Shown: piece after piece, positions 1-64,000 of the stretch
How positions within the stretch are numbered: position 1 is the stretch's first letter
Layout: each line of letters begins with the position of its first letter
NCBI GenBank assembly: GCA_003971905.1
Contig: RSEE01000016.1
Span: 744,001-808,000 of the forward strand
Reading direction: 5' to 3'
Length of the DNA stretch: 64,000 bases
DNA from: Moniliella sp. 'wahieum'
Taxonomy: Eukaryota
Notes under the pieces: generated by a model
The model's input: only the letters and a program-made list of their open reading frames with translations
Databases searched by the model: none
What the model was told of the DNA's origin: nothing
Made by a program: the position numbers and the translations under genes

Positions 1-1006
1 ATCCCTTACTCGATGGCACGACCAGCCAGGAAGAACGCACAGGAACTCTTGTCGAGGCGTTGATGGGCTCCTTGATCCAGGGAGGAAACTTGCCTTTGAC
101 CCTCGATCTTCACCCGGACGGACAACGTGCCCAGCCAATTGCCAACCCAGCGGCCTCGCAACCGAGTGCGCTCAGCTCACCACCGCCCCGCTCGCCCACG
201 ACGTGGAAGATGCCATGGATTGACACAGAGTCGGCTCCCTTGCCATTGCCTCCTGCCAGCATGTCTATGTTTGGCCGCGGCTTTTTGTCCCAAGGAGCAC
301 CTGCGGTCGGGGTGGCCATGACTCAGCTCGAGGCGCGGCGTAGGGCGACGTTGACCCAAAACCCCGGTGCAACCCAGTTCCAGCTCTGTGGGCTGGAATG
401 ACCCAATGGACCGAGGTGGCCGGCAACGCGGCGCGCTTCAGCCCAGACCACTCGCTTCTTCTCGGCCAGTGAGCCGTGGCAGGTGGTCGCTGCGGTGATG
501 CGTGTCCTGAGTCAGAACAAGGCAGAAACGGAAACGAAAGTGTATGCGCTGGACCCTCGTCCGTCCCCGGAAGGGGAAGAAGACCGGCCCGGTTCATCGG
601 AGCACAGAGACGAATCGACTTGCAACACCAAGCAGACATGGAAGGCTTGGGCTAGTATGCACGCTCTCACCCCGCAGGCGTACAGCCCGCACCCACCCAG
701 GAGGAATTGGCTTGGCGTCGCCTGCTCGACGCTTCTTCTTCTTCTTCTTCGCCATCCCAGGAAAGCCCGCACCCCGCAGGCTCCTCGTACCGCCCCCGTG
801 GTGCACGCATCATGGTTGCCCTCACCGACCGTCGCAAGTGCCACTTGATGGGGAACGTGTGGGTTGACCCGCTGGGTTCACGCCAGCGCGGCTCGATCAA
901 AACCCTCGTTTGTTTGACCGGTGTCGTCGTTCTCCGCTCGAATGGCGCCGGCTGTTCAAGGCAATGTTGGACGATCCGACCATCGCACAGTCTCGTACCC
1001 ATGTAG
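1..1006 (+). CDS. 3' part of a hypothetical protein (partial, frameshifted)
   Basis: Open frame from the window start through 401, continued by overlapping ORFs 483-848 and 707-1006; no recognisable domain. Confidence 0.3.
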
Positions 1007-1272
1007 CCGGGACCTTTATCCGCTCAACAATGCTATCTGCTCGGCTTGTTCCTGGACTGCACCAGAGAAGGAGGTGGAAGAGGGGGGGGGGGTCGCCGTT
1101 TTACATGGGCGCCCGAAGCGCTGCCATGGAACCGGAGGCTGCTTTACCGTGAGTGGTGGAGTGGCACGGATTTAGATATAGGTGGATCTGGCGTGGAGGG
1201 GGTACTAATGGAGGGCAATAGGATCTATTGAACGGATGACAATAGGAGGATTTGTCGATGACAACCTGCATT

Positions 1273-3249
1273 CTAGGCCAAGTGGCCCAGGCCAATCGTG
1301 TTCTTGGCGGCATTGGTGGCCAAGTACACATTCTTGAGAAAGGTGGCACCAACGAGCCATTGCTTGTCTGACCCACCTCCCGAGACGGCACTAACGCATC
1401 GCCCTGGAGGTCGGACTTGTTCACTGGCAACCAGGTTAAGTCTCGTGGGTCAATCGCAAAACTGGGTCCCTCCTATAGTAAGAGCAAGGGAGGCGGAAGT
1501 GGTGCAGGGAATGGTCCACCCCCCTGTCCGTCTGGGATGGAATCAGGGATGGCGTTGTGATACGCTTGGGCATCCGCCGTGGGCAAGATCATCAGACTGG
1601 TTCCCGTATCCAAGATGCCGTTCGCTGGGACAAGTTGAGGTCCGTGCCGTTGACACTGATCTGGTCCAGGGCCACTTCCCAAAAGCCCGTTTAGACTGAT
1701 GGCACCTCGACCAGCGATCCCTTGATCGAACTTCCATCCACGCCTCCAAAGGAGACAACCCCATCGTTTTCCTGTGGTCCATCGCGCGGTGCCTCGACGC
1801 GGCTACGGTACCCCATGATGGGAGAGGGCACCAGGCCAGCCGAGTGCAGGGCATCAATCGGGGTTGGAGCATCGTAGGTGCTAAGCTGTTGCCTGGCAAG
1901 ACCCATAAGGCCATCAAAGGGCACAGAGGGGTCGCTGAACTCGGTGCTGGTCTGGTTGGCCAGGGCAAAGGTAAAGTTTTGAAGATGCATGCCAGCAATG
2001 GTGAGTGTATCGCTGGCGACGCTGCCCGACATTTTCCCAGTACCATAGCGAATGGTAACCGACTGCGAAGGGTAGTGTGGAGCGAGGTGGAGTCAGCCTT
2101 GAGCAGGCGGGCATGACCTTGGCCACAGCTTGTGCATTCCACCAAGGAAGCCACGTGTCAGCGCTCCCGCTGTCAATGAGCAGACGGAAAACCTTTTCCC
2201 TGACTTCCTATGCTGAAATTGGCCACATAGCCCACATCGTTGCCCTCGATGGATAGACCCAACGAGTTAGGCGCAACGTTCCCACTGGGATGGTCAAGTT
2301 GCCCGCCTTGGCAGCCGCCAGGTCAAGCGGAGAAAAGCCACTGACCGAAGCCTTATTGGCCCACAGGCGTTCGTGAGATACGGATTCTTAATCCCAGAAT
2401 CGCTTCTAGACCCATCCAAAGTGGGAAAGCTCGCCGTGCTAGTCACGGTCGACCGCACAGCGGAAGAAGTGGGTAGAGCTTTGCGGGTCTTGGTCTTATG
2501 TTTCGACCCATGCCACGATTCGGACAGGTTGGGGGATCCCGATGCGAGACCGCGGTCTGCTGGCCGACATGGTTGGCTGGATGCGGCAGCAGCACCACGC
2601 ACGTGCTCAACCGCCGCGGTAGCAAGGGGAGCCATTGCATGAGAGAGACGTCGCTCAGCGGTACGGAATCCGGCGGGGGGGAGTGCGCTGGGCGGCGAGA
2701 ATTTGTACGCCACTACCCGCCGCTGCCCTAGTCCCATTGGGGTGATTGGGCCCCAATCCGGCCATGAGGCAAGGGTCAACTCTTTCGCTCGGAAACCCGT
2801 TCCCGTCACCATACTCTTCCACTGTCTACGACGCAAGACTGCTCCCTCGTGGAGAGGCCGGTCTTGCAGGACAGAACGTTGGTTGGAGGTGTGTGAACTT
2901 GATCTCAGCCAGAGACAGTGGTACTCCAACGCCTGTCCAGTCGGGGGGTCAGTCGCCGTCTCATACCCGGCTGAGGCCAGCAGAGGAAGGAGACGCACCA
3001 CAAACGCATCGATGTGATCGGGTAAATCTATCTCCGGAGAGGTGCGTGGGTTACAAGATTATCCCGCGTGTCGAGGAAGGAAAGGAAAGGTGGAAACGTT
3101 CCGTGACACTGTCGCTTCGTGCGCTTCCTGCACCCGATTCGAGGCGGAGACCGATAGCGTGCCCACGGCTTTGGGCCAGTGGGCAGAGCAGAGATGCCCG
3201 GCAGGGTCGCCACAACAGCCAGTGTGGCGACGACATGCAAGTAGGACAT
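1273..3249 (-). CDS. Secreted A1 (pepsin-like) aspartic protease with long Ser/Thr/Ala-rich pro-region
   Basis: Signal peptide MSYLHVVATLAVVATLPGISA; catalytic motifs LLIDSGSADTW (~2150-2190) and ILDTGTSL (~1600); flap IAYGTG; FDGLMGLA; C-terminal WLVGATFLKNVYLATNAAKNTIGLGHLA-TAG; several frameshifts. Confidence 0.9.
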
Positions 3250-3386
3250 GGGCGTGGAGCAAGGGGGGCATGAGTGCGAAGGGTGACGGGCGAAGGGCGG
3301 CAACGCAGATTCCGTTTGGGCGATCAAGACCAGCTCGACGAGGGGGAGAAGTGGAGTAGGCCAGCTACTGCTTCAAGTGGTGGGTA

Positions 3387-3456
3387 GGGGGGGGGGGGGG
3401 GGGGCGCCAGGCCGGAGGAAAGGGGAGATGGATGGGGTGGTGGTGGTGGTGGTGGT
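3387..3456. repeat. Poly-G run and (GGT)n microsatellite upstream of the protease gene
   Basis: Long G run at about 3387-3404; GGT repeats at 3436-3456. Confidence 0.8.
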
Positions 3457-4107
3457 CGAGGAGGTCGACCATGCACGTAGCAACTGCGTGATGGATTGGG
3501 CTACATCTTAGCGCCACGCCAGGGACGCTCCCAATTGTAGAAGCCGGTTAAACATTGTGTGATGCAACACACACAGCCCTTGTGCTTACTACGTTGATCA
3601 CGTTGTTGGACGCAGAAGAGCGAGGAGTGGCAAGGCCGGCACTGGGGCTGTGTAGCGAATAGGGCCTCGAGGGTCGTTCTGGAGGTCGCTTCCTATATTC
3701 CACTCCCCTTCTTTCCTGTCTTGGCCAACAGAGGGATAATCGACACGGTCTAAGATGGGATAGCTGAGGCACTCATTTCATTGACGCAGATCATTCTGCT
3801 GCTCTGGCCTTGCTCCCGCCGGGGCGTGGCGGTGCGAGAGGGTGAGTTCGGGGCTAATAAATCTCACAGTCACAAAAAGGCCTCTCGAGAGTTGAACGTT
3901 GAGTTCCGAGATCTGTGAGAGAAGGCTTAGTTCTACCCTATCCCCGTTCGCTTTTTTAGCCGCTAGCACATCTGTGCGATCCCCGGCCTTCTTGTAGTTC
4001 CAACGTCCAGGAAAATTTCTCCCCAAAAAGTTCACACATTTTCCAAACAAGCGTTGCATCGAGCGCTTCTTCTCAGCCTCTCATCGATCATCCCTCTCCA
4101 TTTCCCA

Positions 4108-4327
4108 TCTCTATATTGCATCCACATATTATTGACAGAGCTTAAGACTGGACAGGAAAACGCTACGCCTAAACCGACCCGTTCATCTTGCGCGTGTTGC
4201 TCGGTAGCGCCACCCCTGTTAAGGAACCAGGGGAATCGCCAGGATAACAGGACCCTCTGGTGCCCGCCACCGTTCCCCCATACCCGAGGTAGCGCGTGTG
4301 GACACGGATGAACGTGGTAGACATCCG
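4108..4327 (-). mobile_element. Copy 1 (short) of a dispersed repeat: 3' end of a CRE/Cnl1-like RLE non-LTR element
   Basis: Aligns by eye with 39077-39300 and 55648-55858 (ATTGACAGAGCTTAAG..GGACAGG..AACGCTACG..CCGTTCATCTTGCG..AGCGCGTGTGGACACGG..GACATCCG). Confidence 0.8.
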
Positions 4328-5802
4328 TCCTCTCTCGTCCTTCCCGCCTATATCGTGTTAGACTCCTGCCGTTTCCCAGCCAATTGATTCAATACAGGCA
4401 GCCTCCTCTCCTCTTATAGCTCCCACCTCCTTTTCCGCCCTCGTCCTCCAGCTCTTCATCCGTCCAGCCGCCCGAGCCTAGTTCCTTCATCCGCTTCGAT
4501 TCCCCGTGCCAGCTCGCCGCGTGGAAGCCTTTCCAGCCACTTCGACAGCCGTCCCTGCCCAGTCTCAGCTCTGGCAGTGTTTGTCTGCAACTGCCTCCGC
4601 CCGTCCCTAAGCGCGGAGGTTTCAGACGCGTCACTACAGCCCAAGTATACGCAGCCTTGCCACACGTGCGCCGCTCCGCTTCACGCACAAAGGCCTCTCC
4701 CCGTCCCTAGCTCCACTCGGATCCGCCAACCACCCCAAGCCCTAAACTACCGTGAGTCGTACTTCCGTCTCCTCAGGGATTGTACCCCACAAACCCGGGC
4801 GAACCCCCTGGCGGGGCCCGCCCCGTGGCATCTAAACTGATGCCATATATCTCTTCGCTAACTGCGAACAGTGGCCCGGTCGAAGAAAAGGAGAGAGCAT
4901 ACACGAAACCTTTCCTGGAGCCGCCCGGGGATATAACCAATGCCATCCTGAGAACCGCTTCCTTGACCAGCGAAAAGGGGCGACGAGGAACGGGGGTCTG
5001 TTATATTGTGAGGATGCATCCATCTGATGAGCTCGATGAGCGCTGTGAGCAGCCCACTTAATGGTGTGCGGCTTGTTGAACACAATTGCATTTTGGCAGC
5101 GCAACCGCCACACGGGAGTGAAATTGAAATTCCAACTCGGCGTTAAGATCGATCATCGATCGATACATAGTGCAGCTAGTAACTCGTAGCTGATTAGATC
5201 GTTGATGCGTGATGAATCTGCGGGGCGGAGATACTGGTGCGGTTGACTACTGTATATTTGTTTTAGCCGCAACGAAGTACAATGCCAGTAAGGTTTGGAC
5301 AGCGTAATACATCGTACCGACTGAGGATGTGACGGTGTGCGACGGCCGGCGACGGCGGATGTGCCTTGCAGAGGCAGGCCGCATCCTGCCCTGGCCAGGT
5401 AGGTAGTTGTATTTGAAAAGAAGGGCGCAAAGCGTCGGTTGTGCACGGTGAATAACGTGTGGACCGTTGGGCGGTGGCGCCGTGCTCTGCCTGCCATCGT
5501 CAGTACTCAGTTGCGGGGGTGAGCCTGCTGATGCACTGATGCGCTTGCATCCCAGGGCCAACGCAGCTGAGCAATACTTAACAGAGGGCAAATTAGCAGC
5601 GCACAGAGCAGCCTGACATTGTGGAGAACGGCATGGAAGGCTAAAAAGCTGCGGCCAAAGGCGGCAGATTAACTTTGATCTGCCCTGCCACCTTGATTTT
5701 TTCCCTTCGTGTCACCAACAGCACTACCACCGCCTTCGCACTCCACCGAACCCACTTGTCATCGTACGTCCCTATAAACCGTCCCTCCCCCATTCCTGAT
5801 TC

Positions 5803-6700
5803 ATGAGTCTTTTTGTTACTGAGCGCCACCGACCACTCTTAGTTCCCTCTCCACAGAGAGTGATTGCCACAGCCTGGAGCGTGGGCCGTATATGCTTGGC
5901 TGGCCTCGCACGCTCAGCCCACCAACCTTTGCAGCGCCTTTCATCAAGACCAGAACCGCAGCCATGGAGGCCAATATCGCTGGCGTCGCCCTCCATTCCG
6001 GAGTCCCCGCATCCCGATGCACCTCCCGCTGTCGCTTGTGAGAAAGGGCCTACCAAGCATCAACCTGCCCAACGCGAGCCTCCCTTGATTGGGGCCCATG
6101 CTCCTTGCCTGATGTGGCCGACTTGGCTCATGGCTCACCGCTCCTTCCTGCTGCCAATCGGGCCAAGAGTACGTTTGACCATCACTATCACGATCAAACA
6201 CTCGAGGATGACACCTTCAACGCCACAGAGCGCATTGTTACGGTTGGTGGCACGGTCGAGGACTTGGTTACTACTGCCCCCAGCATCTCCCCTTGTCCGT
6301 ATTGTGGACGAAAATGTGGGCCAAGATGGTATGGTGCAAGGTGACCGGCGGGGTGTTGTGAAGGAACCACCAGATACCGGTACCACTGAGGCCGAAGCTG
6401 GTTGTGAGGAGCTTGTCCCTTTGAAGAAGAAGCGAACTACTCGCGGTCCTCGGAGCAAGACCCGCAGCCGAGGCGTTCGTCGCAACAACAACTTGAAGAA
6501 GAAGCTTCTCTGGCCCAGGCCCAAGCCCAAGCTAAGGCTGAGGCTGAGGCGAAGGAAGAAAACGTTGAGGAAGGGCCCACTCTGACTCTGAAATCGCTGG
6601 GGACAACACCCTTTCCAACCAGCCTCAAGGGGAGGGTGACTTGGATTTGGGAGCCGCAGCTGGTTCGGTCGGGGTGACAATGGATTCCCCCTGGCAGGAC
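5803..6700 (+). CDS. Possible hypothetical protein (fragmented; acidic/Ala-Gln-rich segment)
   Basis: Overlapping ORFs with protein-like segments (TLEDDTFNATERIVTVGGTVEDL; QQQLEEEASLAQAQAQAKAEAEAKEE); no domain recognised. Confidence 0.3.
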
Positions 6701-8962
6701 CCCACGGTGGCCCCCACCTCAGCCCGAGGCTCTGAGCCAAATAACCTTGGGCTGGGATTCAGCTCGGGTTCAGACGGGGGTTCCATGGTTTGGCAATGGG
6801 CGATCCTGATTCCTCCTTTGCCCTCGCCGACAGGAGTGGGGGCCAATGCAGGACTGGGACTGGGACCCAGCTCGGGCTCGCACAGGGGGACAATAGCTTC
6901 CCTCTGGCTCGTCCTCCTCTCGCCCCCCCCTCTTCCCCCGTACAATCACTGGCTTCTACATGGGCTCGTTCTGGCTTGTGAGATCAACCGTGGGTTCTCC
7001 AACGCTCTCCTCTTCATCTGTTGGGGACGAGTTCTTATTTTCTCATTTTGGCTTCTCCCATTCTCCCGGTTCCGACAATGTACATGATAGGTCCATTATA
7101 TACCGGACCCGCGATTTTTTTCTCTTTTATTGTTGTTGGCTTTGTTTTGATTTTGCGTGCTTGAGGACCAGATCTCGGGCGCGCGTGTGTGATATTACAT
7201 GTGGATTCTTCGATGCGATGGGCCAACCATATACTAGAGTGCAATGCGTGGGTCAGCACGGAATAGAAGAGAAGAGGGATATCAGAAGCATCCCCGCATA
7301 CACACACTCTTGTTATAGTTTATAGGAAACAGAACAAAGAAACTTCGGATGAGTTCGGATGTAATTAACACTCCGCAGCTTTGCATGTGTAACACCGCTC
7401 TCTCGCAGTAGGGCGTAAGGCGTGTAAAACCTAAGACCTGGTGATCCTGTGACATGTGGTATGTGAAGACCGGGCTTGGTTGAGTACGTTGAGTGGAGCT
7501 CAACATCTTGTTGCAGCGTTACAAGCTCTGCAGCCTGTATCAACGTATTAACCGAGACGGGGTGCTTCTCTTTTTCATGTACGTTTTGAAGACGTTGAAG
7601 ATAAGAAGAAAATGCAATGCAAATATGCTTTTTCGGACCAACAAAATAGTATATCTCGACTCTCACAACCCTGTGAGATCCACCAGCGTGTTTTATATAG
7701 TTCTTCCACCCTTTGAGAGACAACTCGATCTCCGCGACCTGTGGACAAACAAATGCACCTCCCGTTACGCGTTACACGTTCCCACGTTGGCATTCTGATA
7801 TAGTAGCCAGTGTGCTAGTGCTGTACCCCTTCTTGTTGTACTCTCGCGTGTGATATATATATTAGTTGTCCATCAAAGGGACAGCCGTTGAAGCTTGAAG
7901 CAGGATGTTGGAAGAGAGGGTTTGCCAAGCCACTGAACATCTATGATTGCCCCCGACGAAGGCGGTATTCCCCTCAGTATAACATCTGGATGGCAGTCTG
8001 GTATATACCGTGAGGTCTGAGATGTCATTTTGACATCCTTGTGGGGTTGAACGATGTTGGGACTCAGTGTACTCTCCCCAGCTGTTGGGCTGAGCTCAGC
8101 GCTCAGCTTGAGCGCTGAGAGGAAGCCTTGGACTCAGCGCTGAGACTGGCAGCGCGATCAGCCTGATCGCTCAGCATGGACAGCGTCTCTGCGTCAGCTG
8201 CGATGGTGATAAGGGTGGGCTGCGAGGACTGCGCTGAGCGGATTGATGAGATTGATGATGAGCGCAGCTGCCATGCGTTGTGCCGTGATGCATGATGTGT
8301 CGACTGACACCCAGGGGCGCGACGGATGGGAGCAGGTGGGACGGCGGAGATGCTCGGATGGATCCTCGGTCCCAGGGCGTTCTCACATCTCAGATCTCAC
8401 ATCTCACAGACGGGCCTCACCGGTCACAGGTCATAGGTCACCGGTCACCTCAGATCTCACACCGCGATCTGACGCGGGACGCAGGTGACCGGTGACCGTG
8501 ATGGATGAGATCGATGAGCAACTGAGTACTGACGCAGATGCGGCACCGAGGCTGAAATTGCAGGTGGGCTGACACTGGTCCTGTGCGGCAGACTTGGCCA
8601 TCGGCACGCTGGACCGGCCGGCACCTGGCCCCTCTTATTTCCACAGCCACTCTGTTCTGCCGCCTTCAAGCATCAAGCTTCAGCTCAGCCTGGTGCTCAC
8701 CTTCATCCGGGGAGCTCCAGCGCCGTTTTCTCCCCCGCCGCCTCCACCTCCCCCCCTCTGCCCGCCCGCCCTCCTTCCTGGCACCAGAGCCCCCGTTCCC
8801 ATGTCCGCGCGTTGCGCACGCAACCGATGCCGGGCTCATGCCTCCCCCGGCATTTGCACCCCCTCCCGCCCCAGCAGCCTCGGCTGCAGCTCCTGCTTCT
8901 GCCCCAGCTCCCGCCGCGCGTCATCACCACCCTCTCCTGCGCCGCCGTCCCACTCCCTGACA

Positions 8963-11900
8963 ATGCCGCCCCACACCCCTTCTTCCAGCCCACGCCTCAC
9001 CGCCCGGAGGCCGCGTTCCCCATTCTTCCGTTCCCCTCGCCCCTTTGCCCGGCTCCACCCCGCCCAGGCCTCGGACCCCCCCGCTCCGAGCTCGGACGCC
9101 GACAAGAGTGCCGTCGCCAGTCCACCACGGGCCCACTCCTGCCTCACCCACGCCACCCCAATCAACCAGCCATTCTCCGCACCACCACCGCCTCCCACTT
9201 GGTCTCGGGCTCGCCCTGGCGACTCCCAGCCCGAGACAGGCATTGGGTCTGGCCGTTCACTCCGTCCATTGGGCCGGACAGGCGTCGAGGTGGATCCTAT
9301 CACAGCGGCTCAGATTTCATCCATTCGCTCTGCGCTTCATGCTCCGTCCCAGACCGTCCGGGTCATGGATGCGGAGACTGGGAAGTCTTTGATCTCCACC
9401 TCAACCGCTCAGACCCGTACGCCATCCCTACCGCCACCAGGCCTCAGCGACCGGCCAGCCTTCCGCCTCCTTCTCCCCCCTTTGGGTCTCGTGAACCTTC
9501 CCCCAAACCTTCGCGACCTGTCATTGCTAAGGAACAATCGCGTGCGGCTACCCCAAAGTCCCCGCCACCGCTACCCCACCTGCGTCTTCCATCCCCTTGG
9601 CTGGAAGTGCCACGCCTGCCTCGGTTGGACCCGATACCTCCCTGCTTCAGCCGAAGGCGTCCCTTCTTCTTCAGTGTCTCCGTCTCCACGGGCAAACCAA
9701 CCTTTGACCATGCTGGGGTCTGCTGGGCCTCAAGACCCGTCCTTGACGAGCGGATGGCCTTCTTTTTCCAGTTCTTCGACACAGGAAGGGACGTCCGCCC
9801 AGCCCACGCCTCGACTCAAGAAATTATCATGGGCTATGGCACGGCCCAAGTCGCGCAATCACAGTCGCGCCCGCTCTGATGCTGTTGATGGCCACTTGGA
9901 TGCATTCCCTCATCAATCCAGCGATACTGACGATGAGAGCATTGCTTCTCGAGGCGCAGCCGCTCGATCTATGGTACCGGACTTGCGTTCGGTTGAGGCG
10001 GCACAACTTGAGGAGGAGGGCAACCTACGCCACCTCTTGTATTATCCTAGGTCTTCTCGTTCTCATCCATCTCAGCCCGTGGAGCCTGATGCGACACTAG
10101 AATCTAGGCCGGACCAGTCCCCTACTGGTCCCGAACTCCCAACACGAACCCAATCTACCCGCTGAGCCGCATCAACCTCCGATGTCCCGAGCACTTCCCC
10201 ACAACCTGACCGGAAGGTCGTGAACGGGGACCTGACACCTGTCATGCCTCTTTCCCAGGAGCACCAGGCACCATATTCCTCCGTTCCGTTCAGTTACTCC
10301 CAGGGGAAGAGAGAGAGAAACTGCGCAACCGGATATGGAGAAGGACGAGACACGCCGCGAACCCACACGACTCTACACGGCCTTAGAGGAACCTTTAGTG
10401 CTTACTTCGCGCTCCGAGTCCACCGAATCTGCCCCGGCAGGGATGAGATCAACCCGCAATGAGCTCGAGGGGGGCATTGGGAGAGCGACAAGCAGTCCAA
10501 CCCCTTCTTCCCGTCCTTTAGCTCATCCGATCGCCCGCCATGGAGGATTGATCCTCAACGGCCTGAACCCATCGAGGCCATCAATTCCTCAGCGAAGCGA
10601 TTCGGGGATTAGCACCCAAAGTGGCGAGACGACGTACTCGACGGCCAGTGAAAGCGTCTCTGAACGCAGCTCAAATGAGGACACCATTCCCGAATCCCCG
10701 TCCATCGCCACTGGGGCTGTCAGGTACCGAATCGTCCCCCAAGTCAGCCAACTCGGCTTGGGTACAGGGTTCGATGACATCAACCGTGGGAATTCTTCAA
10801 CCACCTCTCCTGCAACTGCATCTACCCTTCTTTCATCTCACTTGAAACAGCATCCCCAGATCTCCGTGAGAAATAACCAACCTTCCTCATCTGCGGGCTC
10901 AACGACTCACTCCAAGCGGGGCCGGGCTTGAGACTGTTCTCTCCATCCTCTTTCAACTGCATCCTCTTCAGAGGCGGGCCGGACGTTTCGCGACCGGGTT
11001 TGCGCGATTGATTCTTCTTCTAATGAGGCAGGCACTAAGGCACCGCAGGTTCCAGCCTCCACGGCTAAAGTGGGATCGGGTCCCAGCAACGCACCCCCGA
11101 CCGCCACTCCTTCAAGTTGTCTCCTGTTCCCGCATCGATCCAGACCACCCATGCCGTCTGCTTCCAATACTCCTGTCCATCTACTCCCTCCTGCTCGTGC
11201 TCAGCGAATGGCGTCAGTGGGCGCAGTGAGTGAAGCAATTCTGTCACCCACTGCTTCCTCTGGTTCGGCGGGCGCAGGATCGTTTCCACGTTCATGCCAG
11301 TAAGAGGCTCAACGTTGATGTCGACGGGGCCAGGGGCGCAGCACGCTGGTCACCCTTCATTGTCGACAATCTGCACTGGCGATGCGGCGTTTGATCAGGA
11401 GGCCAACAAGAACGCGGAACGACTGCGCCGCCAGCGGCGCGCCAAGACGGAATCGGACGATGCTCAATCCCCCATCTCGCCCATCTCGCCCGATGCGTCA
11501 TCGTTTGCCCCTCCTGCAGTCGAAAGCACCCTACCGCCGAGATTCCGGTTTGCGCCGCGGCTGCTCTCGGTCGCCAGCGGCGAGGTCCCCCCACCTCGAG
11601 CGCTCCTGCCGGCGGCGTCCATGGCTCACCCGTTTATCCTTCACCGCACTTGAGCCCCACCGCTGATTCTCCGCCAACCGCGCCCAACACGGACCCCCCT
11701 CCCACCCGGCTGTGGGCAAGATCATTGATGAGTCCCATGCCAACTATGTACTCATGTACAACATGCTTACGGGCATTCGCATTGCCGTCTCGCGGTGCGA
11801 AGCCAAGCCTAGGCGCCCCTTGACTGCCAGCGACTACAAAGCACGGCACAAGTTTACGTTTGATATGTACGTCAGTGCCCTCTCTCCCTCCCCCCTGCCT

Positions 11901-13194
11901 TGGCCCGTGACTGATTTGATGTGACTTGCAGTGTGGGGAATGAACTAGCTCCAAAGTCCAACTACGATTTTCGGTTCAAGACGTACTGCAGCGAAGTATT
12001 CCGTGACTTGCGAGCACTCTTTCACCTCGACACGGCCGATTATCTCTTATCGCTCACGTCGCAGTACATTCTCTCCGAACTTGGATCTCCTGGCAAGAGT
12101 GGTTCGTTCTTTTATTTCAGCGGAGACTATCGGTTTATCATCAAGACCATCCGCCATTCTGAGCAAAAGTTTTTGTTGCGTATCCTTCCTGCTTACCATG
12201 AACATGTGCGCAAGAACCCCCACACCCTTCTCAGCCGCTTCTACGGTCTCATCGCGTCCAGTTGCCCCATGGCAAGAAGATCCACTTTGTCATCATGAAC
12301 ATCTCTTCCCGCCTCACCGTGACATTCACGAGACATATGATCTGAAGGGATCTCTTGTCGGACGCGAGTACCCCGAGTGGAAGCAGCAGCGAAAAAGGGG
12401 GCGACGCTCAAAGACATCAATTGGCTTCGACGCCAGCGCACCATTGAACTTGGGCCGGATAAGAACAAGCTGTTTCAGGCGCAGTTACGGTCGGATGGGC
12501 CTGCTGCAGCGACTGAACGTGATGGATTACAGTTTGCTGATTGGTTTGCACGATTTGCGCAAGGGCAACTCGCAAAACTTGCGGCAAGAGAAGCTCACGC
12601 TCTTCCAACCTCATCCGCTGTCTCCGGCCGAATCGGCCTCGACCAATCCATGACGCGCACCGCGAGCCGTCCGCTCAAACGTGGTCCCGACGCTACAGCG
12701 TTACGGCAAGCGGTGCAGCGCTCTGATCCTCGTAGCTTTGACCATGCCGACCGCCAACTTCCCGACAAGGATGGCCGAGAACGACTGTACTGCGTCTTTT
12801 ACCAAGAGGAAGGCGGATTCCGGTCGACATCGTCCGTCGACAATCAGCCGGCGACTGGATCTACTACATGGGTGTCATTGACCTCTTTACGCCCTACACC
12901 TTTTCCAAACGAGCCGAACACATCTTCAAAAGTGTCGCTTACGATCGTCACATGATCAGTCCGGTGGCACCCAAGGAATATGGCAAACGGTTCCTCCGCT
13001 TTATGCGGACCATCAGCGATCCTCAAGGCATCTGGCCCGGATGGCGCCACCAAGCTCATTTGGCCGAGAAACGAATGGAAAAGCCTCCGCCCGAACTGGC
13101 CGGGAGGAGAAACATGCGATCGAGGTTGTGGAATCACGCGCTCGCCTGTCCTCCCGCGGGGGCGACCTTGACAATTAAAAGCGCCCCGAAGTAG
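8963..13194 (+). CDS. MSS4: Phosphatidylinositol-4-phosphate 5-kinase (Mss4/Its3 family) with long disordered N-terminus
   Basis: [87 protein letters not shown]; intron 11867-11931 (GTACGT..CTGAT..CAG); start approximate. Confidence 0.92.
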
Positions 13195-15200
13195 GTTGGT
13201 CCAAGGCCATCCTGCCATGCGCTTGTCTTCCTCACGTCTCTCACCACCTCCTTTGGTCTTGCGTGGGCGCGAACGAGCACAACTTATTGGGTTGGCGCGG
13301 GGCGTTAACCTGAAAGTCTGCTTTCTTCCTTGAAGTGTCCTTTATCGTTCTCATTCGTGTTCTGCCCCCTTTTGGGTGGTCCTTCCTTCTGTCCTTCTTT
13401 TTTCTCCCCCGCGCTCCTTCATGCACTTCCCCCCTCCTCGCCCCCAAGCCTCATTTTTTTGCCTGTACCAACCGCATCTTCCCCTATCGTTCTTCATACT
13501 CTACTGCTCTTACCATTCATTACCTTGACTCTTTTTTGCCTGATCATTTTTTCTATATCTTTTCCCATTAGCAGCACCTTCTTCTGCTTCTCTGCCAGCC
13601 CTTTTGCTTGACCAAACGTGTACGCATATCCCTCCACCTTGCGCCCGCTGGCCTGCGCATGAACTATCGACTACCCCGCACGCGTGCCAATGTACTTGCA
13701 TACACGTCCCCCAACTTCCCGGTAACCGGTATCCTCACTCGGCAGGGTCGGGGTGTGGGTGTGCTGGCGCTCCACATGGACCGTGCAACCCGCAACAAGC
13801 AACAGGGCCGTCGAAACTTCTTTTTTCAACGGCGTACGCGTGGGGTACAGACGCTGCCGCGCGTCCCCTTAGGCGTAAGTATTGTGGGCCTATGGATGCG
13901 CGGATTCTGAAGCGTTCGGCTCAGACAGGGGTGGCGTGGCTGAGCATGGTATGGATGGAGGATGGAGGACAGAAAACGAGACGCATTGGATCCAATTGCA
14001 TGGGCAAGAAATATGGGGAGACCGCGGACCGTAGGTCCGTCCCCTTTGGGATTGTTTGCCTTGCCCTCTGCTGTCGATCTGGCATGGGACACTATGGTGT
14101 GACATGTGCATGTGACATGCGACATGTGACAAGATATGTGGCGCACCTTCGACGCTGGACCCTTCTTTGGGGCCAAGGTGTGATTTTCGATCCATTTTTG
14201 CCATGATCGATTCTCGACCTTTCTCGACCCATTATCTGCATTATCAATCGAAAGCTGAGCGTGCTGAAGCTCGCGAGGCTGGGGGAAGTGCCGGGGCGTT
14301 GGTGTTGTGTTTGGTCGACAAGAATCTGCGAGAAAAGTAGTTGCATGGGGCGCAACTGCCACCTCTGTTGGGCTTGCCGCACAGGGTGCTCCTGGTGTGT
14401 TGATGCCTGTGATGCATGATGATACCATGGGCTGGCCAAGCCCTGCCAAGCTCCTGGAGTGGCTATGCTGCGTGACGCGTGAAGCTCACCCTTGCGAAGC
14501 TATGACTCCAATGCTCGGCTTGCTCCTCGGTCCGACTCGAGGGCCTGAGACTCCGTCTGATCTAGCGTGTGTGTAGGCGCCTGCGTCCGTCCGGCACTGT
14601 CCCAGCTCTTTTTCTCTGTCCTGCCCAACGATGGGGTTGCGTCATACATCGTGCTCCATAGTTTTAGTTTATGCACCGTGCACGTTCGCGTGGAAACGAG
14701 AAGATGCCCCCGGCGGGCAAAGCAAACACCAAGGTGTGGGGTAGAGACACGAGCCACAGACGTCCCATGGTACTGATATCCGCCGGCGGACAAGCAAGGC
14801 CAGGGAAACCCCGTCGGTGCCATCAACTTCCCTTGAGCTTTTCAAGTCCTCTTTTTGTGTGTGGGCGCAAGCGTCTGCTTTGAGTTTATCGGGAGGATCT
14901 ACGAAAAAAGTACCCATAATAGAGGTATGAATATAATGAATGGTGTGCATCGCAAACGGTGGCATTTGACAATAGATAAGCAAGTATAGTCGTGGTGAGG
15001 CGCGGCCCCTTCCTGTTGTAAACCCGACCCGGCCAAGCACGAGCGGGTAAATGATATAGACATCAGGCGAGAAACTGAGGCACACATCCAAACAGAGGAT
15101 GCCCATCATATTTAGTTGTCTTGAGAGCGGAAGTGGTGGGAAGTAGATGGATAGGCAAGGGAAAAACGAGGATGTGGGTGGGGGGTCCATCGTGGGTACC

Positions 15201-16305
15201 TTACCACCCAGACTGGTACAGCAGCGGGACGGGGAACACATCGTTCTCATCTTCCATCTGCGTCAGTGGCTTGCGCAGCATCGAGCGCCCTCGTGAAGCA
15301 CCAGGGCTGAGTTCCTCCGAAGTGCGGTGCGAGGGGGGAACAGGGGGGCACAGACGCGGAGCTGAAGCAAAGCCGAGAGGAGTCGGCTTGCAAGGGCTCC
15401 GCTTGCCCATCGCACGCGGAATGTACCTGCGTGCGGTGGAACAAAAGGGATAGGAGAGATAGGCGTGGTGGACGACCGTGCCGGGAGCGGTGCCTTGCGC
15501 TGAGGGGGTTGGACCTTGCTCTCCTCATCCAGTTCCATCTCAAATACATCTCCTTCCTCCACGGGGGACGCACGCATTGGCTCGTGGCCCCATGCCCAAG
15601 CAGATGCCGACTGGGTCGGGGAGCACGGAGACTCGGTTCGTCCGTCGCTGCTGAGCTGGACCGCAGGGAAGAACGGGAGGGAACGCGAATGGGAGCGGCG
15701 CTTGCCATGGCCAAACGCACAACCTGGGGGCGATGTGCGATCTGGGTCCCGGCCCCGAACTTTGCTGGTTCTGCGCCCCATACTGCGACCACGGCTTTCC
15801 ATGCGGTGGGTAAGCGAAGTGTGCTGGACGCGAGAGGGCGACGACCAAAGACGAGCGGGTCAAGAGGCGTGGCAATGGACGAGTCTGGACAAGGGTTAGG
15901 TTCGCGATCGGACAGATGCATGCGGTGGAATCGCCACGTACCATCTTCAGGAGTCGACGACGTGGCCGACACTGGCGGCGAGAGTGACAGGCTCGGTGAG
16001 CGGGAAACGTGGGCGGAGCTGGTGCGCGGCGCGCGGGGCACAGGCACAGCCATGGCCATGGACGCCGACAAAGTGCCCATGGAGACTCGGAGAGAGGGCA
16101 GGTACTGGCTACCGATCCTGCCAAGCGGTGGCCGTAGCGACGGACAGGGTGGCGCCGGCGCCGGGGCCTTGCAGTGGGCGCTGGGCCCGCGGCGGGAGAG
16201 AGGCGGAAGCATGAGGCGGCTGGTGCTGGGGGCGGAGGTGCAGAAGTGGGCGGGGCTGAGCTGGAACGGGTGGCCGTGGGCGGGGGCAGTGCGAGAGAGA
16301 GCCAT
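15201..16305 (-). CDS. Hypothetical Ser/Pro-rich protein
   Basis: ATG 16305 about 90 nt downstream of TATATAG (~16395-16401); chained ORFs with EEGDVFEMELDEE and ending QMEDENDVFPVPLLYQSGW. Confidence 0.45.
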
Positions 16306-18063
16306 GGCGATGGTGGGGCTGGGGCTGGACTGGGACTGGCTATTGGTGCATGGAGGAGGGGTGGTGGGCCAGAAAGCAAGGCGGGCGGGGAGGTCTATAT
16401 ATCTCCGCCCCAACCGGCGTTAGCTGCAGGGGCGGCGCTTCCTAGTTACTGCGGCGCACGTGTTGGCCGCCCAGGCACGGCCGCGCAGTACGCAATGCGT
16501 GCGAATGACTCGACTGCTGATGCAATTTTTTTCTCGCCATCCGCCGCCGATCCAACCGGTGGCGTGTTTCCTGGCACGCGTGACCACCGGTATTGACCCG
16601 TGATCATGACTGCGAGTCACCGATCCAGGTGGCCATCTCAGATCGATCTCAGCATCGACATCCATCATCCATTCATCACGCCCCCCTCAAGTTGGCACAT
16701 CGATGGATCGATGGGATGGATGATTGGTCCTAACGGGCGGCAGAAGACGGCAGATGGCGCCATGCCACGCAATTGTCCGGCCACGGATGGATCGCCTATC
16801 CCATCGGCCATCTCTCTAGCCAGGCTGCCGCGGGCGTGCCGGAGGCCATCACGCACCGGACGCCCGCGCGTGCCCGAAGAGTAGTCAGTCAGCTAATCTC
16901 CCTCAATTGCTCAGTACCCAGTGGCGCGCTCCGCTTGCCATATCTGATGGATCCGCAGCACCCCGATCAACACCATCTCGCATCTCTTTCTCATCGATCA
17001 TCGATCTCATCGATGGATCCCGTCAAAGCGCACCAATGCATGCCATCGTCTCAGGCATCTGCGCTCTGCGCAACTATCAACCGATGTGTGCATTGCATCA
17101 GACGACCATATTCACGTCCCGGTCGGAGTACTCAAGACGGAGTACTGAGCGGTGCTCATGCGCTCATTGAATCTTGAATCTTGATCATCAATGATTCATT
17201 CCCCCCTCCTTTTCCGCCACACACCCTCCAGACCTTTCGACCGTTTTTTTTTTTCCGATCGACTCGTAGGCTAGTTGCCCGGGTTACCAAGTTGCCTGAT
17301 CGGTCGCACCGGGACGCCCCTTGCCCGCCTGATGATCGGGTGTTCGTTCCATCTTGGGGGCAATATCGAGTATGGCCTTGGCGCTGTCAGAGGCATAGCA
17401 TAGCTCCGAAAGCAGCTGGGCCATGGAGATTGAAGATGCAAAAAACCGCGACGCAATGACTCGATGACCGGAGAAGACCGATGTGCGGAGTCCAGATACT
17501 CACCAACCCCGCACGTGACTTAAGCTCAGATAATCGACATTCAAGTTGAACGTTGAACGTTCAATGAATACGGCAACCGAGCAGTTCCTCGTTCCCCACG
17601 TGCCGGCCCCCGGCTTGCTTGTGCAGCTTGTCTGGTGCAGCTCCCGCGCGGGCCGCATGGGTGCGAGCCATTGAACGTTGCAACCAGGAAAGAGACTGCC
17701 CCCGTGCGGATGGTCTGCGTGGCGCCGCTCGCGGGGTTAGCCGCCAGCTGCCCCGCGCCTCGTTCTGCGCCACGCGACAGTCCGGGGCCATGGAGCATGC
17801 ATGCCCGGAGTGGCGACCGTGCATAGCAGATCATCGCCGTTGGAGCTGCCTAATCGGGGCGCCAGTCCAGAACACCCCGCCGCGTCCCGGGCATAGCGGG
17901 TGGAGGAGAGGCGGCCTGGCGATGCGCCCGAGAGCCCGCTCCTTCTTGCGCTCCCCCATCTTCTCCGCCCTCCCACCCGCCCTCCCCACGCTCTCCTTCT
18001 GCCCGTCCCCGCTTCCTCCCACTTGTGCCTGCCCACTCCGCCTCTCCGGCTGGTGCGTCACCA

Positions 18064-20185
18064 ATGACGCCCGCCCGCGACGATACGCCAGGTGCCTCCC
18101 TGAGCACTCTTGTCCACCTTGGCACCCACGACCCCTCCGATGCCGTCTCCGATACCTTGGCTGGACCCGGCTCTGCCATCCTCCCCCCACCCCTCCCTCC
18201 CATCACCACCGCTATCCGTCTACGGTGCGTTCTGACAACGAAGACAACCCGCGCTTGGTTGAGTCCCCTGGGCGCGATGTGGCGCGTCAGATGGACGAGG
18301 AGGTGGCCTTGGAACGTGTTCGGAGCGGGGAGAGCATCCTGACTGCCCCCAGTCTTTCTGGCCTCATGGCAGGCTGACACGCCTGCCTTCCGTCGCATCC
18401 CGCGTCCAGGCCAAGCTGCTGAACAAGGGCATGCCCGATTCGAACCAAGACGTGCAGCTGTCGCTGGAAAAGGAGATGGCGCAGCACGAAGCCGAGGAGG
18501 ATCCCAACCTAGTCACTTGGGACAGTCCCAACTCGCGCGAGAACCCACGCAACTGGCCGTATGTGAGGAAACTATTGTGCGCCACCACGGTTGCTCTCTA
18601 CTCTTTCCTTTCGCCCCTTTCTTCCTCGGTTGTCGCGCCAGCGCTCGACCAGATTGCGTTGGACCTAAACGTTCAAAACAAAGCGGAAGTCGATATGGTG
18701 TTCTCGGTCTTTGTGTTGGCCTATGGATTCGGTACGTCGTCTTGTCTTTCCCCATCCCGTCCCACGCCCTCATACCTACTGATATCGGTTGCCCTGGTGC
18801 ATGCCACTCATTCCCCGCCGCCTTGCAGGCCCCTTTATCTGGTCGCCCTTGTCAGAGATCTACGGCCGAAGACCGATCTTGGTCAGTGGCAATCTCATGT
18901 TTCTCGCCTTCAACCTGGGAACTTCCTTTGCCCACAAGGGTGCTGGCGTATCGGGCAAAGTGCAGATGATGGTCCTTCGGTTCCTCGCTGGATTCGGAGG
19001 CAGCGCACCTCTTGTTCTCGGCGGGGCCACCGTAGCCGATCTGTTTGTACCAGCCCAGCGAGGGACAGCAATGAGCATTTACTCGGCTGCGCCGGTCCTT
19101 GCTCCAGCTCTGGGGCCCTTGCTTGGTGGCTGGATAGCAGACCGGTTGACAGGTACCTACAGCTGGAGGGTGTCACTCTGGGCCACCTCGGGTTTTGCCG
19201 CCTTGGTTGCCACAGTGGGCTTTTTTGTGTTGCCCAGACGTACCAGCCACGGATCCTGCATGTCAAGTGCGAAAAGCTCAAGCGCCAGACGGGCAACGAT
19301 AAGCTCTACACTGCGTTTAGCACCGTAGAGCTTCCAACAAGGAACGCATTCGGCGCGCCATGGTCCGGCCTTACTTGATGCTTGGTTCAGAGGTGATCCT
19401 GATGGCGCTGGCCGTGGCCATGGTAATCTTATATGGGTGTTTCTATACTGCGCTTACCAGCTACGAACAGATCTTTAAGCATATTTACCACCAGAGCACC
19501 GTCATTGCCGGGCTCAACTACCTTGCCATCTTTTGGGGTGCTCGATTGGCGGGCAAACAGGGGGTCGAGCGGTTGATATCGTTTACCGTCGTCTGACCGA
19601 GCACAACGGGGGGGTGCGGCAGCCAGAGTTCAAACTTCCCGTCTTTATGATCGGCGCCATTCTTTTCCCTATTGGATTGATTATGTATGGGTTTAGCGCC
19701 CAATATCATGCCTTTTGGTTAGTGCCCGACATTGGTGCTGTTATCTTTGCGTTTGGCAACTTCGTCTGCATTTTGGCTCTGCAAACGTGTACGTACCTTG
19801 CTTCCCTTTCTCTTTCTCTATTGGGTTTGACTAAGGACTGACACCTTTGATGCGCTGGGGTTTGGGGGGTAGACGCTGTCGACTGCTACAGCATCTTTTC
19901 GGCCTCGGCCCTTGCTTCCCTCTGGCACGTTCGTGGTATGGCGGGCTTTGGGTTCCCGCTTTTTCGGTCTACATGTACAATGCGCTCGGGTATGGGTGGG
20001 GCAATGGGTTGGTCGCGCTCATTTTGCCATTGTGGGTCTGCCCACTCCGTTGTGTTTACAAGTACGGCCCGTGGCTCCGCCAACGAAGCAAGTATCATCG
20101 CGCGGCCATGAAGGCAGGTGTCTATAGTCTTGCACACTGTGGAGTCGTGCCGTGCCGAGCGCACCGGAGGGGGCGGGACACGTGA
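18064..20185 (+). CDS. MFS transporter, DHA1 (drug:H+ antiporter) family
   Basis: LVTWDSPNSRENPRNWP, SSVVAPALDQI, GPFIWSPLSEIYGRRP, RFLAGFGGSAP, PALGPLLGG, PEFKL, MYNALGYGWGN; GTACGT introns at ~18732-18828 and ~19788-19872; ends approximate. Confidence 0.9.
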
Positions 20186-20666
20186 CTCGGATGCGAACAT
20201 TTCAACCGTCAACGGACGCCTGGTAAAAATCAGCAGCGGAACGGGCGGAAGAGCCGGCGGGCGGGACCGGGAGGGCCGGGCGGGACCGGGCGGAATACGC
20301 GGTCCGCACGGACTCGGGCCAGCTGAGATCTTCTGGCCGGCAACACCATCGGACGCGCCCTGCTCCCCACGACGCTGGACGCTGGACGCTGAAGGTGGCG
20401 ATGCTTGTGCCCCGCCCCTCCGTTGGCCGTCTGGCCATGGCCGCGCGCACGAGCGTGCGTGCTGGCGCTCTCGCCGCTCCCCGCCGCCCCTGCTCTGCTC
20501 GCCCGCCCATCGCACCGCCTCCTCCTCCTCCTCGCATCGCCATCGCCATCGCCCGCGGCACCCGCTGAGCCCGACAGCCACAACTCTCTTCGTTCCGCCC
20601 CTTCTTCTCCTTCTTCTCCTTCTTCTGCTCCTTCTTCTCCACCCCCAACATCGCACCCAACCGCAG

Positions 20667-23070
20667 ATGCGTCCGTTTCCGCGCCCGTTTCCACACCCTT
20701 TCCACATCTGTTTCCGCCACCACACCCGCCCCTCCATCACCTCCCCCGCCTACGAAGCCAAAGCCGACGGTCGCCTCGACGCTTGAAACTGTCTCAACCA
20801 TCTTGCGTGCTCCTGGCCGCCTGACCCGCTCCACTCTGCAACAGACGCGTCAGGCTGCGCTTGCCCTGCAAGAGCGTACGGCTGCCTCCCGTGCCCGCGC
20901 CCCGTGCTTGGCAACGCGCTCAGCTCCACCCAGTCCTGGGTCCCGTGCTGCGTCTGCTCGTCCGTCTCTGGGCACAGCTAACGGGTGCGATTCGCGCTGC
21001 CTGGCGCGCTGCTGCTGCCCGCGTGGCCAGTCGCCCCGCTGCGCGAAACACCCAGTTGGCGCTGGCGGCCGAAAAGCAAGTTGCTGGCCGGTTGGGACTC
21101 GCTTTTGGGACCGACCGCAATCGCGCGGCAGCGGCCTTGGCCTTGGCCCTGCTGGGTGCCGCGGCGACGCTTGTTTGCCCTGGGTGGCGGGCGGGTTGGT
21201 GGATGCGTATGCGGCGCGCTTGAGCCAGCCGCCTGCGGACGGGGACGTGCCCCGGCGGGCGGGGTGTGGGCAAGTTGTCCTTGACGGGGGTGGCGACTGT
21301 GTTGTTGGTGCTTTTGGCCGCGCGGGCGGGCGGTCAGACGGGTGGGACACTCTTGTTCCAACTGGCTTCCGTTCGCACCTCCACTCGCCTTCGTACGGCT
21401 GTAGGGGAGAAACTGTTGGCAGCTGACGCGCCTTGGGCGCAAGCCCATGGTCGTCTGGCTGCGCAGGCAGCCAACAAAGACTTGGCGACGCTCTGTACGT
21501 TGGATTCCTGTTTGTTTCCTCGTGGTTGATTGGCATGGTACTGACCAGACCGGTGGCCAGCTGCCTCCTTGCAGGGCTCCGTCCTGCCTCTGGTCGGCCA
21601 GGGCGCAGTGGCAACGGGTAGTGCGGTCGCGCTGGTCTCGTCGGCACCTGTGCTGGCTTTAATTCTGGCGGTACTGGTGCCCGCTCTGAGCCGGGCGACC
21701 TATGTCTACGAACGGTTCCTCTCGCACCAGGCCGAGGACGTGGCTGCGTTGCGGCAAAGCGTGGGGTCGGCCTTGGAACATGCGTTCCCCCCGCTACCGA
21801 ATCCACATCACTTGAGCCAACCCAACGGGAAAAGGACCAAGCCGACACTGCCACGTACTTGACCATGAAGCGACTGGCCAAGAAGGAGAGGTAGCCGCCT
21901 CGTTGGCACGACACGTTGACGCGCTCGCGCAGGCCGAACGGGCCCAGGCCCAGGCGTGGGGGATCCATTCCGGTGGAGCTGGCTTACTGGGCAATGGAGT
22001 GGCTCTCGCGCTCCTCGGCTACGGCGGTCTGTTGGTCGCGCGTGGCACCCTCTCACCGGGGCACTGGTCTCCCTCTCGTTGTACACTGCTCTCCTTGGCA
22101 ACGCGCTCCCGCCCACCCGTGCGGCCTATTCGCAGACGGCCAATGGGCTGGCCGCTGCCAAACGGTTGTTTGACTTGCTGGAACCCACAGGGGGCGAGCC
22201 AACCCAGGCCCGAGCTCTCCCTGAGGACCAACCCCCCGGTCCCAACTCTTTGGTGCAGTTTATCAACGTATCTACTCGGCCCGGCGCCGAGCCCGTACTG
22301 AACAAGGCCGATCTCACCGTGCCGGCGGGGCAGAGTGCCGTGTTTGTGGTACCGCCCGGACCGAGTTCCAGCCAGGAGCGGGGCGTCGGTGTTTGACTTG
22401 GTGCAGGGCTTGGCCGTTCCCCAAGATGGACAAGTGCAGGTGGATGGCGCACCTCGTTCGCCCGGCTGTCTGCGCAAGGCTTTTGTCGCCGTTGAGGCTC
22501 TCCCCTCGTTTGGCGCGGACCAGACCATTGGTCAGGCCATTGCTTCGGGCGCCGAAGCAGGCGCACGCGTGGCGACTGACAAGGAGCTGGAACGAGCAAT
22601 CCAATGGGCTCAGTGCGACAATCTAGCTGTTTCTCCGGGTCTGGACGCCCCTGCCAAAGACCTGAGCGGTACAAATGCCTGGCGTGTCGGCTTGGCCCGC
22701 GCCTTGGTTCGTGTCCAGACCCAGACTGGCTCGGTGGATTCCAGTCCTCCCGTCCTCCTCCTCGATCTGCGTGGGGTGGAGCGGGCTGCCTCCCTAGCCG
22801 AACCCGGGGGGGAACAGGGCGCCTACCTCGCCGCGCAGGCCATTGCCGCCACTCACAAACCGTAGGGGCACCCATCTGGATTCCTCCTCGCTTGGCACGT
22901 CCAAATCCATTTGGCCTCAGCTCCAGCCGCATGTGCTTGTCCTCTCTCCCGAAGGCCAGGTGGTGCAAGCAGGCTCGCTCGACACGGTCGATCTGCCCGG
23001 CTCTGCATTCCAAACGATGCTAGCCAAGGCGCGGCTGCCTCCTTCTCCTCTGTCTGCACCGGGCCCTGAG
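20667..23070 (+). CDS. ABCB (Mdl1-like) half ABC transporter, TMD-NBD, with degenerate NBD motifs; probably mitochondrial
   Basis: Arg-rich N-terminus; TMD segments LALLGYGGLLVARGTLSPGALVSLSLYTALLG and GLAAAKRLFDLL; NBD VQFINVS..PVLNKADLTVPAGQSAVFV, GQVQVDG, LSGTNAWRVGLARAL, VLLLDL, VLVLSPEGQVVQAG. Confidence 0.75.
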
Positions 23071-23080
23071 GACCCTCACC

Positions 23081-23423
23081 ATCGTCTTGCTCTGGCGGGA
23101 CGTGCTCCGTTGTCGGGGGCCTGGGCTCGCCCCAAGCGCCAACGTTCAAGCCTCCGGGCCAACAAACGGTCGCCTTGCACACCTCGGCTCGCCGCATGGA
23201 CGCACTTAACCAGACCGAGCAGTGGAGCGTTGCGGAGGCCACTGCTGCCCCGTTACGCCCCCTCTCCCCTGCCCAGCTCGACGCGCTGCATCTTCATGCT
23301 CAGCTCGCACCACCGAGCTGGCCTGGGGCACCGCCAGCGCCAGAGGATCTGGACGAAATGTTGGCCATGTTCCATTCGGTCCAAACCAAAGACCTCCAAC
23401 CCAACGAGAAAGGCGAGCCATGA
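23081..23423 (+). CDS. GatC/GatF-like small mitochondrial domain preceded by a presequence-like linker (fused to or abutting the ABC gene)
   Basis: RLALAGRAPLSGAWARPKRQRSSLRANKRS/LHTSARR then QWSVAE..LSPAQLDALHLHAQLAPP..EDLDEMLAMFHSVQTKD..EP; pattern recalled from GatC-like proteins, not verified by search. Confidence 0.5.
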
Positions 23424-24014
23424 GGCATGAGGCGCCCAAAATGAGAAGTGAGAATATGCATTTTCTTGGACCTGGTGAGCCAAAGTGGTCGGTGGATAGC
23501 GCAGCTATGCGTGGGAGGGTGGACAGGTAGTTGAGAGGCATGGATAGGCACGATGATCGATATGATTGATGATCGATGAACGTTGAACTGGAGACGAACT
23601 ACGATCATATGGCACAAGCAACTGATTCTCTCGGCCCAATTTCGCTGTGGGGTGTGCACGTTATGAAGTCCAGATATTTTCTGCGAAAGATGGTATGGAC
23701 ATGAAGTCTTCTCCTGAGGCTTGAAGCTGGGTATGGGACTCCAGAGTGAAGGGAGAAAGAGAAAGCAAGCTGGGCCAGGCGATGGGGTAGCCAGAGATCC
23801 AAGACGTCAGCCTGGCCCGACAGCCAGCAGAAGGGGAAATGTGTTATTGTGCAACCTGTAATTCTAGCAGCCAGTCAGTACCGAAACCATACAATGGCGC
23901 GGGGAATGGGACATACTGTATCTAGCGGGGGCAAAAACAGAACGGGGCCAAAGTGGCTGGGGAGGTGAGATCGAGGATTTTGATAGTGGGCAATGGAATC
24001 GGGGCGTGTCAGGA

Positions 24015-27000
24015 CTAACACCACCATCCTTCCTTGTCCACGTTGACAGAATGCCGCTTTTCGCCCAGTGCGGGCCAGTCAGCCGCCGAGAAGGCTGGTG
24101 GGCGATGGACGCGCGCGCGGGCGTGGATGGGATTTTGTCGCGGCGGGGGCCATGCGGGGGGTCTGAGGTATCGGGGTATGTTCTGGGGCGAAGCGAACAA
24201 CCTTGGGGTGGGCTGGCGGAGCAACGGGAGCAGAGGACGAGCTGGCAGCCGTCTGGCTTCCAGCTCAGTAATCTTGCGCTTCAACTCCTCGTTCTCCTTC
24301 TGGCTGGCCTCAGCCTGAGCCTGAGCCTGCTCCAACTGAGAGCGGTCCACAAGAGTGCTTTTGAGCTGTGTCACCTCCTTCTCCATGGCGTCAAAGTGGG
24401 AACGGTACTCGTCGAGCTCCGTACGAAGCGTCTGCTCAAGCAAAATGGGTTAGTTACGTCTGATAGGATATAACAAGTCGGGCACGCACCTTCTCCGTCT
24501 CTTGAGCGGTCCTTAGTTGATCCTGGGAGGGGCCAGCTTGTTCGAGCTGCTTCTGTAGCGTGGTAATATTGGCTTCAGCCGTGCGAAGTAGGCTCGCCGT
24601 CTTGTCTGCATCCCCTGCCCGGCGAGTAGCGTCTGCGAGCTGTGTTTCCTTACCAGCCAGAGTGTCATTTTGGGTGGCCAACAAGTCAACCAGCTCAGCC
24701 AGCTTCTCGTCTTGCTCAGCGATACGGCACCGTAGCTCGGCTTGCTCGCCCACGGAACGGGCAGCGGCCATATTCTGTTCCGTGACGCGGGCATCCGCCG
24801 AAGACTGAACGTCGAGCAGGCGTAAGGCCAGTAGGTCCACCTGCTTCCGTGCCGCCGTAACCGCCGTCTCAGCAGACTCAAGGCGCCGTTGCTGGCTTAG
24901 TGCATGAGCGTTGTGCTCCTCGCGCTCGACACGCACGCTGCGCGAGCAACTTCGGCTTCGGTCAAGCTGTCCTGGATACGATCCTTGGCGTCCTGGAGAG
25001 CATCAGCCAGTTTGTTCACCCGGCCCTCGGCGGCAACCTGGGCCAAGCGAGCCTTCTCGAGTTCATGATGAGCCTCATTTTGTGCCTCCCGTGCCTTCAT
25101 AGCCAGATCACGCTGGGAGCTGACCTCCGATTCCGATTGACTCAAGCCGTTTCACCTTCAGCCTGAGCAGCAGCGACGCGTACCGACTTGAGGTTCTTCT
25201 CGAGCGACTCAACGTATGCCCGCTGGGCCTTGACCTCGGCCACAGCGCCACGGCAGACAGAATCCCTCTCCTTAAGTTCATGATGCATCGCCTCGACCTT
25301 GGCTTCCAGCACAGTCTTGGCTTCTTCCAAGTCGGACAGGCGTGATATCATCGTCTCGTCTACCGCGGCAAGTGTGTTCATCTTGGCCAAAATGGAACCG
25401 TAGGCATCCTTAGACTCGAGTGTAGCCGCGACCAGCTGCTCACCCGTCGTCCTGGCCATCTGTGGCAGCATGCGCATCCCGTCCAGCGTTTCCTTTTGGG
25501 TGCCAAGGAACTGAACCAAGCCCGAATTAGTCTTCTCCTGCTTGAGACCCAGCGGTTCGACAAGTGCGATAGCAGGCTCCAAATCCATCTTGTGGTCTTG
25601 CAAAACGATTTTGAATGCTTTGATGACCTCCTCTGTTGAAACAGCAGACTCCTTGACCGTGACGGATGATGTGGAAGGTGCGTTGGGAGCAAGAGGAGGG
25701 ATGGAACGCTGGACCATCTTCTGGTGCTGTGCGTACGACTCCTCCAGATGCTGGTTGCGTGGACAACCCAATCGTCAAACACACTCTCCGTTTGCTCCCG
25801 CACGTCACGAAGGAACTCTTGAATCATAGAAGAGACCATTGGACGAATGAGGTCGCTAACCAAGTCGGCCGTACGCTCCGCTTCATCATCGTACTTGGTA
25901 TATTCTTCCACGATCTGAGCCACGTTGGTTACCAGCAGTCCCGTAATCAGGTCCGGGTCCAGCTCCTCTTCCTTGAGACGCTCTAGCTGTGGTGTGATCG
26001 CCTTGATAACCGCCATCTCCAGCTCATCGGCAAAGGAGTCCTGGCCCTGTTGGATGAGAAGAGCCAGCCGTTCCATACGCGTCTGCACATACAACCCCAC
26101 ATCCTCCGCGCTTTGCTGGAGTGATGCAAACGAATCCAACTTCTCTGTTGCTCGCTCCATGCGAGTAACTGACAAGGCCAATGGCGAGCCGTCGGGAGGA
26201 GGACCCATGAGGGCCATCTGGATGACAGAGATGCCGGTGTTCAAACTGTTGCGCAAACGGAACCCAATAGTTGTCGCAACACGGCCCAAGCATTCGTCAG
26301 ATAACTTGGGGATCAATGTCTCCTTCTCCCTCGACTGGGACAAGATGGGACGAGCAATTTGAGGCACAGCATTGCCGAGGGCTGTTTTGAATGGGCCCAA
26401 CGAACGATCCAAAATGGATTGGACCAGCTCGAAATCAAGCTCGCCTTGCTCGTTCAGGTCGGGATGATGGCGTGGCTTGTTTGTTCCAGCTCCGGCCCTC
26501 AGGCCCATTGTCCAGATCATCTTGTTGTCCTAGCTCATTCCAGGTAGGGGGCGCATCGGATCCAAGTTCGACCATCCGCCCCGTTTCGTGCGGCAGATCA
26601 CGGCGACCGGGCCACCGGACTAGACCAGACGGGTCCATGGCCGAATGCATCTCGCGGACCAACTTATCCACCCACACATCCACACTCGACTCAAGTCGAC
26701 GCGCCAGCTCATCCACCACATCTTCTTCCGACTCGTCCAAGCCGCCGGTCGAATCCGTATCTTCGTCCCCGCCGTCTGACCTGACCGAAGTCGTCCGGCT
26801 CGCCACGCTCCCGCCCTCCAAAGCCCAGCCATGAGTTCCAACAGAAAGATGGGCAGTATCGGGAGGCGCCAACGCGTGCTTGACTGCCTCCGTACCTGAC
26901 ACGGGGGTAACAGAAGAGTCAGACTCACATCCGGGGCTTCGGATGGTGGTGACTTTGCCTTGTCCTTATTGCCCGCCTCTGGTAAAGTGCCCGTCTGCTC

Positions 27001-30000
27001 CGCCGAATCACTGCTGGAGAAGGAGGAAGAGAGCGAGTCGGTCTCGCTCAGGATGCGAGCGTGGTCCAGCTTGGACATAACCCTGGGCAAGTTCGTTGCC
27101 TCTTCCTGGGGGGGACGTCCTGGGAGGATATCATCCCCCTTTGCATACATGTCCGCAAGGATATCAGCGACGCTCATGCCGACTTGGTGGCCACGATTGT
27201 TGGGACGGAAATGGTGATGGGTTTGGCCATAGGAGGGACAAAGTCGGGCAACGATGCGCCCGAGTGGGGGGTATCTTTGGTGGGATGACCCAAAACGTTC
27301 GACGTAGTCCCAGAGTTGGTCTTGCCCATTGCGTCCGCGGAATGAATAAGGGTGACCAAGAGGTTTGAAGGCGGGAGCAGACGCATTGAGGGTGTTGCCC
27401 CCAAGAGCAAGGAGCTTGTCGGCTGGTAGTTCGGACGAGGGATCCGATGCACCCACCGTTGAGTTCCATTTGGAGTAGGAAGTCGACCTCTCGTGGCCCG
27501 ACCACTCTTCAGCAGAATCCTGGGTTCGATTGAAGTAAGGATGCACAGGCACATGGGGGATCCGATGGGACCGGCCATGATGCAAGGACGACCAAGCAGG
27601 CTCGGCCGAATCGATAAAACTGGGACGCGAGCGGTGTTGCAAAGGCGAACGGTGGACCGGACCCTTTGCTTCGTCCAACTCCTGCGTCATTTCCTCATCC
27701 TCGTGATTGTCCTCTTCCTCTTCCTCGCCAAATGTTCCGTAGGCGTCATCCTCGTCTGATGGGTTGGAGATCATATCCTGCTCTTCGGGGGGGTACCGAG
27801 AACTGCCTCCAATATCGGCGAGGGGGGGTAGGCTCGAACGTACAGACATGGAAGCAGACTGCGGCGGCAATGACAGGCCTTCGCGAGGGATTGGTGGGGG
27901 GCTTTCGCCCAGGGAATTGCCAAGCAAGACTCGGTCGCCCTCACCAATGCTCGAAGATGGAAGTGTCTCGCAGGTCAAGGTGCGGTGATGAGCTGGGGGG
28001 GGGGGGGAGGGGAGAGCGGCCTTGAAGCAGGGCAGACTCATGCAGTCGGTGGAAGTCATCGTCCGAGTCATGATGAAGTCGATCATCTGGTGCGGACGAG
28101 TGCGCGTCAAGATCGGAATATTCCTCCATCACCGTCGGTTGCAACACGGGCGACAAGGTCGTGTGTAGCGGCAGCGAACCGAATGCTGACAAGCGGGGAA
28201 CCCCGGTCAAACGATGCGGTGGACGGTATGGTGAAGTATCCTGCTCCATGTCCGAGGCATCAGCATCCTCAGATGGGTTGGTGAGAAGCTCTTCAGGCAC
28301 GTCCTCATCTTCTGTGGCCACATGCTGAGCCAGCAACGACTCTGGCTCAATCATCTGCGACGGCATGGGCGTCGGTACACGATCCAGGTCAGGTGACCTA
28401 TTGCCGAGATCATGTCCCAAGCCGGGATGAGAAGTCTGCCAGCTTCCATAGCGGGAGGGATAAGAGGCATTTCCCGAAAGTGGGGAGTCGGGGGTCGGAT
28501 CGCGGGAGATAGGCCGAGTCTTGCCTGCATCAAGAGCAGGGCGGCTGAGTCCGATTTGGTCTCCCTCTCTGGAGGAGGAGGGGAGGGATAACCCAGTTTC
28601 GGGGAGGGCGCCAATGAGTAAGGGGGCGCAGAGCGACCGTTGCGAGAACGAACATCCTCGTCATCCGAGCCTCCAAAGTCAGATAGGGTAGGTAAGCCAA
28701 GCGCAGCAAAGATCTCCTTGCCAAACGGCCCGCCTGATGAGGAGAGATCGAGTGAATATTGAGGTTCATGCTTGTTCCGAAGCGCGCGAGTGCTGTGAGA
28801 CGAAGAAGATGGAGGGCGAGTGCGCGCTTCGTCAAACACATTGATCTGGGGCAGAGGAGCCAACGGCTTCGGAGGAACTGTAGGTGTTGCGAGTGAACCC
28901 ATAGTGGGAAGTTCCACGGTAAGATACCTGCGAGAGGGGCGTTCTTGCGCCTGATCCTCATGCGGTGACGACCGGACATTTTCTTCGCCCACGCCAAGTG
29001 TTTTCTCGGATATATCTTTCATCATGCGGAGTCGTCGTTAACATCAGGCATGGAAGGGAACAGTGACGGAGAGTGCAGGAACGCGTCGGGGGAGTCCACA
29101 ATATTGGGCTGCCGAGGCAAATCCTCAGCCTCAGAGGCCATAGCAACATCCTCAGTTGACTGTACCACCTCCGCCTGATCATCTGATTTGTCCCCTTCTT
29201 CGCGGAGAGATTCATCAGAAGACAAAGAATCTTCACTCTTTTCTTGTTCGGTCGTCTCTTCAGCCACGTCCGGCATATCTCCATGGTGGGTTGTTATACT
29301 GTGGCAGGTCGATATCCGCAGCCTTGGCCTCAATGTCCACCCCATGGGCATCTTCCTCTCGCACCCACTCAGCATCAGGGATTTGATATGACAAGGGAAC
29401 GTCTTCATCGACGCGACGCGTACTCAGCTACAAGCGTAAAAGGTCAGTATTCAGAAAGAGAGGTATAGTATACAGAAGAACGTACGACTGAGTTGGTATC
29501 CTCGGAGGGCAGCGGTGACTGGTGTTGAAGTAATAGTTGCTGGTGCTCAGCCATCTGGGCCTGGACTGCCTCAGCCGCAGCCCGTTCACACTCTCTCGCG
29601 CGCCAGTGGACATACCCATTCCACGCACGGTATGGCGGCAGGGGCATGGCAACCATCAATGCGTCCGGGAGAGAGATAGGGTGCAGCTCTTCCACGTGGG
29701 AGGACGACTGATGGCCTGAAGCTGAATATTCATCCAGGGGAAGATGCGAGCGATGGGCGACTCGTGGTTTTCCACAACTGGGCCCGCCCAATCGGGGGCG
29801 GCGCTCAGCTCGGGACCAGGGATACGGGCACGCCACAAAGCACGGCGGTGGTCAACTGCCCGGAGAGCCAAAAGTCGGACCTTCTGCTCCTCCCGCTCGA
29901 CAGCACTTTCGGTGACAACCAACGGACGTGGCGAAATAGAGCGGGGACGGGACGAGTTCAGCTCGGAAGGAAGGAGGGTCTTCCGATTCGCCTCCTTCCG

Positions 30001-31647
30001 ATTCGTCTCCCTCCCCTTGGCTGTCTTCATCGGATCCGAGGCTCGACGAATCCAGTCGTTCGTCGGCCAAGTCATTGTTGAGCTCATCCCCAACTTCAGC
30101 TTCAAGGGCCAGAGCCTCCTGTCGCAGCGCTGGGGGCAAAAACGGGTGGGGCCCGTCTTCCGGGTATCGGATTTCGGACGGGAGTCGAACAGCAATGAGC
30201 TTTCTAGTCACCTGTGTGGATACAGTAGGTGGAACGGAAGAGTCCCCAGCAGCCTTGGGTGCCTGGTCTTGGGTAGCACTTTGCCCTTTGGGTGGGTTAA
30301 TCTGGGACGCCAACATATAGGCAAATGCTGCCGGATCCATCTGGACCGAGGGCGTGCTGTTGTGGCCCGTCGTCTTGAGAGGCTGGTGTACGATTCGCCC
30401 TCCTCTCCCACGAGTGGCAGCGGAAGCAGGAGGGGGCGCATTAGCGCTCATACTGCCTCGGCGCGAAGGAGGCGGGCTGGTGTAGAAACCGAAAGGGTAG
30501 TTGATAGACGGCGGGCATGATGGCCCGGGGGCTGAAACCGTGGGGGGACCCCAGCTGCGGACGGTTGCGACTGGAAGGGGGGTGGAAAGGAGCCACCAAA
30601 AGACGGGAGGGAGCAAATGCAGAACCCCAGGGTGGAGCATTATTGCCGTTCGGGCTCGGATTCGAGTTGGGACTACCAGGTGCGTACGGCGTCGAACCGG
30701 TAGATGAGCGAGGCTGACTCTTGGGAGAAGGTGTGAGGGACAGGGTCGCGCTATGACCATGGTGTACCCCATGCGAGATGGTGGGGCCAAAGAAGGAAGA
30801 GGAGCAGGGGTTGCTGGGCTTGTACCTGAGCGTGCCGCGACAAGGCCAGTCCTGCAAGAGACCCTAGTGCGACTGATCCGGACCGCTGGCGCTGTCCTGC
30901 TTCTGGATCGGCCGCACCGGCATTGGCTTGGTCTAAGATGGGAGAAGGGGATTTCCCGGGGGGTAACCCCACCAAGCTGGAACGCCGCATAGCTTCGGGA
31001 ACAGGGAACCCAAAGCCCCGGGTTGGTGTCGTTGGTGGCATTTGGTACATCATAGGCATTCGTAGGGGAGTGCCGCACTGGGAAGATGGCTGGAAGGGGG
31101 CACATAGTTGCTTGGCTCCTGCCTATGCTCATCGACTGGCGGTAAACCTCCGGGGCCCACCTGCCGAGGGAGACCATGGGGCAAAAACGGGGGTGGACCA
31201 AACTGAGGACCAAAATGGTCGGGACTCGATTCAGGCATGCCATAGGGAGACACGGCGGGGGGCGTGCGAAGGAGGGCACGAATGGTGGCGCAGTCGTCGC
31301 AGATGGCTTGGGGAACGTTGCGCTTGAGGGAGTAAAGGCGGGCGCGGAAGCGCTAAGAGACCCTGTCGTGAGAGAGGAGGGGGACCCGATGATAAGCCAC
31401 CGTTTGAGGCGGGAAGAGCAGCATCGACAGAATGCGTCGGCTTGTTGCTAGCGTTGGGAGTAGGGGTAAGCGCAGGCGCAGGCGCAGGTGCAAAGGGAAG
31501 AGTGAACATGTTGGCAGCAGCAGGGGTGCTGGAGGCCACGTTGCTGCCTACATTGCGTTGGGGAATGAAGATGGGCGCCATGTCATGATGGCTAGGACGC
31601 CGCATGGCCAAAGATGCCTGGTGCTCGGGAGGAGATGGCATGGGCAT
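24015..31647 (-). CDS. upa2: Upa2-like scaffold of endosomal mRNA transport (PAM2 motif, coiled coil, C-terminal GWW)
   Basis: About 7.6 kb chain of minus-strand ORFs; Pro/Ser-rich N-half; PAM2 TLNASAPAFKP (27361-27393); long heptad coiled coil ~24250-25400; ends DKEGWWC-stop; introns ~24432-24489 and ~29428-29485. Confidence 0.8.
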
Positions 31648-32620
31648 GACCAGCTCGTACGGCAGGGTAGCGGCGGGCTGGCGGGGCTAGCAGGGCTGGC
31701 GGGGTGCGGATGGCGCGTCAGCGGAAGAAGATGGGGATAGAAGGGGACGGCGTGGGGACAAGGGAAGGTGGCCTGTGGGCCTCACTCACCCAATGCGGAA
31801 CAGGGCTGGAGCGCACGGTGGAGTCTGTCCACGAGGGCGGGGAGAGGGGCTGAGAGAGAGGGGTCGGATGGAGGGGGAGCGATGGGGCAGCAAGTGTGGT
31901 CAGCGGGCCGACGGCAACGACGATGACGACGACGGAGGCGGCGACACACCCACACACGGCGCAGTGCGAGATGGTGGTGGAGGGGGCAACGGGGCGAGGG
32001 GGGTGAGCCGGGGCTGGCTCTACAGCCTGGCGGCTGCTGGCCCCCGCCCGACACCCGCCACATCGGCGCTGCCCGCCCGCGCGCCGCCAGCAGCACCTGC
32101 GCCACACCCCCGCCGCCGCCACACTGCCCCCCTGCCCGCCCCGCCTCCACCTGTGCCATTTAGTTCATGGCCTGCAATTAACACGCAATTGCTCAATTTG
32201 TGTTCTTCTCGGTTGCCCCGGTTAATCATGCGGGTGCCGTGCGACGCCAGCAGTGTCCTCTTGTCCTCTTCTGGCGCCCCCCGCCAAGCTGGTGGGCAGG
32301 CGACGTCGACAGCACAACGCATCACTGTGACGCGCGCCGTTTTGGGAAAGTAAGCGCTTCGACACACCCCATTGCTCTGCCTCTTCCCTCATCTATATAC
32401 TCCCCACCCTGATTCTCCCCTCCAGTAATGCCCGTCTAACCTTGGTCTATTCCACACGACTGCCAGAAACCCGAAAAGGAACAGCTCAGGGCCCAACAAG
32501 TGTAAATGCCATCGAGTCCACGGTTTGATACGGGGTTTCCCCTTTGCTGGCTCTGGCTGCACGGTGGCCCAATGTTGCTATACAATACTTGTTATATTAA
32601 ACATCGGGAATCAATCACCA

Positions 32621-32702
32621 GGGTTCGTGGTGTAGTGGTATCATGCCTCTTTAGGGCGGTTGCTCATAGAGGTGGTCCTCGGTTCGATCCCGGGCGGACC
32701 CC
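32621..32702 (+). tRNA. tRNA-Pro(AGG) with a 10-nt intron
   Basis: Acceptor GGGTTCG/CGGACCC; A-box TGGTGTAGTGG; anticodon stem CCTCT/AGAGG with loop TT-AGG-G[CGGTTGCTCA]T; T-arm CTCGG-TTCGATC-CCGGG. Confidence 0.93.
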
Positions 32703-32703
32703 G

Positions 32704-32710
32704 TTTTTTT
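32704..32710 (+). terminator. RNA polymerase III oligo-T terminator of the tRNA gene
   Basis: T7 run immediately 3' of the tRNA. Confidence 0.85.
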
Positions 32711-33144
32711 GATGGTCCTGTCCTGGTTTTAGTCACTGTGTGTCAGTCTGTGAGGTCTGAGACTCTCGTGGTATTGCAAGACCATCATTTATGCAAGCCA
32801 GGCTGTCACGGTGTAGTCCCTTTTTAGAGACGACCTAGCAGGGATCACAGAGGGCGTGTGTCCTTCGCTACTCCTCGTAGCACCAGCGGAGGAGGAAACG
32901 ATGAATAGCCAACACACAGAAACAGGACAAACCACTGAGATCAGACCGCATCGTCTGTCCCCCCTTCGATATTCCCTCTTAGCTCCGCACATTCTTGCAT
33001 TTCCCTCGGCCCCAAAACCTTTCGCAGCGCCAAGCAGCGTTGCCGGGGCATGTACCCATCGGTCCAAGGGGAAGACCAAAATGAAGCTGAAAGCAGACAG
33101 GGCGTACCGGCAGAACCCCAACCCTATCAATGTTCACGCTCATG

Positions 33145-36031
33145 TCAGCAGGAACGGGTGTGGTTGTGGCAATCGTAGATACACAAGAGCAAAAACAAGA
33201 GAAGAGACCCCCCCAGGCGAGAAACAAAAACAAACGAGGGATACGAGGGAAAGGAGCACAGGAATGGCAACGTGGAAACAAAACGATGACGGCCGCTGCA
33301 CAGCTGCAAAACTGCACTTACAAGTGCACGGCAGCAAGTGTGGATGGGCCAATCCAGGGATTCCAGTACGAAGAAGGAGAAAGGTGAGCCATTTGACTCA
33401 CATCGGATACGGAGGTCGCCCCGCCGGCGAATCTTTGATGTACATTCGCCCCCGCCCGGCCCTTGCTTGAACTTGCCCTCGGCCACGGGATACACCACGT
33501 GCGGACCATCGTCGTCCGTTCGCCGGGCGGTGACTGTGGCGCGAAGAAGACGGGTGAGTTTCTTGCCTTCCTTGGAGGGAAGCGCGTTGCTTCGGCCGCT
33601 GGCAAAGGGGGGCGCTGTGGCTCGACAAAACGAGTCTTGCGTAGCATGTTGGAAAAGCTCTTGCGCGGGGAGACAGGACCGGGTTGAGAAGGGTTTGGGG
33701 AAGCGTTTGGCTGCTGTCGGAGCTCTCCGAAGGAGAATAAGGGTAGGATGCCGTGCTTGGTCCTGCGTCCAGGGAAACATTATCAGAGACCCAACGCTGC
33801 GCCCCCGACCTGCCGGCTGGACCGAGGCACCGGCCGGGAATGTGGTGGAAAAGGTTGGACTGCTAGCCTCGCTCCGCTGCCAAGCCCGTTCACGCGAGAC
33901 GGTACTGGGCTCGTGAGAGGTATCGAGGTGGGTCGAAATCGGCTTGATTCGCAGCGCGGCCCCGTTGGCACCCATAATGTGCGGTGCAGCAGGCCCGCTG
34001 CTTGCCGAGCTACTGGCAGTCGAATAGTTGCCAGATAACCCATCGGGCAAGGGGGAACAATATGCGACCCTTGCGCTTGCAAGTTGGTGAGCTGTTCCAG
34101 GTGCGATTGGAGCAGCTGGATGTGCGACTGCATCTGCCGTTCTTGGGGTGAGTGAGCTGCTCCCACTGGATAGGTACAGAGAGTGCGGAAATAGCACTGG
34201 AGGGGGGGCAATCGACCCGGCTGGCTGCCTCAGCTGGCTTACCAGAAGCGACTCCAACATGCCTGGCGAAAAAATGGTCAGCACAAACCGAGGTTGGCGT
34301 GAGGGGGAAGGGAGGGGGGGGGGCATACCAATCTTATCGGCCAAATAACGATAGCGTTCGTCATCTGGGCCGCTACTCTCGGTTTCAGCAGGGAGATTGG
34401 TGGCACCATCGTTAGGTCCAATCGAGCTAGACATAGTCTGAGATTGACTGTCCTCGGGGATAGACGCAACCGGGGGTGGGAGCCCATACCGGAATATTGG
34501 GCCAAGCCCACATCAGCACCAAGGGGGGGTTGGTACATCCGACTGACCGACTGTGCTTGCGCCCGTGGATCATGGGGTAACGTCGAATACTGAGGGTGTG
34601 CATAGACATTGCCATTCGGGAGCGAGGCCGAGCGGTAATAGGCCCCTCCAGGGCTCAGAGGCCGCTCGCTGTCCGCCATGCCAGCCCCGATCGTAACAGA
34701 GTGAGAACGAGCGTAGGAGCCGGGCGCACTCGACTCGGGCGAGACGGTTCGCGGGATGGAGGGTCGCCTTGATCGCGACGGGGACATGCCGAGCTCTTGG
34801 GGTGTTGTTGACAATCTGCGACGTGGGTCTCGGGGTGGACGAGAGATGTGCGCTGAACCAGACGGAGCTAAGCCAGGAGCGGTCGAATCGCTGACGGTAG
34901 GAACCTCGTATTGGCGCTCTTCCCTTGCTCGTCGTGATCCACTGTTCGAGATGAGGGCCCCGAGTGAGACGAGGCTGTGCGGCTCATACCATGGTCAGTG
35001 GAATAAGAGCTTGGACCTTCAGTCTCTCGGGGGTGGGGATCGGGCTAGGTCTTGGCGCAAAATTCAACGAAGCGACGGGAGATGAGCCAGGTGGAGGGAA
35101 AGAGGTGGGAGGGTGCGCAAGTCCGCCAGTCTCGCCTACAGAGGGGGATGGGGGGAATGGATGGCCACTGGGGCAGTAGGCTCGGGCTGACTCTTGAGCC
35201 GCAAAGCCATTTGCAATTGAGCCACTTGAGCCCGCAGTGCCTCGAGCTCAAAGGCTTCCGGGTTCAAGTCTTCACCCAGCCCTTCCGAGGGACTAATTGA
35301 CGGCACGACCGATTGGGCGATGGCAGAGGCCACTGGGTCTCCTCTTGCGTCGACTAGAACGGGTTGTCTCCTCCGTGTCGGTGAATTGATCATCCTCGTC
35401 ATCACCCTGCCAAGAGTTAGGGGTGGTAGCCGGGCGAAAGTAGCTTGTCTGGTCTGGCTTGCCGGGTAAGCCAGGTACAGGCAATGAAGGTGTGCGGAAA
35501 GAAGAAGGGGAAGGTGACCCCGCAGAGTGGGGGCCAGGTGGGGCACGCGGGCTGGTCAGGTTCGTTGGGGGCGAAAGCGTAGCCAGTGTGTCAGGGTCCA
35601 AGTGGATCGCCCAGGTGCGGTGTCCTCACTCGAGTTACCTCGTCGATCATAACTAGATTTAGCAATCGACGTGCCGGAGGACTCGGCGGAGGAGCGGGAT
35701 AGAGCACCGGAAACAGCAGACCCGTCCAGTACACTCTCATCGTCCCATGCTGGCTCCTCCTGTTGAAACACAGTGGTGGAGGGAGCACTGCTTTGAGCCA
35801 TGCTCCTTGTCTCGTCCAGGTCTTCGCGCCATTCGGGCTGCCATTGAGCCAAGAAGCGCTCCACAGCATCAACAGTTGGGTTGTTGCATTGTTGTTGGTA
35901 TTGGCCGTCAAGTTGCCCACAAAAGAAGGCACATTAGGTGGGGTCGGCATCAGGATGCCGTTGAAGGTGGTGGCTGCCCGCGGCGAGCCACGGTTTGTTT
36001 GTTGCATAGCTGGAGGAAGGGTAGCTGCCAT
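33145..36031 (-). CDS. Hypothetical, largely disordered Ser/Pro-rich protein with a short coiled coil
   Basis: Chain of overlapping minus-strand ORFs from MAATLPPAMQQ; segments ERFLAQWQPEWREDL, FELEALRAQVAQLQ, RFVLTIFSPGMLESLL; 3' end uncertain. Confidence 0.55.
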
Positions 36032-39000
36032 GGAGGCAAGAGGGCAGGCAAGTGGGATGGAAGGGCAGAGCGAGGGGTGGTTAAGCAAGAGACAACGGCC
36101 AAAGAGAACGAAAGCTACGCAGTCCTTAGCCGGAAGAAAGATGAGGTTTGGGGGGTTAAGGGGTGGCACGGAGCTCACTCTACTGGGCAGGCGGCAAGGG
36201 TAATCGACAGCTAAAAGCTGATATGAGAGAGAGATAACCAGGGTTGTCAGTTACCGGTTACTGGTTACCGAATATCGGATGGAGCCGCGGGGTGTGGGAT
36301 ACGGGAAATGACCCAAGACCAATAAAGGTGCGATGTTGAGTAACGATGAACTCAAGCCAGGTATTGGGTACCGGATGCAGTAATCGCGATGATGGCTAGC
36401 CAATCGGTCGCTTGGGCTTACAGAAAAACCAGTGCACCCCTGTAAAAGTAGCACATTCCTGTCAGGTCAGAGGATTTTCACTAGCGAGGGTGCGAATGAC
36501 GAGGGCACTTGGGGATGATTGCGAGGAAAAGAACGTACCGAGATCACTTCGAAACCCTTTCGCCGGTGTCAATCTAGCCAAGTGAAGGCTGTGGCGCAGT
36601 TGCTCAACCTGTTTCCGTGAGAACACCAGGGCAGGGTTGAACGTTGAAGCTGGAAGGCAGAGGAGGTGCAAGTGGGTCAGTACGCTCCAGTCGAAGCATC
36701 ATCAACGCATATCAATCTGCAGACACCATGCATGGCATGGCATGGCATGGCATGGCAAGCATGATACGTGATGATGGTTGCGCGTTGAAGGTTGAACGTT
36801 GAACGTGCACAACGTTCACAATCCTCCCGACGCATTCGAGCTGTGGGCGCTGCTCCAGACTGCGGGACGTACAGAGATAGAGACAGCGGGAAAAAGGTAG
36901 CGCTGTCGCAGGACTCGGTGCTGAGAAGGGTCGACGAGACCAGACAATGTGTTGGACGGATAACAGGGGCAGGACGAGTAGGGCACTTAGTCGATAAGGC
37001 CTAAGGGCGAGTGTGGGTGTGGGATGTGCGGTGAATGGTGGATGGTCTCTGGTGGATGTTGATGATCGATGGCGCCCGTACAGCGCCTTTTGCTGGCCCA
37101 GGCAATCTGCTAGTCACTTGCACAATCACTTGCACAGTCACTTCGCCGAGCGTCTAAGCTTGTGAAAGTGGGGTGGGCGGCCGAAAAGCGGGATGGAAGG
37201 GTGGAGTTGCTAGTACAAAGGTTACTGCCCTGGGTAAGCTGGTAAGAAGACCTGAGACGGAAGCAGGAAGAGGTGCCCGCTGCTCAGCGCTGACCCGACG
37301 GCGGCGTCCAGCAGAGAAAAGAAGGCAAGGTGGGGGGAGGAGGGCTAGGGGCCAAGCAAGGGAGTGGGGTCGTGGGGCAGACGCCACAGGAGACCCACCG
37401 AGCGGACTGCGACACTCGAGAGCCGAGAGGACCCGAAGCGCAGGCAGGGCAAACCCCCAAGCCACCTGCGAGGAAGCGTCAGCGCGTACGGGGCCAGGCC
37501 CAAGACTGCAGCAACTCGTATGCGATGAGGCGTAGAAGGGCGTAGCAAGGCCCCATCCTGCCCAGTGCTTAGTACTTAGTACCTAGTGCACATAGCCAGT
37601 GCCTGGCCGCCTGCCTATCTAGCTTTGCTATCTCCTGCTCAGCCGTCACCGGTCACCGTGATATGTGACGCGTGAGCTCACCATCACGCGCCCAGACGCC
37701 CACCCGAACAAACGCCTCTTTTCCGCCCCGGATCCCGATGCCAAGCGAGACAGCAATCAAAACTGGGGTCAATATGGTCAATAGACGATAGGGATTGATT
37801 GCTGGTGAGCGATAGTAGAGAGTAGCGGAGAGGGAGGAGGGAGCGGAAGAGAGAAGACTAAGAGCTACGCCTGCCGGGGCTTCTAAAAGGAGGCCAGTCG
37901 GCCAGCCACACTTCCGCCCGAGCGGAACTAGCGGAGCTAGCTGGAAGTGACTGGGAGCGCCAGAGTCCGGCTATGCCGTTGGCACACCGCACTAGTGTCC
38001 CAACACTCTGCTGTGGCCGCCACAGCAGGATGCAACATTCCGACACGTCAGGCCTGAGCCTGAGCGCCCTGAGCTCAGGCCTCAGGCCAGCCTCAGGGCG
38101 CCAGCAACCCAAACGTACGCAAAATGGCCCAAGGCCCAAGCCAGCACCACTGGCGTTTGTGCGTGTCCATGTCACGCGTCACGTGCACCCCCTGCCTCTC
38201 CCCATCATGCACCACACGAGTTTGCCTTGCGGGCCAAGTGCTCGGATGTGGCTCCAGCGCTCCAGCTCTGGTGCGTGTGACACTGTTGGCCCGTTTGTAC
38301 ATACTGGCATCCAGATCCAGACACCCCAGCGGTTCAAATAAACGAGTGCTCAGTAGCTACTTACTAGTAACTAGTAAGTACACAATTGAGTACGTACTGG
38401 GTACTGATTGTCGATTGCCCTATCAAAACGCCCGTTCAAAAAGCCGACATCGGATGTCTGACGGGCTGACCCGGCGGCTCCTATCGACAGCTCAACGTTG
38501 AAGTTCAACGCAATGATAAGAGCAGGTGCAGCTCTCCAGCCACTGCCCAGCCACCGTCCAGCCACAGCCCACCCCGCGGCTCCCGATCCGCACGGGGCTG
38601 CTTGCGCAGTCCGATAGCGGTTCAAAAGTCCCCGGTCGCTGGTCACCGGTCACCGGTCTCGCATCATCGATCATCGACCCTCAGTAGCCCCAGCACAGCG
38701 CCACTACGACGTAACCGGTAACGCTAGCACCGGCGTAAAGCTTAAAGGCTTAGTGCTAAGGCTTAGCGCGCTTATCGCTTAACGCACGTCCGTGACGCGT
38801 GACTCATGTGCTGCTCTGCGCTCCGCCCTCAGGCGCCCTCAGGGCCTCAAATATCGGTGATGTCACACGCCGCGACCTCCTGAATCCATAGCATTGGCGC
38901 AACAGGACACTCTCAACAACACTGCGCCTACCAGAAGGCAGTTATGTAATAGCTCCTACCAATCCAAGGAAGAGGGACTCGAGGGGGTTCGCCAGCAGGT

Positions 39001-39076
39001 CAGGATATCGATCAGGCGCTAGGAGACCCCTGGCACTCGTCTCGTTAATCTTCGCTTCTATCCACTCGCAGATGGA

Positions 39077-39900
39077 TCTGCTCTTTTGAATTCATATCAT
39101 TGACAGAGCTAAGGCTGGGACAGGGGGAACGCTACGTCTAAACAACGAACCGTTCATCTTGCGGGGGTTACTTGGAAGCGCCACTAAGGTCAAGGAACCA
39201 AGGGTATCGCCAGGATATCAGGACCCTCCGGCTCTCGCCATCCGGTCCCGTACCCTAGGAAGCGCGTGTGGACACGGATGGACGGGGTTGACATCCGAGC
39301 GAGGAACCATTTCCACTGAGACTTGGTAGCCAACTCCTTCCAATGCGCAAACAACTTGCCCGCCGTCTTGGTGCCGTAGTATCCTCGCGTCGTCAAAACC
39401 AGGGGAAAAACGGTTCTTGAGTGCGTCCCTGGTACTTGGCGTTCTTGTCGCATTCTGCTTGTTCAAGCAGCCGAAGCAGTTCCTTCTCCCGGCGTTCCAA
39501 AGGCGACGCAGTGCTCTCGTGCACCACCCGCCGGTACGCGCTCTGCGCCTCTTGCGTTCCCGTGTCGCGCAGCGTGTGGTCGACCTTCATTCCTGATCCT
39601 CCCAGTCCTCCAGGCCCCGTCACGCGGTAGTCGGTGCGCTGTGCCCTCGGTCCGTGCCTCGTCCCATCCTCGTCCTCCACCATAGGTTCGTTGCGGACGT
39701 GAGTGTCGGGGATGGAGCGTATGAGCTGGAGAATGGGCACCCGCACTGCCTCATGCAACGCACTAAACTTAGCCTGGGTGCGGGTGCAAGACATGATGTG
39801 CTCCAGCGAGGACATGACACCGCACTCAGTTGCACATGCTGCGCGTGGTGCGGCACAGCGTGCGGAGCTGGAGACCAACCTGGATCTGCTGGCCAGAGAG
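39077..39900 (-). mobile_element. Copy 2: 5'-truncated CRE/Cnl1-like non-LTR element (zinc knuckle + restriction-like endonuclease + 3' region)
   Basis: CATECGVMSSLEHIMSC (CCHC), LHE, RNEP, RTDYRVTG, VDHT, DKNAKY, FFPLVLTTRG, matching RLE motif order. Confidence 0.82.
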
Positions 39901-40199
39901 CTCTAAAAGAGGACAAAACTTGAAGGAATGGAGCGTCCGTCGCGTGTCATATAAGCCACGCGCTTCTCACGGGTCTATACAGCTAACTTCTCTCTGCGTG
40001 AGAAGTGTCAATCAACGCCACCGATCCACTTTCAAAAGCCTCACTATAGCCACTAGTCACTGCAATACATAATTCACGCTTCTCCGACAGCTTCATGTTT
40101 CCCGCCCTTGCCTGGGTACTTACCATGGGGAAACCTTGCGATCGTTCGATAGCTTCCCACAGCATCAACAGTTTTGTGTGAGGGCATATAAGCGCAGAC

Positions 40200-40677
40200 C
40201 GTGTACCACAGAAGGTGGTACATTCAGTGGGAGCACCGCGATACCTTTGAACGCCGGAGAAGGAGCTGCTTCGGCTGCTGGAGCAAGCAGAATGCGACAA
40301 GAACACCAAGTACTCCAGGGACGCACCCAAGAGCAGTTTCCCCCCTGTTGGTTTTGACGACGCGAAAGGATATTATGCCATCAAGTCAGCGGGCAAGATG
40401 CTTGAGCACTGGAAGGATTTGACTACTGATTCTCAATGGAGATGGTTCGCCGCTCGGATGTCTACCACGTTCATCCGTAACCACACGCGCTTCCTCGGGT
40501 ATGGGAACGGATGGCAGGCTCCAGAGGGTCCTGATCTCCTCTGACGATTCCCCTGGTTCCTTAAGCGAGGTTGGCGCTATCAAAAGCAGCACACGCATGA
40601 TGAACGGGTCGGTTTAGGCGCAGCGTTTCTTTGTCCCAACTTTAAGCTCTGTCAATGATATGAATGCATTATAGAGA
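40200..40677 (+). mobile_element. Copy 3: more diverged copy in opposite orientation
   Basis: GAACGCCGGAGAAGGAGCTGCTTCGGCTGCTGGAGCAAGCAGAATGCGACAAGAAC..GTTTTGACGACGCG..AAGCTCTGTCAATGATATGAATG is the reverse complement of copy 2/4 sequence. Confidence 0.8.
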
Positions 40678-41138
40678 TACAGCAGCTCTATGACCATCCC
40701 GAGGGCAAGAAAGCCGGTTGTGGCTGTGTTTCTGATGTGGTGAAAACAGGTTTATGATGAGAGTGTGGCGATCAACACATGGTAAGAGCGATCAAAAATG
40801 AGGAACACACAACAGGGGTAGGAGGCAAAACGTAAACATAATAAACAAGTGGGGAGGAGTAATAGGAGCGTGAAATCGCCCGGGCGGGCCATCATACACA
40901 AGAGTGGTATAAGTGCCACAGTCGTGTCGCCTACTCTTTATACAGCCCCCATATTGTATTGGGGGGGGACAGGGACATGAAGTGAAATGAAATGAAAAGA
41001 CAATGGACAAAAGTACCCTCATCATGTGCACCCATCTTGAGCGAGGAGGAATGGGCTACATTTATGCATGCCAAGACGGCATTGAACGCCTCTCTCCGCC
41101 TTGGAGGATGAAGCGATATGAGGCATTGTGGTACTCGA

Positions 41139-41331
41139 TTACGTCCGGATGAGGATGAGGAAACGGTTGTAGGCATTGCGGTTGATTGCTGAATATGACT
41201 CGTCATTGTCGGGGCTAGTCACCTGGGTAACCCCCGTCGCTCCCTGCAACGCCTTGTGCACCGCTTCGGTCGAAGGCACCCAGACACGGGCCACCTCCTC
41301 GGTCCCGACTGCAATGTGGATGTGAGCCATG
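41139..41331 (-). CDS. Possible small hypothetical protein
   Basis: ACCATGG context, MAHIHIAVGTEEVARVWVP...; TATA-like element near 41600 and pyrimidine-rich leader. Confidence 0.25.
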
Positions 41332-42065
41332 GTGGACAACGAGTAAGATCTTAAACATGGACGCAGAAGGTGTGTCAATACTATATGGCAACTTCTGTGC
41401 GTTCTCTGCCTTCGGGCGCATCGCGAGAACGGCGGCTCTCTGTAAGCAGTAGTAGTACACTCACTGGAGACAGCACGCCGTGATGGAGTAGACGAGGTGG
41501 ACCGAGCGTGGGAGTCAACGGGGATGGAGGATGTGAAGGGGAGGTGGCTGTGGAGGGAGAGGAGAGGGAGAGACAACCAGATGTGCCCCCGTAGTGTTAA
41601 ATACAAAATGCCTACTGCATGTGGCGTTGTCGGGGCGCAGCTTAGGAGCAGGGTGTCCTACCCGCCCTAATTAAACTTCCATACAGCTGTGGTGCGATCC
41701 AACTATAGACAAGCCTGCTCGGCCCGGCCACCCCCCCATAGTGTACCCGTGCTTCCCCGCATCGGCCCAGATTCTGGAGACAACCCCACATCCTCCTGTC
41801 CCCATCCCTCCCCCAACCCCCACCGTCCACACACATCTTTTTCTATGCCTGTAACGTCTGCTCCCCACACAGTGTCAGCATTACGCTCATCTTTATTACA
41901 CACACCCACCCATCCACAAAGATAGTTTTTGTGCTCCACGGACAAATGGGTACACAATACATGAGTTCTTTTCCTTCTCATTCTTTTATCACTTATTAGT
42001 TGTACACACAATCACTTATTCATTCCAAGGCTTACAGTGAAGGATAGTGAAACCGGTGAGCATAG

Positions 42066-42107
42066 TGAAGGCGTCGTGAAGGCATTGTGAAGGCATTGTG
42101 AAGGCAT
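42066..42107. repeat. 11-bp tandem repeat (GTGAAGGCATT) x~4
   Basis: gtgaaggcgtcgtgaaggcattgtgaaggcattgtgaaggcat. Confidence 0.75.
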
Positions 42108-42355
42108 AATATGGAGTACAACCGTCGGGCTATAAGAACTTTGTATAGATGTACGATTCGTGGAAGAGGCGAAAATGGGCAAACACGAAGAACTCATCGG
42201 CACAGTACGCATACGGGAATGCGGGCATGCCCGCATTACCATCTAACACGATTACCTTGGCGGGCATTATCGCAGCTGTGAGGGTAAAAGCGTGGCAATT
42301 CAGCTTTTTTTTGTCAAACGAGGAAAGCAGGACTAACTAAGTGTCATTGTTTGGC

Positions 42356-42522
42356 TGATCTCGCTCCCATTTCCAATTTCTTCGTCTCGAGCGTCTCGCT
42401 CCTTCCCTGTTCCTTCCACTTCGCACCATGTCCTCTGTTCTTGCTTCTTCCCCACGAACGATTGCTACACCCCTTGGCCTAGTCCGATCCTGGTCTCCCT
42501 CGCCTTAGCCCCGACTGTGACA
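42356..42522 (+). repeat. About 170-bp dispersed repeat, copy A
   Basis: Close match to 60605-60781 (GTCTCGCTCCTTCCCTGTT..TCTTGCTTCTTCCCCACGA.CGATTGCTACA..GCCTAGTCC..GACTGTGACA). Confidence 0.85.
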
Positions 42523-43360
42523 CTAATGAGTAGCTATTCATATACCACACGTCACGCGAGTGCCGCCGGTTGGACCTGTGTCTAGTGCATTGACTTAAGC
42601 TGACCAAAATCTGGAGTACATGAGCGAAGGTGTGCTGGTAGGGTTTGACTGCCTATTCCTCTGCTTATTTGATCAGGTGATAGGTGCCGCTCGCTTAATT
42701 ATGGGAGGCTCCCCACATGCAGGCAGCACCCCTCAGGCCTCACATCGCTCCAGCTTCTCTGTCTCCGGCCTCTTCCCTGCAGATTCACGTGGGTGACGCC
42801 GGCGACGCCATTCTTTGCCAATCCGTTTTTGCCCGAAGTCGATCTGAAGTTGCTCCCCAGCGACAGACCCCATAAGATCCCGATGACTTCGAGGAGTCGC
42901 ACTTTACTAGCATCCGGGTCTTTCCAATTCCTCTCAAAAACACTGCTGTTCATCAGCCAGCGGACATATCCGAGTTGCGCTCTGCCACAAGGTATATTTC
43001 ATGTGAGTATATGGCCTTTCACCTCGACGTCAGATTCGACCTCTCATTTTCGACCTCTCATACTTCCAAGTTCCTCATCGTCGCGGTCACTTCATGGCCT
43101 GTCCGAGTTGATTCAGTTCGGGGACGTGGAGGAAGCAGAAAAGCTCATGTGAGAAAAGCTCATTCACATGAGCTCTGGCAGGCACCACGCCCAAGTCTCA
43201 AGAACTCGTCGAGCCCCATATCCCCTTCCCAAGCAAAACCCATATTGAAGGAAGTGATGGGGACATGCAAACACACTGAATGTATGGCTCATACGCGTAG
43301 TATTTGGCCGAGCCAGATGATGTACAAGAGCGAGGGTCGGACCAGCGAGAAGCCTGGTCA

Positions 43361-43812
43361 TCAATCCCTTTCCAAGTCTAGGCAAAACAGGTGAGCAAAC
43401 AAATATCGCCTAATGAGGGGGAAGGGGGCAACGAACTGATGCTAGTCCCGAATCGAGCGTAGAGCTTGACCTTGAGTTCCTTCATGGACGCTTCAGCTTC
43501 GTCCGCTTCGGTCTCGAGTTCCGAGATGCGTTGCTCGGTACGCTCAGCATCGGCCTGAGCTCGTTCCAGCGCCAAAGGTTGAGAAAGGTGCACAAAGGTA
43601 GACCCAACGAGGTAGGGAACCTTCTCATCTTCATCGACCAGTTCCAGTTCCATGATCAAATCGTCGAGCGCCTCCTTGTCGTCCCGTCGCTGGGCGAGCA
43701 ACGCTCGCGCATCCGCCAGGACCACGTCGAGCCGACTGAACTCGTTGATGGACTTCTGGTCCTCCCGCGACACTACAGTGTCGTTCTCCTCATTGTCATT
43801 GAGCATGCGCAT
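43361..43812 (-). CDS. GIM3: Prefoldin subunit 4 (Gim3/PFDN4)
   Basis: MRML..VSREDQKSINEFSRL..ELELVDEDEKVPYLVGSTFVHL..MKELKVKLYARFG; splicing intron 43378-43436 (GTTCGT..CTCAC..TAG) gives the typical SINLERD-stop end. Confidence 0.93.
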
Positions 43813-44423
43813 CGTGCTGGATCGTTGTTGGTGCGATGAAGGTGGAGGGGGCTCGTGTGGCTGCGATCGACCTCAAGGGGGCGTCAAGCTTGAAGGTGGC
43901 GCGGCACGAAGGGGCGGAACTGTAAAGCGGAATTCAATTTAGATAGCCTACATGAATTATTGAAGGCCGAATCGTATGATCAGGAGTAGTGACGCAGCGG
44001 TTAGCGTGTGAGATTGCAATTGCTCGTTCACGAGTAGCTATCATCTTGAAGTCGTTGGTTCAAGTCCGACCTACTCCTTTATTTTTTTGGGACAGGATTG
44101 GAGCCTCAATCGAAGAAGTGCTACCGCGCATCAGCGTACCTCTGCGCCCTACGATCTCACTTTTTCAGCTCCTGTTGCCGGATACCACCCCCACCACCTG
44201 TCCAAGGTTCACGCACAAGCTATATAAACCAACCTATGGTCAGATTCGTATACATTTAGTCCGTGAGAGCACGAAATGCTGGTGGATGTCAGGTGCGGTG
44301 TTCCCCGGTGGAACGCAGCGGCGTCTATCTCAGGGAGTACTGGGATCTTGCAATTTGAAATGCCAAGCAGCGCTGGAAGCTGTACTTAGCTAATCCCAGC
44401 CAGCAGCCCAGCCACGGCAGGCC

Positions 44424-47400
44424 ATGTCGGTCACCATCACTCCTCGAGTGGCTAGTGAGGTCGGCTGGGAGATTCTCTTTCGTCTGCCGTTTGTGGCAAC
44501 TCTTGCTGGGCCAAACAAGTGGCAATTGGGCGCAAGCTAGCTTGAAGCGCTTGACGTTTGAAGCTTGACTTGCCACGTTGACCACCCACCCTCTCAGCCA
44601 GCCAACACCCACAGACGGCCATGCCCGATGCCTTTCCCCCTCTCGGGAGCAGGCGAGAGGGTGCTGGGCAGACGAGAAGACCCCAGGCCCCCAACCCCTA
44701 CCTTCCTTCGGCCCAGCGCGACTTTGATCCATACCCATCCCGGCTTGCCGAGCTGAGGCGACGGGCAATTGAGCATGCTTATGCCGCCGAAGACACGATG
44801 TTGGAGCAATCAGCGTCCGGTGCGCTCTCGTCTTCCAGGGATGACAATAGAAGGGGCGGTGTGGCCTTTTTATCACAAGATTCTGCTTCTGCCCTTCGTG
44901 CAGTGGGTCTCGAGACCGAGTTGGACGACGTGCAAGACGAGCCAACAGGGGATCGGCCTCAAGTGTATGGCATGTCACGGGTCATCATCAACACGCCTGG
45001 GCAGGCCAGGAGGAAAGCGAGAAGGAAACGTAAATCGGGTGCCTCCACTCCCTCCAAAGGCAGTGGCCACCAAGCCAAGACGCAAGCGAGCCTGATCGCA
45101 TGCTGTCCATCGCATCTGCTCGTCCAAGACCTGATGCTCCCCTAAGGGACCATCTTGAACACTATGCCCGTTTTACTCTTGGATCCTATGATCCTTGGGA
45201 CGTAGGCATGTGGAAGGAAGATGTGGAAGAACAACGATGCACCCCGGATTTGGTATTGAATCCAGTCGCCTCGTCTCATGGACTGGACGTGGACCTAACT
45301 CATGCCTTGGCCCAGGTCCGAAGGATCCGGGCCACTCGTTCGGCTCTAGCAAGGTCCGCCTTTAACCAGAAGCCCGGGTCATCTGAGTCGTATGCTGCTG
45401 AGGTCGAGGCCGAAGAAGAGGTATGGAAAAATGTTGATGACTTGTTGCATCAGCTCCTCTCCTCTCCCGAGGCACTTGTCCAGCGGTTCAGTCCGATTCG
45501 CTTTTTCCACAATCATGTGGTACATGGGTTGGCTGGTGTGGAAGGTCCCATTCTTGCACTTGAAGCTGCCCGCGAGGCCGAGGCGAATCGGTTTGCAGAA
45601 TGGTTTGCCGATTTGGCTCGCCCCGTTGCTACTCACCAGCCAACGGCCCCGGCAGACATTGCCAATGTACTCCAGGATGTACCAGGCGAGCAGATGCTTG
45701 TGACCAAAGTTCAAAACAAGCTCCATTCCCTGATCGAGTCACTGATTCCTACTGCAGGGGCTGTGGGACCCGCCACGCAGAACCTCAACTTGGTTGCTAT
45801 TCTTCTGGTGCGGTCGGTATGTACATTCCCGATTTCTGTGCGTTCACTGCCTAACGCAATCATTGGTTTCTAGGTATTCGCCCCACTGTTCTCACCCACA
45901 GAGGATGTACAGTTGTGGACACTCTATTTGGCTGCCGTTGGATTGCACACTGTCCCTGCCAGCCTGTTGTGGTTGCACCTGTCTCAGGCAGGACGTGCGT
46001 ATGCACAGACAAGAACCAATCTAGTGTTTCATGATTTGCATTCTGACCTGGACGAGGCGCTCTTGGCGATGATTCGACATGATCCATCGTGCACGCAGGC
46101 ACAGATGCGGGAGCGACTGCTAGCTGACCGCATAGGTCTCCACCACTTTTACATGGCTACTCGGTCCTGTCTTTCTGCGCCTGGCGTGGTTCAAGGTGCA
46201 TATGCTTATCGCTTTGCCTCGGATGTGCTCGATGATCATACGAACTTGGTGGTCCGCGCTTTCCTTTCACCCAACAAGCGGAAAGATTGGTGGTCCAACC
46301 AACTATGCGACCCTCAACTCGGCGACGGGGTGTCGTTGAGTGTCGGGCTCAAGCATCGTTTGCTCGTCAGTGCTTCCTTGGTTCGCTTTGCCTCGGCTGC
46401 CGATTCGATCACATGGGAAGAGATGGCTTCATCGGCGTTTGGATCGGGGCTGCAAAGAGGTGGGGACGAGGACGAGTTGGATGACGAAGGGTGGGCTGCT
46501 TCCGAGTCTGGCCAATCCCGAGCTCACTTTGCCGACCCCACCACGAGCTTGGACAATCCGTCCTTGACGGTGGGTGTGCGTGTAGTCGGATCCACGGGAC
46601 TAGACCGTGCCCTGGCTGAACTTGGACTGCTTGACACCCCAAGTCCCTCGCGTCGACTTGAGGTACATATTCGCCGTGGTCGTCTGCTCGAAGACAGCAT
46701 AGTCTTGCTTGATCATCTCTCCCACACCAATCCCGAGGCCCGGCAGCTGCCGCTCTCAGTGTCATGGGTGGGAGAGGAGGCTGTTGATGGTGGCGGTCCG
46801 CGAAGGGAATGGATCAGCGCCTTGGTTGCTGCTCTCACAGTGCGGTCGGGTGAAGCGACACCGAAACCCTCGGTGGGTGCTTGGCTCAGCCAGTTGGATC
46901 GTCCACGTGCTTGGCTGTTGGGGTGCGCATTAGGACTTGCCCTGCTCCATGACGTTCCCGTTCGCCCCGAATTGCCTCTCTGGATCTACCGGCGTCTTCT
47001 TGGCGCGGGAACTACCTCATCTCCTTACTGGTACTTGGCAGATGTGGAACAGGAGTGCGACTTTGACTTGGCCTGCGCGCATGGCGAAGTACACCGACGC
47101 TGTGGGAGCATGGGACACAGGACTCGATCCAAAGACGAGACACGACCTGTTGGTGATGCGCATCGATCGGTTAAAAGAGACACAGGAGCACATGGCAAGC
47201 GCCCTTTTGGGCCCGGGCGTTGCGGACGAGTCCTTGGTGGAGCAGTCGTTAAACGAGTTGGTCAAGGGATTCCAATGGACTCGAGGTCTTCCGTTGAATA
47301 TTTTGGGCCCAGGCGATCTACGTGCCATTCTCTGTGGATCAGACTCTGCGGACGAACTACATGAGTTGGAGCTGAAGCCGGGACGGAGTGTGGACAAAGA

Positions 47401-47854
47401 AGGCGCGGACGAACAGCTTCAACTTTACCTGCGGCAAGCGACACGCCACATCGGTTTTGCTGCGGAAGTCCCCTTGGATCTGCAACTACGAGATCGGTTC
47501 TGGACCCTCTTTCTCTCTGACTGGAACGCAGCCCAACGTTCATCTTTGCTCTCCTTTGTCACGGGCGCCCCCGGGTTTTCATCTGGATGGCATCGCCCCG
47601 TCTCGGGCCATACTTCTACCTCGTCCGCTTCGCTCAGGCAGACAAGCTCGGGTGGCCCGCTGGGGTCCAGCTCGGACGTACCCGCAGTGGCTATGACACT
47701 GCACCTGGTTGACGACCCGGCATTTGCATCGTACGTGCCCTGGAGCAGCACTTGTACCTCCACTCTCTTCCTCCCACGGATGGCAGCGCACGAGCTGGGG
47801 CCGCGACTCGAGGTGGCGCTGCAGAACGCGACGGCCGGGTTTGGGCTCAAGTAG
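44424..47854 (+). CDS. HECT-domain E3 ubiquitin ligase (Hul4/UBE3A-like C-terminus)
   Basis: LEVHIRRGRLLEDS, LSVSWVGEEAVDGGGPRREW, GCALGLALL, RFW..QRSSLLSFVTG, PWSSTCTSTLFLP (catalytic Cys), ends GFGLK; intron ~45817-45873; start uncertain. Confidence 0.85.
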
Positions 47855-49248
47855 GGCTTGGTACAAGTAACGAACTCATTTCCAACACTTGCGATAATCT
47901 GGATAATTGCTATTGTCGAGAATGCAAGGACTGAGGTGGCCTACTTTCCTATGAATAGATTGTACATTTGGAGAAGCCCTCCTGCTCCGTTTCCTCGTCA
48001 CACTCCACTAGTTCATTGAGAACATGCATGTCACGAATGAGGCGCTCCAGCTTGACAATCCGCTATACTGCGAACTATCTCGTGGAACGTCCCGTCTTCA
48101 GATTGGGCGAAGGTGCGTACCACAAGATGCGCTGCAACGGTGCCATCTGTCCACATTCGCCTTGGCAATGAGAGAAACGCCACAGAGTGCGGGGTTGAGC
48201 TTGAAGGCCAACATATGAACTCGCTTGCCGTTACGAGCGGGGCACTTGGCAGCAGAGACGAGAGATAGCCTCGTGTTGTTGAACGGGCCTCTCGGTGCCC
48301 AACTTTCAACCACAAGTCCTTTGAATGATTCATGCCGGGTGCTCTTCCACATCTCGCTAACACATCGTTTGCACCGCGTCGTACACCTCCGGATGTGGAG
48401 GTCCTGGAAATCAACCAATGGTTATGATTGCCTTCGGCAGCCGCCGCCGTAAGTGCGCGGAGCGCAATGTACCACTAAAGTAGGGCAGTTGACATGTGCA
48501 CAGGTGAACCCGATGAAGGATGCAACGGAGGATTATCTCAGTAGGCCTGTCTCATGGTGGTGGTGCACCAATCTTCAACACCAAACACGGACCCGACTGA
48601 AGTCATTAGTCACTAGTCAACGTTCAACAGAAGAAGCAAAAACTCCACTTTCCTCGACGCCACACCCACACTCCACAATCCGCCCCACCGGCCCCGCACC
48701 GCCTCGTCCGTGTCAAAGGCATGCCAAGTGTTCTCCTAGTCTGTCGAACGAGTAGCGGTGGGTCGAGGCGCAATAGAAAACCCTGGAAACCCAGGACATG
48801 GTCAAACCAATAATCCTTCAATCCACCAGTCGAGATCGACAGAACAACCTGCGGAAGCCCTGATCACCGGTCACCGGTCACGCTGCCGCTTTTGGTGTGG
48901 CTTGCGGAGAGGCAGCAGGGGACTGGCCGGGAGCGGCAGAAGCGGCGCCGAGCGGGACCACGTGCGCGCGTTATTACGGCGCCACATGCACCACTGCAGA
49001 TCCATCGATTGCCACATCCGTATAGCCAATCGACCACCACCAGCACAACCCCCACTACCATGCTTGGTCCTGCACCAATATAAGGGGTTTGGTTGGAGGG
49101 ATGAGGCTGCGTTTGGATCTCTCGACCCATCTACAGTCTCCACTCCTTCCTTCCTCTCCCGCTTCCAAGCACTCTTCCCGCCCCGCCCACCTGCCCCCAC
49201 GCTCTTTGACTTTGCACCTCTGTGGTGCTCTCTCCTGAACACGTCGCG

Positions 49249-50628
49249 ATGCAGCTCACTACCTTGTTCTCCTTCGCCGTCTCGGCTGCCACGCTGGTCT
49301 CGGCTGGCAGCCTGTCGAAACCGCAACTGGCACGCAAACATGCTGCCCGCCGCTCCGACAACACTTATACTCCAGGGCCTGGTCACTGGAACAAGACGAC
49401 GCCTCTGGCCTACCCCAAGTGGACGTGGGGGAAAAACTCTAGCGATGTTATGTACGGCGTCAACCTGGGCAACTACTTTGTCCTAGAACAATGGATGGAT
49501 GCGGCCTGGTTCAACCAAACTGCCCCGGGCGCAGAGGATATGTGGCACTTTATCAAGTCGTTGGGGTCAACCAAGGCGATCGAGGTGCTGGAACAGCACT
49601 ACGATACCTGGATCAGCGAGGCTGCTGTCCAACGCATGTATGAAGCCGGTATCAATACCGTCCGTATCGGCATGGGCTACTGGTCTTGGATGAAGACGGA
49701 CAGTGATGAACCGTACGTATTGCCTCTCATATGATGCTTTGGGGTGGTAAAACTGGCATCTGACATTTCACTGCGGTGCTCTCAGCTACGTGTATGCCAA
49801 CGATCTCTATTACCTTGAGCGTCTGTTGGGTTGGTTGTACGACCGCGGGATGTACGCCATGATTGATATGCACGCGATGCCGGGCGGGCAAAATGGGGGT
49901 CCCACCGGTGGGCACAACACAGCCCACTACAGTTTCTTTACCGATGCCAACCAGCACCGGGGCGACCACGTGATTAACTCGGTGGCTGACTATATCCAGA
50001 GCAGCAAGTATGGCAACGTCGTTTCCTCCGTCCTGGTAGTCAACGAGCCTTGCGGCAGTACCGCCTGCGCAGGCCAAACCGGTACGAAGGACCAGGGCAA
50101 GGTCCTGGCGCAATTTTACGAGCGTTCTTACAAGTCGCTGAGCAAGCGCCAGATTCCCATGGTTTTCCACCATGGCTGGGTCAAGGATCACCTGCTGGGT
50201 TGGTTGGACTTTGTCAAGGGCAAAGATCCCAGCCTACTCATTGGTTCGGACAACCCTTATCCCGGGGGCTTCTCCGCTGGCCATTCGACCAACAAGACTG
50301 AAGTCCTTGACAAGGTCTGCGGCTATGCCAAGCAATACTCCGAGTACCCTGTCCCCGTCGTCGCTACCGAGTTTTCCATGGTCAACTCCATCTCCGACCC
50401 CAACTTCAACGCGGAATATTACAAGGCGCAAGTAGCAAACTACGCCAAAGCAGCCGGCAGCGCGTTTTGGTCCTACCGTGTTCGGCCAACTACGACGCTG
50501 TTCAATGGTCCTGGACCGCCGCTTTGAACCGGGGCATGATCCCCAAGCCCAACAGTACCCACCGCAGTCGCGCTGCAGCCAAGAAATTCATCGCCTCCTG
50601 GACCGATGCGTACCAATGCGAGTTTTAA
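49249..50628 (+). CDS. Secreted GH5 exo-beta-1,3-glucanase-like glycoside hydrolase
   Basis: Signal peptide; GVNLGNYFVLEQWM, HYDTWISE, GINTVRIGMGYW, IDMHAMPGGQNG, acid/base VNEP, nucleophile ATEFS, GSAFWSY; intron ~49712-49785; probable true stop 50626-50628 after a frameshift. Confidence 0.9.
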
Positions 50629-52843
50629 GGTGGTTTGCATCCCCCTTTCTATCTGCCCTCTGCGACTCTTTCTGTCGTTTTCCGTTTTAACTTTTGCTCC
50701 TGTCTTATCTCTCGTCTTTTGTACTCGTCTCCTCCACCTCATCCCAGCACACCTTTGGAACGGACATTCGTATTGCTACAACCAGTGCGCGCCCCTATGT
50801 GCTTGTGGTGAGCCACCGGCCGAGGGGCCCCGAAGGGGAGAAAAGCAAAATATAAGCATTGATCAGAGGCGGAGCAATGACGTATACTGGAAAGAAGCTT
50901 GTTACACGCTACGTGCACAAGTATATCGAAACGGCCGAGTGAGATGTGCGGGGTCATCGACATAACCAAAAAACGCGTTAAATATAACGTGTTGAACATT
51001 ACGTTTATCGATCAGAGTACGTCTCGTTGCATCAAAGCAGCGTAGATAGCCCCCCCCCCATCCTCCCCTGACTGACCAGTTTTGGACTGCAGGTGTACTG
51101 CCCTGCCATGCTGCCTCCACAGGCGCGCACAGGCCATCTCGTGCGATAAGGAGACCGCATCATCCTCAAAGGGCATACAACCGTTGTTTTGCGCTCCTAA
51201 GTAGTATAATATACGCGCGCAGCCGCTCTATTTTTATCCTTCGTCATAATGCATCATCCCACCCGTCTTGTCGCCATGTCGCTTATAGGCTGTCGATCGA
51301 ATCGCTGTTGTTGAACCCCATAAGAGTCGGCCTACCCACACGACGTGGTACGCTTATATGCGCGTGCTACACTGGGGACTCGTTTCTCTGGACTTGTATA
51401 TGCCTACTGCATTTTTACCCCTTATTTTCCCCGCCCCTCGGTCCCAGCCACACCCATTGTATATTTTCTGTGCTCCTTGGGTTAAATCCGCCTCGAGGAG
51501 ACTATTCCCGGCATCTGGCGCAGCCATCTCGTGTACGCTCGTATGTGCGTTGTTTCCCGCATGCATATCCCCCAAACACGAGACGACCAGTTGCTTGTTT
51601 AGTAGAGGGTGGCGCTCACTATTCCTGCGGTGGCTCCGTATACAGTAGGGGAGCGTGCGCCAGTGGGAGAGAGGGCGCAGTAGGGCGGGGTTTGCTGTCC
51701 CACGCGAGCCTGATCACAGCGGTGAGTGAGTACCGTGTATACTGCGCCGAGCAGGGAAGAGCTGCGCTGGGTCGGAATTAACTGGGTCTGAAAGGGTCCT
51801 TTCAGTGCTTTGCATCTTTTAAGATAGTCCGTGTTACGCGTTACGTGTTAAGTTTGGCGTGCAGCGCGTATAGCGTGTGCGCGTCACACGCGCTGCTGCG
51901 CATTGCTAGCTAATAAGCGGGCCATTGTGTTCGTCCGCAGGCAATCCAGAGTCCCACGCACAAGGGGTTTGCTCTGGGTGTCGCCACCGGTTGCCACCCA
52001 GCAGCACACCCAACAACACAGTTGTCGGATGCTCGATGCCCGAAGACGCGCAGGTCCGGCGACCGAGCCCTCTGAGACAGCGGGGAGGGGTGCTACCGGC
52101 GCCACGCTGTGCGCTGGGGTGCCATGTGCATGATTGCATCATATATGAGACGTGGGTGCATGATGTACAGGATGATGTCGATTGAGTACGGGTACATGAG
52201 GGTGGGCCAGGGGCATGACCACACGCAAAGCTTGGGGGCTGCGGTTAAAATGGGCGGACGCCTGCGGAGGCGCGGAGAGGCTGGGCAGGACTGGGCGGCT
52301 GGATGTACATATTGCCGAGACAATCGGCACCCTGCCAGTGTGCGCAGCCCTCGTCAGCGCATTCGCACCCGCCTCCTGCGGCCTACTGCGTGCCTGCAAG
52401 GACTGCAAGGACAGCCTCGGCGCCCAGGACGCCAAGGGAAGGGTGGCGCGATGTGGTGCCAGGCCGCACGGGGGCAGCGCCCGAGGGCGGTGCGATTGTT
52501 CTGATCTCAGAGGAGTGTCGATGGCCATCGATGGTTGATGATCGGTCTGATCGATGATCGATGACCGTGCAGCGCCTGTTGGTGCGTGTGACGTGGATGC
52601 GTGCTGGTGCTGGGCGGGGCGGGACTGTGCTGGTCGGGGGCCCCGCCCGGCCAGCTGCATTTATATTCCGAGCCCGTGTGCGTCCCTCTACCATCGCCGT
52701 GGGTTTGCGCAGCCGCAGGTATGCTGCTCCTCTCCGCCTGTCGGCTCCAGTAGAAGCACGCCGCCTTGAGTGCCCTGGCCCTCCTTTCCTTCCTCCTCCC
52801 CCTCCCCCGCCCCCGCCCCCCCCCCCACCCTCCGCCGACCGAC

Positions 52844-54484
52844 ATGCGCTCCCCTCCACCTTCGGCGTTTCCCGCTGCTCACCACACCACCTTCTCGTCA
52901 TCTGCCCCCTGCCCCGTGGGAGCCATCACCGATATTCTCGCCCGATCTGTCCTGGTCCAAGCAGGCCCCTTCGCTTTCGCCTTTGTCCTCACCCCCTCCG
53001 ATGGGATTTCCAGTGATGATACATCCTCCTCATCCGGTTTCCCATCCGACCCAGAAACCCAGGGGGACAATCCCGACCATGCTGCTATCTGTACCCACCT
53101 TATCTTGGCCCATCCCGCACAGATCGGTCCTCTTTGGCCTGGGACCCATCCTACTGTGAGGTTGGCCACCAGCAACGATCGGGCCAGATGCCTCGGGATT
53201 TAGCCCGTATTCGGACTACCCAACCAGACGCTGGGCAGCGAGGGAGCAGGGCGAAGGCCAATCTTGGAACCCCCTACCACGGCTCCCCTCATGTCATTGC
53301 CATCGCCGTCCTTGAGCTGGGATAATACTCCATATGTACCCTTGAAGCCGACGGATCGGCCGCTGGCGCACAGGCAACGGGGTACCTCACAACGTCTTCG
53401 CCTTTCTCGTCTCGACACTGCTCCTACCACGAATGGGCACTCACGTTCTCCCCCGACTCTTCCGTCGCCAATGGTCGCCTTGCCCGAGCCGGACGCGAGC
53501 AGAAAGTCATACTAACCTGGCGCGAAGAATCGGCTCTTCCATCACCTTGTAAACGTCTAGGTCGAAAGGAGAACTCGATCAGTTGTGTTATCCCCGGATT
53601 TCTCTTCCTCGGCCAGACATTGCCTGCGCCTCGGATGTGGACCTTCTGCACAACTTGGGCGTTCGAAGAATCCTCAATGTGGCGTGCGAAATCCCCGACG
53701 GTGCGCGCCTGAACTCAACTTGCGAACTCAATTCCAACAGTATCGCCGCATTCCACTCCAAGACTCGATTCAAGCAGAAGGGGTAGAAGATGCGATTGAT
53801 GAAGTTTGTGATTTTTTGGGTATGTACATTTGGGACGTCCTAGAAAGCTATTGCGTTGTGCTTTCTTCTCGCTGACCCAGTTACTATGATAAGGCAAAGC
53901 CGACAAGGAATCTGCTCCCACCTACGTACACTGCCGTGTAGGTCAAGCCGTTCAGTGATGGTAGTAATGGCATATCTGATGTATGCCCGCCGTTGGCGGT
54001 GGAGAAGGCGTATCGTTACGTTGCCCTCTCACATCCATCCGCCTCGCCAAACCTCGGTTTTGTCTCTGCATTGCTCCACTTTGAGCATCGCCTGGGCCTC
54101 AACCCCCTCTCAGACTCGAGTGAATCGCGTGCCCAAGACGTGCAACTGACTTCGGCACCGCCTTCATCTTCTGCTGTATGTCAGCCAGGGATCAGGGATC
54201 CACCTTTCTGGTCCTCATGTCAGCCGCCCGGCATGGTCCGTAACCACAGCCCCCCTAGTCCTTCCACCAAGAAGGAGGGCTCGCGCGACCGTGCTCTCTC
54301 TTCGGCCAGCTTTTCCTTGCCGGGATTGATGGCGGAAATGGGGCCCCAGAAGAGTCTTGCTCCGTTGCGTCCCCACCTTCCCTGTATTCACCCTAACGTC
54401 GGGACGATGGACGTTCTTTTAGTCAGCACGCCGCTATCTCAAGGCCGCTTCCCCCGCCTCGTTCACGAATCTGGCTTCGATTAA
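52844..54484 (+). CDS. Dual-specificity protein phosphatase (MAPK-phosphatase-like)
   Basis: VIPGFLFLG..LGVRRILNVACE, IPLQD, YVHCRVGxSRSVMVVMAYLM, SPNLGFVSALLHFE; GTATGT intron at ~53820; ends approximate. Confidence 0.85.
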
Positions 54485-55159
54485 CCCAGAACGACACCTC
54501 TGCCCTAGCGGATGCTACCGATCGCACCTGATTGGCCAAAATGGCCTTCAGACCTGTGGTTGTGTGATACCTCTTCACTCGGACTCTCCCTTCCCTCTTC
54601 CGTTCCCCCGCTTTTATCTGCAGGCGCCGTGAGCCAACTCGCTTGACGATTTGTACCCCCACCCCCCTCTCTTATTTTCCAATCCCTTCTCAACAAGCGA
54701 GTTCCCGTTCAAACCCCTCTCATTTCCTATCCCGCGCCACCACCTTTTGCGGCCCTGTCTTACTCTACCCCACCAATTCCCAGTTGCCACTGTACTCTTC
54801 CTCTAACCTCGTCTGCATGTATTATGTTTAAGACACTGCACCATCGCCTCGTCTCCTCCCTGCTCTCTCTTATTTACTACCTGTAGATGGCTGAACTGTT
54901 GGTTCGGCCGTTGACGACGCTGATAGATGCATTTACGTTTCAGTCCCTCTCTTTTTCTGGTACTCTAGACCCACCCCTGTTTTCGTCAAACCAGACACTC
55001 ATCTACACGTAGCGATGCGAGTGCCAACAGTGGCACGCATACCAGACGATCCAGGACGAAGCGCCACGGACCTCTGCTAACGAACATTAAAACAATGAAT
55101 GCAGCTGCCAGCCGCGGTGCTTGAAGCTTGAAACGATATCTTTGTACGATTTTATGCGA

Positions 55160-55647
55160 CTAGAAGACCACCGGGCCTACGGCCCGGTCAGCTGGGGCTT
55201 CGCCCCAGCTGTGCTGCGTCGCCACCTTAGCCACCGTTAATGATCCTGGTGACCCAGCGACGTCCTAAGTGCAGTTATGCAATGGCAGAGAGAAGACAGG
55301 AGCTGGGTTGAACCCAGACGGAGGATCAGAAGAAGAAGGAGAAGAAGGAGAAGAAAGGAGAGCGGCACTAGGCCAGGGGATAGGGATACTGGTGTGGTGC
55401 CCGGATGAGTAAGATGGTCAGGAGTGCCGCGGAGGTGGCGGCCCATAGGACCCTGGTCAACAACCGTTCCCCCCATCGCCACCTTAGCCACCGTCCACCG
55501 TCGCCATCGTAGCCTCCATTCCACGCTGGAGGAATTTTATCACCCATGTGCATGGCTGAGCGCGCGGGGTGGGTTGCGGGGCTGCGGCCCGCGCAAACAA
55601 CGCAAACAAATAGGTAAGCATGACGTAAAGTAAAAGGGGGTCTGCGA
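55160..55647 (-). mobile_element. Helitron-like 3' terminus / small non-autonomous Helitron
   Basis: Minus strand: hairpin ACCGGGCC-GTA-GGCCCGGT, 6 nt, then CTAG followed by T; second hairpin at 55189-55211; nearest candidate 5' A|TC at 55647 (others at 56985 and 57024). Confidence 0.6.
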
Positions 55648-56645
55648 TCTCGTCCATTTCATTGACAGAGCTTAAGGCTGGGACAGGGGGAACGCTACGT
55701 CTAAACCTAACCGTTCATCTTGCGGGGGTTACTTGGGGGCGCCACCAGGGTCAAGGGACCAGGGGGATCGCCAGGGTATCAGGACCCTCCGGCTCACGCC
55801 ATCCGGTCCCGTACCCTAGGAAGCGCGTGTGGACACGGAGGAACGTGGTTGACATCCGAGCGAGGAACCATCCACTGAGACTTGGTTGCCAACTCCTTCC
55901 AATGCGCAAACAACTTGCCCGCCGTCTTGGTGCCGTAGTATCCTCGCGTCGTCAAAACCAGGGGGAAAAACGGCTCTTGAGTGCGTCCCTGGTACTTGGC
56001 GTCTTGTCGATTCTGCTTGTTCAAGCATCCGAAGCAGCTCCTTCTCCCGGCGTTCCAAGGGGGTTGCGGTGCTCTCATGCAACCACCCTCCGGAACGCGC
56101 TCTGCGCCGCCAGTTGATCCCGTGTCGCGCAGCGTGTGGTCTACCTCCATTCCTGATCCTCCGAGTGCTCCGGGCCCCATCAGCGGTAGTCGGTGCGCTG
56201 CGGTCCTCTGTCTTCTCCATCCTCGTCCTCCACCATAGGTTCGTTGCGGACATGGGTGTCGGGGATGGAGCGTAGGAGCTGGAGAATGGGCTCCCGACTG
56301 CGTCATGCAACGCACCAAACTTGGCCTGGGAGCGGGTGCAAGACATGATGTGCTCCAGCGAGGACATGACCCCGCACTTGCACATGCTGCGCGTGATGCG
56401 GCACAGCGTGCGGAGCTGGAGACCGACCTGGACCTGCTGGTCGGAGCTTGAGGTACGGGACGGACGGAATGGCGGAGAGCCAGTTGTGGCTCAGCGGGTT
56501 GCTGTGCTCAACCACATGGCGACCATCGGCAGCGTCCAGCTTCTGGAGCAGCTCCTGTCGACTTTGCTCCCACATCTCGCGGCAGCGCTGGCGTTGCTTC
56601 GTAAATGCGTTGGCCCTTGCCGTTTGCGGTCCGAACGGGTCAACA
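55648..56645 (-). mobile_element. Copy 4 (longest): CRE/Cnl1-like non-LTR element C-terminal region
   Basis: KQRQRCREMWE..LLQKL..VEHSNPLSHNWLSAIPSVPYLKL, CKCG..EHIMSC, LHD, VDHT, DAKY, FFPLVLTTRG; no RT domain present. Confidence 0.85.
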
Positions 56646-56924
56646 TAAGTGGTAATAGTCTGCGATATAAAAAGGGAGATGCGATCTTTACACTGGCACG
56701 TCCGATGGACCAAACACCTTTTGGGATTCTCTACTAACCTGGGAATGCCTACCAGAAAGCTCAATGGCGTGTAGGCTCCTAGTACTATGATGCTCAGGCA
56801 AGACCCTTGCCTGATGACCTTAAAATCCCTCTTTCTTCTCTCGCCGTTAGTATCACTCCTACTAGGCTCCCCCTCACATCGGAGGGGAATTTTTCGCTAC
56901 TATATACAGTACGAGGAGACACCT

Positions 56925-56985
56925 GACGTAGCGTTTCCCTGTCCCAGCTTTAAGCTTTGTCAATGATATGGATGAAGAGTAGAGA
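56925..56985 (+). mobile_element. Copy 5: about 60-bp terminal fragment, inverted relative to copy 4
   Basis: GACGTAGCGTTTCCCTGTCCCAGCTTTAAGCTTTGTCAATGATATGGATG is the reverse complement of the 55655-55701 terminus. Confidence 0.8.
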
Positions 56986-57263
56986 TGCATAGCGCTTTTC
57001 CCATTTTAATATATAGAGTAGAGATAGCCCTGACGGATGACCGCCAATTCGTGGACCACGAGAAGGAGCGAGAGCATCGAGAATAAACGAGCGCAGAATA
57101 AGACATGGAGCAAAAAAGGCGTACTGATTGTTCACCATAGGGGGGAAGAGCGAGAGAGGGCGCGAAACACAAACTTGAAGCAGTCGTGGGAGGGGAATCA
57201 TTAATCATTATAGATGTGGCGATATGTGTACGATAGTGAGGTACTCGCACTGATGAGATGTTA

Positions 57264-58801
57264 CTAAGTCGTCTTCTTAGGGGCGGACCGGGAGGTAGGA
57301 TTCCAGTTGGAATACATGACCAGTTCACGGAAGTGGCAGGTAATGGACATAAAGTCACAGCAGTGAAGTAAGTGGGGGAGCAAGACGCCAAAGAAAAATA
57401 TGGCGCCAATCGAGGTGAACTCGCTCCGGTTACGCATTGTGATCCCACTGAAGTCATGATGCAATCATGTTGAGGGCCAAGAGCCAAACGGTGATCTGAA
57501 CCCTTCAAATGACCGGTACAACTCACGCCACCGGTGAGGTGGTGGATTAACTGCAAAGCTGGACACGAGCAAGGCAGAAAGTTGTGAGATAAAGTAAAAG
57601 AAAGCCCCCGAAAAACAAGAAGGAAGAAGAAGGACCGGCGGGAGATGACTTTGGTCTTCATCGCCGAAGGGTCGACTGTACCGTAGGCCCATACTTTAAT
57701 GAGGGGATGGCATGACGCAGCGTAAACTTGGAACCAGCCCTGGGTCCAGCGCATGCGCTGTTTAACCAATGCCATGAGCGTCTCAGGTGCCGTCTCATAC
57801 GATTGTACCTCAAGCATGTACTTGATCCGTGCACCGGAAACAATGGCACGTAGTGTCGAATCAATGTCTTCGGTAAGCATATGCTTTTGCATCCCGAGGG
57901 AGCGAAGCAGCGAGGCATTCCAATACCCGTTCGAACCACCAAACAAACCAAAGCGATGCGAGCGAGCTCGTCCAGGGTGGAACACGCCATAGATCATGTC
58001 AAACTCTGCTGCGATTAAGCGAGTGAGCCACGTTTCAGAGAAGTTGTAGATACAGCATCGACCTTGGATAATGTCCACATCACCTTTGTTGAACGCGCGA
58101 GCGACCCATTTGAGAGCGTAGCGAGAGGGGTAGTGGTCAGTATCAAAAATGGCAATGATTTCTGAATCGGATGGCAGAGAGAGGAAGTAATTGATATTGT
58201 CGGCCTTGGATGTCGAGTTGGGAACGGAAATCACATGCAGATGCTTGAAAAGTGTTGTCATCTCTTGCAGCTCCGTCTCGAGAGGTTCAATAGGCTTGGG
58301 AGTGTTGTATACCACATTTATTCGCAAGCGTGAAGTTGGGTAGTCAAGCTGGGTCAAGGCATAACGGATCTGCCTCTTGATGATGTATTGCTCATTGGGA
58401 AGGTAGGCAACAAGCACGATGTCCATCTTGGGGCATTTGTGCTCATTCTCCTTTCCATCCAAGTCCGGGAAGCCAACCTTGGCGACTTTGCGACGAGCCC
58501 GCCGAGACTCAATATTAGGCCGGATGGAGGCAGTGGCTTCACCGAGGACAGCGATGACAACAAATGTCTGGATCCAATGTAAGCATACCACAGCCCCGCG
58601 TTGAGCGATGCCGGGATAAGGATGTAGAAGAAGAGGCTGGAAACAAAGTACGTGACCATCAACGTGAGAGGGGTCCCTGCAAAGACGCAGTCACGTTAGC
58701 GTAGTCCAAGCAAAGAACTCCATATGGGGTGCACCACACATACATCCAATGATCCATGTTGATGCACGTTCAAACGAAGGAAGGCCCACCAGGGATGTCA
58801 T
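57264..58801 (-). CDS. Processive membrane GT2 glycosyltransferase (cellulose-synthase-like)
   Basis: N-terminal TM helices; DIVLVAYLPNE, SKADNIN, IFDTDH, LFGGSNGYW, LTEDID, KQRMRWTQGW (D,D,D,QxxRW); C-terminal TMs; intron ~58677-58744. Confidence 0.9.
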
Positions 58802-60604
58802 GGTTGGATCTTTCGTAGGGGGGGAGAAGCCCAAAGGAAAAGGGAGAGTCGCGGCGGAAGGGATGTTGTATTGTCCGTGACAGGCCGTGGAGAGCTGGTC
58901 TTTCAGTTTAATGAGGAACAAGCTTTTATACTTCGTACTACTTCGCATAGTTCCCGATAAAAGCTTTTCCGTTGAACTTTGACTATAGTGACTTGTTTTC
59001 ACAGTACTTGACGTATTATATATTCGGCTGTGACATGTGACGTCGGCAACGGTGTTTCAATCGCAGACGATCGGTACGCACCATGTCACAGTCGGTATAT
59101 CATCCGGTTCACTTGCATCACCTGGGCCACTAAAATTGCCTATTGCTTGCTTTATGACCTTTAGCGCCGACATGAGAGGCCGGAGACGAGGCCTGGCGTG
59201 ATTCATGGTGGGCCTGACAATCGATGATAAACGAAAACGTTAAACACGTTAAACGTTAGACAATTTAACCCTTACTCACATCTGATGCATGTAATGCATG
59301 ATGAATGATTAATGATTAATGATTAATCGATTGTCAATGTTTCAATGACTGCTCCTAAGGCCTAAGGCCTAAAGCTAGCTCTTACAGCTTACTATCGCTT
59401 GGCGATCGTCGATCGGACATCGAATATTGACACCCGACTGGGAAACTTGAAGCTTCACTCAGAGCTTCACCAGCTGTCAGTGACTAGTGGTGACTAGACC
59501 TCTGACGTTCTGGAACTGAGGTATGCTGGGATCAGACTGAGCGCTGAGCCTCAGCAGCCTCAGGCTGAGGCTTGAGGTGCTGAGGCAAGATGAAACAACT
59601 GTTGGGGGAACACAGCGAATGGGTACGAACGCAACAACGATCTCTCTTCGTGGCCGAACAGATGCATAAGGGAAAAGTGATGCTTTACCACAGGTTATAC
59701 CACCCACCTTTTGAGTACATACTCTCGCGATTGCTACACGCATTTTGAACAATAATGAGAGGCAATTGGCGGCTTTTTGCATTGCACATGAGCGACAGAG
59801 AGGCTATAGAGCCAAGATGGCTGCGCCATCCACAGGAAGAGAGCGAAGGAAAGAAAATCGCTGAAGGGAACCAGTTGTTTTTTGGAAACCTGTGTATGTC
59901 CTCATGTCATATGTCCATGTCATGATGTATAGAAGACCAGAGATGACGGGATCAGGCCCACCTGTGGTCATACATAGTCACCAGGTTTGTTGGAGCCTGA
60001 TTTGTTCTAGACCTTGTTCTTCCTTTGTCTATGATCCCCTTTCTTTTCTCTGTGTGATTCAGCTCGCCTGTATCTTCTCCGAGGTGGATATATCGCCTCC
60101 TTTGACCCCAATGAAGAGGATTCTGTGTGTTGCATTGCACATGAGCTAGTACAGAGGCTAGAGAATATTCCCGCCCTTCCTGAAGGAGTATTGGAAAGAA
60201 TGAACCGGAAAACGACCCGGACTTGGGCTACCAAAAGCAGCGTCACTAATACACCAGTGTAGCCCCATACATGATCACAAAGTCCGAGGAGCGCACCCGC
60301 CACACACCCTGCCACACCCCAAGGATGCGGAACACACACAAAAGGACTGGGGTTAAGCTCCGTGCACAGCACTCGGTACGAGGATTCCGTTGGCCTACGC
60401 TCATTTTGGAGTGGGTACTCAGTAACCTCTGTGAGTGAGAATATCTTTGACTGAGTATAAACCAACTACAGAAGAGTAACCTGAGGTCTGAGGTCTGGCC
60501 CTCAGGCCTCGGGTTAAACGTTAATGCCAAAAAAAGAAACTGCAGCGGAAGTACTCGCGTATACTGTTGAAACAGTATTAGGTTACGCGACTGTCATAGT
60601 TGGA

Positions 60605-60781
60605 TGATCTCACTGGCTCACTTCCACTTCCATTTCTCCGTCCGAGGGTCTCGCTCCTTCCCTGTTCTTCCGCTTCTCACCGTGTCCTCTGCTCTTGCTT
60701 CTTCCCCACGAGCGATTGCTACATCCCTTAGCCTAGTCCCGACTCTGGTCTACCTCGCCTTGGCCCCGAGAGACTGTGACA
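60605..60781 (+). repeat. About 170-bp dispersed repeat, copy B
   Basis: Close match to 42356-42522. Confidence 0.85.
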
Positions 60782-62545
60782 GCGACGGTTGGCCGGTTAC
60801 CGGTTACGCGCGGTTACGCGTCAAGTGTTACGCGTTACGCGTTTTAATTACCAGTCCTAAGGTTTCAGGTTTCAGATCTCAGATCTCAGACCTCGGCGCT
60901 ACCATGTGACTGGTTGCTACCTGAGGTTCAGGCCTGAGCCTGATCGATGATCAATATTCAATGCTCGATTGCCAGCCCTTCAGGCTGAAGCTCTGACGCG
61001 TGGCGCGTGACGGTTAAGTTGCGGGCTCTGCGGTCAGACATTGCCCCGGCGTGTCTCGTATTATTCATCCTCGATGTCACAATCATCATCTCTCCATGCC
61101 ATACTGCATACCCGGCCATACGAGCCCAAGCCCCATTTTCTCAACTCGACAACACACTCACTCACAGTGTACACGCCCAGTATTCAAAACATGTTCGACG
61201 TCCTCAGGCTGAGTCTTGAGCGCCTGAGCCTAGGCTGTAGGCGTCGACGTCCTCGATCCTCCAACACGTGTAGTAGGATTGAGTCTCGGAACAGTCTCGG
61301 CAACCCATTTCGTATGCTTATTGTATAATATAATCGGTACGCGGTACCGACTGTAAACCAGCGTTCCGCACAGCTTTTTAGTGTGGCATGTTTGATATGG
61401 ATACTATCGTTGACATGTCTGTGTGGCAAGTATGCCACAGAGGTCACATGCTCATAATATCCGAGAGATACTTGATGCACTCCGAGATCTGTGATCTGTG
61501 ATCACACTGTCACATGCCCTGTCGCACGACGGGTGATGTGAACGGGTGGACAGCCTTGGACAGCTGACCAATGCCTGGCTCAATATATAGCTTCCTTCCT
61601 GAGGCCTGTGATTAATTGATTATCGATTATCGATTTTCCATTAATGCAGGCTACCATGTCAAGCTCGCAATTCAGAATGATTCATGAGCATCGAGTCTCT
61701 CAGTGTCCACACTGGCGCACTCATCAGTACCATCAGTCGTGCGCTCACATTAAATAGCCACAAGATTGATAATATTGATGCGGGGTTGCCTGTGACATGT
61801 GCATTGTGATATGGCATGCACATGGTTGCTCTTGGGTGTTAGAGTAGCGCAGGCTGAGCGCATCTAAACGAGATCTAGCTGGTCACCGGTCATGCATCGT
61901 GCATCATGCATCATGCATCATGGACGGTTCGGGCTGTATTGCAGTCTCCCCCCAAAAAACAGGAACCGAAGCCCTCGCCCGCCAGATGAGACGTCACGCG
62001 TCACATGTCACAGTCACATGTCACAGTCACGCGTCACACAGCTGAGAAAAGTGCGGACCCGCCGGCTTGGCAAAAGCTGAGGCATGTAGCACTACTAGAA
62101 TACGTCCGAGCGATGGAGACACCGAGAATCTAAGAGTGGGGGTTTTGTCACTTATTCATGCTTACCGCTTAATCCTACCCGCATGGCATAGCACTTGATT
62201 GAATACAGTACACATGTGATCTACTTCCAGTTGCCGAACGCGCCGCACGTACACACAAAAGCGAGTCTTTTGTTATAGTATGTCTGAGCTACCATTCACT
62301 GAGTACTGATGTTTACTATGGTGATAATCGGTAACCTCTACCGACTCTTGTTCTATGTCGATCGCCAATGCCAAGGGGCCGGGAGGAGCGCTCTGGAGTG
62401 GGGAGACGCAAAATTCATCATGGACTGAACCCTCTCCACACAACAGGCCCGGTTTTCTTATTTGCGAGCATACAAGACGCAGCGTTCCTTCTTCTTCTGG
62501 CCCACCACCGCGTCTCTTCACTAATAACCGCAACCACTGTACTCC

Positions 62546-64000
62546 ATGCAACTATTCTCCAAGTTGCGAGGAACGTCTGAAAAGACCAGCGAAAAGACTG
62601 AAAAGGCCAAAAAGCATGCCGATGATCCCATGGACGGTCCAGTGTCCAAAAGGGGGTATAAGAAGCTCGTGACGCCAGATGAGCTCAAAGCAATTACGCC
62701 ATTTGCCTTTACTAACGATTCATCTAACGATCTCGGCCGTTCTTATTCTGATCGTCTGCCCTACATCGAGGGCTTCGAGGCCTTATTGCCTTCGAGGTTT
62801 GCTTATGGTCCTTCTTCCGCATCCTCGCCCCGGGTATGCATTTCAGCCCCCCTCCCCCCCTTATTTTGGGGCCGTCACTGACTCGTGTTTCCAATAGCCA
62901 TTGCCGCTGATACGGATGAGTTCAACGTCCGGCCAGCACCCTTTCTTGATCACACGCCTCAATGGCATAGCAGGGTACGCAAGGTTTTTCAGCCCTTGCT
63001 ATGGGACGGCAGCCTGCAGGCGACTTTTTTCTTTCTCATATCCGCTCGTGTCAACGTCCACACGTTCATTGAGCGCCGTAACAACACCTCCATTGCTGGT
63101 GCTGCCTTTCGCCGTCCTATTCGCATCTACTTCCCTCTTGTGATCGCCTTGGCTTGCGTGACCATCATGTCATCTCAGAATGCGTTTAGCACCGCGGAAT
63201 CTCTGGCTGGCGAAATGGAAAACACTTTTGGCGCCCCGGCGGCCAAATGGACAAGCGTACTCACCTTCTTGGACTCGTTCACCGCTTACGTCTTTGACAA
63301 TACGAACGCCATCCATACGGTTCCCATGGATTTCTTCCCGCCTCGCGGTGTACTCTGGACTGTTACTCGAAACTTTATTCAGACCTACTCGCTTTACCCA
63401 TTCGCCATTCTCCTTCCGTTCATTCGCGGATGGCCCAAGCTCTATTTTGGGTTATCCTTTGGCTTTGGTCCTGGTGGCTTGGGAACTTTTCTTACTACAC
63501 TCTGAGCGGGCTCTTTTTAGCTGAAGCGGTCGTAGTATACGATCTTGGTTCGCTCACTACCAAAAAGATGTTCAAAGTTGTGCCTGTTTGGACTATCCCG
63601 GTCTTTTGGCTATGTGTCGGAGTGACGCTCAAGTATGTGTTTGGTGATGCTTTCCCGGACCATCGAAACGAATGGGTCGCCCATGACGACTCGCAGACGG
63701 GGTTGCTCAAGACTGGTTTTAATCCCTCGGCAACTGGGTATCCTCGCATTGACGACTGGTTTGTTGCAGCAAATGCGATGGTCCTTTTGGAGATGTTCAG
63801 TTGGGCACGTTTTCTCTTCGGCAAGAACCCCGTTCTCCGTTTCCTAGGTCGGATATCATACTCTCTCTTCCTCGTCGAGGGTGCAATTTTCCAATCTCTT
63901 GGTCCCCTCATTTGGAAGCACATGGTGTCTTCTGGCCACCAGACCGGCTCAGCCGCAATTATTGCTGCTCAATTCTTTGCATGTGTCCCGCTCGCCATCG
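62546..64000 (+). CDS. Acyltransferase-3 (OafA-like) membrane O-acyltransferase, runs off the window
   Basis: DRLPYIEG.., FFFLISARV, AFRRPIRIYFP, GVLWT, LRFLGRISYSLFLV; many TM segments; intron ~62834-62897. Confidence 0.8.

Follow-up and report, generated by a model that had tools for sequence, protein, structure and literature searches.

An ABC membrane transporter gene of Moniliella with lost ATPase motifs and a conserved extra tail

In a 64,000-nucleotide stretch of the Moniliella sp. 'wahieum' assembly (GCA_003971905.1, contig RSEE01000016.1, positions 744,001 to 808,000 of the forward strand; hereafter the window), a degenerate mitochondrial ABC transporter was predicted to run, through an internal presequence, into a GatC/GatF-like domain. 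The locus raises the question of whether the C-terminal segment belongs to the transporter gene, and whether the two form an ABC-GatC tandem precursor. The analysis identifies a fungal-type gene, one ABC membrane transporter gene that has lost its ATPase motifs and has a conserved extra tail. Its further description is probable: one gene on the + strand, from approximately 20667 to 23423, with a single intron, encoding a highly divergent ABCB-type half-transporter with a C-terminal extension. The features, placed largely with the aid of a relative designated P0001, are as follows.

20667..21496, + strand: putative exon 1, a basic, hydroxyl- and Pro-rich N-terminal extension (~150 codons), leading into the first transmembrane helices; P0001 does not cover that part, which leaves both the start at ATG 20667 and the reading path uncertain, and the frame changes were read by eye
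21497..21570, + strand: putative intron with a GTACGT donor, a TACTGAC branch site and a CAG acceptor, read from sequence
21571..22249, + strand: exon 2, membrane-domain part, with the later transmembrane helices and the coupling region
22250..23031, + strand: degenerate nucleotide-binding domain (NBD), placed by a Pfam ABC_tran match below cut-off and by alignments to P0001 and, via P0001, to ABCB9
23032..23195, + strand: linker, Pro/Ser/Ala/Arg-rich, reading ...PEDPHHRLALAGRAPLSGAWARP / APTFKPPGQQTVALHTSARR and holding the last frame break
23196..23423, + strand: C-terminal tail, 75 codons plus the TGA stop at 23421-23423, placed by alignment to P0001 and codon-position GC
21786, 21887, 22051, 22359, 22385, 22852 and 22884 (approximate), + strand: seven single-base breaks, from frame-aware alignment to P0001
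23100..23135, + strand: eighth one-base deletion, where the NBD/linker frame passes into the tail frame; it may lie in the G run 23115-23119 or in the C run 23130-23133

P0001, a protein of 643 residues in a single uninterrupted ORF, was the sole relative found, and it matched the NBD piece of the window at 56% identity (E 8e-44). In a frame-aware alignment, P0001 was co-linear with positions 21545-23420 of the window over the membrane domain, the NBD, the linker and the tail, and both end at an equivalent position. The identical residues amounted to 158/206 aligned residues (77%) in the membrane domain (P0001 residues 1-215), which was the best-conserved part, 144/268 (54%) in the NBD, 30/62 in the linker (P0001 498-565; in-frame gaps only) and 34/64 in the tail (P0001 566-632), and the protein identity of ~50% between the window and P0001 may in part reflect plain DNA similarity. 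The family is known from these two sequences. Neither the word-based protein searches nor a full HMMER search of 1.84 billion representatives found a third member. The word-based search with P0001 residues 280-643 recovered P0001 itself alone, that with the tail, restricted to proteins of 64-205 aa, had no match at E <= 10, and a metagenome scan with P0001 gave 0 relatives. A metagenome scan with the membrane piece of the window gave one locus (L153), which was rejected as a relative, since its best E in tblastn with P0001 was 1.4.

At the 5' end of the gene, Pfam ABC_membrane gave a weak match at 21224-21526 (E 0.012, profile positions 40-94), and between 20667 and 21130 Arg plus Lys (16-26) exceeded Asp plus Glu (2-7) in all three frames. 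The putative intron is supported by the start of the co-linear match to P0001 at 21545-21554 and by the conserved 'ASLQ' 3' of the acceptor; a single transcript is likewise predicted from the sequence.

The ABC part was detected by several libraries. P0001 matched Pfam ABC_membrane with E 3.8e-5 and 24 bits, below the cut-off of 28, and its best NCBIfam model, TIGR00958 (E 1.4e-11), was also below cut-off. Among the solved chains of the PDB, P0001 matched ABCB9 (E 3.5e-8) and ABCB10 (E 4.4e-8), and in the ESM Atlas it scored 0.95 to ABC_tran/ABC_membrane clusters. The NBD of the window matched Pfam ABC_tran over 22302-22862 with E 7e-4, again below cut-off. Judged by these sequence scores, which miss all curated cut-offs, the homology to ABC exporters (ABC_membrane plus ABC_tran) holds at the superfamily level only. 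The encoded protein would have a type IV exporter fold in which the NBD follows the membrane domain.

Canonical ABC proteins carry a Walker A motif GxxGxGK[ST], a signature LSGGQ and a Walker B motif hhhhDE with the catalytic Glu. In the alignments, Walker A was absent from both the window and P0001, and neither held a Lys-Ser/Thr pair there. The position of GPSGSGKSS in ABCB9 is taken by VPSTPRELEPGVGPS in P0001 and by VPP/TEFQPGAG/S in the window, where the stretch contains two inferred deletions and its exact reading is less certain. The LSGGQ signature was also absent from both species, with NTASANWRVGLARAL in P0001 and LSGTNA-WRVGLARAL in the window, so that 'SGTNA' replaces it in the latter. 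The catalytic Glu of Walker B was absent from both (PVLLLDV in P0001, PVLLLDL in the window); in the window, 'VLLLD' is followed by Leu. The ABC part had been called degenerate in the original prediction, and this description fits both species. Since Walker A and the signature are both gone, no canonical ATP site seems possible, even with a partner, and the NBD lacks the residues required for ATP binding and hydrolysis. Conservation is highest in the membrane domain, at 77% identity compared with 54% in the NBD, and the ATP motifs are gone. The protein therefore most likely has no ATPase cycle itself and acts as a scaffold in the membrane, a carrier or a partner with a regulatory role.

When the window was read under the guidance of P0001, eight frame changes were encountered in 1.9 kb, each with one base missing. 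None of them was an insertion, several fell within C or G runs, and the nine in-frame pieces of the gene had 0 stop codons in ~620 codons. The neighbouring MFS_1 gene (E 3.3e-24) showed three frame breaks in the same direction when read by eye. The eight breaks are thus most likely assembly deletions of single bases, as the sequence pattern suggests, and the loss of one base, already described in the original prediction as typical of this assembly, recurs in both genes. Since the assembly often loses single bases, its frame breaks are not to be taken as biology, and those of the window would not be features of the gene.

These breaks could also be regarded as real mutations of a decaying pseudogene, with the degenerate NBD and the tail as functionless relics. 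Eight frame breaks in 1.9 kb, the lost ATPase motifs and Pfam matches that all lie below cut-off would fit such decay. However, all eight breaks are one-base deletions, the ~620 codons are free of stops, the MFS gene is broken in the same way, and the GC signal by codon position persists throughout the gene. Furthermore, the dead motifs are shared by P0001, whose 643-aa ORF is unbroken, suggesting that the degeneracy is older than the split between the two and that the ORF has been maintained. We therefore consider a pseudogene very unlikely and keep to a maintained gene with deletions introduced by the assembly.

The strand and helix that close the NBD (HVLVLSPEGQVVQAG...PGSAFQTMLAKA, 22930-23031) were present, and the NBD-side frame continued from there without a stop, as originally claimed (ORF 22798..23430). 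The tail lies in a second frame, 23070..23423, reading ...QQTVALHTSARRMDALNQTEQWSV...LSPAQLDALHLHAQLAPP...EDLDEMLAMFHSVQTKD...GEP before the stop. NBD, linker and tail form one ORF in P0001, which justifies the assumption of a single missing base between these two frames. The original placement of this base near 23173 did not hold. Support for frame 1 extends at least as far as 'LALAG' (23100), and in the frame-aware alignment the break falls at ~23135; it is therefore placed between ~23100 and 23135, and 'RPKRQRSSLRANKRS' is out of frame. The supported reading across the break is ...HHRLALAGRAPLSGAWARP/APTFKPPGQQTVALHTSARRMDAL.... By hand count, the frame-1 peptide 'KRQRSSLRANKRS' (23136-23173) matched P0001 at 4/13 positions, whereas the frame-3 stretch 'TFKPPGQQTVALHTSARR' from 23142 matched at 12/18. 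Since frame 3 outmatches frame 1, half of the peptide that had been quoted as an acid-free linker is an out-of-frame reading.

The composition ascribed to the linker nevertheless stood. From RAPLSG to SARR, ~33 residues read by eye contain 5 Arg/Lys and no Asp/Glu. Two blocks are conserved, HH.L.LAG and KP..GQQT[VI]..H[TS]SA.RR, and 'LHTSARR' of the window corresponds to the conserved 'FHSSAIRR' of P0001. The linker is also Pro-rich; in P0001, 7 of its 44 residues are Pro.

The question then arises whether the locus comprises two genes, an ABC gene whose functional part stops behind the NBD and a separate one for the tail, expressed from the ATG at 23196 or from an internal promoter. This ATG is in frame and lies exactly where the tail starts, and in such GC-rich DNA an open linker is not an unusual chance event (1122/20000 shuffles were open over 23032-23420), which makes the open frame alone weak evidence. 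However, P0001 has Asp at the position equivalent to 23196 and no stop between NBD and tail. Its linker has no Met anywhere, and Met is absent from P0001 between 'QTM' (NBD) and 'DEMAAMF' (tail). The linker is, moreover, conserved as protein (30/62) with in-frame gaps only. A variant in which a lost G had removed an ATG at 23077-23085 did not survive the comparison either: P0001 reads HHHHLDLAG there, with no Met and continuous with the NBD, and the site corresponds to conserved His residues. Two genes are accordingly extremely unlikely, and a single gene with an extended C terminus is retained.

The tail is real coding sequence. This follows from its conservation, from its GC by codon position and from a stop that both species share. 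The stops of the window and P0001 align within 2 residues. The codon-position GC of the tail (0.75/0.48/0.66) is like that of the rest of the gene, the pattern is lost after the stop, and GC drops from 0.65 to 0.50 past 23423. The ~75-aa segment originally noticed after the linker is thus genuine, with a conserved stop. It is laid out as EQWSVAEATAA followed by the predicted helices AQLDALHLHAQL and LDEMLAMFHSVQTK, with the Pro-rich loop APPSWPGAPPAPE between them, the helices being taken from a low-confidence AF2 model (pLDDT 49) built on a 2-row alignment. Together, a basic Pro/Ser-rich linker and a conserved ~70-residue segment with two predicted helices would make up a lineage-specific C-terminal extension of ~130 residues. 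The tail would remain attached to the protein on the NBD side of the membrane, as a module for protein-protein contact or regulation. For the protein as a whole, a mitochondrial location is plausible.

The full HMMER search (phmmer) with the tail against the 1.84 billion representatives gave 39 matches at E <= 0.001. Only P0001 aligned as a single long stretch spanning most of the query (7-93). Among the other 38 matches, 37 were composed of multiple stretches and P0014 had a single stretch covering query positions 4-42 only. Eleven of the 38 were inspected, P0014 included, and each proved to be a repeat protein, some with units resembling tail fibres, P0004 with a tandem repeat of 34 residues, and others besides. 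A single repeat unit was worth ~30 bits by hand estimate, which is the chance level for that library. The 38 matches were therefore rejected as repeat-inflated, on the multi-stretch pattern and the 11/11 inspected repeat proteins. The ESM Atlas placed the tail with unnamed or TPR clusters at 0.89-0.91, a recognition below the useful level.

The GatC/GatF-like identity of the tail was not borne out by any of these approaches. Fungal mitochondrial GatC carries 'WSV' and 'LSAL..P' motifs that would run parallel to the tail, and no weight was given to this parallel. No family was found at E <= 10 in Pfam and NCBIfam for 23070-23420, 23118-23420 and 23197-23420, and there was no GatC-sized protein among the 39 phmmer matches. 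In the PDB, phmmer and profile searches at E <= 10 gave no GatC/GatF chain, and each returned one unrelated chain, an aldolase and an exoribonuclease domain protein. A Foldseek search of the tail model against the PDB returned nothing at E <= 0.001, an outcome that is uninterpretable because the model (pLDDT 49) is too poor to count.

We also compared the tail with bacterial GatC. Five of 31 bacterial loci were dropped as antisense frames, leaving 26, and two more with doubtful starts were dropped to leave 24. As a positive control, PF02686 recovered GatC in 5/5 and 27/31 bacterial genomes. By hhalign, the probability of a match was 0.2% with the 26 GatC and 0.1% with the 24, where a two-sequence profile of a ~55-residue segment has little power. 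An HMM of the 26 GatC (hmmsearch) scored -0.0 bits with the window tail and -1.2 bits with the P0001 tail; 43/500 and 333/500 shuffles, respectively, scored as well, so the tails were no better than shuffles. The comparison sets throughout were bacterial GatC and general libraries.

GatF/Gta3 is the fungal small subunit of Glu-tRNA(Gln) amidotransferase, and GatC/GatF are described as having a long internal loop and, after the helices, a C-terminal beta-strand encircling the GatA-GatB interface (PMC4027206). The likeness of the tail to GatC (PF02686) and GatF/Gta3 is a loose pattern only, namely a small segment with a short Leu/Ala-rich helix, a loop and a second helix. In contrast to them, it has neither the internal loop nor the C-terminal strand, and it matches none of them by profile, sequence or fold. 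In both species, the protein ends 10-13 residues past the second helix of the model, which would leave no room for the GatC/GatF loop and strand. From 'LSPAQL' to the stop there are ~55 residues, about half the length of a GatC, against 92-100 residues in 24/26 bacterial GatC; the remaining two have 85 and 112 residues, with uncertain start codons. A helix-loop-helix pattern recognised by eye is thus insufficient for a GatC call. As the tail has no likeness to GatC/GatF detectable in these comparisons, an ABC-GatC polyprotein is not supported.

The protein could still be a composite (tandem) mitochondrial precursor. It would be imported, and MPP would cut at ...H[TS]SA.RR and free a ~75-residue matrix protein or, at the extreme, a highly divergent hairpin of the GatC type. 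Both species have one ORF, the N-terminal ~150 codons are basic in every frame, and the nearest solved relatives include the mitochondrial ABCB10; however, the lysosomal ABCB9 scores as high. At the junction, the part of the linker next to the tail has no acidic residues, carries 5-6 Arg/Lys in ~33 residues and closes with a conserved RR, and known cases are described with an iMTS-like stretch and an MPP motif there (PMC8734313). Nevertheless, the linker is Pro-rich and its best 11-residue helical moment is 0.45, below the protein median of 0.53, a poor fit to an amphipathic helix of the presequence type, even though the linker is acid-free, basic and ends in RR. In addition, internal cleavage is described as requiring a strong N-terminal presequence (PMC8734313), and the first exon is garbled in the window. 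The second unit also matches no known protein family, GatC in particular. On this balance, we regard a composite precursor as unlikely. In an Etp1-like form of it, which we hold to be quite unlikely, the ATPase-less ABC protein would be the import vehicle and anchor, from which MPP releases a ~75-residue matrix polypeptide after H[TS]SA.RR. This form, if true, could supply a new small mitochondrial factor and, at the extreme, a replacement of GatC/GatF too divergent to detect. A polyprotein would, if real, be a new composite mitochondrial precursor and of greater importance, with the composition of the linker as its sole basis.

Arg5,6, Atp25, S. pombe Etp1 and Rsm22-Cox11 are described as MPP-cleaved composite mitochondrial precursors (PMC8734313). 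The present gene resembles them in having two conserved units in one ORF with a basic, acid-free junction that ends in Arg-Arg. In those precursors, of which Etp1 has a membrane protein as its first half, both halves are recognisable proteins, whereas here the second unit matches no family. A further difference lies in the junction, which is Pro-rich with a low helical moment here, and cleavage, a mitochondrial location and an N-terminal presequence are hypothetical in this case.

The preferred reading, a half-transporter with an attached extension, can be compared with the MPE-group ABC-B half-transporters (S. cerevisiae Mdl1/Mdl2 and human ABCB10) and the TAP-like ABCB9, with which it shares the order of membrane domain and then NBD; ABCB9 and ABCB10 were also the best solved matches of P0001. 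In the account given in PMC2848647, the characterised fungal ABC-B half-transporters are all placed in mitochondrial or vacuolar membranes, and unclassified lineage-specific ones (Group V) exist. Unlike the Mdl1/Mdl2/ABCB10/ABCB9 group, the protein studied here scores far under the family cut-offs, is without Walker A, signature and catalytic Glu in both species, and has a C-terminal extension of ~130 residues. In TAP1/TAP2-type exporters, Walker A is preserved in the degenerate subunit, which binds ATP, and the dimer retains one consensus site. The likeness to TAP1/TAP2 lies in ABCB-type subunits with replaced catalytic residues; the difference is that Walker A and the signature are missing from the same subunit here, so that neither composite site would be canonical, even with a normal partner. 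If the preferred reading is true, a lineage-restricted ABCB half-transporter has stayed under selection despite the loss of every ATPase motif and has acquired a conserved module at its C terminus. The gene would then be a small but clear-cut example of an ABC fold put to new use without its motor, of relevance to the study of non-canonical ABC proteins.

The window DNA is GC-rich and eukaryotic, with short introns of fungal type. At ~20.7-23.4 kb, pieces of an ABC exporter alternate among the three frames of the + strand, with sub-threshold Pfam matches to ABC_membrane (21224-21526, E 0.012) and ABC_tran (22302-22862, E 7e-4). The end of the NBD (HVLVLSPEGQVVQAG...FQTMLAKA) lies within an ORF open until 23430, and another frame, with no stop between 23070 and the TGA at 23421-23423, encodes QQTVALHTSARRMDALNQTEQWSV...LSPAQLDALHLHAQLAPP...EDLDEMLAMFHSVQTKD...GEP; the sequence letters quoted in the original prediction are present when these ORFs are read. 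Upstream of the gene, the GC content of 20250-20660 is 69-74%, with CGCCAT repeats near 20540 and a CT-rich run (CTTCTTCTCC repeated) at ~20595-20640.

With the NBD piece as query, a single relative was found among longer proteins, P0001 (643 aa, known from one contig; 56% identical, E 8e-44). In one clean ORF, P0001 begins within the membrane domain and continues with the NBD, a linker (…HHHHLDLAGLRSSSGPFPPRPSPAVKPQRGQQTITFHSSAIRRDPD…), a tail (…EAWSVASATAAA…LAASEIESLHLASYLAPPGWPSAPAAPEGLDEMAAMFDSVRERDQ…) and the stop. A frame-aware alignment of P0001 with window 21480-23440 was performed, and the two were co-linear over 21545-23420. The identity was 158/206 aligned residues (77%) in the membrane domain, 144/268 (54%) in the NBD, 30/62 in the linker (23032-23195), and 34/64 in the tail (23196-23423). 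A third family member was found neither in protein searches (word-based, full HMMER) nor in metagenome scans.

The alignment required eight frame changes, near 21786, 21887, 22051, 22359, 22385, 22852, 22884, and 23135, each of them one base missing on the window side, and none of the nine in-frame pieces contained a stop codon. Other genes noted in the window were as follows.

18450-20110, + strand: MFS_1 transporter gene upstream of the ABC gene (Pfam E 3.3e-24 on 18783-19325)
24015-26529, - strand: convergent gene with long coiled-coil-like ORFs (weak Pfam matches only, CENP-F_leu_zip and DUF4618)
49751-50524, + strand: GH5 cellulase-like ORF (E 5e-5)
56963-58690, - strand: intact glycosyltransferase family 2 ORF of 576 aa (Glyco_trans_2_3, E 9e-20)

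The MFS_1 gene has one clear intron (18733-18830) and, read by eye, three single-base frame breaks, near 19236, 19320, and 19530, none explained by an intron. All three run in the same direction as those of the ABC gene, which suggests a systematic loss of bases in the assembly, often at homopolymer runs. Since the direction is identical in 11/11 breaks, several of them within C or G runs, and since the ABC pieces hold no stops and the P0001 ORF is intact, the breaks bear the signature of probable assembly deletion errors, and gene decay is not indicated. A true pseudogene, with real breaks in a decaying gene, is very unlikely given the shared direction, the lack of stops and the intact ORF of P0001. 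The long glycosyltransferase ORF is intact, so the base-loss errors must be unevenly spread; they seem to be worse in the most GC-rich stretches.

P0001 matched TIGR00958 (E 1.4e-11), ABCB9 (E 3.5e-8), and mitochondrial ABCB10 (E 4.4e-8), and in the Atlas it scored 0.95 to clusters carrying ABC_tran and ABC_membrane. By these matches, all under every curated cut-off, the protein is a predicted ABCB-type half-transporter at the superfamily level only. ABC ATPases are defined by the Walker A motif, the LSGGQ signature, and Walker B with its catalytic Glu. At the Walker A position P0001 has VPSTPRELEPGVGPS and the window VPP/TEFQPGAG/S, neither containing a Lys-Ser/Thr; TASAN (P0001) and SGTNA (window) stand in place of LSGGQ; and the Walker B Asp is followed by Val (P0001) or Leu (window) where the catalytic Glu is expected. 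Judged from sequence, both species have lost the ATPase motifs. A subunit lacking both Walker A and the signature would leave both composite ATP sites non-canonical, even when paired with a normal partner. In ABC transporters, the NBD is usually more conserved than the membrane domain. Here conservation peaks in the membrane domain, and the less conserved NBD fits a dead ATPase domain that may be under relaxed constraint.

The last break lies at ~23135 by alignment, and frame 1 (that of the NBD and linker) is supported at least to 'LALAG' (23100), giving an interval of ~23100-23135. P0001 supports frame 1 through HHRLALAG...SG(AWARP) and frame 3 (that of the tail) onward from (SPQ)APTFKPPGQQTV. 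By hand count, 23136-23173 read in frame 1 ('KRQRSSLRANKRS') matches P0001 at 4/13 positions, and the frame-3 stretch from 23142 ('TFKPPGQQTVALHTSARR') at 12/18; half of the acid-free Arg/Ala/Ser/Leu linker first proposed had thus been read out of frame. Read correctly, the linker is nonetheless basic and acid-free over ~33 residues, with a conserved …SA.RR at its end. The original prediction was right about one missing base but misplaced it near 23173; in its alternative, the lost G that would make an ATG (23077-23085) coincides with His residues that are conserved and, in P0001, run on from the NBD.

By chance, 23032-23420 stayed open in 1122/20000 shuffles, so an open frame is weak evidence by itself. 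The codon-position GC of the tail was 0.75/0.48/0.66, compared to 0.70-0.81/0.49-0.56/0.65-0.75 in the other gene pieces; beyond the stop this pattern was gone (0.43/0.51/0.53), and the overall GC dropped from 0.65 to 0.50 at 23423. Moreover, all gaps relative to P0001 across linker and tail were in frame, and the two stops aligned to within two residues. The stretch of P0001 between its NBD helix and 'DEMAAMF' lacks Met, so the window ATG at 23196 is not a conserved start. Two separate genes, an ABC gene and an independent tail gene, are very unlikely. From these observations we conclude that the ORF of the ABC protein includes the tail at its C-terminal end. The convergent - strand gene lies ~600 bases past the ABC stop.

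Probably, then, a single gene would encode an ABC-fold membrane protein plus the tail; the protein would function with no ATPase cycle of its own, and the tail would stay attached as a conserved C-terminal module on the NBD side. The first half of Etp1 is a membrane protein. Etp1 is listed among the known composite precursors that MPP cleaves at presequence-like junctions (PMC8734313), and the junction here has a presequence-like composition with RR at its end. However, the linker is rich in Pro and its helical moment is low (0.45 vs a protein median of 0.53), and junction cleavage requires an N-terminal presequence; a composite, putatively mitochondrial precursor cut by MPP at the linker-tail junction is unlikely.

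The tail had been proposed to be GatC/GatF-like, but no relation was detectable in any test run (profiles, sequence, PDB, architecture). It matched no Pfam or NCBIfam family at E <= 10. phmmer against 1.84 billion representatives returned 39 matches at E <= 0.001, none of them a GatC-sized protein, and only the P0001 alignment was a single long stretch covering most of the query. The other 38 aligned in multiple stretches (37) or a single short one (P0014); the 11 inspected, P0014 included, were all repeat proteins with scores summed over many units. Such summing accounts for the E-values of P0002-P0039 (down to 4e-24), a single unit being at about chance level (hand estimate). Such proteins were rejected as tail relatives because their scores are repeat-inflated. 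Within tail 23238-23330 (residues ~35-65), 'PLSPAQLDALHLHAQLAPPSWPGAP' is similar to a repeat unit of tail-fibre-like proteins ('KPVSTAQQTALDLKANLASPTFTGTP'), and 'EQWSVAEATAAPLRPLSPAQLDALHLH' to an exact tandem repeat of 34 residues in another match, P0004 (15/32 identical). In the PDB, phmmer and a two-sequence profile each found one unrelated chain and no GatC/GatF; the ESM Atlas gave nothing useful for the tail, and its AF2 model (pLDDT 49) was too poor for fold comparison. The GatC references were PF02686 matches in bacterial genomes (5/5 and 27/31 genomes matched), of which 26/31 loci were used and five mis-extracted ones left out. hhalign of the two tails gave a probability of 0.2% against these 26 and 0.1% against 24 of them; a two-sequence profile on so short a segment has limited power, and the comparison covered bacterial GatC. 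The bacterial GatC HMM scored -0.0 bits on the window tail (43/500 shuffles as well or better) and -1.2 bits on the P0001 tail (333/500). Among the papers listed on fungal mitochondrial GatF/GatFAB (10 of 107) and on fungal ABC-B half-transporters (8 of 9), topics not specific to fusions, no title or abstract opening mentioned an ABC-GatC fusion.

There is no support for the GatC pairing, the source of the finding's appeal, and probable assembly error accounts for much of the window's oddity. What is new here is a predicted ABCB half-transporter that lacks its motor and has gained a conserved tail, represented by two sequences. As outlined in PMC4027206, the helices of GatC, and of the portion of GatF that resembles it, lead into an internal loop that encircles the GatA-GatB interface together with a C-terminal strand, whereas the ABC tail ends 10-13 residues past its second predicted helix in both species, an architecture distinct from that of GatC.
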